Shown: positions 1 to 48,016, counted from the stretch's first letter. The stretch: DNA of 48,016 nt from an uncultured Isosphaeraceae bacterium (GCA_937907405.1 CALCIC010000118.1:1-48016); one strand, 5' to 3'. The notes: a model not told the origin generated them from the letters alone. Program-made: numbers and translations.

Positions 1-1
1 C

Positions 2-997
2 CATTACACGCCCGACGCCAAGGCCGAGATCGACCGTCGCATCGACTCGATCGTCAAGACCGGCCGCGACCCGGTTCCCCCGCGCGTGGTCTTCACCACC
101 TATACGCTCCGCTACAACCGCTCGTCCTGGGTCCGGGTCGACGGCCTCGCCAAACACTGGGAGCGAGCCCGGGTCGAGGCCGTGCTGCTCGGCGACGACG
201 GCGCGGGACCCAAGATCGAGACCTCGAACGTCACCGGACTGACGCTCGAAATCCCCCCGGGCCTCTGCCCGCTCGACGTCCGCGACGTCGTCAAAATCCT
301 GATCGACGGCCAGCAGGTCCAGGCCCCCAAGCCCGGCTCCGACCGATCGTGGACCGCCCGGCTTGAGAAGGTCGACGGCAAATGGCGGGCGGCTGGAACT
401 AACCACGGCCTGGTCAAGCGGCACGGGCTGCAAGGGCCGATCGACGACGCGTTCATGGACTCCTTCCTGATGGTCCGTCCCACCGGCCCGGCGCTGAACG
501 CGAAGGTCGGCGGTTGGGCCGCCGCCGAGATGGCCCACGCCGTCGACCACTGGCGCCGCCAGTTCCGCGGCGACGCCCGGATCAAGAACGACCAGGACGT
601 GACGGAGGCCGACGCCGCCGACTGTAACCTGATCCTCTGGGGCGACCCGAGCAGCAACGCCTACCTCGCCAGGATCGCCGACAAGCTGCCGGTCGAATGG
701 ACGAAGGACGGCGTGAAGCTCGCCGGCGAGACCCACGACGCCGGCCGTAGCGTCCCCGTGCTGATCTACCCGAACCCGCTGAACCCGAAGCGGTACGTCG
801 TGCTCAACAGCGGCTTCACGTTCCGCGAGTACGACTATCTGAACAACGCCCGGCAGGTGCCTCGTCTGCCCGACTTCGCCGTCGTCGACGTCGACGCGCC
901 GCCGACTTCGCGGGCCCCCGGCCGGATCGTCCAGGCCGGCTTCTTCGACGAGGAGTGGAAGCCCCGAGCTGAAGAATCCCACGCCGACGCCCGCTGA
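2..997 (+). CDS. C-terminal part of a prolyl-oligopeptidase/esterase-like protein of a planctomycete-type family (5' end outside window)
   Basis: Frame is open from position 2 (HYTPDAKAEIDRRID...) to TGA at 997. The motifs 'KRHGLQGPIDDAF', 'NLILWGDPSSN' and 'YPNPLNPKRYVVLNSG' resemble the C-terminal domain of PVC-group alpha/beta-hydrolase proteins. The catalytic domain is not visible, so the product call is inference. Confidence 0.65.
   Translation, partial: HYTPDAKAEIDRRIDSIVKTGRDPVPPRVVFTTYTLRYNRSSWVRVDGLAKHWERARVEAVLLGDDGAGPKIETSNVTGLTLEIPPGLCPLDVRDVVKILIDGQQVQAPKPGSDRSWTARLEKVDGKWRAAGTNHGLVKRHGLQGPIDDAFMDSFLMVRPTGPALNAKVGGWAAAEMAHAVDHWRRQFRGDARIKNDQDVTEADAADCNLILWGDPSSNAYLARIADKLPVEWTKDGVKLAGETHDAGRSVPVLIYPNPLNPKRYVVLNSGFTFREYDYLNNARQVPRLPDFAVVDVDAPPTSRAPGRIVQAGFFDEEWKPRAEESHADAR
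852..976 (+). repeat. Copy 1 of an imperfect direct repeat (3' end of the first CDS)
   Basis: Aligns by eye to 4147-4239 at 79/93 identical bases once a 32-bp gap is allowed. Confidence 0.9.
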
Positions 998-1049
998 AAT
1001 GGTCGAGCAGTTTTCAACCCTGAGCAGGCGACCCCCAGGAGCACTCGCC

Positions 1050-1338
1050 ATGGCCCTGGAAACTCTTCAGCGCGGCGGTCGCCCTGTTTCACGACGATGT
1101 CGAACTCGAAATCACCGGCCCCCCGCCATCCCTTTCCTGGGGCGATGGCAGGGGCGTCCGGCCGTTGAAAGTCGTCGCCCAGGGCGACTTCGTGGTCATC
1201 GTCCCCCATGAGCAGGGTCGCTTCCGTGCGACCAGCGCCCCGTGCTCCGTCCACTGGGTCCACGTCGTCACCCGCCGCGACGGCAAGATCGCCCGACTGC
1301 GCGAGATCGTCGACGGTTACGCGATCGAAGGCGCCTGA
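1050..1338 (+). pseudogene. Degraded SnoaL/NTF2 (ketosteroid-isomerase-like) gene
   Basis: AGGAG RBS precedes ATG 1050. Fragments alternate between two frames: MALETLQR / AVALFHDDVELEITGPP / AIPFLGRWQGRPAVE / VVAQGDFVVIVPHEQGRFRATSAPCSVHWVHVVTRRDGKIARLREIVDGYAIEGA*. These are typical NTF2-fold segments, broken by at least 3 frameshifts or deletions. Confidence 0.75.
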
Positions 1339-2739
1339 TCAGAGCGATTTCAGGTACTCGACCAGATCGCCGGCCTCCCAATCGGTCAGGCCCAGGCTGA
1401 AGCGCCCGTTGTAGTGCGCGACCACGTCTTCGAGCGTCTTGAACCGCCCGTCGTGGTAAAAGCCTCCGTCCATGTGGGTCCACAGACCCCGAAGCGGGGT
1501 GGTCCGATAGCGTCTCGTCGGCGACCGCTCCGACTGGAAGTCGTCGATGCCAATCTCTTGAGGAGTATGCAGGACGCGGTTCGCATCGGTGAACGACGAC
1601 GACGGTGTATGGCACGATGCGCAGTTCGCCTTTCCCATGAACAGGGCTCGCCCTCGGTTCGCCTGCCTCATATCGAAACTTCGCACCGGCGGTCTCGGGG
1701 CCGACAGCGAGTGTTGGTAAGCTCGAAGCGCGGGCAATTTCGGCGTGACCAGGTCGGGCGAGTGGGTGACGTTGAAGAAGCCGTTCGCGGCGCCGATTGG
1801 GAATCGCGCCGGGTCGTTGATCCGAGGATCGGCGAACGATCCCTGGGCGTGCATTTCAAGGACGGCCACGAAGCTGTTCCAGTAACTGATCGAGCCCCAA
1901 CCGGTCGCGGTGGTCAAATCGACTTTCGCCAGGCCGAAGGCGGGGGGGATCAGAACGGATCCCGACTTCCCGTCGGGCCGGAACGCCTTGCCGTCCAGCG
2001 CCAGGTATGGGTCGAACCTCCCCGGCCCCCAGCTCCGCAGGACCTGGCGAACCGCATCCTGCGAGGCGCCGAGAGGATTCGCGAACGGCGAGACGTCGGG
2101 CGCGGCGGCGATGACGGCCCCGACGTTGAGGTCGCGGTTGGCCCACCCGTCGAGCCGGCGACCGACTCCAGGCGCCAGCGAGTCGTCAACCGTGGAATGG
2201 CAGAGGGCGCAGCGGATTCCGATCGAGCGCAGCTCCCGCCCGCTCGGCGAGAAGAACCCCTTGACCCCCACCACGGCGTCCAGCTTGAGCAATGAGAGAG
2301 TGACGGCCGGATCGCCGAGGTCGACCTGGCCGTACCGCAACCGCGACCGCAACCGCGGCGGGAGGGCCTCGACGTCGACCTTCAATCCCAGCCCGAGCGC
2401 GGCTACCGGACTCAGGGTGGAGACCGCCTCGTGAAGTCTCAGCGCGTCTCCCCAGAACGCCTCGTCGCCGAAGGTGTCGTATCGAAAAATCCGCCGGCCG
2501 TCGTTCACCAGGGCACGGGTTGGATCGACGCGCGCGGGTGGCCCATGGCGTGGAGGAGGCGGCGGATTCCAGCGGGGGCTTCGGCGGGGCGCCGGAGGAT
2601 TCCGCCTCAGAGGGATGCGCCACGGCGACTGTCCCCATGACGAGGAGGCCCCGACCGCGACGCCGAACATCAAGACCAGCCCAAGCGCGACGCGCGTCCG
2701 GAAGCGTCGCACCGGATTCCAACTCGACGAATTCCCCAT
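1339..2739 (-). CDS. Exported di-heme c-type cytochrome, CCP/MauG-superfamily-like C-terminus
   Basis: Two CxxCH motifs (CALCH, CASCH). C-terminal 'YRTTPLRGLW...FYHDGRFKTLEDVVAHY' resembles the CCP/MauG tail. N-terminal signal peptide followed by a Pro/Arg-rich linker. AGGAGG lies 9 nt before ATG 2739. Confidence 0.8.
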   Translation of the reverse strand: MGNSSSWNPVRRFRTRVALGLVLMFGVAVGASSSWGQSPWRIPLRRNPPAPRRSPRWNPPPPPRHGPPARVDPTRALVNDGRRIFRYDTFGDEAFWGDALRLHEAVSTLSPVAALGLGLKVDVEALPPRLRSRLRYGQVDLGDPAVTLSLLKLDAVVGVKGFFSPSGRELRSIGIRCALCHSTVDDSLAPGVGRRLDGWANRDLNVGAVIAAAPDVSPFANPLGASQDAVRQVLRSWGPGRFDPYLALDGKAFRPDGKSGSVLIPPAFGLAKVDLTTATGWGSISYWNSFVAVLEMHAQGSFADPRINDPARFPIGAANGFFNVTHSPDLVTPKLPALRAYQHSLSAPRPPVRSFDMRQANRGRALFMGKANCASCHTPSSSFTDANRVLHTPQEIGIDDFQSERSPTRRYRTTPLRGLWTHMDGGFYHDGRFKTLEDVVAHYNGRFSLGLTDWEAGDLVEYLKSL

Positions 2740-2895
2740 GTCGTATTCCTCCTGATGAGATGATGCTGACTGCACGTTTTTCAATTGAATTCGGCGCGCA
2801 CCTCGCCCGACTCCGGGAGGGACGGCCTCCGGAAAATCGAGTCATCGTGCATTCGCCGCGATCCGGTTCGGCGCGGCGGGCTGGAAGCGCATTCC

Positions 2896-3603
2896 TTACG
2901 AAGGAGGCGTTTCCGAGAGCCGTTCGAGGACCCGACGAACGACGTGGTCGCAATACTCCCCGGCGAACTCATAAAGCCGCCGCGCCTCCTCGCCGATCCG
3001 CTGGTCGATCCACGACCGCAACATCGCTCGCGAGCGATGGAGCCGCACCTTGACGTTGGACGGCGTCAGATTCAGGCATTCGGCCGTCTGATTCGTGCTC
3101 AGCCGTTCGACCAGCCGAAGCGTGAAGACCAGCCGCAGGTCCGCCGGCAAGGCGTCGACGGCGCTGGCGAGGACGTGTCGCAACTCTTTAAGGCTTGCTT
3201 CCTCGGCGCCGTCGCGAGCGACGGAATGCGACGCCCTCGAATCGATCTCCGCATCGGTCGGCATGACAAGCCGAAGACGTCGCCGCGTGCGTCGCCGCGC
3301 GGCGGCTTCATGGACGGCGATCCGGGTGAGCCAGGTGGCGAACGTCGAACGCCCCTCGAACTGGTCGAGATGCCTGAAGGCGCGCAGGTAGGCTTCCTGC
3401 AAGACGTCGTCCGCTTCCGCATCGTCGCCGATGATGCTGCGCACCACACGGAACAGGCGCTGGTTGTAGCGCCGCATGATCAGCTCGAACGCCGCGGTAT
3501 CACCGCCGAGCACCCTTCGGACGATCTCCTCATCCTCAAGCGCCTCCGGGGGCGTCGCCGGGCGCCCTCCCGAACCATCGGCTTGTTGAATCGCGATCTG
3601 CAT
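2896..3603 (-). CDS. ECF RNA polymerase sigma factor with a Cys-containing C-terminal extension (ECF29-like)
   Basis: Sigma region 2 ('DAEADDVLQEAYLRAF...FEGRSTFATWLTRIAVHEA') and region 4 ('LSTNQTAECLNLTPSNVKVRLHRSR') are present. The tail is 'YEFAGEYCDHVVRRV'. Confidence 0.9.
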   Translation of the reverse strand: MQIAIQQADGSGGRPATPPEALEDEEIVRRVLGGDTAAFELIMRRYNQRLFRVVRSIIGDDAEADDVLQEAYLRAFRHLDQFEGRSTFATWLTRIAVHEAAARRRTRRRLRLVMPTDAEIDSRASHSVARDGAEEASLKELRHVLASAVDALPADLRLVFTLRLVERLSTNQTAECLNLTPSNVKVRLHRSRAMLRSWIDQRIGEEARRLYEFAGEYCDHVVRRVLERLSETPPS

Positions 3604-3607
3604 GGGT

Positions 3608-4027
3608 TTACGCCAATCGTGCTGGAGCTGCGATCGGCAGCCAGGGTTCGTTGCGAAGGGCCGCCGCTTGACCGAGCGTGAAGGCGCCGACGGCCATGAC
3701 CAGATCGCGCACGGCGATGTCGAGACGACCGGCCGCCACCAGGTTCAGGGCGATCAGCACCAACCACGTCATGACGACGTACGCGCCCAGACGGGTCAGG
3801 CCCGTCAGCACGGCCAGGCCCGCGGCGATCTCGACGACTCCCACCACCATCATAAAGGTCGACGGGCTGACGGGCAGGTGATCGGCGACGACGGCCGGCA
3901 TGTACGCGGCCCAGTTCGTCAAAAGATTCGTGAACTTGTCCAGCCCCGCCACGACCGGCACGAGGCCGTACGTGAGCCGCAACGGTATGTAAATCGATGA
4001 CAGTCGGTCTGTTGCGCTCGGAGACAT
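3608..4027 (-). CDS. DoxX family membrane protein
   Basis: 'LRLTYGLVPVVAGLDKF', 'VGVVEIAAGL' and 'DIAVRDL' motifs with about 4 TM segments. AGGAGG lies 9 nt before ATG 4027. The stop is 4 nt from the sigma start. Confidence 0.85.
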   Translation of the reverse strand: MSPSATDRLSSIYIPLRLTYGLVPVVAGLDKFTNLLTNWAAYMPAVVADHLPVSPSTFMMVVGVVEIAAGLAVLTGLTRLGAYVVMTWLVLIALNLVAAGRLDIAVRDLVMAVGAFTLGQAAALRNEPWLPIAAPARLA

Positions 4028-4078
4028 GGCCCACAACCTCCTTCAGCCAAACTCGGGTAAGCTCCAGTCCCACCACTT

Positions 4079-4107
4079 ATAGAGTGGCCTCGGAGAAATC
4101 GGTTACA
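4079..4107 (-). promoter_or_regulatory. Putative ECF-type promoter for the doxX-sigma operon
   Basis: Minus strand TGTAAC-N18-TCTAT, the same AAC...TCTA spacing as RpoE/AlgU-type promoters, about 50 nt upstream of doxX. Confidence 0.4.
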
Positions 4108-4146
4108 GGCCGCCGTTGCCTTGGGAGTGTCTCGCTCGGTTCGATT

Positions 4147-4248
4147 GGCAGGTCTCCCGTCTGCCCGACCTCGCACGCCCCCGGGCGCATCGTCCACGCC
4201 GGCGTCTTCGACGAGCAATGGAAGCCCCGAACCGAAGAACCTCGATGA
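4147..4248 (+). pseudogene. Copy 2 of the direct repeat: displaced, decayed 3' end of the first CDS
   Basis: Encodes QVSRLPDLA in one frame and PTSHAPGRIVHAGVFDEQWKPRTEEPR* in another. The intact gene has QVPRLPDFA...PTSRAPGRIVQAGFFDEEWKPRAEE. Confidence 0.85.
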
Positions 4249-4330
4249 CCTCGGCGTCAGAGGCAGCGAGAGAAAAAGCAATCAAATCGCAAAATCCAAT
4301 TCAAATTTGGATCAAAATGGGTGACCCTAG

Positions 4331-4347
4331 CCCCCCCCCCCCCCCCC
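4331..4347. repeat. Poly-C homopolymer (C17)
   Basis: 17 consecutive C in an AT-richer intergenic stretch about 105 nt upstream of the DUF1559 start. Confidence 0.95.
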
Positions 4348-4451
4348 GTAATGTAACGTCGATGCTCCGGCCTACTCACAACCATTGCGAATGGCTGGCG
4401 TCCCGAATCACATCGCTCCTTGACGTCATAGTCGGCAACGGAGGCTTTCTG

Positions 4452-5381
4452 ATGGCTCATCTACGGACAGGTCGATACGGGTTCACACTTATTGAAGTCA
4501 TCGTCGTCATCTCGGTGATCGGTATTCTGGTCGCACTGCTCTTGCCGGCGGTCCAGTCGGCCCGCGGGTCGGCCCGACGGCTTCAGTGCGGCAACAACCT
4601 GAAAAACATCGGCCTCGCCATCCACAACCACGCCGAGGCTCACGGAAGGTTCCCGTCCGGCGTTGGGCGCTATCCGGCGGACATCTCGTTCCTCGTCCAG
4701 ATCCTCCCCCAGATCGAGCAGGCGACCCTCTACAACTCGATCAACATGACCGACGGCATGCAGAACAACGCCAACCTCACGGCCTACAAACAAACCCCTG
4801 GCCTTTACACCTGTCCTGCGGACGGGACAAGCTCGGCGGTCGGGCGACTCGCGAAGGCCGTCAACTACGCCGGAAATGCAGGCAGAAGGGCCGAAGGCGG
4901 CGAGGGCGTCTTCATCAACAAACCCCTGTCCGCCCGTGACGTCCAGGACGGTCTGAGTCAGACTGCGGGCGTTTCCGAATGGATTATCGGGCCTGGATAC
5001 GGGCATGGGACGCGAGAGAACACAACTAAGTACACCCTCGAACGATTTTACTCCGATTCCCTTCTCGATTTGGAGGCGTTCGCGCGCGACTGCGAATCCT
5101 TGGCGGACGTCGACGGCCGTCGCGCTCCTTCATCCAAAGGCATGCTGTGGCTGGAAGGAGCGATCAATTCAACGCTCTACAACCATACTCTGCCCCCTGG
5201 AAAGCATTCATGCGAAGCTCCTATCGCGATGGATGCTACGACCGCCGGAAGCTATCATTCAGGCATAAATGTTTTAATGATGGATGGAAGTTTACGTTTT
5301 GTTAATTTGAACATCAACCCGCGCGTTTGGTTCGCCGCTGGAACCCGAGCAGGAGGGGAGACCGAACCCTCGCTCGATTGA
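4452..5381 (+). CDS. DUF1559 family prepilin-type (N-methylation/H-X9-DG-type) protein
   Basis: 'GFTLIEVIVVISVIGILVALLLPAVQSARGSARRLQCGNNLKNIGLAIHN', 'DGLSQT' and C-terminal 'SYHSGINVLMMDGS...GTRAGGE'. GGAGG RBS precedes ATG 4452. Confidence 0.93.
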   Translation: MAHLRTGRYGFTLIEVIVVISVIGILVALLLPAVQSARGSARRLQCGNNLKNIGLAIHNHAEAHGRFPSGVGRYPADISFLVQILPQIEQATLYNSINMTDGMQNNANLTAYKQTPGLYTCPADGTSSAVGRLAKAVNYAGNAGRRAEGGEGVFINKPLSARDVQDGLSQTAGVSEWIIGPGYGHGTRENTTKYTLERFYSDSLLDLEAFARDCESLADVDGRRAPSSKGMLWLEGAINSTLYNHTLPPGKHSCEAPIAMDATTAGSYHSGINVLMMDGSLRFVNLNINPRVWFAAGTRAGGETEPSLD

Positions 5382-5527
5382 CGCTCGGAGCGGCCGCTCC
5401 GGTCGCTTCTCCATAGTCGCCGATCGCCGTTTGCCGCTTCAGGTCGTCGCGGCAGCGATCGCCGTGCGCCTTCAACCCCCCCCCTTTATTTCGAGAATCG
5501 GGAAGGCATTCCAAGGAGACATTCATC

Positions 5528-5968
5528 ATGAGACGCCATCTCTTCCACGCCGCTGCTTCGTTACTGCCTGCAGTCGTTGTGATCCAGTTGGCACATCCCA
5601 GCGATGTATACGGACAGACGCACGTCACCGATCCCGTGGTTACCAGTCCCGCCGATGGTTCGACGGTCACGGTGGGGCCCGGATCAACGATCTTCTACGT
5701 CAAAGGCCGGTTGCCTGATCTGTATTACGGATCTGGTTGCAACATCAGCTACACAGACGACGGGAACGGCATCTGGGGGAGCCTGGCGAGCAACCCATAT
5801 TGGCTATCTCCGTCAAACGAGTGGGTATTTCCCATGAATCTCGGCTCAGGACATCACAGCGTGAAGATCAAGATCTCGGGCCTTACCGACGGCGGTTCAG
5901 GTCCGAATGATCCCCCGCCTGGCTTCATTAACTCGCCGTCGATCACCGCCGATGTGACCAAACAATAG
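5528..5968 (+). CDS. Small secreted beta-rich (Ig-like) hypothetical protein
   Basis: AAGGAG RBS and signal-peptide-like N-terminus. 'PVVTSPADGSTVTV' and 'LGSGHHSVKIKIS' resemble bacterial Ig-like repeats. Confidence 0.65.
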   Translation: MRRHLFHAAASLLPAVVVIQLAHPSDVYGQTHVTDPVVTSPADGSTVTVGPGSTIFYVKGRLPDLYYGSGCNISYTDDGNGIWGSLASNPYWLSPSNEWVFPMNLGSGHHSVKIKISGLTDGGSGPNDPPPGFINSPSITADVTKQ

Positions 5969-5980
5969 GAGCCAGCGCCT

Positions 5981-6024
5981 CGGAGAGACGGCCCGCGTCA
6001 CATCGGACGTGGACCGTCTCTCCG
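5981..6024. terminator. Stem-loop between convergent genes (probable bidirectional terminator)
   Basis: CGGAGAGACGG...CCGTCTCTCCG forms an ~19-bp stem with one mismatch and a 6-nt loop. There is no clear U-tract. Confidence 0.6.
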
Positions 6025-6079
6025 CAGCTCGCGACGGCCCATCGATTTGATTCACGAATAAACCGTGGCGCGAGGTTTG

Positions 6080-9000
6080 TTACGATCCGGGCCGCGCGTC
6101 GCCGCGGTTCATGAGGTAGGCGACCAGGTCCTGGACCTCCTCCTCCGTCAGGCTGTTGAGCAGTCCGGCGGGCATCTGCGAGACGTCGGACGCCTTCATT
6201 TCCTCGACGTCCGATCGCTTCACGCCGGTGAAATGGCCGGGGTCGAACATATCTTCGATCACGTTCAGCGTGTCGCCCGAGAGGTTGCCCACCCGCCCCG
6301 TCACGACCTGTCCGTTCGTCTTGGCGATGACCACGGCCCCGTATTGATCGCTGATGACCTTGCTGGGCTCGACAATCGACTCAAGCAGATCGCGGACGCT
6401 GAACCGGCCGGCGACCGCGGTCAGGTCGGGGCCGACGCCGCCTCCCTCCACGCCGAACCGATGGCACGTGGCGCAGGCCACCGCGCCGAAAAGTCGACGG
6501 CCCCGGTCCAGGTCGCGCCCGCCGCTCAGGCCGCGCTCCACGATGGGCGTCAGCTCGGCGACGGTCCACTGCTTGACCTGCTTCCGAGCCGCCAGCAGTT
6601 CCTGCGGCGACTTCCGGTCAGGCTTCGCGTCGAGGATCGGCTTCAGAGCCGTCCGCTCGTCGTCGGTCAGCGTCGCGATCGCCTGGGCCTTGATCGTCAT
6701 AAGCGAACTGACGAACGTATTCCCCCCCCGGTAGGCCGAGGCCACGTCGACGAACCAGCGGAAATACTTCTCACGGAGCGCCGGCGTCCAGCCCGTCTTC
6801 AGGGTGCGGAGGATGAGCGCGTACTGGACCGTCTCCTCCTGAGTGAGCCCATTACGCAGGGCCGCCATGATCTTCGGCGCGGCTGTCGGCGACTGAAGGT
6901 AGACGAGGATCTCCGCGATCAGGAAGTCGGATTCCACGGCCTTCGTGGGGAAGAGCGGTTCGAACCTCGCGATCAACCGACGACTCGTCTCCTCGTCCGG
7001 ACGCCCCAGGCGGATGAACGCCAGGGAATAGGCGCGGAGCAGGTCGACGCGATCGGAGCGGCTCAGACGCGACCAGTCGATCGCATCAAGCGCGGTCAGC
7101 ACCTGGCCCTTCAGGGCCGGATCGGGGGTCGGATCGCCCGGCTTGCGATGGAACTCGTCCCGGCCGCTGACGCGGGCCAGCGCCACAAGCGCGGCGACGG
7201 CCTTGCGCGGGTCGGGTTCGTCGAGCGCCTTCTGTCGCCATTGGGACGGGTCTTGCCACTCCAGGGCGATTCGGGCCGCGTACCGGATCGCCCGGTCCTG
7301 GTCTGACAGGTAGGGCCACGCCGCGGCGACCGCGCCGTCGTCCGGATGCCCGTGATAGCCTTCGAGCTTCCGTCGGAGGTCTCGCTTGGCGGCGGCCTGG
7401 GAGTCCTGGGACGGCTGGTCGGTGGTGGCGACTTCGCCACCGGTGTAGGTGATGCGATAGAGGGCCGATTGCGTCCCGCGACCGCCGACGGCCAGGTAGA
7501 TCGCGCCGTCCTTGGGATTGACTACCAGGTCGGTCACGGGCAGAGGCTGGCCGCTGATGAACTCTTCCACCTCGGCGGCGTAACTGGCGCCCTCGGGCCT
7601 CAGGTGCACGGCCCGGAGCTTGCCGAAGCTCCAATCGCAGATGAACAAGGCGTCTTGATACTTCTTCGGGAACTTCGCGCCGTAGCCGAACGCGATCCCC
7701 GTGGGTGAGCCCGGCCCGACGTCGACGACGGCCCCGAAGCTGTCGATGAAATAGGCGGGCCATTTCGCCGATTGGTTGCGGAAGCCGAACTCGGCGCCGC
7801 TGATGATGTGGTTGATCCGGGTGGGGCGATACCAGGGCTCGCCGATGTCCCACTCCATGTCCGCGTCGTACGTGAACAGCTCGCCGTCGTGGTTGAAAGC
7901 GATGTCGAACGGGTTCCGCATGCCGGCGGCGATCAGCTCCCACTTCTCGCCGTCGGGATCGGTTCGGGCGATCCAGCCCTGGGGCGCCAGCGAGTCGTCC
8001 ATGAAGCCGGTCGGGACGCGGGTCGCCAGGTTGTCCTCCCCCCAGTTGAGCGGCAGTCGCGAGCTGTCGACATCTGTCAGAGAAGTATTATTGCCGCAGA
8101 CGACGTAGAGCGACTTGCCGTCCGGCGAGAGGACGATCGAGTGCATGCCGTGCTCGCCCCCCCCCTTGATGGCGCGAAGCAGCTTGACCTCGTCGTAGCG
8201 ATCGTCGCCGTCAGTGTCGCGGACGCGATAAAACCCGTGGGTCCCCTGTTCATTGACCATCACGTAAAGGCTGTCGAAGGCGTACAGCATCCCGTGGGCC
8301 CCGCCGAGGTCCACGCCCAGCGGCTCGGGCTCGACTGCGGCGTCGCTCCCGATCGTCGGAGGGGTCATCCGGTAGAGTTTGCCGCGCTGGTCGGCGGCGA
8401 TCAGTCGACCGTTCGGGTCGACGCAAAGCGCCACCCAAGACCCCTGGGTCGCCTTGGGCACCGAGTAGATCTGGTCGAGCTTGAAGCCGTCGGCGACCTT
8501 CACGTTGGCGGCGGCCGACAAGGCGGCCGAGCGGGGGAATTGCTTGATCCGAACGTCCTTGAACCGGACGGTCATCGGCTCTCCCGCGTGAAGCTGGAGC
8601 GCGAGGACGCCCGATTCGAGCTGTTTCCCCCTGGCGTCGTCGATGACGTCCACGGTCTGGGCGCCGTTGATGAAGTGCTGAAGGTGGTTTCCTCGCACGA
8701 CGACCCTGTACTCGTTCCAGTCGTCCTTCTTGATCTTAGCGCCGATCTCCTCGGATGCGCCGAGCCGTCCGGTCACCTGTTTTTCGCCTTTGGCGTTCCA
8801 GGTCACCTTCTCGCCGCGGTCGGCCATGATCCCTCGCCCCCCCGCGCCCCCCGCCTCGTCGTACAGGATGCCCGAGTACCGCGACCCGGCCTCCATGTCG
8901 GCCTGATAACCGGCCGCCACGAAGTCCCCCTTGTCGACGCTGCGATACTGAATGCCCGAGTTGGCGAATCCGGCGTCGTTGTCGGCCGTGATCTTGTACG

Positions 9001-9295
9001 ACAGACGAAGCTCGAAGTCGTCGACGATCAAATTCTTGCCGGCCGACCTGGCGAACAAAAACTGATTCCCCTTGGTCGGCATCTCCTTCGTAGTCCGGCC
9101 GACGATCGCGCCGTCCTCAACGGACCAGTACCCCGGACGCCCCTCCCAGCCGTCGAGGCTCTTGCCGTCGAACAGACTGCGGAACCCGTCCTCGACGGGT
9201 TGGGCTTCCTGAGCCCGGCCGGCGAGCGACAAAAAGCCCGCCAGGGCCAGGGCGACGAACGACGACGTCTTCAGATCGAATGATGCGATTTTCAT
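6080..9295 (-). CDS. Secreted fusion: DUF1080 (3-keto-disaccharide hydrolase) + PVC-type membrane-bound dehydrogenase beta-propeller + HEAT-like repeats + C-terminal heme c domain
   Basis: 'LFDGKSLDGWEG', 'ANSGIQYRS', 'GYQADM' and 'LALQLHAG' mark DUF1080. 'GMRNPFDIAFN...TYDADMEWD' marks the propeller. 'CATCHRFG...GPDLT...LESIVEPS...SQMPAGL' marks the heme domain. The signal peptide starts at MKIASF. Confidence 0.88.
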   Translation of the reverse strand: MKIASFDLKTSSFVALALAGFLSLAGRAQEAQPVEDGFRSLFDGKSLDGWEGRPGYWSVEDGAIVGRTTKEMPTKGNQFLFARSAGKNLIVDDFELRLSYKITADNDAGFANSGIQYRSVDKGDFVAAGYQADMEAGSRYSGILYDEAGGAGGRGIMADRGEKVTWNAKGEKQVTGRLGASEEIGAKIKKDDWNEYRVVVRGNHLQHFINGAQTVDVIDDARGKQLESGVLALQLHAGEPMTVRFKDVRIKQFPRSAALSAAANVKVADGFKLDQIYSVPKATQGSWVALCVDPNGRLIAADQRGKLYRMTPPTIGSDAAVEPEPLGVDLGGAHGMLYAFDSLYVMVNEQGTHGFYRVRDTDGDDRYDEVKLLRAIKGGGEHGMHSIVLSPDGKSLYVVCGNNTSLTDVDSSRLPLNWGEDNLATRVPTGFMDDSLAPQGWIARTDPDGEKWELIAAGMRNPFDIAFNHDGELFTYDADMEWDIGEPWYRPTRINHIISGAEFGFRNQSAKWPAYFIDSFGAVVDVGPGSPTGIAFGYGAKFPKKYQDALFICDWSFGKLRAVHLRPEGASYAAEVEEFISGQPLPVTDLVVNPKDGAIYLAVGGRGTQSALYRITYTGGEVATTDQPSQDSQAAAKRDLRRKLEGYHGHPDDGAVAAAWPYLSDQDRAIRYAARIALEWQDPSQWRQKALDEPDPRKAVAALVALARVSGRDEFHRKPGDPTPDPALKGQVLTALDAIDWSRLSRSDRVDLLRAYSLAFIRLGRPDEETSRRLIARFEPLFPTKAVESDFLIAEILVYLQSPTAAPKIMAALRNGLTQEETVQYALILRTLKTGWTPALREKYFRWFVDVASAYRGGNTFVSSLMTIKAQAIATLTDDERTALKPILDAKPDRKSPQELLAARKQVKQWTVAELTPIVERGLSGGRDLDRGRRLFGAVACATCHRFGVEGGGVGPDLTAVAGRFSVRDLLESIVEPSKVISDQYGAVVIAKTNGQVVTGRVGNLSGDTLNVIEDMFDPGHFTGVKRSDVEEMKASDVSQMPAGLLNSLTEEEVQDLVAYLMNRGDARPGS

Positions 9296-9524
9296 GGAGC
9301 ATTCCCGCGGGACTTCGTGCCACGTCCTCATGCGTCGTCGCCGATACGAAATCGACGCGCGCCTTCAGGACTTCGAAAATACTGGAGAATCGCCCTTGAT
9401 GCGAGCACTTCGCACCCGCGCGTCATTCAGATGACTGAGCATGCCGCACACCCCAACGTCCGATCATCGGGGTCTATATGTTGAGTAAGTCGTCGGGGCC
9501 GAGGGCCGCACCCGGCGTGCGGCG

Positions 9525-9971
9525 TCACTTGACTTGCATAGCCGTCTCGGCCCGGAAGACGACGAGGCCCGGCACCTTCGCGTAGTCGCCGGCGTTGCAG
9601 GTCCAGACCGCCGCACCATGCGCCAGCGAGGTTGCGGCGATCCGCGCATCGTCTTTCAATTCTTGGCGCAGCCGAGCCGGGAAGCTCTGATGGGTTTGCT
9701 CGGCCGCGGCCTCATGCGGCAGGATCAGCCCTCGCCAGCGACCGAGATACTCGACCAGATCTTGGAGCAGATGGAAGGCCGGCGCGGGATCCCGACGCTC
9801 CCTCTTCCGACGGTCGATCAACGCCACCGCCCCGCCCATCATCTCATAGGCCGTAACGATCGTGATGCGAACGTCGCGATCCGGCGAGGCGTCCAGGCCG
9901 GATTCGATGAGGAGCCCAACCGGATCCCTCTTCTGCATATGACCGATGGCGTCGGTGTCGAGGATGATCAC
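9525..9971 (-). CDS. vapC: PIN-domain VapC family toxin
   Basis: 'IILDTD', 'TIVTAYE', 'DARIAATSLAHG' and 'WTCNAGDYAKVPGL' supply the PIN acidic active-site set. The GTG start overlaps the upstream stop (GTGA). Confidence 0.88.
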   Translation of the reverse strand: MIILDTDAIGHMQKRDPVGLLIESGLDASPDRDVRITIVTAYEMMGGAVALIDRRKRERRDPAPAFHLLQDLVEYLGRWRGLILPHEAAAEQTHQSFPARLRQELKDDARIAATSLAHGAAVWTCNAGDYAKVPGLVVFRAETAMQVK

Positions 9972-10321
9972 CCCCGCTGTTCCCCGTCCGCATCCGACTC
10001 CCGACGGCTCCTCATCACTTCGGAGTATTCGCGCGAGACGTCCTCGTCTCGTAATGCCGGGAGGGACGCCCGCCAAGGCTCGTCGCCGGAGGCGTTCCTG
10101 GGTAGGGGCGTGATGGTCACTACCACCCCGTCGCGTAGGCGCAAGGCCTCCTCGGGCGGAACGCCGTCGATAAAGACCGCCTGCCCGGTCGTCGAGGCCC
10201 CGGACAGGCGCAGGAGATCAGCGAGCGTCGCTCCCTCGGCGAGACGATAATCGCGGGCGCCGACGCCGGGACGGATGAAGTGGACGAGGATCTCCTCGGT
10301 CGCAGTCCTCGACTCATTCAT
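9968..10321 (-). CDS. Putative antitoxin with N-terminal ubiquitin-like (ThiS/MoaD beta-grasp) domain and acidic C-terminal tail
   Basis: Translationally coupled upstream of vapC. 'LAEGATLADLLRLSG...AVFIDG...LRDGVVVTITP' follows the ThiS/MoaD pattern. The tail is 'EPWRASLPALRDEDVSREYSEVMRSRRESD'. GGGAG RBS precedes ATG 10321. Confidence 0.75.
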   Translation of the reverse strand: MNESRTATEEILVHFIRPGVGARDYRLAEGATLADLLRLSGASTTGQAVFIDGVPPEEALRLRDGVVVTITPLPRNASGDEPWRASLPALRDEDVSREYSEVMRSRRESDADGEQRG

Positions 10322-10359
10322 CGCGGTCTCCCATGGGTTCGTCAGGTTCACCTCCTGAT

Positions 10360-10368
10360 ATTCTATCA
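10360..10368 (-). promoter_or_regulatory. Extended -10 element (TGnTAGAAT) for the Ubl-antitoxin/vapC operon
   Basis: Minus strand TGATAGAAT about 40 nt upstream of ATG 10321. Confidence 0.45.
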
Positions 10369-10524
10369 CCACCTGCAGCCTTCCGCGACGACCCCCGGGG
10401 CCGGCCTATCCGCGCCGCGTCGGCCGTCAGTGGACACCCGGGGGGAAGACCGGCGATCGGATTCAACGTCCGATAATGGCGATTATGTTCCCGCGCGTCT
10501 GCTTGTAGTGGTCGCGCGGCCCTC

Positions 10525-10959
10525 TCATGGGGTCTCGGGATCGGCCGGGAGGAACGCCGCCGGGCCGACGTGGAAGTATCGGGCGAGCCGCACGATTTGA
10601 TCCGTCGTAAGGTCTCGAACACCGCGCAGCACGTTCGAGAGGGTCGTTTGCGCGATCCCGACTTCCTTCGCAAGCTGCGTCTGGGTCAGCCGCCGCTCGG
10701 TCATGAAGAACCTCAGCATCTCAGCCGCCGAGGCGTCAGGGATGTGGACGTGTTCCTTCTCATAAGCCTCGACCAGGTCCGAGAGGACGTCGAGGTAATC
10801 GACGACGCCCTGGTCGTCTTCGCCGAGCGTCAGCACGTGGTCGAGCATCTTCGACGCGGCTTCCAGGTGGTCGTCGTCACGGATGGGCGTCAGCGGGAAC
10901 CGACGGATGAGCTTCATGTAGGATTTCGAGGGGGCTTCGCGGAGCACCGGAGGGTTCAT
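10525..10959 (-). CDS. higA: HigA family antitoxin (XRE HTH)
   Basis: 'PIRDDDHLEAA', 'YLDVLSDLVEAYE' and HTH 'LTQTQLAKEVGIAQTTLSNVLRGVRDLT'. ATGA overlap with the higB stop. Confidence 0.92.
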   Translation of the reverse strand: MNPPVLREAPSKSYMKLIRRFPLTPIRDDDHLEAASKMLDHVLTLGEDDQGVVDYLDVLSDLVEAYEKEHVHIPDASAAEMLRFFMTERRLTQTQLAKEVGIAQTTLSNVLRGVRDLTTDQIVRLARYFHVGPAAFLPADPETP

Positions 10960-11312
10960 CGGCTCTTTCCCTTCTTCGGCGGCTTCAAGAGCGGCGGCGA
11001 GAAGCACCCGCACGCGTCCTTCCACCTGTCCAAATCGTTTTCCGCGTGATCCATGATCTTGAGTATGTAGATCCGCTTCGAGCAGAATCGGACGCGGCCG
11101 ATCAAGCGATATCGGTTGGCCCCCACGTCGAAGACCACACAGTCGCCGACCTTGTCAGCTGACCCGAACGTCTGCTTCAGCCCGGCGAAATCCTTCCATT
11201 CGACGCTTCGGGCACCTTTGATCCAGTCTCGAAGAAACCGCTCGGCCTCCACGGCGTCGCCGCGCCGAGACCGCCAAAACGTCTTGATCCGCGCCTCGGA
11301 TATGATTCGCAA
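10956..11312 (-). CDS. higB: HigB family mRNA interferase toxin
   Basis: TTG start giving 'MRIIS...'; 'LKQTFGSADKVGDCVVFDVGANRYRLI'; toxin-first gene order. Confidence 0.9.
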   Translation of the reverse strand: MRIISEARIKTFWRSRRGDAVEAERFLRDWIKGARSVEWKDFAGLKQTFGSADKVGDCVVFDVGANRYRLIGRVRFCSKRIYILKIMDHAENDLDRWKDACGCFSPPLLKPPKKGKSR

Positions 11313-11358
11313 CGCGCCGCCCGCTCTCGAACTGAACTTCTGCTCGTCGACCCCACGA

Positions 11359-11378
11359 ATTATAACATATCGTGATAA
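11359..11378 (-). promoter_or_regulatory. higBA promoter (TGnTATAAT) overlapped by an inverted-repeat operator
   Basis: Minus strand TGTTATAAT at 11359-11367. Imperfect palindrome TTATAAC-N5-GTGATAA at 11360-11378, as expected for HigA autorepression. Confidence 0.65.
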
Positions 11379-11544
11379 CCAGGAAAGCTCAAAGCTGTGT
11401 GAAGCCACCAAGGCTCTTCACGACGATCGCCGGCGCGTTTCGTCCCAAGGCCGTAACCGAACCGCCCGCTGGAGACCCGCCGAGAGATCGGATAAGCTGC
11501 CGACTCGTGAGCAGGCGAAACACGGCGGACGAGGGGCGGGCGCG

Positions 11545-12576
11545 ATGAGGATGGTGTTGATGCTGGTCGCGCTGCTCGTCGGCGGCGACGTCGCGGCCGG
11601 CAAGTGGAAGCGGCTGGCCTCGTTGCCCGACAAAGAGGGTTTCGCCGGCGCGTTCGCCGGGGTCGGCGGCGGCGCGCTCATCGTCGCCGGGGGCGCCAAC
11701 TTCCCCGACGCGAAGCCCTGGGAGGGCGGCCCGAAAGTCTGGTACGACGACGTCTTCGTTCTGGAGCGATCCGACGGCGCGTGGAGGAAGGCCGGCAAGC
11801 TGCCCCGACCGCTCGGTTACGGCGTTTCCGCGACGCACCGAGGCGGCGTGGTCTGCGTCGGCGGCGGCGACGCGAGCCGGAACTACACCGACGCCTTCCG
11901 TCTTGATTGGATAGAGAGTCGACTGCTTACCATCCCGCTCCCCGCGCTGCCCAAGCCGCGCGCCAACTCCTCCGGGGCGATGGTCGGCGACGTATTGTAC
12001 ATCGTGGGAGGTCAGGAGGCCCCGAACGCCAAGACGACCTCGGCGGCCGCCTGGACGCTTGATCTATCCTCCTCAGCCCCGCGATGGCGAGAAATCGCCC
12101 CCTGCCCCGGCGGCGGGCGGATGCTCGCGGTCGCAGCCGGCTTCGGCGGTGCGTTCTGGCTCGCTGGGGGCGTCGATCTCGTCGTCGGGGACGACGAGAA
12201 GATCGAACGCCGATACCTGAACGACGCCTACCGCCACGACCCTCGCGACGGCTGGAGGCGGATCGCCGACTTGCCCAATCCCCTGGCCGCCGGGCCGACG
12301 CCGGCGCCGACGGATGCAACGGGCTTCTTCATCCTGGGGGGCGACGACGGCTCCCAGGTCGGGGCGGCGCCCGACGCGCATCGCGGCTTCAGCAAGAAGA
12401 TCCTCCACTACGACTCGACGTCGAATCAGTGGACCGAGGCCGGCGCGGTGGCCGCGCCGCGCGTGACCGTCCCTTGCGTGATCTGGAACAAGGCCCGGGT
12501 GGTCCCGAGCGGCGAAGCTCGCCCCGGCGTCCGATCCCCGGAAGTCTGGGCGGCGACGCCGGAACCGAAAGAATAG
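11545..12576 (+). CDS. Secreted Kelch-repeat protein, NanM-like (N-acetylneuraminate epimerase/mutarotase)
   Basis: Signal peptide; 'GFAGAFAG...LIVAGGANFP..KPWEGGPKVW'; Kelch GG/W repeats; C-terminal 'SGEARPGVRSP'. Confidence 0.8.
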   Translation: MRMVLMLVALLVGGDVAAGKWKRLASLPDKEGFAGAFAGVGGGALIVAGGANFPDAKPWEGGPKVWYDDVFVLERSDGAWRKAGKLPRPLGYGVSATHRGGVVCVGGGDASRNYTDAFRLDWIESRLLTIPLPALPKPRANSSGAMVGDVLYIVGGQEAPNAKTTSAAAWTLDLSSSAPRWREIAPCPGGGRMLAVAAGFGGAFWLAGGVDLVVGDDEKIERRYLNDAYRHDPRDGWRRIADLPNPLAAGPTPAPTDATGFFILGGDDGSQVGAAPDAHRGFSKKILHYDSTSNQWTEAGAVAAPRVTVPCVIWNKARVVPSGEARPGVRSPEVWAATPEPKE

Positions 12577-12584
12577 ACGAATCC

Positions 12585-13850
12585 ATGCAAACTTCTGATT
12601 CGAGTTCGAGCGCCCCCCGGACGGCCTGGCTGGTCGTCGGGCTGCTGCTGCCCATCGCGATGCTCAACTATCTCGACCGCCAGATGCTCGCGTCGATGCA
12701 GACCTCGGTGATGGACTCGATCCCGACGCTTGGTCAGGCCGAGAACCGGGAGGAGTTGTGGGGCTTCATGCTCGGCCAGTTCAAATGGGTTTACGCCGGA
12801 TTCAGCCTGATCGGCGGCTATATCGCCGATCGCTACAGCCGCCGCCTCACCATCTGCTCCAGCCTGTTCGTATGGTCGGCGGTGACGTGGTGGACCGGCC
12901 ACGTCACGACCTACAACGAACTGCTCATGGCGCGCTCGTTCATGGGCGTCAGCGAGGCGTTCTACATGCCGGCGGCCTTGGCCCTGATCACCGACTACCA
13001 CGTCGGACCCACCCGCTCTCGGGCTGTGGGTCTGCACCAGATGGCGATCTACATCGGCGTGATCCTGGGTGGCTTCGGCGGTTACGTCGCCGCCGACCCC
13101 AACCTCGGCTGGCGGGTCGCGTTCACGTCCTGCGGCATCGTCGGGATGCTCTACGCCGTTCCGCTGACGTTTCTCTTGCGAGATGCGGCGAAGTCCAAGG
13201 AGCGACATTCGGCCCCCCGGCTCTCCCCCCTCGGCGCGGCGCATCGATTACTGACCAACGGCTCGTTCCTCTTATTGGTCTTGTACTTCACCCTGCCGGC
13301 GATGGCCGGGTGGGTGGTGCGCGACTGGATGCCCTCGATCCTCAAGCACCGGTTCGAGATCGGCCAGGGCCAGGCGGGAGTAGCGGCGACGCTCTACTGG
13401 CAGGTCGCGGCCATCGTCGGCGCGGTAGCCGGCGGCTGGCTGGCCGATCGCTGGACCAAGACCGACCCGCGCGGCCGAATCTACGTCAGCGCCATCGGCA
13501 TGAGCCTGATCGTGCCGGCCATCTTCGGCGTCGGCGACGCCGGCTCGCTGGCGATCGCCGTGGCGTTCCTGGTCCTGTTCGGCCTCGGCTGGGGTTTCTT
13601 CGACTGCAACAACATGCCGATTCTCTCGCAGATCGTCCGCCCCGAGCTGCGGGCGACCGGCTACGGCGTCATGAACTTCGTCAGCATCAGCTCCGGCGGC
13701 CTGGCCGACTGGGGCTTCGGCATGCTCCGCGACCGCCATGTGCCCCTCAACCTCATCTTCGGCAGCTTCGCCGCCCTCGCCGTCCTCTCCGTCGTGCTCG
13801 TGCTCCTCATCCGCCCCCGGCCGGAACTCATCGACCAGAAACAATCATGA
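12585..13850 (+). CDS. MFS transporter (hexuronate/sialic-acid-type)
   Basis: 'LNYLDRQ', MFS motif A 'GYIADRYSRR' and 'GWLADRW'; about 12 hydrophobic segments. Confidence 0.9.
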   Translation: MQTSDSSSSAPRTAWLVVGLLLPIAMLNYLDRQMLASMQTSVMDSIPTLGQAENREELWGFMLGQFKWVYAGFSLIGGYIADRYSRRLTICSSLFVWSAVTWWTGHVTTYNELLMARSFMGVSEAFYMPAALALITDYHVGPTRSRAVGLHQMAIYIGVILGGFGGYVAADPNLGWRVAFTSCGIVGMLYAVPLTFLLRDAAKSKERHSAPRLSPLGAAHRLLTNGSFLLLVLYFTLPAMAGWVVRDWMPSILKHRFEIGQGQAGVAATLYWQVAAIVGAVAGGWLADRWTKTDPRGRIYVSAIGMSLIVPAIFGVGDAGSLAIAVAFLVLFGLGWGFFDCNNMPILSQIVRPELRATGYGVMNFVSISSGGLADWGFGMLRDRHVPLNLIFGSFAALAVLSVVLVLLIRPRPELIDQKQS

Positions 13851-14115
13851 GCCGACTCCGGCGACCGGCCCGAGGTCGACTCGGGACGCTGCCGGACGCC
13901 TCGGCGCCAGGACCGATCCAGGTCGAACCAACGCCCCGCCCGCGGAGTAGACGACCCTTGCGTCCGTCCAACCTGCGGCGGAGACTGACCTTGATCCTGG
14001 CGCATCCCGGCGGCGCGAACGGACGAGGCCTATCCTGTGCTCGGATGGATCGCAAGGCCGGACCGTTTCGTGCCTCTAACGTGCGCCGCCAACCGATCTG
14101 ACGAGGACGATCATC

Positions 14116-16401
14116 GTGAACGCCTGGCGAATGAGTTGCACCTATTGGGGGTCGATCGTCCTGTGCCTTGGGATTGCCGGCGCGGCCCACGGGCAGGTCA
14201 CGGCGAAGCAGTTCGAAGAGCAGGCCCTCCCGGCGCTCAAGGTCGAGGAGTCCTACGATTTCCATCGCCAGCACACCCAGGGGCTCCCCCCTCGTTCGCG
14301 CGCCGCCGAGCTTCATCCCCACGCCGACGAGATCGAGATCGACGCCGGATGGAGCATCGAAATCCCCGCCGACGCCGGCCCCGGGCTGGCGACCGCGGGG
14401 GCGGAGCTTCAACGGTACCTGAAGGACGCGATGAACGTGGACGTCGCGGTGAACCGCCCGAAGCGACTCGGCGATTGGCGTGATCGTCGGCGGGTCATCG
14501 TCGCCGCGGCCCGCGAAGACATGCCCGGATGCGGGGATCGTCTCAAAGCGTCGAAGGATTATCGGATCCAGGTCTCCGGCGATGCGATCGCCGTGTGCGG
14601 CTTCGACGACCGGGGAGCGACGTACGGCCTTTACAACCTGATCATGCGGTTCCGGCTGCGGGAGGCTCCCTATCTGCCCAGGAACCTCGACACCGTCCGG
14701 CATAGCTTGTACCAGGCGAGAATCACCCTTTCCGGGCTCGGCTGGATGGAGTGGCCCGACCGCTATCTGGCCACGCTGCCGCTGTACGGCTTCGACGCGA
14801 TCCACTGCTCGATCTATCGCAACCCGAACAACGCGCCTGGCTCGGAGCCCCACTGGAGCGACCGCGACATTCGCAAGCACCCGCCGGGCGCCATGAAGGA
14901 CCTGATCCAGCGCGCCGCCCGCTTCGGGATCGACGTCTACGCGCCGCTGCTCTACCAGTCCACGGGGACGCCAGAGAACATCGACGGACTGCGCACGCTG
15001 GTCCGCGAGGTCGTCACCGAGTTTCCCGAGATCCGGGGCTACGTGCTGCTGACCGAGGGGTTCTACTACAAGAAGTGGTTCGGCGCAGGCGGACAGGGGG
15101 ATGAGGATCTGCGCGCCTGGGTGCGCGAGTGGGCGAAAGCCGTCGCCATCGCCGCCGAAGAGGCGCACAAGATCAACCCGAAGCTGGAAATCCTGCCTTG
15201 GGAATACAACGTGGCTTTCAGCCCAGACCAGGCGGCCACGAAGGCCTATGTCATGACCCAACTGCCCGAGTCGACGATCCCCCTGCTGACCTTCGAGAAC
15301 GGCAAGAGCTTCGAGCTCGATGGGCAGAAGGGCTACCTGCGCGACTACGCCATCAGCCAGGTCGGGCCGGCGGAGGTGACCCAGGCCCAGTTACTGGAAG
15401 CCCGCAAACGGAACTTCCGCGCCATCTACTCCAAGGCCGACACGTTCGCGAGCTGGCAGTTCGGGACGTTCCCCTACCTGCCCTTCCCGTATCAGTGGCA
15501 TGCGCGCTACAAGGCGTTGGAGGAGTGGAAGATCGACGGCGCCCTTGAGACATGGAGCTACGGCTTCAAGCCGAACTGGGTCGCCGAGATGCGGGCCTGG
15601 TATGCCTGGAGCGATGCGCCGCCCCTGGACGACTTATTGCGACGGATCGCGCGGCGGGAGTTCGGGCCGGGCAATGAAGAGGCCGTGCTCACGGCCTGGA
15701 AACACTTCAGCGAGGCCATCCAGGTCTATCCCGACACGGGACCGAACTGGGGAAGCTGCAACGCCCTGGCCGCGCCGCTGTTCTTCGCGAAACCCAAGCC
15801 CCGGGCGATGACGCTCAACCACTCCTGGTCGGACCAGGGCCAGTGGAGCGGACGATCCCAGTTGAACCCTTATTGGCCCTACGTGCCCAGCCGCCTGATC
15901 TTCTGGCCCGACTTCACCAATCGCGGCAACGCCGCGCAACGCTACATTGGCTTTTTCACCATCCCCGTGTTCCAGAAATACCTGAAACTGTCGGCGGACC
16001 GCATGGAGCAGGGCCTCCAGAGTTATCGCCGGGCCGCGCTGCACGCCCCCGAGTCGAAGCGGACGCTGGCGTTCCGCGAGGTCCTGCTGGCCGAGCAGTT
16101 GCAGCGAATGATGCGCAGCGAATCGGCCATCATCGAGTTTGAGGGTTTGCGGTTGGCGCTGGCCAGCGCCTCGGACGCCGCCCGAAAGCAAGAGATCTTG
16201 GCGAAGATGACGGTATTGCTGCAAGAAGAGCGTGAGCGAACGACGTCGTCCTGGGAGACGGCGCGCCGAGATTCGCGGCTCGGGTACGAGTGGGAACAGG
16301 ACTACATCTACACGCCCGAGACCATCAAGGAAAAAATGAAGCTGCTCGACGATACGCTGAATCGCCAGATCCCGGCCTTTCGGCAGCAGAACAGCCTCTA
16401 A
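14116..16401 (+). CDS. Large secreted glycoside-hydrolase-like protein (paralog 1; GH20/GH67-N-like domain + probable TIM barrel)
   Basis: Signal peptide ending AHG-Q. 'DYRIQVSGDAIAVCGFDDRGATYGLY' resembles the hexosaminidase-domain-2 fold. Shares motifs with the two downstream genes. Confidence 0.7.
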   Translation: MNAWRMSCTYWGSIVLCLGIAGAAHGQVTAKQFEEQALPALKVEESYDFHRQHTQGLPPRSRAAELHPHADEIEIDAGWSIEIPADAGPGLATAGAELQRYLKDAMNVDVAVNRPKRLGDWRDRRRVIVAAAREDMPGCGDRLKASKDYRIQVSGDAIAVCGFDDRGATYGLYNLIMRFRLREAPYLPRNLDTVRHSLYQARITLSGLGWMEWPDRYLATLPLYGFDAIHCSIYRNPNNAPGSEPHWSDRDIRKHPPGAMKDLIQRAARFGIDVYAPLLYQSTGTPENIDGLRTLVREVVTEFPEIRGYVLLTEGFYYKKWFGAGGQGDEDLRAWVREWAKAVAIAAEEAHKINPKLEILPWEYNVAFSPDQAATKAYVMTQLPESTIPLLTFENGKSFELDGQKGYLRDYAISQVGPAEVTQAQLLEARKRNFRAIYSKADTFASWQFGTFPYLPFPYQWHARYKALEEWKIDGALETWSYGFKPNWVAEMRAWYAWSDAPPLDDLLRRIARREFGPGNEEAVLTAWKHFSEAIQVYPDTGPNWGSCNALAAPLFFAKPKPRAMTLNHSWSDQGQWSGRSQLNPYWPYVPSRLIFWPDFTNRGNAAQRYIGFFTIPVFQKYLKLSADRMEQGLQSYRRAALHAPESKRTLAFREVLLAEQLQRMMRSESAIIEFEGLRLALASASDAARKQEILAKMTVLLQEERERTTSSWETARRDSRLGYEWEQDYIYTPETIKEKMKLLDDTLNRQIPAFRQQNSL

Positions 16402-16413
16402 GGACGAAATCTG

Positions 16414-18975
16414 ATGGCGAAGTACATAGTCCCTGCGATGGGGTTTCGGCGGATCGCGGCCGGTCGGGCCAGCAGAGTTCGTCTGGCGGTCGTCGTGCTG
16501 TGGACGCTGAGTGGGGCCGTCACCGGGGTTTCGGGGCAGTCTGATGCACCGCCCCGCGCGGAGGGTTCGGGTCACGAAGCCGGGGCGATCGCGCCGGACC
16601 CGTCGCCAGTCTCGATGCGGACCATCGACGCCACCTGGCCGCCGCCGCCGGGCGAAGAGAGCTGGGAGTTCGTCGAGGACCTGAAGAAACCCTTGCCCTT
16701 CGTGCTGTTCTGGAAGGAGGGGGGCGAGCCGCGGCCGGGCCAGATCGACCTGCGCGCCGGCCTGGCCCTGAAACCCGGCTTTCCCGACGAGACGGGCGTT
16801 CTGAAGACAGCCTACGCCGATCTTGAGCGGTTCCTCGCGTTTGCAAAGCTCGCCGGAGCAGACGGGCTTCCGGTCACGACCGCAAAGACGACGACGGACG
16901 TCCCGGAGGCCTACGCGATCGAGATCGCGCGGGACGGCGTCCGGCTGCTGGCCGGCGATACCGAAGGCATCCGGCGCGCGATCTTCCATCTTGAGGAGCT
17001 GATCGCCGCCGTGGACGGGCCGTTCTTGAGCCCTGGCGTCATCCGGAAGCAGCCCTGGCTGAGGAACCGCATCACGCGCTGCTTCTTCGGACCGATCAAA
17101 CGGCCCCCGCTGAATCGCGACGAGCTGATGGACGACGTGGACTACTACCCTGACGCGTACCTGAACCGTCTCGCGCACGAGGGGATGAACGGTCTGTGGC
17201 TGAGCGTCGAGTGGAAGGACGTCACGAAAACCTCCTTCCGCGCGCCGAGCCCCGACAGAGAGCGGCGGCTGGCGAAGCTGCGCCGGACCGTTGAGAAGTG
17301 CGCCCGCTACGGGATCAAGGTATGGCTCTATTCGAACGAGCCGGTGGGGTTCTTCTCGGCGGACGATCTCATGCTCCAGGCGCATCCCGATCTGGCCGGG
17401 GCGGGCGGGCCCTCCCGCCGCTACGTCTGCCCGAATTCCAAGGCCGGCCAGCAGTTCATCTACGAATCCACCCGCTCGATCTTCTCCCAGGTTTCGGGGC
17501 TGGGCGGGCTGATCAACATCTCGCTCGGGGAACACGGATCCTCCTGCCTCGATTCGGTGGGGGCCGAGGCCGATCGGCGGCCGGACTGTCCACGCTGCGC
17601 GCTGCTGCCGAACTGGCAGACCCTCGCCGCCGGCCAGGGCGCGATGGCGCGGGGCGTCAAGGACGGCGACCCGAACGCGGAGTACATCTGCTGGCTCTAC
17701 ATGCCGGCCTGGAAGCCGCTGGCGCCGTGGGTCTACGAACTCGGGGCCCACCTGCCCACGGACGTGACGCTGCAAGTGAACTTCGAGTCCGGGGCGGTCA
17801 AGTACCAGCTCGACCGCCCGCGGGTGGGCGGCGACTACTGGCTCTCGTTCATCGGCCCGTCCGATCGGTTCGCCCGGATCGCGGGGCAAGCGGCGGCCCA
17901 CGGAACGCCGACGTCCGCGAAGCTTCAGGTGGGCTGCTCGCACGAATCGGCGACCATCCCGTTCATGCCCGCGCCCTCGATCCTGTACCGCAAGTACCGC
18001 GAGATGCCCCGCCTGAACGTCTCCTCCGTGATGCAGTGCTGGTACTTCGGGAACTACCCCGGCGTGATGAATCGGGCCGCGGGTCGGCTGGCCTTCGAGG
18101 ACTTCTCGGGAACGGAGGACCATTTCCTGCGGGCCCTGGCGCGGCCGGACTGGGGCGAAGCCTCGGATCAGGTCGTACAGGCCTGGAAGCACTTCGCCGA
18201 GGGGTTCCAGAAATACCCGCTCTCGACGCGCTTCCAGTGGTGGGGGCCGATGCACGCGGCGCCCGTCTGGCCGCTGCATCTGAAGCCGGCGCTGCGGCCG
18301 CTGCAGCCCACGTGGCTGGTCGGCGGACCCTGCGGCGACGCCATCGGCGAGGCGCTGGACAACCACACCCTCGCCGAGGCCGCAATCCTGGCGCGGAACA
18401 TGTCGGAGGAGTGGAACCGGGGCGTCGCCATCCTGAAAGCACTCGAGCCCGGATTCCGGAACAACCGCGAACGCCAGCTTGACATCGGGCTGGCCGAGGC
18501 CATCGGCATCCAGTTCGCCAGCGCCCGCAACGTCCTGGAATTCTACCTGATGCGCAGCCGCCTGTTCGGCCTGCCCCCCGCGGAGGCGGCGGCGACGCTG
18601 GCGGCCATGGAGGCCGTCGTCCGCCGGGAGATCGCCAACAGCGAGCGGCTCGCAGTGCTCTGCGCCGCCGATTCCCGTCTGGGATTCCACGGCGAGGCGG
18701 AGCGGCACCAGTACTTCGGAGCGCGGCTGAAGTGGCGCGTCACGCTGCTGAAGAATTTGCTCGAGACGGAGTTCGTCGAATACCGGACCGCCTTCCAGGC
18801 GGGCAAGCCGGTGTCGCCGTTCGCGGAGGGACGCGCGGTGTACACCTGCGGATCGGGGTGGACCGATTGCAGGACGTACCGCTGGCGGGCGCAGACCGAC
18901 GACGACGGACTTGCGTTTCAGATCGAGATGAAAACCCCCGGGGTCGGGGGGGGCGTTCACCGCATATCTCTGTGA
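16414..18975 (+). CDS. Large secreted glycoside-hydrolase-like protein (paralog 2); C-terminus probably frameshifted
   Basis: 'EAYAIEIARDGVRLLAGDTEGIRRAIF', 'LAHEGMNGLWL', 'YSNEP' and 'CPRC'. The frame ends shortly after a G8 run at 18946-18953. Confidence 0.72.
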   Translation: MAKYIVPAMGFRRIAAGRASRVRLAVVVLWTLSGAVTGVSGQSDAPPRAEGSGHEAGAIAPDPSPVSMRTIDATWPPPPGEESWEFVEDLKKPLPFVLFWKEGGEPRPGQIDLRAGLALKPGFPDETGVLKTAYADLERFLAFAKLAGADGLPVTTAKTTTDVPEAYAIEIARDGVRLLAGDTEGIRRAIFHLEELIAAVDGPFLSPGVIRKQPWLRNRITRCFFGPIKRPPLNRDELMDDVDYYPDAYLNRLAHEGMNGLWLSVEWKDVTKTSFRAPSPDRERRLAKLRRTVEKCARYGIKVWLYSNEPVGFFSADDLMLQAHPDLAGAGGPSRRYVCPNSKAGQQFIYESTRSIFSQVSGLGGLINISLGEHGSSCLDSVGAEADRRPDCPRCALLPNWQTLAAGQGAMARGVKDGDPNAEYICWLYMPAWKPLAPWVYELGAHLPTDVTLQVNFESGAVKYQLDRPRVGGDYWLSFIGPSDRFARIAGQAAAHGTPTSAKLQVGCSHESATIPFMPAPSILYRKYREMPRLNVSSVMQCWYFGNYPGVMNRAAGRLAFEDFSGTEDHFLRALARPDWGEASDQVVQAWKHFAEGFQKYPLSTRFQWWGPMHAAPVWPLHLKPALRPLQPTWLVGGPCGDAIGEALDNHTLAEAAILARNMSEEWNRGVAILKALEPGFRNNRERQLDIGLAEAIGIQFASARNVLEFYLMRSRLFGLPPAEAAATLAAMEAVVRREIANSERLAVLCAADSRLGFHGEAERHQYFGARLKWRVTLLKNLLETEFVEYRTAFQAGKPVSPFAEGRAVYTCGSGWTDCRTYRWRAQTDDDGLAFQIEMKTPGVGGGVHRISL

Positions 18976-19297
18976 CCCGTTCGTGACCGCGCACTTCTGG
19001 GAGATCCGCGTCTCGACCGCGGGCCCCGTGTCGGACTCCCGCGAGATCGGCTTGCGGGCCGAACCTTACACGACCGCCGAAGGCGTGCGCGGAGTGACTC
19101 TGCACATCCCTTCTCAGGGGTTGTCGCTGCTCGACCCCTCGGGGCGAGCCTACGCCTTCAACGTCTTCAACAATGGCGACGTTGCGGACAACTGGCCCAC
19201 GGGCCTGGGCGAATTCGACATCGGTAAATACCGCCTGGCCCTGGGGCGCTTCGACCCTCGAAAGCTGGGATATCTGAAGCTGGCCCACGACGAGTGA
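18953..19297 (+). pseudogene. Frameshifted C-terminal continuation of paralog 2 (beta-rich domain)
   Basis: The +1 frame is open from the G8 run (AFTAYLCDPFVTAHFWEIRV...) to TGA 19297. Removing one G would give a single 960-aa protein. Confidence 0.6.
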
Positions 19298-19408
19298 TCT
19301 GAATTCTCCGGGTAGCGCCCCTGGTCCCACGGGGTGGCCGGGGCGCGGCGGGCGCGGCTCTGGGTGCTGGTCCTGGAACCAGTCAACCAGTCGAGAGGGC
19401 GGCATCGG

Positions 19409-19484
19409 CGCTTGTTCCACGTCTTCGGGGCGGATAACCTGTTCGAGACTCGCCAAGCGATCCAAAGATCCGGCCCGCCTCATC
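19409..19484 (-). mobile_element. Possible relic of the 5' end of an IS4-family transposase
   Basis: Reads DEAGRI / LDRLASLEQVIRPEDVEQA across a 1-nt frameshift. This resembles planctomycete IS4 transposase N-termini as I recall them (not verified). No terminal repeats seen. Confidence 0.4.
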
Positions 19485-19592
19485 GGCCGGGAGCCTTCGC
19501 GGCTTCCGGCGTCAGCACGACGATCAACCACCCTCCGGCCCTGGAGCCCTCAAGACGGAGGGCGGAAACCCGGCGATGACTGAGGAGTTACG

Positions 19593-22163
19593 ATGATCAC
19601 GCGACGGATGTTTGTGCATGGAATGAGTGGGCTGGCGATCGCCCATACGTGGATTGATCCCCGGTTCGCCTGGGCCGCCCCCGCTCCGCTCGCCGAGACG
19701 CATTTTCCGGACCGCCTCCACCAGTACGTCTGGCGCAACTGGGAGCTGGCGAACACCGATCGTTTGGCGGACGTGGTCCAGTGCCGCCCCGAGGAGATTC
19801 TGGCCATCGGCTCATCCCTGGGCCTGCCGAGCAAGCCCGAACTCACCTCCGACCAGCTCCGACGGATCTACATCACCGTCATCCGCCAGAACTGGCACCT
19901 GTTACCGAACGAGCAGTTGATCCGGCTGCTCGGCTGGACCGACGAACGACTTCGATTCACGCTCAAGGAGGACGACTTCCTCGACGTCAAGCTCGGCCCG
20001 AAGCCCGATTGCCCTCAACTTCAGTACGCGACTCCCGGCGCGGAAGCCCAGCGGCGGGCCGCCGAGATCAAGCGGCAGGTTCGCGACGTTCTGGGAGAGG
20101 AACTGGAAACCCGAGGCGAGCCGCCGTTCGCCTTCATCGCTCGGCTCAGCGACATGAGCATGCCCCCGCTCCGGGATCCCGAGGCCAGGCCCTCGGACGA
20201 CGAGGTGGACCTCTCCGGCTGGACGATCGTGGGAGACGAAGGCGTGGACCGTCGCATCGTCGACCGCCTCGCCGAGTACCTCCGGGACGCCATGAAAGCC
20301 GGCGCGGTCCGGGACGGCGCCCCGGCGTTGCGGCTTCGCCTCGACCCGGCGCTCGGCGAGGGGGGGGAGCGCTTCCTGATCAACGTCGATGACGGTCGAG
20401 CGGAGGTCGTCGGCAACAGCCCCGGCGGCCTGCTCCAGGGCGTCTATCGGCTTCAGGACCAGATGAAGGAGCGCGGCGGACCGTTCGTACCTCGTGGCCA
20501 CGTCGATCGGCAGGCCAGATTCTATCCGCGACACCTCTATTCGTACTTCGCGCTTTACGGCGACCCCCTGTTTGAACCGGACGTCGACCCGTTCCCGGAC
20601 GGCCTTCTGGAGAAGCTGGCCCGGACCGGGGTCAACGGCGTCTGGTTGCAGGCCGTCCTCAACAACCTCGCCCCATCGAAGACCTTCCCCGAGTTCGGCG
20701 AGGGGGGCGACCGTCGCCTGGCCACCCTGAGCAAGCTCGTCGAGCGGGCGAGCCGATTCGGAATTCGGGTCTTCCTCTACCTGAACGAGCCGCGGTCGAT
20801 GCCGGCGGAGTTCTTCAAGGGGCGGGAGGAGATGCGGGGGGCGGAATCCGGCGGCTATCACGCGATGTGCACCGCCCATCCGGCCGTCCGCGAATGGATC
20901 GCCGCGAGCCTGGCCCACGTCTTTGACCGCGTACCGGGATTGGGTGGGGTCTTCTCCATCACGATGTCGGAGAACTTCACCAACTGCTATTCGAAGCATC
21001 AGCCCGATTCCTGCCCGCGCTGCTCGAAGCGGAAGAATCGGGGCGAGGGCGTCGAGGAAGTCCTACGGTCGATCCATGAAGGCGTCCGTCGGTCGAGCCC
21101 GGATGCGGAGGTCATCGCCTGGGACTGGGGCTGGACCGAGGACCAGGCCCGCTACCTGATCCCCCGACTGCCTCGCGACTCGAAGTTCCAGAGCGTCAGC
21201 GAGTGGAGCATCCCGATCGAGCGAGGCGGGGTGAAGGCCACGGTCGGCGAATACTCGATCTCGGTGGTCGGCCCGGGGCCTCGGGCCACCGCTCACTGGG
21301 ACCTGGCCAGGCGGGCCGGCGTCGCGACGATGGCCAAGGTCCAGCTCAACAACACCTGGGAAATCTCGGCGGTCCCCTATATTCCGGTCGCGTACCTGGT
21401 GGCTCGGCATTGCGCCAACCTCGCGGCGGCCGGCGTCAGTGGGCTTCAGCAGTCGTGGACCCTCGGCGGCTACCCATCCCCGAACCTGGAGATCGTCAAG
21501 GAGGTCTGCTTCGCTCCCGACGACCCCATCGACCGAATCCTGGAGCGAGTGGCCCGGCGGCGGTACGGTGAAGCGGCCGCGCCCCTGGCGCTCGACGCCT
21601 GGAAGGGCTTCAGCGACGCTTTCGAGGAGTATCCGTACGGCGTCAACATCTACCTGATCCCGACGCAGCACGGCCCGGCCAATCTTCTCCGGGCCCGACC
21701 GTCGGGCGCCGCGACGGGCATGATCCTCTTCCCCCAGGACGCTTACCGAGCCTGGTCCGGGGCGTATCCTCCCGATGTGGTCCGCGATCAGTTCAACCGG
21801 ACGGCCGACCTTTGGGAAGCGGCTTTGCCGTTGTTCCGCAAAGCGGTCGAACTCGTCCCGGCGTTGCGGAAGGCCGCCGCCGAGGAGGACCTGGCCATCG
21901 CCGAAACGTGCCTGATCCACTTCCGAAGCGTCGCCCGCCAGGTGGCCTTTTATCTCCTCCGCGACGGCGAACCGGACGCCGAGGGCCGGGCGCGCATGAG
22001 GAAGCTGGTCGAGCAGGAGATGGAATCGGCCCGGCGGATGTACAGCCTGGCCCGACGCCACGCGGTGATTGCTTTCGAGGCCTCCAACCACTACTATTAC
22101 CGGCCGCTGGACCTGGCTGAGAAGGTCGTCAACTGCCAGTATCTCCTGGATCACCAACTCTGA
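19593..22163 (+). CDS. Tat-exported glycoside-hydrolase-like protein (paralog 3) with extra N-terminal domain
   Basis: GAGGAG RBS; Tat motif 'ITRRMF'; 'LARTGVNGVWLQ', 'YLNEP', 'CPRC' and 'GEYSISVVGP'. Confidence 0.75.
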   Translation: MITRRMFVHGMSGLAIAHTWIDPRFAWAAPAPLAETHFPDRLHQYVWRNWELANTDRLADVVQCRPEEILAIGSSLGLPSKPELTSDQLRRIYITVIRQNWHLLPNEQLIRLLGWTDERLRFTLKEDDFLDVKLGPKPDCPQLQYATPGAEAQRRAAEIKRQVRDVLGEELETRGEPPFAFIARLSDMSMPPLRDPEARPSDDEVDLSGWTIVGDEGVDRRIVDRLAEYLRDAMKAGAVRDGAPALRLRLDPALGEGGERFLINVDDGRAEVVGNSPGGLLQGVYRLQDQMKERGGPFVPRGHVDRQARFYPRHLYSYFALYGDPLFEPDVDPFPDGLLEKLARTGVNGVWLQAVLNNLAPSKTFPEFGEGGDRRLATLSKLVERASRFGIRVFLYLNEPRSMPAEFFKGREEMRGAESGGYHAMCTAHPAVREWIAASLAHVFDRVPGLGGVFSITMSENFTNCYSKHQPDSCPRCSKRKNRGEGVEEVLRSIHEGVRRSSPDAEVIAWDWGWTEDQARYLIPRLPRDSKFQSVSEWSIPIERGGVKATVGEYSISVVGPGPRATAHWDLARRAGVATMAKVQLNNTWEISAVPYIPVAYLVARHCANLAAAGVSGLQQSWTLGGYPSPNLEIVKEVCFAPDDPIDRILERVARRRYGEAAAPLALDAWKGFSDAFEEYPYGVNIYLIPTQHGPANLLRARPSGAATGMILFPQDAYRAWSGAYPPDVVRDQFNRTADLWEAALPLFRKAVELVPALRKAAAEEDLAIAETCLIHFRSVARQVAFYLLRDGEPDAEGRARMRKLVEQEMESARRMYSLARRHAVIAFEASNHYYYRPLDLAEKVVNCQYLLDHQL

Positions 22164-22174
22164 GAGGCTTGCCG

Positions 22175-23182
22175 ATGGAGCGCGTGGGGATCGGACTGGT
22201 CGGCTGCGGACTCTTCGGAGAGAGCCACCTCCAAGCCTATCGAGGCGTGCCCAACGCCGCGGTCCGCGCGATCTTCGACACCGACCGGGAACGCGCGGAA
22301 CGGCTCGCCGCCGCGTTCCAGGTTCCTCGCGTCTGCGAGAGCCTGGATGAGCTCTGCGGCCTCCCCGAAATCGATCTCGTCGACGTGGTCACGCCGGAGG
22401 CCGACCATGCCCGGCCCGTGCTGACGGCCTTCGCCAAGGGGAAGCACGTCTTCGTCGAGAAGCCGTTGGCGACCGACCTGGCCGAGTGCTCGCGAATGAT
22501 CGAGGCGGCGCGAGCATCGGGCCGGTTCCTGATGGTCGGGCACATCCTGCGGTTCGAGACCAAGTACGCGATGCTCAAGGAGGAGTTGGCCTCCGGCCGC
22601 CTGGGCGAGATCGTCTCGCTGCACGCCCGGCGGAACCGACTCAAGGAACTCCTGCCCCGGTACGGCCGGATCCACCCGGTCCTCGAGACCGGCATCCACG
22701 ACATCGACCTGATGCTCTGGTACGTCGGCAAGCCGGTCCGACGGGTTCGCGGGTTCGCCCGGTCGATCACGGGAGGGGTGCACCCGGACACGTTCTGGGG
22801 AGTGCTGGAGTTCGAGACCGGGGCCGTCGGCGTCATCGAAACGATCTGGCTGCTGCCAAAGGCCGCCGGCATCAGCCTCGACGACGCCTTCCGAGTGGTC
22901 GGCGCGACTGGGCTCGGAAACCTTCAGCTCGTGCCGGCGGCATTGAGCTTCTGGCGCGAGGACGGGTACGAAGTCCCCGACGTCAGCTACGATCCTCGGG
23001 TCAGGAACTCGGCCCGGGGCGCCCTGCGAGACGAACTCTCCTACCTCTGCGATTGCGTGACCGAGGGCCGGGCCCCAGAACTGAACACCGGGGTCGACGG
23101 CCGGCGGGCCTTGCGGGTCGCGCAAGCCTTGATCGAATCGGCGGCGGCCGGAGCGGACGTCGAGATCCAAGGCTGGGACTGA
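22175..23182 (+). CDS. Gfo/Idh/MocA family oxidoreductase
   Basis: 'IGLVGCGLFG', 'GKHVFVEKPLA' and 'GIHDIDL'. Confidence 0.93.
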   Translation: MERVGIGLVGCGLFGESHLQAYRGVPNAAVRAIFDTDRERAERLAAAFQVPRVCESLDELCGLPEIDLVDVVTPEADHARPVLTAFAKGKHVFVEKPLATDLAECSRMIEAARASGRFLMVGHILRFETKYAMLKEELASGRLGEIVSLHARRNRLKELLPRYGRIHPVLETGIHDIDLMLWYVGKPVRRVRGFARSITGGVHPDTFWGVLEFETGAVGVIETIWLLPKAAGISLDDAFRVVGATGLGNLQLVPAALSFWREDGYEVPDVSYDPRVRNSARGALRDELSYLCDCVTEGRAPELNTGVDGRRALRVAQALIESAAAGADVEIQGWD

Positions 23183-23203
23183 ACGCCTCCGAGGAACCAC
23201 TCC

Positions 23204-24385
23204 ATGTCGGACGACTTGCTCATCGGCCTGGCGGTCGTGCTGCTGGCGGGCCTCTTCCAGGGCGGCTTCATGCTCCCTAGCAAGTGGATGAGCGGGTGGG
23301 CCTGGGAGAACTACTGGCTGATCTTCGCCGCCGTCGCCTACCTGGCCTGCCCCTGGTTGCTGGCCCTGGCGACGATCCCGAACCTGCTCGACGTGTACCG
23401 CGGCGCGACGATCAGCTCGGTCGTCTGGGTGGTCCTTTTTGGAATCGGCTGGGGAATCGGCGCGGTGACGTTCGGCCTGGGGGTGGAGGCGATCGGCCTG
23501 TCGCTCGGGTTCGCGGTGATCCTGGGGGTGGCGGCGACGAGCGGGACTCTGATCCCGCTGCTCGTCCATCCGCCGTCGAACTTCACCACGTCGCAGGGCG
23601 TCGTCACGGCCGGGTCGTTGGCCGTAATGCTCCTGGGCGTGGCCGTCTGCTCCTTCGCCGGCCGCTGGAAGGAGGGGGGAGCGTCGGCGACTCGGCGGTT
23701 CTCATACCGGCTGGGCCTGGTGATCTGCGTCCTGTCAGGCCTGCTCTCCTCGTGCGGCAACCTCGGTTTCGCCTTCGGCGAGGTGATCTACCGTCGAGCG
23801 GCCGGCCCAGGCGTGCCGGCGCACCTGACGCCCAACGCCCTCTGGCCTCTGCTGACGCCCCCCTTGTTCCTGTGCAACGCCGGCTACGCCCTCTACCTGC
23901 TCCGTCGCGACCGCACGGGTCGCAACTACCGCGACGCTCGCTCGGCGCGCAACACGTTCTTCGCCATCCTGATGGGGGTCCTCTGGATGGCCGGCATGGC
24001 GCTTTATGGGATCGGGGCCAACCGGCTCGGCCGGCTCGGCCCGTCGCTCGGCTGGTCGATCCTGATGTCAAGCATGGTGCTGGTCGCCAACGCCCTCGGG
24101 GTCCTGTCTGGAGAGTGGCGGTCGGCCCCTGCTCGAGCCATGCGGCACCTGGCCGCGGGCCTGGTCCTGCTGCTGCTGGCGATCACCGGCCTGGGCTTTG
24201 CCAACTCGCTCCAGCAGGAGAACGGCCGCCCCCCTTCGCGAGGGGCGTCGGCCGAAGAGGTTCGTTCTCACGACCCGGCCTCGCCATTCGACGAGCCAAC
24301 GCTTTTTAATCCCCTTGCTCCGCGCAAACGTTCGCACTGGGCTGATCAATCAGGGCGAGACGGCGCGGGGGCGGCCGAGTCTTGA
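23204..24385 (+). CDS. RhaT family (L-rhamnose/H+ symporter-like) transporter
   Basis: 'GGFMLPSK...WAWENYW', '[13 protein letters not shown]...GLSLG' and 'GVLSGEWR'; about 10 TM segments. Confidence 0.85.
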
Positions 24386-24516
24386 AAAGGACTCCTCCAA
24401 CGCAAGCCGGCCGATCGCGATGAATGGATCGGTGTTCCAAACGGCAGCGCGGGCGGACGGGTTTCGGCGCGATCGAAGCCAATCGCGGCGGGCGGGTCGT
24501 GGCCGTCCATCCGTCG

Positions 24517-24545
24517 TTGACCCGGATCGTCGCGGCAGGGAGAAT
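24517..24545 (+). promoter_or_regulatory. Putative sigma70 promoter of gpmA
   Basis: TTGACC-N17-GAGAAT ending 45 nt upstream of the ATG. Confidence 0.5.
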
Positions 24546-24590
24546 ACCAAGGATGCGGCTCAAGCCGCGCCGTATCCAATCCTAGGAGAC

Positions 24591-25337
24591 ATGATGACCA
24601 AGTTAGTTTTGCTGCGTCACGGCGAGAGCATCTGGAACAAGGAAAATTTGTTCACCGGCTGGCATGACGTGGACCTGTCGGAGCAAGGCAAGGTCGAGGC
24701 CAAGCGGGCCGGCGAGCTGCTCAAGGCGGAGGGGTTCACCTTCGACGTCGCTTACACGTCGGTCCTCAAGCGGGCGATCCGGACCGCCTGGATGGCGCTT
24801 GACGAACTGGACCTGTTGTGGATACCCGTCGACCGCTCGTGGCGGCTCAACGAGCGACACTACGGGGCGCTTCAGGGGCTGAACAAGGCGCAGACCGCGG
24901 CCAAGTTCGGCGACGAGCAGGTTTTGGTCTGGCGGCGAAGCTACGACGTCCCCCCGCCGGCGCTCGAGGAGTCCGATCCCCGATACCCCGGCTCCGATCC
25001 CCGGTACGCGGACCTCACCAAGGACGAACTGCCCAGGACCGAGTGCCTCAAGGACACCGTCGCGCGGTTCCTCCCCTACTGGGAGCAAACCATCGTGCCG
25101 ACCGTGAAGTCGGGCAAGAAGGTGCTCATCGCGGCCCACGGCAACAGCCTCCGGGCGCTGGTGAAGCACCTTGACGGCATCTCCGACGAGGAAATCGTCG
25201 GCCTGAACATCCCCACCGGGGTCCCCCTGGTCTACGAGCTGGATGCGGCCCTCAAGCCGATCAAGAGCTACTACCTCGGCGACCCCGACGAAGCCGCCCG
25301 CAAGGCCGCGGCCGTTGCGGCCCAGGCCAAGGGCTGA
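24591..25337 (+). CDS. gpmA: 2,3-bisphosphoglycerate-dependent phosphoglycerate mutase
   Basis: '[24 protein letters not shown]', '[15 protein letters not shown]' and '[10 protein letters not shown]'; AGGAG RBS. Confidence 0.97.
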
Positions 25338-25353
25338 CGGCCGGCGTGATCCG

Positions 25354-25911
25354 TCATTCGGTGATCTCGCGGATCACGCGGCAGGGGTTGCCAGCCGCGA
25401 ATACGCTCTCGGGAACGTCCCGCGTGACCACGCTTCCCGCGCCGATGACGGACCGCGCCCCGATCTTCACCCCCGGACAGATCACCGCCGCGCCGCCGAC
25501 CCAGACGTCCGAGCCGATCTCGATCGGCCGGGCGAACTCGTGCTTCCGGCGCTCGGCGGCGTTCATCGGATGCATCGCCGTGTAGATCTGCACCGCAGGG
25601 CCGAACATCGTGTGCTCGCCGATCCGCACCTCGGCGACGTCGAGCACCACGCAGTTGAAGTTGAAGAAGACCCGATCCCCGAGCACGATATTCGAACCGT
25701 AGTCGCAGTAGAACGGCGGCTGCATCCAGACGCTTTCGCCTCCCGCGCCGAACAGCGCGCGGAGAATCCGCCGCCGCTCGTCGACCTCCCCCTCGCGGGT
25801 GGCGTTGAGCGCCTGACACAGATCGCGCGCCCGGTCGCGAGCCTGAACCAGATCGGCGTCGAGCGGATCGTACAACGCCCCAGCCAGCATTTTCTCGCGT
25901 TCGGTCGTCAT
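25354..25911 (-). CDS. Sugar O-acetyltransferase (maltose O-acetyltransferase family, left-handed beta-helix)
   Basis: 'EREKMLAGALY', 'PPFYCDYGSNI' and hexapeptide repeats 'IGSDVWVGG...IGAGSVVTRDVP...GNPCRV'. Confidence 0.92.
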   Translation of the reverse strand: MTTEREKMLAGALYDPLDADLVQARDRARDLCQALNATREGEVDERRRILRALFGAGGESVWMQPPFYCDYGSNIVLGDRVFFNFNCVVLDVAEVRIGEHTMFGPAVQIYTAMHPMNAAERRKHEFARPIEIGSDVWVGGAAVICPGVKIGARSVIGAGSVVTRDVPESVFAAGNPCRVIREITE

Positions 25912-25928
25912 CTCGTCGCAATCCTCGG

Positions 25929-26138
25929 TCAAAACAACGTGTAGATGAACGGCGCCGCGGCCGTGCTCGACAGAAAGATCAGGACGCCCAGCAAGAGCAT
26001 CACGACCACGATGGGGAGCAGCCACCATTTCTTGTTCTGCTTGAGAAACGCCCAGAACTCGGCGATCAGGCTTTCGCCTTCCTGTTCGGCGGCGGCCTTC
26101 TCGAACTCGGTGCGGGTCGGCGGAGGGGTTTCGCTCAT
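25929..26138 (-). CDS. DUF5989 family small membrane protein (SxtK-like)
   Basis: 'EFWAFLKQNKKWWLLPI...AAPFIYTLF' signature. Confidence 0.9.
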   Translation of the reverse strand: MSETPPPTRTEFEKAAAEQEGESLIAEFWAFLKQNKKWWLLPIVVVMLLLGVLIFLSSTAAAPFIYTLF

Positions 26139-26179
26139 GGCTGATAGATCGCTTGATGAAGGTCGAAGTCGTCAACGCA

Positions 26180-26596
26180 TTAGAACTGCTTGAAGTAACG
26201 TCCGGAGTCGGTCGGGGTCGGCTTGGGAGTCCAATAGGATTCGGTCGCGGGCTTTCGCGTCCGCTGAAGCGCATCGCGGCCGATCAGTCGGAAGACCAGC
26301 GCGATCGGCGTGAACAGGCCGTAGTACATAACCGCGAGCATCACCAGCGAGACCGTCCAGCCGATCGGAAACGCGAGAATCGTCCAGAAGACGAAGATCC
26401 AGCGCAGCCAATCGGGGCGCAGCAGACCCAGCAGGCCCCCCGCGACCGCGAGACCGCCCAGCCCCGCTCCCAGAGCGACATGGCCGCGCCCCAGGACCTC
26501 CCATAGCCCGAAGCCGCCGAAGAAGACGAAACAGAGCCCGCCGAACTGCCGGAGGGTCTTGGTCGACGGTTCGAACCGGACGTCGGACCACTGCAT
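26180..26596 (-). CDS. SxtJ family membrane protein
   Basis: 'LRQFG', 'TPIALVFRLIGRDAL' and 'SYW...YFKQF'; lies between the carbamoyltransferase and DUF5989. Confidence 0.88.
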   Translation of the reverse strand: MQWSDVRFEPSTKTLRQFGGLCFVFFGGFGLWEVLGRGHVALGAGLGGLAVAGGLLGLLRPDWLRWIFVFWTILAFPIGWTVSLVMLAVMYYGLFTPIALVFRLIGRDALQRTRKPATESYWTPKPTPTDSGRYFKQF

Positions 26597-26657
26597 GAAC
26601 GCGAACCTCAACGGCCAACGGTGGAACGAAGCGGAGCCCGACGCCCCGATGGTTTCG

Positions 26658-28514
26658 TCAATCGAGCTGGAACTGAGACAGATAGCGCTCTCGGACGTCC
26701 TCGCCGGCCTTCCGCGCGGCCTCGTCCTTGACGATCACGAAGTCTTCAAGGACCAGGACGTCCATGTCGGTCGCCAGGAAGCAACGGTAGGCGTCCTCCG
26801 GCGTGCAGACGATCGGCTCGCCCCGCACGTTGAAGCTCGTATTCACAAGGACCGGGCATCCGGTCAGACGGTCGAACGCCTCGATCAGCCCGTGGAACCG
26901 CGGATTACGCTCCGCGTCGACGGTTTGCAACCGGGCGCTGAAGTCGACGTGAGTCACCGCGGGGATCTCCGATCGTACGATATTCACACGTTTGCGAAGG
27001 TCCGGGTCCTCCCGCATAGTGCTCAACGATTCGGCGTCTATGGGCGTCCGCCGGTCCTCGCGAACCGGGGCCACCAGCAGCATGTAGGGGCTCTCGTGAT
27101 CGGCGTCGAACTCGAACCAATCGGCCACCCGCTCCTGGAGCACGGCCGGGGCGAACGGGCGAAAACTCTCGCGGAACTTGATCTTGAGGTTCATCGTCGC
27201 CTGCATGGCCGACGACCGAGGATCGCCGAGGATGCTCCGCCCTCCCAACGACCGAGGGCCGAACTCCATGCGGCCCTGGAACCAGCCGACGATCTTACCG
27301 TCAGCCAGGAGGCCGGCGACGTGCTCGACCAACTCGGATTCCGACTCGCAGCGCCGGGCCTCGACCCTCTTGGCCGCCAGGAATCCAGCGATCTCGTCGC
27401 CGCCGAAGCGCGGCCCGAGGAAGCTCCCCTGCTGCGAGTCGCGGCCGTTGGGCGTCCGCGGCTTTTCGAGGAGCTGATGCCAGACGAACAAGGCCGCGCC
27501 CAGCGCGCCGCCGGCGTCGCCGGCCGCAGGCTGAATCCAGACGTCGTCGAAATCCCCCTCGCGGAGCAACCGGCCGTTGGCCACGCAGTTGAGCGCCACG
27601 CCGCCGGCCAGGACGAGGTTCCTCGCCTCGGTCCGCCGGCCGACCTCGCGGCCGATCCGAAGCACCGCCTCCTCCGTCACCCACTGGATGCTGGCCGCCA
27701 GATCCATGTGCCGCGATTCGAGCGGCGACTCAGGAGGCCGGGGGGGGCCGCCGAACAGGTCGTGGAACCGACGGCTGGTCATGGTCAGTCCCTGGCAGTA
27801 TTGGAAGTAATCCATGTCGAGCCAGAAACCGCCGTCGGCGCGAAGGTCGATCAACCGATCGAGGATCAAATCCTTGTAGATCGGCCTGCCATAGGGGGCC
27901 AGGCCCATCAGCTTGTACTCGCCGCTGTTGACCTTGAAGCCGCAGTAGTAGGTGAAGGCGGAATAGAGCAGGCCGAGCGAGTGCGGGAACGCGATGTGGT
28001 CGATCAGCCGGATTCGGGAACCCTCGCCGATTCCGAACGTCGCCGTGCTCCATTCGCCGACGCCGTCGAGCGTGAGGATCGCCGCCCGGTCGAACGGACT
28101 GGGGAAGAAGGCGCTCGCCGCGTGACTCTCATGGTGGTCGGTGAACACCAGGCGGGCCCGGTTCTCAGGCCCCAGCGCCCCGCGGATCGTCCGCCGCATG
28201 TGCAGCTTGTCCTTGAGCCACAGGGGGATCGCCCGGCGGAAGCTCTTGAAACCCACCGGCGCGTACCCGAGGTAGGTTTCCAGGAGGCGTTCGAACTTCG
28301 TCAACGGCTTGTCGTAGAACGCGACGTAGTCGACGTCGGCCGGGGACAGGTTCGCCTCCCGCAGACAGTACGCGACCGACTCGCCGGGGAACGCCGCGTC
28401 GTGCTTGACGCGGGTGAACCGCTCTTCCTGCGCGGCGGCCGCGATCCGGCCGTCGACCACCAAGGCGGCCGCGCTGTCATGGTAGAACGCGGAAAGTCCC
28501 AGGATCGCGGTCAT
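26658..28514 (-). CDS. O-carbamoyltransferase (NodU/CmcH/SxtI family)
   Basis: 'ILGLSAFYHDSAAAL', 'EERFTRVKH', 'HHESHAASAF', 'GEYKLMGLAPYG', 'GRMEFGPRSLG' and 'NTSFNVRGEP'. Confidence 0.96.
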   Translation of the reverse strand: MTAILGLSAFYHDSAAALVVDGRIAAAAQEERFTRVKHDAAFPGESVAYCLREANLSPADVDYVAFYDKPLTKFERLLETYLGYAPVGFKSFRRAIPLWLKDKLHMRRTIRGALGPENRARLVFTDHHESHAASAFFPSPFDRAAILTLDGVGEWSTATFGIGEGSRIRLIDHIAFPHSLGLLYSAFTYYCGFKVNSGEYKLMGLAPYGRPIYKDLILDRLIDLRADGGFWLDMDYFQYCQGLTMTSRRFHDLFGGPPRPPESPLESRHMDLAASIQWVTEEAVLRIGREVGRRTEARNLVLAGGVALNCVANGRLLREGDFDDVWIQPAAGDAGGALGAALFVWHQLLEKPRTPNGRDSQQGSFLGPRFGGDEIAGFLAAKRVEARRCESESELVEHVAGLLADGKIVGWFQGRMEFGPRSLGGRSILGDPRSSAMQATMNLKIKFRESFRPFAPAVLQERVADWFEFDADHESPYMLLVAPVREDRRTPIDAESLSTMREDPDLRKRVNIVRSEIPAVTHVDFSARLQTVDAERNPRFHGLIEAFDRLTGCPVLVNTSFNVRGEPIVCTPEDAYRCFLATDMDVLVLEDFVIVKDEAARKAGEDVRERYLSQFQLD

Positions 28515-28884
28515 GCCTGTCCCTGCATTCGATTCGCCCCGCCCGAGGACGCCCGCGACTTCAACGCGGCGCGCGGTCAGAGAGGTAGGTTACCACGACG
28601 GCCTCCCTCCGGCCAGTTTTCCGCCACGCGCCCGACCTCGGGCGCAGCCTCGAATCGACTCGGCATGGATCGGCGAGACATGAAGCAACGCTCATCTTGG
28701 CGCCATTCGCGCGTCCATAACCTATATAAGATTTTGTGTGCGCATCGTGTGGGAATTCGGCTTTCCCCTCTCGCCTGGCGAGACTCGTGCTCGGCATGGT
28801 ACAGTGCCACATGAGGGGATTCGCTGCCGTCCGACGGCCAGGTTCAACGCATAACACTACCTAATCTCAAGCGAGTCTGCGACC

Positions 28885-29679
28885 ATGGACAACGCCCTCC
28901 TCGATCAGCCAGCCCCTCCCCCGACCCAGCCCCGAAGTCAAAGCGAGCTTTCGATGCTCCTGGCCGCAGCCAAAAGCAATGGCCGCTGGATTATGATCGC
29001 CTGCGTCCTGCTCGGCCTGTCCGGGACGGTTCGGCACTGGCGCAGCCTGCAATTCCTGGCCATCGAGAATCAGAGCAAAGAATCGCCCTTCCCATTGAAG
29101 AACGTCTCCCACGTCCTGGGGACTTGGCGGGCTCAGGAAGGGGCCGAGGCGACCCTCGATCCCGAGATCGCGCGAATCGCCGGTTCAACCGATCACGTAA
29201 TCCGGTCGTACGTCGACGACAAGACCGGCGAACGGGTCACGGTGCTGCTGCTGTACGGACCGTCGCAGGCCGTCTGGGCGCACACTCCCGAGGTTTGCTA
29301 TCCCTCCTCGGGCTTCAACACCGTGATCCCCTCGCGCGAGGTCCAGATCCCCCTGGAAAGCTCTACCCGCACCGTGGCGTTTCGCGAAGCGCTCTACGGC
29401 AAAAGCCGGGGAGGGGTGACTGAACTGAGCGAGGTCTATTATTCGTTCCTCAACGCGGGCGTATGGCGATCCGACATGTCCGGGCAATGGAAGCAGTTTC
29501 GCTACCATCCGGGGATGTTCAAGATCCAGATCGAACGACACGTCAAAACCGCGGAACTCGGCGACAGTCCGGTGAAGGGACTGCTCTCCCTGCTCGTCGA
29601 GGAGATCGAGAACCGGTCGACGTCCCCCGCCGCCCCGTCGACGGCTGTGGCGAAGGCCGCTGGTCGTGAAGCGGACTGA
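28885..29679 (+). CDS. Exosortase-associated EpsI family (DUF3485) protein
   Basis: Single N-terminal TM segment; 'HTPEVCYPSSG' (the H-x-P-x-x-C-Y motif of EpsI); exosortase in the same locus. Confidence 0.82.
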   Translation: MDNALLDQPAPPPTQPRSQSELSMLLAAAKSNGRWIMIACVLLGLSGTVRHWRSLQFLAIENQSKESPFPLKNVSHVLGTWRAQEGAEATLDPEIARIAGSTDHVIRSYVDDKTGERVTVLLLYGPSQAVWAHTPEVCYPSSGFNTVIPSREVQIPLESSTRTVAFREALYGKSRGGVTELSEVYYSFLNAGVWRSDMSGQWKQFRYHPGMFKIQIERHVKTAELGDSPVKGLLSLLVEEIENRSTSPAAPSTAVAKAAGREAD

Positions 29680-29691
29680 CCTGGAACACGA

Positions 29692-29714
29692 CCGGCGCTC
29701 GGGTCGAGCGCCGG
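29692..29714. terminator. GC-rich hairpin after epsI
   Basis: CCGGCGCTCG-GGT-CGAGCGCCGG is a perfect 10-bp stem 12 nt after the stop. No U-tract. Confidence 0.5.
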
Positions 29715-29762
29715 GATCGAACCCCGGAGGTCGGGGGGACTCGAAGCGACGGCCGTCGTGGA

Positions 29763-30074
29763 TCAGGATTCGACGACGTCTTTCTCTTCGCCGCGCCCGC
29801 GCGATCGACCGCCCCAGGACGCCAACCTGACCGCCATGGCGACGAATCCGGCGACCGCGATTCCCACTCCCCCGATCATGAAAATCAAGATGAGGACCGG
29901 AATCAGATAGAGCGCCAGGCCGATTTGAACAAGACGAGCAGCCCGATCCCCCGCGCGTGACGGGGACGAGCCGACGGTCGACTCGGAAGGCGACGGCTCG
30001 GGAGAACCAGAGCGAGCGGCTCGCGACGACGTCGCCGGAAACGGAGCTATCATAGTCGCCGGCCTTTCATTCAC
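29763..30074 (-). CDS. Small hypothetical membrane protein
   Basis: One long hydrophobic segment 'LVQIGLALYLIPVLILIFMIGGVGIAVAGFVAMAV'; start uncertain. Confidence 0.45.
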   Translation of the reverse strand: MNERPATMIAPFPATSSRAARSGSPEPSPSESTVGSSPSRAGDRAARLVQIGLALYLIPVLILIFMIGGVGIAVAGFVAMAVRLASWGGRSRGRGEEKDVVES

Positions 30075-31016
30075 AAATTCAACGCAAGCTCGCCATGGTC
30101 GTTCGGAGCTGAATCACCCCACCCATGCTTCCCAGCTCACGTTCCGCCGGTCAATCCGACGATTCGACCCTTGATCGCCCCCGAGTAGCGCGACGCCCTC
30201 GGCCGATTCGTTGTCACATCCACGGGTTGCCGACCGTCACATTCTGTCGGACGTCGTGGTCGCGATGTTGATCTAAACCGCCGTGGACTCGATAACCCGC
30301 CTATAAAGGCACGACCCCCGATGCCGACGCCTCGTCCCCTCGCATTCATGAACCGAGGTCGTGGTCGAACCCGGACGAGCAAGAGCTTAGGCATAATCAG
30401 ACGACTCGATCGGCCTTTCAGGAAAAGTGTAGCTCAGCAATCACGCAAGAGAGAACTGTTACTCAAATTCACCATCGAAATTTGAAATCCGAGAGCGTCG
30501 ATGCACGGGGCGGAACCAACACCTAAGATCAAGAGGGGCAGCGTCTTCTTTTTTCATCGTGAGAGGAAGATCGGCGTCATCCGCGGCTCGCGCCATCCAG
30601 AACGTGGCGCCTCGTCCCAGGAAATCAGGCCCTCTGAGAACCGCCGCCCACACACCATGCATCAACGCGTTTTGTGTTTCGTGAACCGAGCGATGAACGA
30701 CCGACGCTCAGGACATGGATTTAATTTGACGAGATTGAATGGGATTGATTACAGTCTGGCAGAGACGGTTTCAAGGCGAAGCTGTGTCGGCCGACCATTG
30801 GCGGCTCAACTCGAATCGATCCCCGAACCGCGCCGTCGGCGAGAGCGTCACTCTGGTTCGGCTTGGCGATCGACTGAATGTTCCTCCCACGACGAACACC
30901 CGCGACTGCGGCGAGATTCTCTGTGTTCGACGATCTTCTCCTGAGCGAACGCCGGTTCGGGAGCATCGTCGGATGGAAGTTCATTCTGCTTATCCAACAC
31001 CCTTGAGTACCCTCTG

Positions 31017-33395
31017 ATGGACACTACCGACAGGAACGATTCGCATTTGCCGGCGCGGTTGCCCGTCTCGTCCTCGCACCTGCCGGCGATGGCTGCGGCT
31101 CGTCCCACGTATGAGGTCGCGACCGCGAATTCCGCGGTTCAGATCAGCCCGCAGGGGGTGTTGCGCGGCCTGGCTCGGAACTGGTGGAAGATCCTCCTGA
31201 TCTGGGGGGCCGTTTCAGCCCCCCTGGTTTGGCTGCTCTACGTTCAGGTCCAGCCGACCTACGAGGCGTACAGTAGGATCCTGGCCGAGCCTACGCGGGA
31301 AGGTCTGTTCATCGAACGGCCGACGGCGGGCAACACGGACTCTCACGAGCGTTATATCGAGACGCAGAAGCAAACGATTCTCAACGACCGGGTGCTCAAG
31401 ACCGCAATCGCCGACCCGGACGTGGCGGAGTTGGATTTCATCAAGAATACGACCACGCCGATCACGGACCTCAAGAAGCAACTCCAGGTCCGGAGCAACG
31501 GCAAGACCTACTATATCGACGTCCTCTTTGAATCCACAAATCCTTATGAGTCAGCGACGATCGTCAACTCGGTCGTGAGATCCTACCTGAAATTCAACAG
31601 CGAGTATCAGGGAGGAACCAACATCAAGCTTGTAACCGGCCTACAGGATTATCTAAAAGATCTTAAGCTTAAAAAGACAGCGCTTGAGAAGGAGCTTCTC
31701 GCGATCGTGGACAAGGGGCTGATCGACACCGCCAGGCTCACCCCCGCCCCAGCCGACCGCAACAGGAGGTCCGCCGACGAGAAGCAGAACGATTCGGCGT
31801 CGGCGCCTCCCACCAGGGACGTCACCCTCGAGCAGTATCGCGAGTACAAGGCGAAGATCTTCGACAAGGAATTCGAGTTGAAGATGCTCGAGTTCGAACT
31901 CCAAAGGCGGCTGGCGGAGCCCCAGGGTCAAGAATCCGAAATGGGGTTGGGGCTCACCGCCGATCAGCTTAAGGAACGAATCGAGGAAGTGTTCATCAGC
32001 GATCCCGAAATCGCCTCGCTGAGGTCGGACATCCTGGCGGCGCAGGATGAAATGGAGCACAGCAGAACCGTGGCGAGACGAGACTCCGACCCGGCCCGCC
32101 AGGCCGCTCGGAAGCGATACGAACAGTTGAAGACGACCTATGACCAGCACTGGCGCAAGGATTACGACAAGATTCGCGAGTCGGTGCTCGCCTCGTTGGC
32201 CGCCGCCGCCGCCGGCTCCGAACCGACCTCGACGAACACCTTGACGGAGGCTGAGTTGGAGTCGCGGATCAAGTCGGCGAAGCAGGAACTCGCGACGCGC
32301 AACGAGCTGTTCCAATCCATGGAGATCGAGCAGAAGACGACGCAGTCCGACACGTACAGGGCCGACCAACTCAAGGCCGACATCGAGACCTTGAGAGACC
32401 AGCACGAACAGATCAACAGGAAGCTCGACGACGTGAACTTCATGACCAACCAGGGCGCCGCGCGGGTCGAGTTGATCGACTCCGCCCAGGTCCTCAGGGC
32501 GCCGACGAACAACAAGCGGCTCAAGTACATCCTCGTCGCCCCGTGCGCGATCCTGGCTTTGGTGCTCGGGCTGTTCGCGTTGCTCGAGGTCAAGGCGGAG
32601 CGCGTGGCCGATCCCGACTCGCTGTCGACGCGGGTGCAGTCGGAAGTCTTCTCACTGCCGCCGCTGCCCATGGCCCGCGCGGCGAACAAGCTGAGCGGCC
32701 CCGGCGAGGACGATCAGATCGACCGCTTCATCCAGCGGCTCGACCATCTGCGATTCGCCATCTGCGGCGACAGCCCGGACGTCGGCCTCGGGCGTTGCGT
32801 GCTGATCACGAGCGCGATCGGCGGCGAGGGCAAGACGACGCTGGCGGCGCAACTGGCCGCTCGTTGCGGACACGCCGCGCACACGACGCTCTTGATCGAC
32901 GCCGACCTGCGGCGCGGCTCGCTCTGCCCCCTGCTCGACGTTCCCGAGGGGCTCGGATTGAGCGACGTGCTCAAGGACGAGGCGAACGTCGAGGACGTCG
33001 TCATCCCCGTCCAGGAGGGGACGTTCCACCTCCTCGGCGCCGGGACGCCGGTGGCGGACGCCAGCCGGCTTTTCCAGGGGCGGAACTTCGGCATGCTGAT
33101 CGCCCGGCTGCGGCAGATGTACGACCTGATCATCATCGACTCGCCCCCTGTGCTTCCGGTCCCCGACGGCCTGATCCTGGGCCGCTGGACCGACGGGGCC
33201 GTGCTGGCCTCGCGGTACGACGTCAGCCGGGCCCCTCAGGTCGAGCGAGCCCGACGCCAGTTGAACAACGCCGGCATCCCCGTCCTGGGCACGGTGATCA
33301 ACGGCATGCGGTCCTCCGACTCGTACTACGGCCGTTATTCCTACAGTCGCGGCCGAACTGGTCCTGGGGATCACGACGAGTCGCCCACGTCGTGA
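31017..33395 (+). CDS. wzc: Polysaccharide co-polymerase / BY-tyrosine kinase (Wzc-like)
   Basis: Two TM segments flank a coiled coil. Walker A 'SAIGGEGKTT', 'LLIDADLRR', 'IIIDSPP' and a C-terminal Tyr cluster 'SYYGRYSY'. Confidence 0.92.
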   Translation: MDTTDRNDSHLPARLPVSSSHLPAMAAARPTYEVATANSAVQISPQGVLRGLARNWWKILLIWGAVSAPLVWLLYVQVQPTYEAYSRILAEPTREGLFIERPTAGNTDSHERYIETQKQTILNDRVLKTAIADPDVAELDFIKNTTTPITDLKKQLQVRSNGKTYYIDVLFESTNPYESATIVNSVVRSYLKFNSEYQGGTNIKLVTGLQDYLKDLKLKKTALEKELLAIVDKGLIDTARLTPAPADRNRRSADEKQNDSASAPPTRDVTLEQYREYKAKIFDKEFELKMLEFELQRRLAEPQGQESEMGLGLTADQLKERIEEVFISDPEIASLRSDILAAQDEMEHSRTVARRDSDPARQAARKRYEQLKTTYDQHWRKDYDKIRESVLASLAAAAAGSEPTSTNTLTEAELESRIKSAKQELATRNELFQSMEIEQKTTQSDTYRADQLKADIETLRDQHEQINRKLDDVNFMTNQGAARVELIDSAQVLRAPTNNKRLKYILVAPCAILALVLGLFALLEVKAERVADPDSLSTRVQSEVFSLPPLPMARAANKLSGPGEDDQIDRFIQRLDHLRFAICGDSPDVGLGRCVLITSAIGGEGKTTLAAQLAARCGHAAHTTLLIDADLRRGSLCPLLDVPEGLGLSDVLKDEANVEDVVIPVQEGTFHLLGAGTPVADASRLFQGRNFGMLIARLRQMYDLIIIDSPPVLPVPDGLILGRWTDGAVLASRYDVSRAPQVERARRQLNNAGIPVLGTVINGMRSSDSYYGRYSYSRGRTGPGDHDESPTS

Positions 33396-33547
33396 TCCCG
33401 CGGCGGCGATCGCGGGCAGCCTTTGCAATAGGGCCGCGTGCAAACTAGAGTTTGCCGGAGGCCGCGAGGTCTCTTCGACCGACGGGCGAAGGTCCCGACG
33501 GTCGCGTTCTCCGCGTCCTTCGCAATCCGTTCGCGAGGAGTTCATCG

Positions 33548-34534
33548 TTGGCCCACTTCCCACTTGTCGATCCTCATGTCTCGCCGGCGGATCGGGGCGG
33601 TCCCGGGGATCACTCCGCGACGGCGAACCGGCTGGCTTCTCCTTCCCGGCCCTGGCTGCCGACGGCGGTCGTGGGGGGGCTGCTGCTCCTCTGGGCGTAC
33701 GCGCCGAATTTCAGCTACCTCGTCAACATCTGGAACACCGAGCCGAATTATTCGCACGGCTTCCTAGTGGTCCCGATCGCCGTCATGATCTTGTGGCGCA
33801 GGCTCGTAGACTGGAGCAATCACGACTGGTCCTCGTATCGCGCGCCGGTCTGGATCTGGATGCTGCTGGGCCTCTGCCTCGTAGGTCGCGCGATGGCCTA
33901 CGAATGGAGCTTCCAGTGGTTGGAGACCGCCAGCTTCATCCCCGTCGTCGCATGCCTCGTCCTCGCCCTGGGGGGCTGGCCGCTGCTCGCGCGAGCCTGG
34001 CCCGCGATCGGCTTCCTCGTGTTCATGCTCCCGCTCCCACCGTCGATCAACACGCTCGTCTCACTCCCCTTGCAGCGGATCGCCACGATCGGCAGTTGCT
34101 TCATGATGCAGCTCTCGGGGCTTTGGGTCGTCGCCGAAGGCAACGTGATCACCCTGGGGACGCCCCACGGCTCCAAGCAGCTTGAAGTCGCCATGGCCTG
34201 CAACGGGCTCTCGATGCTGATGACGCTCGCCGCGACCGTGACCGCGACGATCATCCTGATCGACATGCCGAACTGGAAGCGGATCGTCGTCCTGTTGAGC
34301 GCGCTGCCGATCGCGCTGATCAGCAACATCGCCCGGATCGTCGCGACGGGCTGGTGTTACTATTACATCGAAGGCGCCCGAGCCAAGGCGCTGGCCCATG
34401 ATTGGTCGGGATATCTCATGATGCCGCTGGCTTTGGTGCTGGTCGGGCTGGAAATCTGGATCTTGACGTGGTTGTTCGAGGCGGACGAAGAAGCTCAACA
34501 GAAGCCCTTGAATTTGGTGAGGTCGAGGTCGTGA
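33548..34534 (+). CDS. Exosortase/archaeosortase family protein (EpsH)
   Basis: 'NYSHGFLV'; catalytic Cys/Arg/His in 'VAMACNGL', 'NIARI' and 'HDWSG'. GAGGAG lies 7 nt before TTG 33548. Confidence 0.92.
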   Translation: MAHFPLVDPHVSPADRGGPGDHSATANRLASPSRPWLPTAVVGGLLLLWAYAPNFSYLVNIWNTEPNYSHGFLVVPIAVMILWRRLVDWSNHDWSSYRAPVWIWMLLGLCLVGRAMAYEWSFQWLETASFIPVVACLVLALGGWPLLARAWPAIGFLVFMLPLPPSINTLVSLPLQRIATIGSCFMMQLSGLWVVAEGNVITLGTPHGSKQLEVAMACNGLSMLMTLAATVTATIILIDMPNWKRIVVLLSALPIALISNIARIVATGWCYYYIEGARAKALAHDWSGYLMMPLALVLVGLEIWILTWLFEADEEAQQKPLNLVRSRS

Positions 34535-35343
34535 TCGAACCAGTCTGGGTCTGGGGCGTGCCGTTCGCGCCCATGACGCTTGAACAGACCGTCGAGGCGG
34601 TCGACGCCCTGATCGAGAGCCGACGTCCTTCCTATTTCATCACGGCGAACCTCCACTACCTGATGTTGTCCAACCAGAACCCGGACCTCGCGGCCGTCAA
34701 CGAACGGGCCGCGTTCATCCTGGCCGACGGCGCGCCGGTGGTCTGGGCGGCGAGGAAGCGTCCGACGCCGCTGCCCGAGCGGGTGGCGGGTTCGGATCTG
34801 ATCTTCCACCTCTGCGACCTCTCGGCGCGAAAGGGCCGCCGGCTGTTCTTCCTGGGCGCGCCGGAGGGGGTCGCCGAGGAGGCGGCGGAGAAACTTCGGA
34901 ATCGCTATCCAGGGATCCAGGTGGTCGGCACGGAGTGTCCGCCGTTCCGCAAGCCGACCGAGGCGGAACACGACCAGTTGCTCGCCCGCATCCGAGCCGC
35001 GAACCCCGACGTCCTCTTCGTGGCGTTCGGCCAGCCGAAGGGGGAACGCTGGATCTTCGAGAATCTCGAACGGCTGGGCGTCCCCGTCTGCGTCCAGGTC
35101 GGCGCCTCGCTCGAATTCGCCGCGGGACGGTTCGCCAGAGCCCCGCGGTGGATGCAGCGGACGGGGCTGGAATGGGCCTTCCGGCTCCTCCAGGAGCCCC
35201 GCCGACTCTTCTTGCGATACGCCCACAACGCCTGGTTCATGGGACGCATGATCGTCCAAGACTGGAACCGAAGACCAGAATCGCCCCGGATCGCTCGGAC
35301 GGCGTCTTCCTCGGCTGTCGAGCCTCCTCGGCGACCCGGCTGA
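34531..35343 (+). CDS. WecB/TagA/CpsF family glycosyltransferase (GT26)
   Basis: 'ITAN', 'ADGAPVVWA', 'ERVAGSDL', 'VAFGQPKGE' and 'RAPRWMQRTGLEWAFRL'. GTGA overlap with the exosortase stop. Confidence 0.94.
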   Translation: MIEPVWVWGVPFAPMTLEQTVEAVDALIESRRPSYFITANLHYLMLSNQNPDLAAVNERAAFILADGAPVVWAARKRPTPLPERVAGSDLIFHLCDLSARKGRRLFFLGAPEGVAEEAAEKLRNRYPGIQVVGTECPPFRKPTEAEHDQLLARIRAANPDVLFVAFGQPKGERWIFENLERLGVPVCVQVGASLEFAAGRFARAPRWMQRTGLEWAFRLLQEPRRLFLRYAHNAWFMGRMIVQDWNRRPESPRIARTASSSAVEPPRRPG

Positions 35344-35369
35344 TTCGTCCCCCTTCCTAGGAAACCGTT

Positions 35370-35984
35370 GTGAACCCCGCGCCGCCCGCCCGCCCAGCCG
35401 TGTTCCTGGACCGCGACGACACTCTGATCGCGAACGTTCCGTACCTGTCCGACCCCGCGGGCCTGCGCCTCCTTCCCGGCGCGCCGGCGGCCCTTGGGCG
35501 CCTGCGTCGGGCGGGGTTCGCTCTCGTCCTGGTCACCAATCAATCGGCCGTCGGACGCGGCCTCATCACCGAGGAGCGGCTGGTTGAGATCCACGACGCG
35601 TTGCACCGATTACTGGCCGAAGAAGGCGCGGCGCTCGACGCCGTCTACTACTGCCCCGACGCCCCGCGCGGCGACGACCGCACGGTCGTCGAGAACCCCG
35701 ACCGCAAGCCGGGTCCGGGCATGATTCATCGCGCGACGCGCGAGCTGGGCCTGGATCTCGACGCCTCGTGGATGGTCGGCGACCTGATCAGCGACGTCCT
35801 CGCCGGCCTGAACGCGGGCTGCCGAAGCATTTTGGTAGGGTCCAACGCGACGCTCTCGGAACTCCCCGCGCAGGCGGACCGCGCCCGCGTGCGCGTCGCC
35901 TCCGACCTCGCCGACGCGGCCGAATTGATCCTCAACGACTCCAACCGGCGTCTTCATCCACGCGAGGAACTCGCCCGATCATGA
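35370..35984 (+). CDS. gmhB: D-glycero-D-manno-heptose 1,7-bisphosphate phosphatase (HAD IIIA)
   Basis: 'AVFLDRDDTL', 'VTNQSAVGRG', 'RKPGPGM' and 'SWMVGD'; hldE lies in the same locus. Confidence 0.85.
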   Translation: MNPAPPARPAVFLDRDDTLIANVPYLSDPAGLRLLPGAPAALGRLRRAGFALVLVTNQSAVGRGLITEERLVEIHDALHRLLAEEGAALDAVYYCPDAPRGDDRTVVENPDRKPGPGMIHRATRELGLDLDASWMVGDLISDVLAGLNAGCRSILVGSNATLSELPAQADRARVRVASDLADAAELILNDSNRRLHPREELARS

Positions 35985-37297
35985 TCGCCTCATACGAGAA
36001 CGTAAACGAGTACGAAGCCGATGCCGTCGCGCCGTCGCGGATCGCCTACCTCGTCAACGTCTACCCCGTGACCAGCGCAAGCTTTATTCGTCGCGAGCTC
36101 ATGGAGATGGAGGCGCAGGGCGCATCGGTCTCCCGGTTCGCGCTGCGTCGTTGGGACACTCCGCTCGTCGATCCGATCGACCTGCAGGAAGAACGAAAGA
36201 CCCGCGCCGTGCTCGAAGTCGGCGCCTTGGGTCTGGCCGGCGCGGTCGTCGCAACGGCCTTCCGGCGCCCAGGCAAGTTCGCTCGGGCCCTGGTACAGAC
36301 ATGGCGGTTGGGCCGACGGGGGAGCGGGTCCAGTTCCAGTCGCGGCGTCGCTAGACACTTGATCTATCTGGCCGAGGCGTGCGTGCTGCTCGACTGGCAT
36401 CGTGAGCAGGGCACGGACCATGTACACGCCCACTACGGGACCAACTCGGCCACCGTCGCACTCTTGTGTCGGATTCTCGGCGGCCCGCCGTACAGCTTCA
36501 CGGTCCACGGCCCCGAGGAATTCGATCAGCCGTTGGCTTTGGGGCTCGACCTCAAGATCCATGACGCGGCGTTCGCCGTCGCCATCAGCGAGCATGGGCG
36601 GAGCCAGCTTTGCCGGTGGGTTCCCTACGATCAGTGGTCGAAAATCAAGGTCGTCCGGTGCGGCCTCGACCCCATGTTCCTGGACGCGCCGCAGATCCCG
36701 TTGCCCGAAGCGCCTCGGCTGGTCTGCGTGGGGCGGTTCGCCGAACAGAAAGGGCTTCCCGTCCTGATCGAAGCCGCGGGCCGGCTGCGCGCCGAGGGCG
36801 TCGCCTTCGAATTGACGCTGGTCGGAGACGGAACGCTGCGCGGCGAAATCGAAGCCCTGATCAAGCGCTATCGGCTGGAAGACTGCGTCCAGCTCGTCGG
36901 CTGGAAGAGCAACGCCGAGGTTCGTGATTTGATCACCGAAAGCCGCGCCCTGGTCCTGCCGAGCTTCGCCGAGGGCTTGCCCGTGGCGATCATGGAATCG
37001 CTGGCCCTGGGGCGCCCCGTGATCAGCACCTGGATCGCCGGGACCCCCGAACTGGTCGAGCCCGGGGTCTCCGGGTGGCTCGTCCCCCCCGGCTCCGCCG
37101 AAGCCCTGGCCTCGGCGATCCGTGATCTGCTCGACACGCCCCTCGACGAACTCGAACGGATGGGGAAACAAGGCGCGGAGCGCGTCGCCGAGCGGCACAA
37201 CATCGCGATCGAGGCCCGCAAGCTCAGAGACCTGATCGGCCGAGTCGATCGACGGACGCAGGCCGCCCAATCCCCCTCACTCGTTACCAATGCATGA
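35981..37297 (+). CDS. GT4 family glycosyltransferase (WcaL-like)
   Basis: 'HVHAHYGTN', 'VGRFAEQKG' and 'PSFAEGLPVAIMESLALGRPVI'. ATGA overlap with gmhB. Confidence 0.92.
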   Translation: MIASYENVNEYEADAVAPSRIAYLVNVYPVTSASFIRRELMEMEAQGASVSRFALRRWDTPLVDPIDLQEERKTRAVLEVGALGLAGAVVATAFRRPGKFARALVQTWRLGRRGSGSSSSRGVARHLIYLAEACVLLDWHREQGTDHVHAHYGTNSATVALLCRILGGPPYSFTVHGPEEFDQPLALGLDLKIHDAAFAVAISEHGRSQLCRWVPYDQWSKIKVVRCGLDPMFLDAPQIPLPEAPRLVCVGRFAEQKGLPVLIEAAGRLRAEGVAFELTLVGDGTLRGEIEALIKRYRLEDCVQLVGWKSNAEVRDLITESRALVLPSFAEGLPVAIMESLALGRPVISTWIAGTPELVEPGVSGWLVPPGSAEALASAIRDLLDTPLDELERMGKQGAERVAERHNIAIEARKLRDLIGRVDRRTQAAQSPSLVTNA

Positions 37298-38111
37298 CGT
37301 AGCCGCCGTCGACGTTGATCGTCTGCCCCGTGACGTTGCCGGCCGCCGGAGAGGCGAGGAAGACCGCCATCGCGGCGACGTCTTCCGGCGTCTGCCAGCG
37401 TCCCAGGGGAACCAGCGCCTTGACCTTCGATCCGGCCCATTCCTCATACGATGGAATCGAGACGCCGCCGCCCGCCCCCCCCTGCCCTTGCCGATCGGCC
37501 CAGGCCTGGTACACCGAGCGGTTGAGGGCCGTCTTGATCATCCCTGGGCAGATCGAATTGACCCGGACGCCGAACGGCGCGAGGTCCTTGGCCGCGCACT
37601 GGGCGAAGTTGATCAGCCCAGCCTTCGAGGCGCTGTAGGGCGGGTCGGTCTGCGAGCCGATCTGGCCGGCGACCGACGCCACGAACAGGAGCGTGCCCGC
37701 CTTCGCATCGGCCATTCGCGGGGCGAAAGCGTGACCGACGTTGGCGGCGCCGATCAGGTTGACTCGAAGCACACGGTCCCAGTCGCCGGGGTCGAGCTCC
37801 CAGAACGGGAAGCCGAACTTGCCCGATCCGACGCCCGCGGCGTAAACCACATGGTCGCAACGCCCGAATCGGTCCCAGAGGTCGTCGACCGCGCGACGGA
37901 TCGAATCAAAGTCGGTCGCGTCGACCACCAGACCGACGCAAGAAATCCCCGACGCCTCCTCCAAGCGACGGGCCTCGGCCGGGCCTTCGGGGTCTCGATC
38001 GAGGATCGCGACACGCGCGCCTTCAGCGAGGAATCCGGAGGCGACGGCGAGGCCGATCCCTCGGGCGCCTCCCACGACGACGGCGACGTCCCCGGCTAGG
38101 TGAAGATCCAT
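37284..38111 (-). CDS. SDR family NAD(P)-dependent oxidoreductase
   Basis: 'GGARGIG', 'YSASK', 'VRVNSICPG' and 'TGQTINVDGG'. Convergent 14-nt overlap with GT4. Confidence 0.93.
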   Translation of the reverse strand: MDLHLAGDVAVVVGGARGIGLAVASGFLAEGARVAILDRDPEGPAEARRLEEASGISCVGLVVDATDFDSIRRAVDDLWDRFGRCDHVVYAAGVGSGKFGFPFWELDPGDWDRVLRVNLIGAANVGHAFAPRMADAKAGTLLFVASVAGQIGSQTDPPYSASKAGLINFAQCAAKDLAPFGVRVNSICPGMIKTALNRSVYQAWADRQGQGGAGGGVSIPSYEEWAGSKVKALVPLGRWQTPEDVAAMAVFLASPAAGNVTGQTINVDGGYVMHW

Positions 38112-38636
38112 GACGATCGCTCCCGGACTTCAAAGGTCGACTCGACGGGGTTTTCACATGGTATTCGGCCAACCCGTCCCTGGCGGCCGACTCGTCCCAT
38201 CCCGGGGCTTCGTCGCTCGCAACCGAGGCGGAGAATGAATCGGCGGAATCCGTGCGCGGATGGATCCTCATGACGCGCCCCGCGATCAGCCGAGCCCGAC
38301 GGGCGCCAAGGGCTTGGTCCGGATGTCCGTCTCCTCATTGGAGCCGGGCTCCCAGGCCGCCGCGGAACACGAAGAAGGGCGGATCCGAGAGGCTGGCCGC
38401 GCCGATCTCCCCCAGGAGATGAAGCACCGGGCGGCCGGATCAATTTCCCAGGGGCGGACTTGCCTCGGTTCGACGTCGGGGATTCAATGGAGATCCTTCC
38501 CTGGCTCATGATCGGCGGGAACTTCGGGTATTCGAGCGGCCGGGGGGCTTCCGACCGTCACGCCCAGCCTTATAAATCCCATAATACCGTACTGCATTCG
38601 TGGCTGTAGCAACAACTCCCTTCTTGGGCCGTGCAT

Positions 38637-39653
38637 ATGAAACTTCTCGTCGTTGTAGTTTGTTATCGCGTCCCCGACCTCACGATCGATTGTCTGCGGT
38701 CGTTGAGTGGGGAGATCGACCGCGTTCCCGACGCCCGGGTGGCGGTCTGCGAGAACGGCAGCGGGGGTGACGCCGCCGACCTTCTGAGACGGGCGATGGA
38801 CGAGAACGGCTGGGGATCGTGGGTCGACCTGACCGCCGTCGAGGTCAACCACGGTTTCTGCGGGGGGAACAACCTGCTGATCCGCCCCGCCCTCGAATCG
38901 GACGACCCACCCGAATACGTGCTCTTGCTCAACCCCGACACGATCGTCCAGGAACACGCCCTCGACGCGCTGGTCGACTTTATGGACGCCCACCCCAAGG
39001 CGGGCGTCGCCGGCAGCCAACTCCTGTCGCCGGAGGGGGTGATCCAGGCTTCGCCGTTCCTGTTCCCTGGCGTCGGCTCGGAATTGGACCGCGGCTTGCG
39101 GGTCGGGGTGCTCTCGAAGCTGCTGTCGGGCCGATTGAAGATCGATCACTCGCGACCCAACCGGGCCGAATGGCTCTCCGGGGCGAGCATGATCTTACGG
39201 ACGTCGATGCTGCGAGGCGTCGGCCTGCTGGACGAAGGCTTCTTCACGTACTTCGACGACGTCGATCTCTGCTTGAGGGCCAGGCGGGCCGGCTGGGAAG
39301 TCTGGTACGCCCCCGAGAGCAAGGTCGTCCACCTGGAGGGAGCGTCCTCGGGCATCAAGGGGTCTACGATGCAAAAGCCGAAACGACGGCCGGCATACTG
39401 GTTTCAGGCCCGTCGTCGGTTCTTCCTGAAGAATTACGGCAAGCTTTACACGGCCCTGGCCGACGCCGCCTTCCTCGGCGGTTACGCGACCTGGCGGCTG
39501 CGACGCCTGATTCAGGGCAAGCCGGACCTGGACTCCCCGAATTTCCTCGCCGATTCGTTTCGCAACAGCGTATTCCGCACTGGCTTCGAGCTGCGAGACG
39601 TGGAGAGCCCGACGACGGCCGCCCCCGCCGCCGTTCCGACCAACGCCGCCTGA
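38637..39653 (+). CDS. GT2 family glycosyltransferase
   Basis: 'VCENGS', 'NHGFCGGNN', 'LLLNPDT' and 'LDEGFFTYFDDVDLC'. Confidence 0.92.
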   Translation: MKLLVVVVCYRVPDLTIDCLRSLSGEIDRVPDARVAVCENGSGGDAADLLRRAMDENGWGSWVDLTAVEVNHGFCGGNNLLIRPALESDDPPEYVLLLNPDTIVQEHALDALVDFMDAHPKAGVAGSQLLSPEGVIQASPFLFPGVGSELDRGLRVGVLSKLLSGRLKIDHSRPNRAEWLSGASMILRTSMLRGVGLLDEGFFTYFDDVDLCLRARRAGWEVWYAPESKVVHLEGASSGIKGSTMQKPKRRPAYWFQARRRFFLKNYGKLYTALADAAFLGGYATWRLRRLIQGKPDLDSPNFLADSFRNSVFRTGFELRDVESPTTAAPAAVPTNAA

Positions 39654-39672
39654 GCAGGAGCCCGACGTAGTT

Positions 39673-40695
39673 TCAGGACGCCGGCGCGTCCCCGGCCGCG
39701 ATCGGCCCCCGGAAATCAACAATGCGGCTTCGCTTGCCGGAGATTCTGCCCAGCCAGTACCGCAACAAGCCAAGGGCGCTCGGGATCCTGCCGACCACGA
39801 TGAAAAAGGCGAAGAGCCGAGCATCGGCCGGACTCCACCCTCTCGCTCGCCGGTAATAGCGGCTGACCCGCCAGAACAGCAAGGCGTAACCTGCGAACAA
39901 CAAGGCGAGACTCGCCCCGCGGGTCGGCCAGGCGAGCGCCAGACAGACGATCGGCGCGACGAGGCCCCAGACGATGATGCTCCGGGTTTCGCGGACGTAG
40001 TGGCGTTCGGGAGGACGACCGTGCATGGCGGCGCCCTCCGCGAACGCATGGCCGGCTCGCGCCGTCCGCTTCCACCACTGGCGGAAACGCGTCATGGCCA
40101 TGTCATGAAGCGCCATCTCGGCGTCGATCCGGAAGATCTTCCAGCCGTTTTGACGAAGACGGACGCAAAGCTCGGGCTCTTCGCCGGCGATCAACTCGGG
40201 GTTGAAGCCGCCGACCTGTCGCAAGGCGGCCACCCGCATCATGGCGACTCCGCCGCAGGCTTTCGCCTCGCCCGTCGGGGTGTTCCACTCGAGATCGGCC
40301 AGGCGGTTGTAGACGGTTCGCTCGGGATGGCGCTCGCGTAAGCGGCCACAAACGGCCGCGGATTCTGGCCACGCGTCCAGATCGCGACGGGCGCGGTCGA
40401 TCCAGCCCTCGGCGATCTCGCAATCACCATCGACGAACTGGACGTATTGAACCTCCGGCGCGACCGCGAGCAGACGTTCAACTCCCTCGTTCCGCGCCCT
40501 GGCCGCCGAGAACGGCCGCGACAGATCGAGCTCGACGACCTCGACGCCCAAGCCGCGCGCCATCTCGACGCTGCCGTCCCGCGATCCGGAATCGACGTAA
40601 ATCAGTACCAGGCCGCGATCAGCGACCGAGTGCATGCACCGCCGCAGCCGCTCTCCCTCGTTTCGACCGATCGCCACGACGCCGACTTGACTCAT
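39673..40695 (-). CDS. GT2 family glycosyltransferase with C-terminal TM helices
   Basis: 'VVAIGRNEGERL', 'YVDSGSRDGS', 'FVDGDC', 'AGEEPELC' and 'QWWKR'. Confidence 0.92.
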   Translation of the reverse strand: MSQVGVVAIGRNEGERLRRCMHSVADRGLVLIYVDSGSRDGSVEMARGLGVEVVELDLSRPFSAARARNEGVERLLAVAPEVQYVQFVDGDCEIAEGWIDRARRDLDAWPESAAVCGRLRERHPERTVYNRLADLEWNTPTGEAKACGGVAMMRVAALRQVGGFNPELIAGEEPELCVRLRQNGWKIFRIDAEMALHDMAMTRFRQWWKRTARAGHAFAEGAAMHGRPPERHYVRETRSIIVWGLVAPIVCLALAWPTRGASLALLFAGYALLFWRVSRYYRRARGWSPADARLFAFFIVVGRIPSALGLLRYWLGRISGKRSRIVDFRGPIAAGDAPAS

Positions 40696-41389
40696 GAAAT
40701 CCAGTTCACCGTAAAATCCTGGTGCCCCCGCCCGGTCCGGCTTATTGTAGCGAAACCAAAGCGCCTCGATCAACATTCGGCGGCGACGGCTTCCTCTTCG
40801 AGTCCGCGCGCTGATCACCGGAGGAGCGACGCCCGATCAGGTTTGACACAAAGCCCAAGGCGACTCGTAGATGCCTGTAATTGACACCGGCCGTCCTCAG
40901 GCTCGCCTGATACGCCGAGGCTGGAAAAGAACGGACGCACCGAACACCCCAAACTCACTCATGCTGTCAATCGTCCCACGATTCCAATGAGTGAGATTGA
41001 CTTATCCACAGCAATTGGGATGCCGCGTTCTATGATTAGGAAGGACAGATGAAGTCGAGGAGCTTGTTCTCCAGCGTTGAATCCGAGGGCCCGGCCGGCT
41101 TCGAGGCCCGCGCAAGTCGTCTTTATTTTGGAGAGTCCAGCCTGTATGTTCGGACGTGATCCGAACGCCGAGTCGACTGGGTTCACGACTACGAATCGGC
41201 GCCGGGTTTGGAAGGAATCCCTCCCGATGCTTGGGCCGACGTCCTCATTCGCTTGGTTTTCAAACGTCAGCCCGTGAATTGCTAGGCTCGACGTCTGATG
41301 AGGACGACCGACCGCGCGGTTTGACCGTCCTCCGGCGGACGCCGGTCCCCTATCTCAACCTAACCTTCGAACTGGAATAGCACCTGGTC

Positions 41390-42322
41390 ATGATTCAAAC
41401 CGAAAAGACGCTTGAATCTCGTCCGTCCGAGCCTCGATCCGGTTCGTCGAAAGACGGCGAACCGTGGCGCGAGGCGGCCGACGTCCACGGGGACCATGCG
41501 CCCGAGTGCGTGATCAAGCCCACCTCGGGGTGGATCGCCATCGACTGGCAAGAGATCTACAACTACCGCGAGCTTCTCGTCTTCTTCATCTGGCGCGACG
41601 TCTCGACGCGCTACAAGCAGACGATCCTGGGGCCCGCCTGGGCGATTCTTCAGCCGCTGATCATGCTGGTGATCTTCACATTCGTGGCGTCGTTCACGGG
41701 GATCAAGGGCCCCATGGACCTGCCGCCCCCCGTCTGGATCTTCGCGGGCTTGATCCCCTGGGCGATTTTCTCTCAGGGAATGCCGGCCTCGGCGAACAGT
41801 CTGATCAACTCGCTGAACATGGTCACCAAGGTGTATTTCCCTCGGGTGTTCCTCCCGGTCACGGCCGCCGCGGTGTTTCTGGTCGACGCCGTGATCACGC
41901 TGCTGCTCTATGGCGGAATCATGCTCTACTATCAGGTCGCGCCGCACTGGACCATCGTCTTCGTGCCGGTCTTGGTCGTGCTGACGCTGATCGCCACTCT
42001 CAGTTTCGGCATCCTGCTCTCGGGGTTGACCCTCTTCTATCGCGACTTCAAGCACCTGATCCCGTTCCTCGTTCAGATCATGACGTACGTCACTCCGATC
42101 TTCTACTCGATTTCGGACCTGCCGTCGAATCGTCAGTGGATCCTCTGGATTCTCTCCATCAATCCGATGTTCGGCATCGTCGAGGCCTTTCGCTCGTGCA
42201 TTCTCGGCACGCCCATGTACTGGACTTGCTTTCTGATCTCAAGCGTCACGGCCGTGGCTCTGTTCGTCTTCGCGGTCTTCTACTTCCGACGCACCGAACG
42301 CATGTTCGCCGACTACGTCTGA
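41390..42322 (+). CDS. wzm: ABC-2 polysaccharide export permease
   Basis: 'YRELL...RDVSTRYKQTILG.AWAILQPL', 'KVYFPR' and 'NPMFGIVEAFR'. Confidence 0.93.
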   Translation: MIQTEKTLESRPSEPRSGSSKDGEPWREAADVHGDHAPECVIKPTSGWIAIDWQEIYNYRELLVFFIWRDVSTRYKQTILGPAWAILQPLIMLVIFTFVASFTGIKGPMDLPPPVWIFAGLIPWAIFSQGMPASANSLINSLNMVTKVYFPRVFLPVTAAAVFLVDAVITLLLYGGIMLYYQVAPHWTIVFVPVLVVLTLIATLSFGILLSGLTLFYRDFKHLIPFLVQIMTYVTPIFYSISDLPSNRQWILWILSINPMFGIVEAFRSCILGTPMYWTCFLISSVTAVALFVFAVFYFRRTERMFADYV

Positions 42323-42390
42323 CGATCATCGCCGATCCGTGTCAACTCGACCCGCCCTGACACCCTTTTGGTTCCACGCGAATTTCCAAC

Positions 42391-43689
42391 ATGAGCCGTC
42401 CGATCATAAGCATCAACAATCTGAGCAAGCGTTACGTCCTTCGTCACAGCGTCGGTCGCGAGCGGATTTACGGCGACTTCGGGTTCTCGCTGCGCGGCTC
42501 GGTGTCCGAGGCGCTGTACTCCGCAAGGCGATTCTTCCGCGCCGGCGCGACGACCGACCGCGTGACCAGGAAGTCGGACTTCTGGGCGCTGCGCGACGTC
42601 GAGTTCGACGTGGAGCGAGGGAAAGTGGTCGGGCTCATCGGACGCAACGGCGCCGGCAAATCGACCATGCTCAAGATTCTCAGCCGGATCGTCGACCCGA
42701 CCACCGGTTCGATCCACCTCCGCGGACGAGTCGCCTCGCTGCTGGAAGTGGGGACGGGCTTCCATCCCGAATTGAGCGGCCGCGAGAACATCTACTTGAA
42801 CGGCGCGATTCTGGGGATGAAGCGAGTCGAGATCCGCCGCAAGTTCGACGAAATCGTGGCTTTTTCCGAGGTTGAGCAGTTCCTCGACACGCCGGTGAAG
42901 CGTTACTCGTCGGGCATGTTCGTTCGCCTGGCGTTCGCCGTGGCGGCCCACCTTGAGCCGGAGATCCTGATCGTCGACGAAGTGCTCGCCGTGGGCGACT
43001 ACTCGTTTCAGAAGAAGTGCCTCGGCAAGATGCGCGACGTCGCCTCGGGCGACGGACGAACGGTCCTGTTCGTCAGCCACAACATGGGGGCCTTGAGCCA
43101 GCTTTGCGACGAAGGCGTGCTGCTGGAAAACGGTCGGGTGACGATGATCGGCCCGGTCGAGTCGGTGGTCAAGAGCTATATGAAGAGCGGAGTGGGCTCG
43201 AACGCCGCCGCCTCCGAGTTCCCCGAAGACCCCGCCAAGGACGGTCAGTTCCTCTCGGTCGAGGTACTCCACCAGGACGAAGGCCACGCCTCGGATTTCA
43301 CCTGCGACGAACCGATCAAGCTCCGGTTTCGATACAAGGTGCGCCGGCCGATCACGGAAAGCTATCTGACCTTCTACCTTCAGAACCAGGAAGGCACCCG
43401 CGTCCTCTACTCCGACGTCCGCGACCTCGATCAAGAGATCCCCGAGCGGATCGGCGTGGGCGTCCACACCTTCGACGTCACCATCCCCCCCCGCCTCCTG
43501 GGGGCGACGACCTATCTGCTGACGGTCGGCAGCGCGGGCAAATACGCGGGCGTGATCGATCACCATTACGACTGCTGCGAATTCACTCTCCGCGACCTGG
43601 CCATTCAGGATCAGTCCCGGCCCGGCGTCCTCAGCATCCAACTTCCCTGGAAACACGAGGAGACGCCCCTCGCCGAAGTCGCCAACTGA
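42391..43689 (+). CDS. wzt: ABC polysaccharide export ATPase with C-terminal Wzt_C domain
   Basis: Walker A 'GRNGAGKST', signature 'YSSGM', 'ILIVDEVLAVGD' and an ~180-aa C-terminal extension. Confidence 0.94.
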   Translation: MSRPIISINNLSKRYVLRHSVGRERIYGDFGFSLRGSVSEALYSARRFFRAGATTDRVTRKSDFWALRDVEFDVERGKVVGLIGRNGAGKSTMLKILSRIVDPTTGSIHLRGRVASLLEVGTGFHPELSGRENIYLNGAILGMKRVEIRRKFDEIVAFSEVEQFLDTPVKRYSSGMFVRLAFAVAAHLEPEILIVDEVLAVGDYSFQKKCLGKMRDVASGDGRTVLFVSHNMGALSQLCDEGVLLENGRVTMIGPVESVVKSYMKSGVGSNAAASEFPEDPAKDGQFLSVEVLHQDEGHASDFTCDEPIKLRFRYKVRRPITESYLTFYLQNQEGTRVLYSDVRDLDQEIPERIGVGVHTFDVTIPPRLLGATTYLLTVGSAGKYAGVIDHHYDCCEFTLRDLAIQDQSRPGVLSIQLPWKHEETPLAEVAN

Positions 43690-43856
43690 GGTTCGACCCG
43701 GAAGGGGGCGGGCTCGGCGACCGTCGCTCTTGATCGTCGTCCAACAATCCGGTACACAAGGCGGCGGAGGATCGCCCGGCGCGCCGTTCGACGGTCCCGC
43801 CGCACCGCACCGCGCCGAGCCGGCTACGGCTCGCCATGCAAGGAGGCATGACCGGA

Positions 43857-45359
43857 ATGTTCCACAACCCCGTCTTGGTCGTCGGCGACGTCATGCTCGA
43901 TCGACACGTCCACGGCCAGGTCCGGCGGATCTCGCCGGAGGCGCCCGTACCGGTCGTCAGCTTGTTGGGCGAGGTTCAGACGCCCGGAGGCGCCGGCAAC
44001 GTCGCCGCTGGACTCGCCGGCCTGGGCTGCCGCGTCACGCTGGCAGGGTTGATCGGGACCGACGCGGAGGGGGAGCAGCTCAGGCAGGTTTTGACCTCCA
44101 AGGGAGTCGAGCGGCTCGACCTCGTCGACCATCCGGATCTGACGACCGTCAGCAAGACCCGCATTCTCTCCGACACCCATCAGCAGCTCGTGCGGCTCGA
44201 CCGCGACGGCGACCGCAGCCGTTTCGCGGCGCTCGACCAACTCTTGCTCGATCGGGTCCTGCCGTTGATCGACGACCAAACCGCCGTGGTGCTCGCCGAT
44301 TACGAGAAGGGCGTGATCACCCCCCGAGTCGCCCGGGAGATCATCGGCCGCTGCCGAGACCGCGGCGTCCCCTGCGTCGTGGACCCCAAGAAGACCGATT
44401 TCTCCGTCTACGCCGAGGCGGCCGTCGTAACCCCGAACCTGATGGAGGCCGAGCGGGCGATCGGCCGCGCCCTGACCGACGACGAAGCCGTGGGGATCGC
44501 CGCCGGCCAGCTCCGCGACCGACTTCAAACGGACGCGATGCTGATCACCCGAGGCCCCGACGGCATGACCCTCTGCGTCGCCGGCGACATCCATCACGTC
44601 CCCGCGCAAACCCGCAACGTGGCCGACGTCACCGGAGCCGGCGACACCGTGGTGGCCGTTCTGGCGGCCTGCCTCGGCTCGGGAAGACCGATGCTGGAAG
44701 CCTGCCGGATCGCCAACGCGGCCGCCGGGATCGCCGTCAGCCACCCCGGTACGTACGTGGTCCAGGCCGCCGAGTTGGAAGCCGCCTGGAACGGGACGTC
44801 GCCGAAGATCCTGGATCGAAACGCCGCGCGTCGACGCCTCGACGAGGCCCGCCGCCGAGGCCGCAAGATCGTCTTCACCAACGGCTGCTTCGACCTCCTG
44901 CACGCCGGCCATCTCGCCTGCCTGGAAGGCGCCAAGCGGCTGGGCGACCTCCTGGTCGTCGGCCTGAACTCCGACTCATCGGTGCAAGGCCTCAAAGGAG
45001 ACACCCGCCCCGTCATCGGCCAGACCAACCGCGCCAGCCTCCTGGCCGGCCTCGCCTGCGTCGACGTGGTGATCGTCTTCGACGAAGAAACCCCCGCCGC
45101 GCTGATCGAGCTTCTCGAGCCCGACGTCCTGGTCAAGGGGGGCGACTACACCATCGACCAAATCGCCGGCGGCGATCTCGTGCTCAGCCGCGGCGGCCGG
45201 GTCGTCGCCCTCCCCCTCGTGGCGGGACTCAGCACGACGGCCATCCTCGGTCGAAACACCAGACCAGACGTCGCCGCACAACCGCGGGGCATGTTCAGGA
45301 TCTCGGAACACAACCCCCGCCCCATCCCGACGGCGGGATCGCCGGACTCGGCGTTCTGA
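43857..45359 (+). CDS. hldE: Bifunctional heptose-7-phosphate kinase / heptose-1-phosphate adenylyltransferase
   Basis: 'VVGDVMLD...RISPEAPVPV', 'DVTGAGD', 'FTNGCFDLLHAGH', 'VKGGDY' and 'GLSTT'. Alternative ATGs lie at 43836 and 43848. AGGAGG lies 10 nt before 43857. Confidence 0.95.
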   Translation: MFHNPVLVVGDVMLDRHVHGQVRRISPEAPVPVVSLLGEVQTPGGAGNVAAGLAGLGCRVTLAGLIGTDAEGEQLRQVLTSKGVERLDLVDHPDLTTVSKTRILSDTHQQLVRLDRDGDRSRFAALDQLLLDRVLPLIDDQTAVVLADYEKGVITPRVAREIIGRCRDRGVPCVVDPKKTDFSVYAEAAVVTPNLMEAERAIGRALTDDEAVGIAAGQLRDRLQTDAMLITRGPDGMTLCVAGDIHHVPAQTRNVADVTGAGDTVVAVLAACLGSGRPMLEACRIANAAAGIAVSHPGTYVVQAAELEAAWNGTSPKILDRNAARRRLDEARRRGRKIVFTNGCFDLLHAGHLACLEGAKRLGDLLVVGLNSDSSVQGLKGDTRPVIGQTNRASLLAGLACVDVVIVFDEETPAALIELLEPDVLVKGGDYTIDQIAGGDLVLSRGGRVVALPLVAGLSTTAILGRNTRPDVAAQPRGMFRISEHNPRPIPTAGSPDSAF

Positions 45360-45421
45360 TCGTGACGGGGAAGAAACAACGATCTGCAGAGCGACGGACG
45401 TCCAGAAAGCGGGCGGGATAA

Positions 45422-45535
45422 GCTCAGATGGATGGCGGCTGGGTCAGGGCCGAAATCGACCGTGCCCGACGAGTCCAAGGCGACCGCGTAGCCGTTACTC
45501 AAAACGGCTCCGCCGATGCTCACGGCCCAATTCAC
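45422..45535 (-). pseudogene. Fragment of an SBBP-type beta-propeller repeat gene
   Basis: 'WAVSIGGAVLSNGYAVALDSSG|TVDFGPDP' matches the repeat pattern W.....GG....G..IA.D..GNVY.TG.F.GTVDF.P with the middle missing. Confidence 0.5.
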
Positions 45536-45653
45536 CGCCCCGCATGGCCTCGGCCGTCCCGATCGGGTCGTGATCGGCGCCGTCCAGCCGCGGGCGCGCC
45601 TCCGCTGGTCGAGGTGAAAAACGTTCGCCAGGCACGAGAGGCGCCCACGGGCG

Positions 45654-45703
45654 AAACCCCAAAAAGTTGGTGTTTTCGAACATCAGGAACGTTTTGGGGC
45701 TTT
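45654..45703. repeat. Imperfect AT-rich inverted repeat upstream of the priming-transferase promoter
   Basis: CCCCAAAA.GTT-GGTGTT-TTCG-AACATC...AAC.TTTTGGGG. Confidence 0.45.
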
Positions 45704-45746
45704 ACCCTACATTGATTCTAAAAATCGACGCCGCACGACACAATGG

Positions 45747-45775
45747 TTGACGGTTTGAAAACCTCATGCTAAGCT
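45747..45775 (+). promoter_or_regulatory. Putative sigma70 promoter for the sugar transferase
   Basis: TTGACG-N17-TAAGCT with an extended -10 TG. Confidence 0.55.
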
Positions 45776-45916
45776 GTGCCTGCTTAATGTCCGACCTGTG
45801 TTTGTTTCAAGTATCCGCAGACGTTGCCGAAGCCCATGATTCGTGGCGACCGCCGCAGTTGCCGTGTAGCCTCCGAGAACATCAGCCAGGCATCCCACAC
45901 TGGAGATCCCGCACCG

Positions 45917-46663
45917 ATGAACTCCCTGTCTCCATCGTCGCCGACGTCTTTGCCCTCAGAGCCGTATGAGGCGACGATGATTACTCAGGATGAGCTTCCG
46001 TTGCAGACTTCCCTCGCACTTCGACCGGCTTGGTTCACGGTCGAGGCGTTCGAGTTCGCCGTCAAGCGAACGATTGACGTCGTTGGCGCCTTGACCGGCC
46101 TCCTGCTTTTGGCGCCCGTGATGCTCGCGGTCGCGCTATTGATCCACCTGAAGATGCCCGGGCCTATCCTTTTCCGTCAGTTGAGGCGAGGCTATCGAGG
46201 ACGGCTCTTCTGGGTCATCAAGTTTCGGACCATGGTCGTCGACGCCGAGCAAAGGCTCGACAAGCTGGAGGACGCCAACGAATCGCAGGGGGGCGTCCTG
46301 TTCAAGATTGAAAACGACCCGCGGGTCACCCCGTTGGGGCGGTTCCTCCGTCGCTCGAGTCTCGACGAGTTGCCCCAGTTGATCAACGTCCTCCGAGGCG
46401 AGATGAGCCTGGTCGGGCCCCGTCCTCTCCAGATTCGCGACAGCGAGTTGCTTCAGTCGCTGAACCCCGAGGCCTACCGGCGTCGCCTGCAGGTTCTGCC
46501 AGGTCTGACAGGCCCGTGGCAGGTCGGCGGCCGCAGCGCGGTCGACTATTCCCAGATGCTCAAACTCGATCTTGATTATGTGGACAACCAATCGTTGAAG
46601 CGTGATCTCTGGATCATCCTGCGTACCTTCGTCGTCGTGCTCGCCGGCAGAGGCGCGTGCTGA
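45917..46663 (+). CDS. Priming polyprenyl-phosphate sugar transferase (Bac_transf domain)
   Basis: 'KRTIDVV', 'KFRTM', 'DPRVT..GRFLRRSSLDELPQLINVLRGEMSLVGPRP' and 'PGLTGPWQV'. Start is 45917 or 45977. Confidence 0.93.
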   Translation: MNSLSPSSPTSLPSEPYEATMITQDELPLQTSLALRPAWFTVEAFEFAVKRTIDVVGALTGLLLLAPVMLAVALLIHLKMPGPILFRQLRRGYRGRLFWVIKFRTMVVDAEQRLDKLEDANESQGGVLFKIENDPRVTPLGRFLRRSSLDELPQLINVLRGEMSLVGPRPLQIRDSELLQSLNPEAYRRRLQVLPGLTGPWQVGGRSAVDYSQMLKLDLDYVDNQSLKRDLWIILRTFVVVLAGRGAC

Positions 46664-46771
46664 GAACGGTCGTCTCATCCTGGATCTCTCAGTCCCCCTG
46701 CTCTCTCCCCTTCCTGGCTTCTGGACCCTCAAGGTCCAGAAGCCGATTGCGTTTCGGGGCCGACGACCGGT

Positions 46772-48016
46772 TCAGGATGCGCCGGGGAGCAGCTTCAGGA
46801 TCTTTTGCCAGCGGGTCTCACGCTCGTTCTGGAGAGTGACGATCCGTTGGTTGAGCCAAAGCATGACGTCGCGATCCTTCTCGCCACCCGCTCCCGTGGT
46901 CTCGCCCGAGCGTTTCACGGGACCGCCGGCAGGCGATGAAGATGAAGCGGCGGGGGCGGTCGCCGTCCTGGCCGCCGCGACGTCCGTGGGAGACGGCGAG
47001 GTTCGCGTCGCGGGCGACGGCGAGGCCACCGGCGCCTTGAAGGGCGCGGGCGCGGATGCGGCGGAAGGCGTCACGACTTCCTGAACGGCGGGAGAAGGCG
47101 ACAGAGCCGCAGTCGCCCCCATCGCCTCCGCATTGGCTCGTTCTTGCTTGTAGGCGGCCAGTTCAAGCTTGACTTCTTGGAACTCGCGGGTCACCTCGCG
47201 CAGTTGATCGAGTTCCTGGCGAATCTGGTCCATCTGCTCGCGTTGAAGCGTGCCGAACATCTCGACGAGCATCCCCATGGCGTTCTGGAACTGGTCGAGC
47301 ATCTGCTGCTGCATCATCCCGAACTGGTTCACCAGTGGAACGAGCACTGATGCTTCAACCTCCGCCTTGTCGCCTCCAGGGGGGTAGAACCCGGCCCCCG
47401 CCGACCCCGCCGAAGGCAGCAGTTCGGTTCGTGCGATCGGCGGTCCGAAGGAGAGCGGCGCGAGCGTGGTCGAAGCCGGCCATGGCGTCTTTCCTGATGC
47501 TGAGGCCCCGCCGAGGTCGTCGGAATTCTGCGCCGCAAGGGCCGACCCGGACTCGCGAAGCGACAGAATGCGGCCCTGAGGCCGCGGCCCGCCGTCCGAG
47601 GCCGCGCCCGGGGGGGCGGAATCGAGCTGATCATCGAAGAACCGACTTCGGACGCGGATGCGATACCGGCCGATCTTGACGAGATCGCCGTCGGCGAGGA
47701 GGGCGTAACGCACCGAGGCGTTGTTGACGGCGACGCCGTCGCTGCCGAGCAAGTCGATGATCCATAATCCCACCGAGGTCCGCAGCAGACTGCAATGAAA
47801 GGGGGATACGCTCGGGTCGGCGAGCCGAAACTTACAACCGCTCGCCGATCCCACCAACGACATGACCCGATTCATCGGCCAGACCGCCGCTCGGGAGGGG
47901 CCGTTGAGGAATTCGAGCGACACCTCGGGCCAGGGGGACGGCCCGTACGACTTGGCCACCAGCGGAACCACCTCCGGCAGCGGATGCCCTCCCCTTTCAT
48001 TGTAAATCGGACGACC
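46772..48016 (-). CDS. FHA-domain protein with coiled coil (5' end outside window)
   Basis: Frame is open to the window edge. FHA-like 'VGSASGCKFRLADPSVSPFHCSL...IIDLLGSDGVAVN...LADGDLVKIG'; Gln/Met-rich coiled coil. Confidence 0.82.
   Translation of the reverse strand, partial: GRPIYNERGGHPLPEVVPLVAKSYGPSPWPEVSLEFLNGPSRAAVWPMNRVMSLVGSASGCKFRLADPSVSPFHCSLLRTSVGLWIIDLLGSDGVAVNNASVRYALLADGDLVKIGRYRIRVRSRFFDDQLDSAPPGAASDGGPRPQGRILSLRESGSALAAQNSDDLGGASASGKTPWPASTTLAPLSFGPPIARTELLPSAGSAGAGFYPPGGDKAEVEASVLVPLVNQFGMMQQQMLDQFQNAMGMLVEMFGTLQREQMDQIRQELDQLREVTREFQEVKLELAAYKQERANAEAMGATAALSPSPAVQEVVTPSAASAPAPFKAPVASPSPATRTSPSPTDVAAARTATAPAASSSSPAGGPVKRSGETTGAGGEKDRDVMLWLNQRIVTLQNERETRWQKILKLLPGAS

Follow-up and report, generated by a model that had tools for sequence, protein, structure and literature searches.

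The window, by which we mean the whole 48,016-nucleotide stretch of DNA analyzed here, contains two overlapping genes on the minus strand. The upstream gene (positions 9968 to 10321, minus strand) is a putative antitoxin gene whose 117-amino-acid product consists of a β-grasp head, a linker, and an acidic helical tail, as judged from the open reading frame, homologues, conservation, and a structural model. The downstream gene (9525 to 9971, minus strand) starts with GTG and encodes a 148-amino-acid PIN (VapC-like) predicted ribonuclease, as judged from the open reading frame, Pfam, an alignment, and a profile. The tetranucleotide GTGA at 9968 to 9971 is common to the antitoxin stop codon and the PIN start codon. 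The initial annotation had noted this coupling to an intact PIN gene. The open reading frames bear out the overlap, and an alignment of 20 PIN proteins shows that the acidic residues are intact. A search with the 117-amino-acid protein returned 81 matches, one of them the window's own protein, and the homologues align from the Met at 10321. A likely ribosome-binding site, GGGAG, is found in the sequence at 10328 to 10332 (minus strand), 6 nucleotides ahead of that ATG.

The two genes may be transcribed from a promoter of their own. The sequence TGATAGAAT occupies 10360 to 10368 on the minus strand, 5' of the 117-amino-acid gene, and reads as a putative extended -10 element (TG-n-TAGAAT) serving both genes of the operon. 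An extended -10 had been assigned to this gene at the outset, and homologous upstream regions agree: in 22 of 32, a -10-like hexamer lies 42 to 67 nucleotides upstream of the start. A promoter scan that required a -35 box reported 0 sites. Within the 48-kb window, TGnTAnAAT matches only twice on both strands taken together, once before the 117-amino-acid gene and once upstream of the neighboring higB. We note that a second toxin-antitoxin pair lies directly upstream (10525 to 11411, minus strand), made up of a HigB_toxin gene (E = 1.7e-18) and an HTH_3 HigA-like gene and carrying its own TGnTAnAAT at 11367. No HigB/HigA-like pair was seen beside the Ubl-PIN pair at the other loci compared.

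The downstream protein is closest to VapC. Residues D5, E43, D108, and N126 are invariant among the 20 aligned PIN proteins, and at least 90% of them also keep D129. The window PIN taken alone falls under the Pfam cutoff (E = 0.028) and one relative clears it; a PIN profile matched 13 solved sequences of the VapC/FitB type with E values of 8e-9 to 2e-4. Mut7-C was not among the families listed for the 148-amino-acid protein, and its match is to PIN/VapC. The protein is a predicted ribonuclease. The same genome carries three further PIN modules with other partners (C329:10123-10859, minus strand; C130:1313-2099, minus strand; C407:2094-2815, plus strand).

The head of the upstream protein

The head is, by model and by profile, a predicted β-grasp (ubiquitin-like [Ubl]) fold. 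It spans residues 9 to 77 (10091 to 10297, minus strand) and is delimited by profiles, a predicted structure, and a tree with related stand-alone Ubls. SAMP2 was matched by 55 of 65 homologues and ThiS by 6 of 65 (E ≤ 0.1), and a profile of 39 head sequences matched MoaD 1vjk with an E value of 8e-5 as well as SAMP2 structures. AlphaFold2 gave a pLDDT of 73 for the whole protein and 83 for the head alone, and both models matched chains of the MoaD/SAMP/SUMO type. Elements of the head model (E2-9, E13-20, H25-32, E39-43, and E58-64) follow ubiquitin topology. Its best structural match was MoaD 6jc0 (Z, 9.5; rmsd, 2.1; 68 residues aligned), and seven chains scored a Z of at least 8. Foldseek returned no match at E ≤ 0.001, and its best hit, at 3.6e-3, was to a MoaD. 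The initial annotation had read a β-grasp fold here, and the SAMP2, ThiS, and MoaD profile matches and the fit of the head model to MoaD 6jc0 bear it out. Absence of an RHH, AbrB, Phd, or HTH signature from the first ~78 residues was likewise correct: none of these families is listed for the window's 117-amino-acid protein, and the fold of the head is neither that of HicB nor a known DNA-binding one. An AbrB/MazE or HicB fold was considered and rejected, as the matches are β-grasp and neither family is among the 50 matches listed. A match of the head to FdhE_N was set aside as noise, being found in 1 of 65 members.

One role for such a head would be to bind nucleic acid: its own promoter, for autoregulation, or an RNA, to guide the nuclease in the manner suggested for Ubl-Mut7-C. 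ThiS/MoaD-related domains fused to the Mut7-C RNase are proposed to bind RNA in the account of PMC1779556, and R38 of the head is at least 90% conserved. Most of the conserved head residues, however, belong to a generic β-grasp signature found also in MoaD. Moreover, the heads are net acidic on average (mean net charge, -1.8 for 39 heads), some members carry a separate HTH or RHH domain alongside the head, and no perfect inverted repeat (perfect arms of at least 6 bases, a measure that misses imperfect operators) was shared by 32 upstream regions or found in the window. Acidity, the lack of a shared perfect palindrome, and the extra HTH or RHH domains disfavor DNA binding, and we consider a nucleic acid-binding head quite unlikely.

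Stand-alone relatives of the head

Among the matches examined, the nearest relatives of the head are small proteins that end in Asn-Ala. The head profile was run over 1.84 billion representatives and matched 444 proteins at E ≤ 0.001, 94 of them at E ≤ 1e-10. Among the best 150 of the 444, which were examined, were 11 short proteins with LxRPGVG-like and VPxPKN[AG] motifs (P0179, P0185, P0192, P0196, P0200, P0203, P0213, P0221, P0222, P0224, and P0229; alignment A6), and 8 of these stop exactly at NA or NG. The stand-alone PKNA Ubls are 84 to 120 amino acids long with a variable N-terminal extension, and no Pfam or NCBIfam family exceeded its cutoff for them. Some of the next-nearest matches, again among the best 150 of 444, are tandem Ubls ending in GG or GN. 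The window protein shares the LxRPGVG and VPxP[RK]N[AG] motifs with the PKNA Ubls and runs on for 40 residues past NA. By blastp, it is 37% identical to P0192 over 76 amino acids, and comparison of head and PKNA profiles gave a probability of 99.2. In a tree of heads and related Ubls with 45 rows and 69 columns, which held 19 of 38 heads, left out the RHH-linked head, and did not reach bootstrap convergence, the heads and the PKNA Ubls formed one side of a branch (support, 100/99) and the GG/GN-ending Ubls and MoaD/ThiS formed the other. Classical MoaD was rejected as the nearest relative of the head: Chloroflexi and planctomycete MoaD/ThiS proteins were matched but lie outside the branch of heads and PKNA Ubls. 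The stand-alone PKNA proteins may be regarded as a candidate new, undescribed family of non-GG Ubls.

Further searches around the head gave the following. A scan of 400 other phylum genomes with the head profile brought up 25 weak matches; 18 of these were stand-alone proteins with a C-terminal Gly-Gly, and the remainder were mostly N-terminal in long proteins that resemble, by eye, ThrRS TGS domains. An Atlas search gave no usable match for the 117-amino-acid protein and no result for the stand-alone Ubl P0192, and no RNA run was among the holders listed by a sequencing-run search.

The junction between head and tail

The Gly-Gly position of MoaD and ThiS corresponds to Asn-Ala in the window protein. 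Stand-alone MoaD/ThiS matches stop 5 residues past a conserved Pro, which is P72 in the window protein, and Gly-Gly therefore maps to N76-A77 (10091 to 10096, minus strand), the C terminus of the stand-alone PKNA Ubls, and not to S78-G79. The sequence PRNASG had been said to end exactly where ThiS and MoaD end in GG; that assignment was two residues off. Nor is G79 a conserved feature of the junction. It is retained in 49 of 65 close homologues, in 13 of 35 diverse ones, and in just 4 of 46 aligned tail-bearing representatives of 50% clusters (49 with a tail, minus 3 that did not align at the Pro). A GG anywhere inside residues 72 to 82 was found in 3 of the 65 close homologues and in 2 of the 35 diverse ones that were aligned. 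The initial annotation had proposed control of the antitoxin through cleavage after Gly. We reject cleavage at the Gly junction, as the Gly lies two residues beyond the Gly-Gly place and is poorly conserved; in addition, tblastn searches of 105 loci (339 kb in all) and of the window turned up neither a JAB nor a ThiF/E1 homologue, with the genome's own ThiF and JAB proteins as queries, such that distant homologues may escape, and with many of the loci short. A possible processing site, if any, would be after A77, where the related stand-alone Ubls end.

The Asn-Ala motif itself has decayed in the tail-bearing proteins. An N[AG] terminus is found in 11 of 11 stand-alone PKNA Ubls (among the best 150 of 444 matches) versus 7 of 46 tail-bearing representatives. 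In close relatives of the window protein, [RK]N[AG] is present in 17 of 65 and Asn occupies its place in 35 of 65; the window protein itself keeps PLPRNA. The distance from the Pro to the Trp of the tail is 11 residues in 31 of the 46 tail-bearing representatives, and several fusions to domains other than PIN-linked tails join the head just past NA (best 150 of 444 matches). Decay of the NA motif beside a largely constant linker length, together with the lack of a JAB/E1 homologue in the 105 loci and the window, disfavors processing.

Might the head nonetheless be a sensor or decoy, such that a host or phage protein binds the PKNA-type Ubl, or cuts after N76-A77, and frees the RNase? Such a role would suit the close kinship of head and PKNA Ubls in tree and profile comparison, the PLPRNA kept by the window protein, and the reuse of the head before several toxin types. 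There is also a precedent, as the BubAB Ubl fusion is cut by a JAB peptidase past a conserved Gly in the system described in PMC11601596, and two JAB and two ThiF matches do occur elsewhere in the genome. Against it stand the poor retention of both the terminal motif and G79 among diverse tail-bearing members and the failure of the genome's own JAB and ThiF queries, which may overlook distant homologues, at the 105 loci and the window. Moreover, searches of 121 family, 401 class, and 401 phylum genomes gave matches at antitoxin places and no stand-alone PKNA Ubl among them. PADLOC assigned 0 families to seven proteins, and searches of viral contigs gave no confirmed relative of either the head-bearing or the stand-alone proteins. 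We therefore judge a sensor unlikely. Plasmid and phage records likewise held no match for the antitoxins or P0192. A viral fold search returned generic β-grasp proteins only (tail-tip proteins and viral ubiquitins), none at E ≤ 0.001, and viral mimicry was not accepted on such generic matches.

Distribution, linkage, and selection

The head is lineage restricted and patchily distributed. Named relatives of the 117-amino-acid protein belong to the Isosphaeraceae or to less precisely named Planctomycetota, and on this basis the window probably derives from the Isosphaeraceae. The head profile found 38 places (E < 1e-15) in 29 of 121 genomes of the same bacterial family and none in 8 genomes of the same genus, and the full-length profile found none in the 400 other phylum genomes searched. 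Synteny with PIN genes, to which the initial annotation had looked for support, is present: at 30 of the 36 head-bearing places that were read, PIN sequence comes next (21 full length, 9 split or partial). The other six comprise four with a DUF5678-type C terminus, one before PemK/MazF, and one remnant, and a stand-alone Ubl was found at 0 of 36. Head and PIN distances are correlated (Spearman, 0.78) across 30 intact modules, which as kin are not independent. Pooled dN/dS was 0.33 for the head (median, 0.27), 0.38 for the tail, and 0.24 for PIN in 17 unsaturated, nonindependent pairs. On these values, the head is maintained by purifying selection rather than decaying.

The pair need not be a toxin-antitoxin system. 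A nontoxic PIN nuclease could instead have the upstream protein as its Ubl partner, whether accessory or processed, in effect a split Ubl-Mut7C arrangement, and Ubl-PIN-like fusions outside a toxin-antitoxin context are on record in PMC1779556 and PMC5499597. The layout, however, is that of an antitoxin-first gene pair with a -4 overlap and its own -10 element, and the distribution is patchy, down to 0 of 8 genomes within the genus. Moreover, the tail is common to other VapC-linked proteins, the PIN protein is closest to VapC, and the head recurs on DUF433 and PemK-linked partners. A partnership of this nontoxic kind seems very improbable.

The tail and the exchange of heads and tails

The tail occupies about residues 81 to 110 (9992 to 10081, minus strand) and is the predicted PIN-neutralizing segment, as judged from conservation and from a helix in the model. 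Its conserved residues are W83, R84, and R107, its net charge is about -4.5, and the whole-protein model places a helix at 93 to 114. The same tail occurs behind coiled-coil and HicB-like heads (labels assigned by eye) before the same PIN group, including the HicB-like partner of the C329 module in this genome, and in a Pseudanabaena plasmid protein, WP_281009732.1, encoded before an annotated VapC and matched by the tail profile at 16.8 bits. The initial annotation had likened the tail to those of cyanobacterial and planctomycete VapC antitoxins, and the cyanobacterial protein upstream of VapC substantiates the resemblance. We note that WP_281009732.1 (L170:801-1013) is a coiled coil followed by the tail and is annotated as "transferase hexapeptide repeat containing protein," which looks to be a misannotation.

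Additional domains are found ahead of the Ubl. One subclade of 185-amino-acid proteins (P0063, P0064, P0070, P0073, P0074, and P0077 to P0082; loci L013, L044, L069, L082, and L111) has an HTH-like domain ahead of the Ubl and tail, with HTH_23 detected in 11 of 18. The N-terminal domain is HTH_23/HTH_29-like, its putative recognition helix is acidic, and we take it to resemble a transposase N terminus. At L091, HTH and tail remain, the Ubl is deleted, and a full-length PIN is kept. On these comparisons, it is the tail, rather than the head, that appears to carry the link to PIN. At L090 (391 to 1337, plus strand), an RHH domain, a diverged ThiS-like head, and a short acidic tail lie directly before a PemK/MazF gene. 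The L090 protein is a singleton in the protein collection and a long branch in the head tree, and its later scores are circular because L090 was part of the head profile. The idea that a Ubl replaces the DNA-binding head thus stands in part: a β-grasp sits where VapB has its DNA-binding domain, but some members have an HTH or RHH ahead of the Ubl.

Conversely, the head is found on other bodies. It precedes DUF433 in P0083 and P0108 and DUF5678-type bodies at several loci, with weak Pfam support at L084 and L089 (E = 0.003 to 0.004) and no Pfam match for L031. In the head tree, the DUF5678-type fusions occupy two separate places. Compared as DNA in blocks of 30 nucleotides, L025 and L031 agree at 27 to 30 positions across most of the head and at 6 to 9 just past it, and the upstream regions, including the promoter region, share 116 of 135 positions. 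The collapse of identity just after the head, together with the shared promoter region, suggests that domains were exchanged at their boundary not long ago. The head thus appears to be portable across unrelated toxin modules. Still other C-terminal bodies were observed on the head in P0155, P0215, P0151, and P0164, joined at or just after NA, and those of P0155 and P0215 presumably resemble ParD-like addiction proteins.

Discussion

We conclude that the gene pair is very probably a type II toxin-antitoxin system with a β-grasp-headed, antitoxin-like upstream protein. By analogy, the tail here is likely to neutralize PIN, whose toxicity is predicted on the same ground: in VapB, as described in PMC10127717, the C-terminal tail covers the VapC active site and the N-terminal domain binds DNA. 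The predicted RNase would be kept in check by the acidic tail at the C terminus of its partner, and proteolysis of the antitoxin would release the toxin, as in VapBC biology. The 117-amino-acid protein is likely VapB-like in role and outside the canonical VapB families.

What the head contributes is arrived at by exclusion. We slightly favor, over the other roles taken together, a folded, swappable, non-DNA-binding carrier on which the level, half-life, or assembly of the otherwise short tail would depend. A carrier head would govern stability or assembly of the tail and act neither as a repressor nor as a cleavable or conjugatable tag, and transcriptional autorepression, judged by comparison, would be absent. 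An argument by elimination makes the carrier role only somewhat the better bet. Toxin-like purifying selection on the head, and the fact that unrelated toxin modules have captured it more than once, would be expected just as much of a domain with a specific binding function. The NA end that the window protein and many close relatives retain counts against a carrier, as do the several non-PIN fusions joined just past NA. Moreover, bacterial Ubls with two β-grasp domains, or with DUF1508 and one β-grasp, are described as monomers in solution (bioRxiv 2024.11.21.623966), which speaks against a role in assembly. In its broadest form, the sensor alternative would make the Isosphaeraceae PKNA-type Ubl a plug-in sensor on the antitoxins of PIN, PemK/MazF, DUF433-type, and aspartyl-protease-linked modules, each a guard of a Ubl pathway, and this too we find doubtful.

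The pair combines features of several known systems. Like VapBC (VapC 5k8j and 6nkl; FitAB 2h1o/2bsq), it has a small upstream gene that overlaps the PIN gene and a modular partner with an acidic C-terminal tail. Unlike the RHH, AbrB, Phd, and HTH antitoxins of VapBC, its N-terminal domain is a β-grasp and no conserved perfect operator palindrome was seen. The partners of PIN enumerated in PMC2701414 include RHH, AbrB, PHD, COG2442/DUF433, COG2886, COG2856, COG2880, COG1753, and MerR, and neither that survey nor PMC4803016 uses the word "ubiquitin" in its main text. Those VapC partners of cyanobacteria and planctomycetes whose head is a coiled coil or HicB-like, such as WP_281009732.1, share the tail family and the PIN group and differ in the head, and the antitoxin role of that tail family is itself taken from gene position. 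Ub-Mut7C (PF14451 and PF01927; PMC1779556) also ties a ThiS/MoaD-related β-grasp to a PIN-like RNase. There, however, the two are described as one polypeptide with a zinc ribbon, whereas here they are separate genes and the nuclease is VapC-like. Ub-Mut7C has "no conserved genome context," according to Iyer, Burroughs, and Aravind (2006, PMC1779556).

Ubiquitin-like systems offer a second set of comparisons. The head has the fold and sequence signature of ThiS, MoaD, and SAMP but differs in having N76-A77 in place of Gly-Gly with 40 residues beyond, in having no E1 or cofactor genes found nearby, and in grouping separately with the PKNA Ubls. The Ubls of Bil and Bub systems, including the BubAB pre-protein, similarly place a β-grasp N-terminal to another module (PMC11601596; bioRxiv 2024.11.21.623966). 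In contrast to those systems as described, the family here lacks a conserved junction Gly, its operon encodes neither a peptidase nor an E1 or E2, and its C-terminal module is a toxin-partner tail. Finally, in Synechocystis, the toxin-antitoxin pair slr6057-slr6056 is linked with bacterial Ubl genes, but there the pair and the multiubiquitin cassette are described as neighboring, separate genes, and here the Ubl lies inside the antitoxin-like protein (PMC4963859). The initial annotation knew of no toxin-antitoxin family with this architecture, and a literature search, largely of openly available main texts, agreed in finding no description of a Ubl-headed antitoxin. Judged by sequence comparison, the locus is a lineage-restricted variant of a VapBC-type module; its head domain is undescribed, as is the group of related Ubls.

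A β-grasp in the place of the VapB DNA-binding domain would add a new domain class to the antitoxin repertoire. The Ubl-tail, HTH-Ubl-tail, HTH-tail, coiled-coil-tail, and HicB-like-tail proteins that accompany one PIN group form a natural series for the role of a non-DNA-binding head, and the analysis exposes a small family of stand-alone Ubls with an Asn-Ala end instead of Gly-Gly. Should the head be no more than a carrier, the variation is modest and lineage restricted. If, on the other hand, the head were a sensor, it would link toxin-antitoxin guards to bacterial ubiquitin-like systems.

A further arrangement of the head involves a protease gene. At L031 (325 to 1253), and also at L081, L084, L085, and L089, the Ubl head and a DUF5678-type domain are encoded before a gene for a retropepsin-like aspartyl protease; the aspartyl protease match at L031 has an E value of 1e-6. 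Several of the DUF5678-type copies are frameshifted. We presume that the pairing of a Ubl with an aspartyl protease recalls eukaryotic Ddi1.
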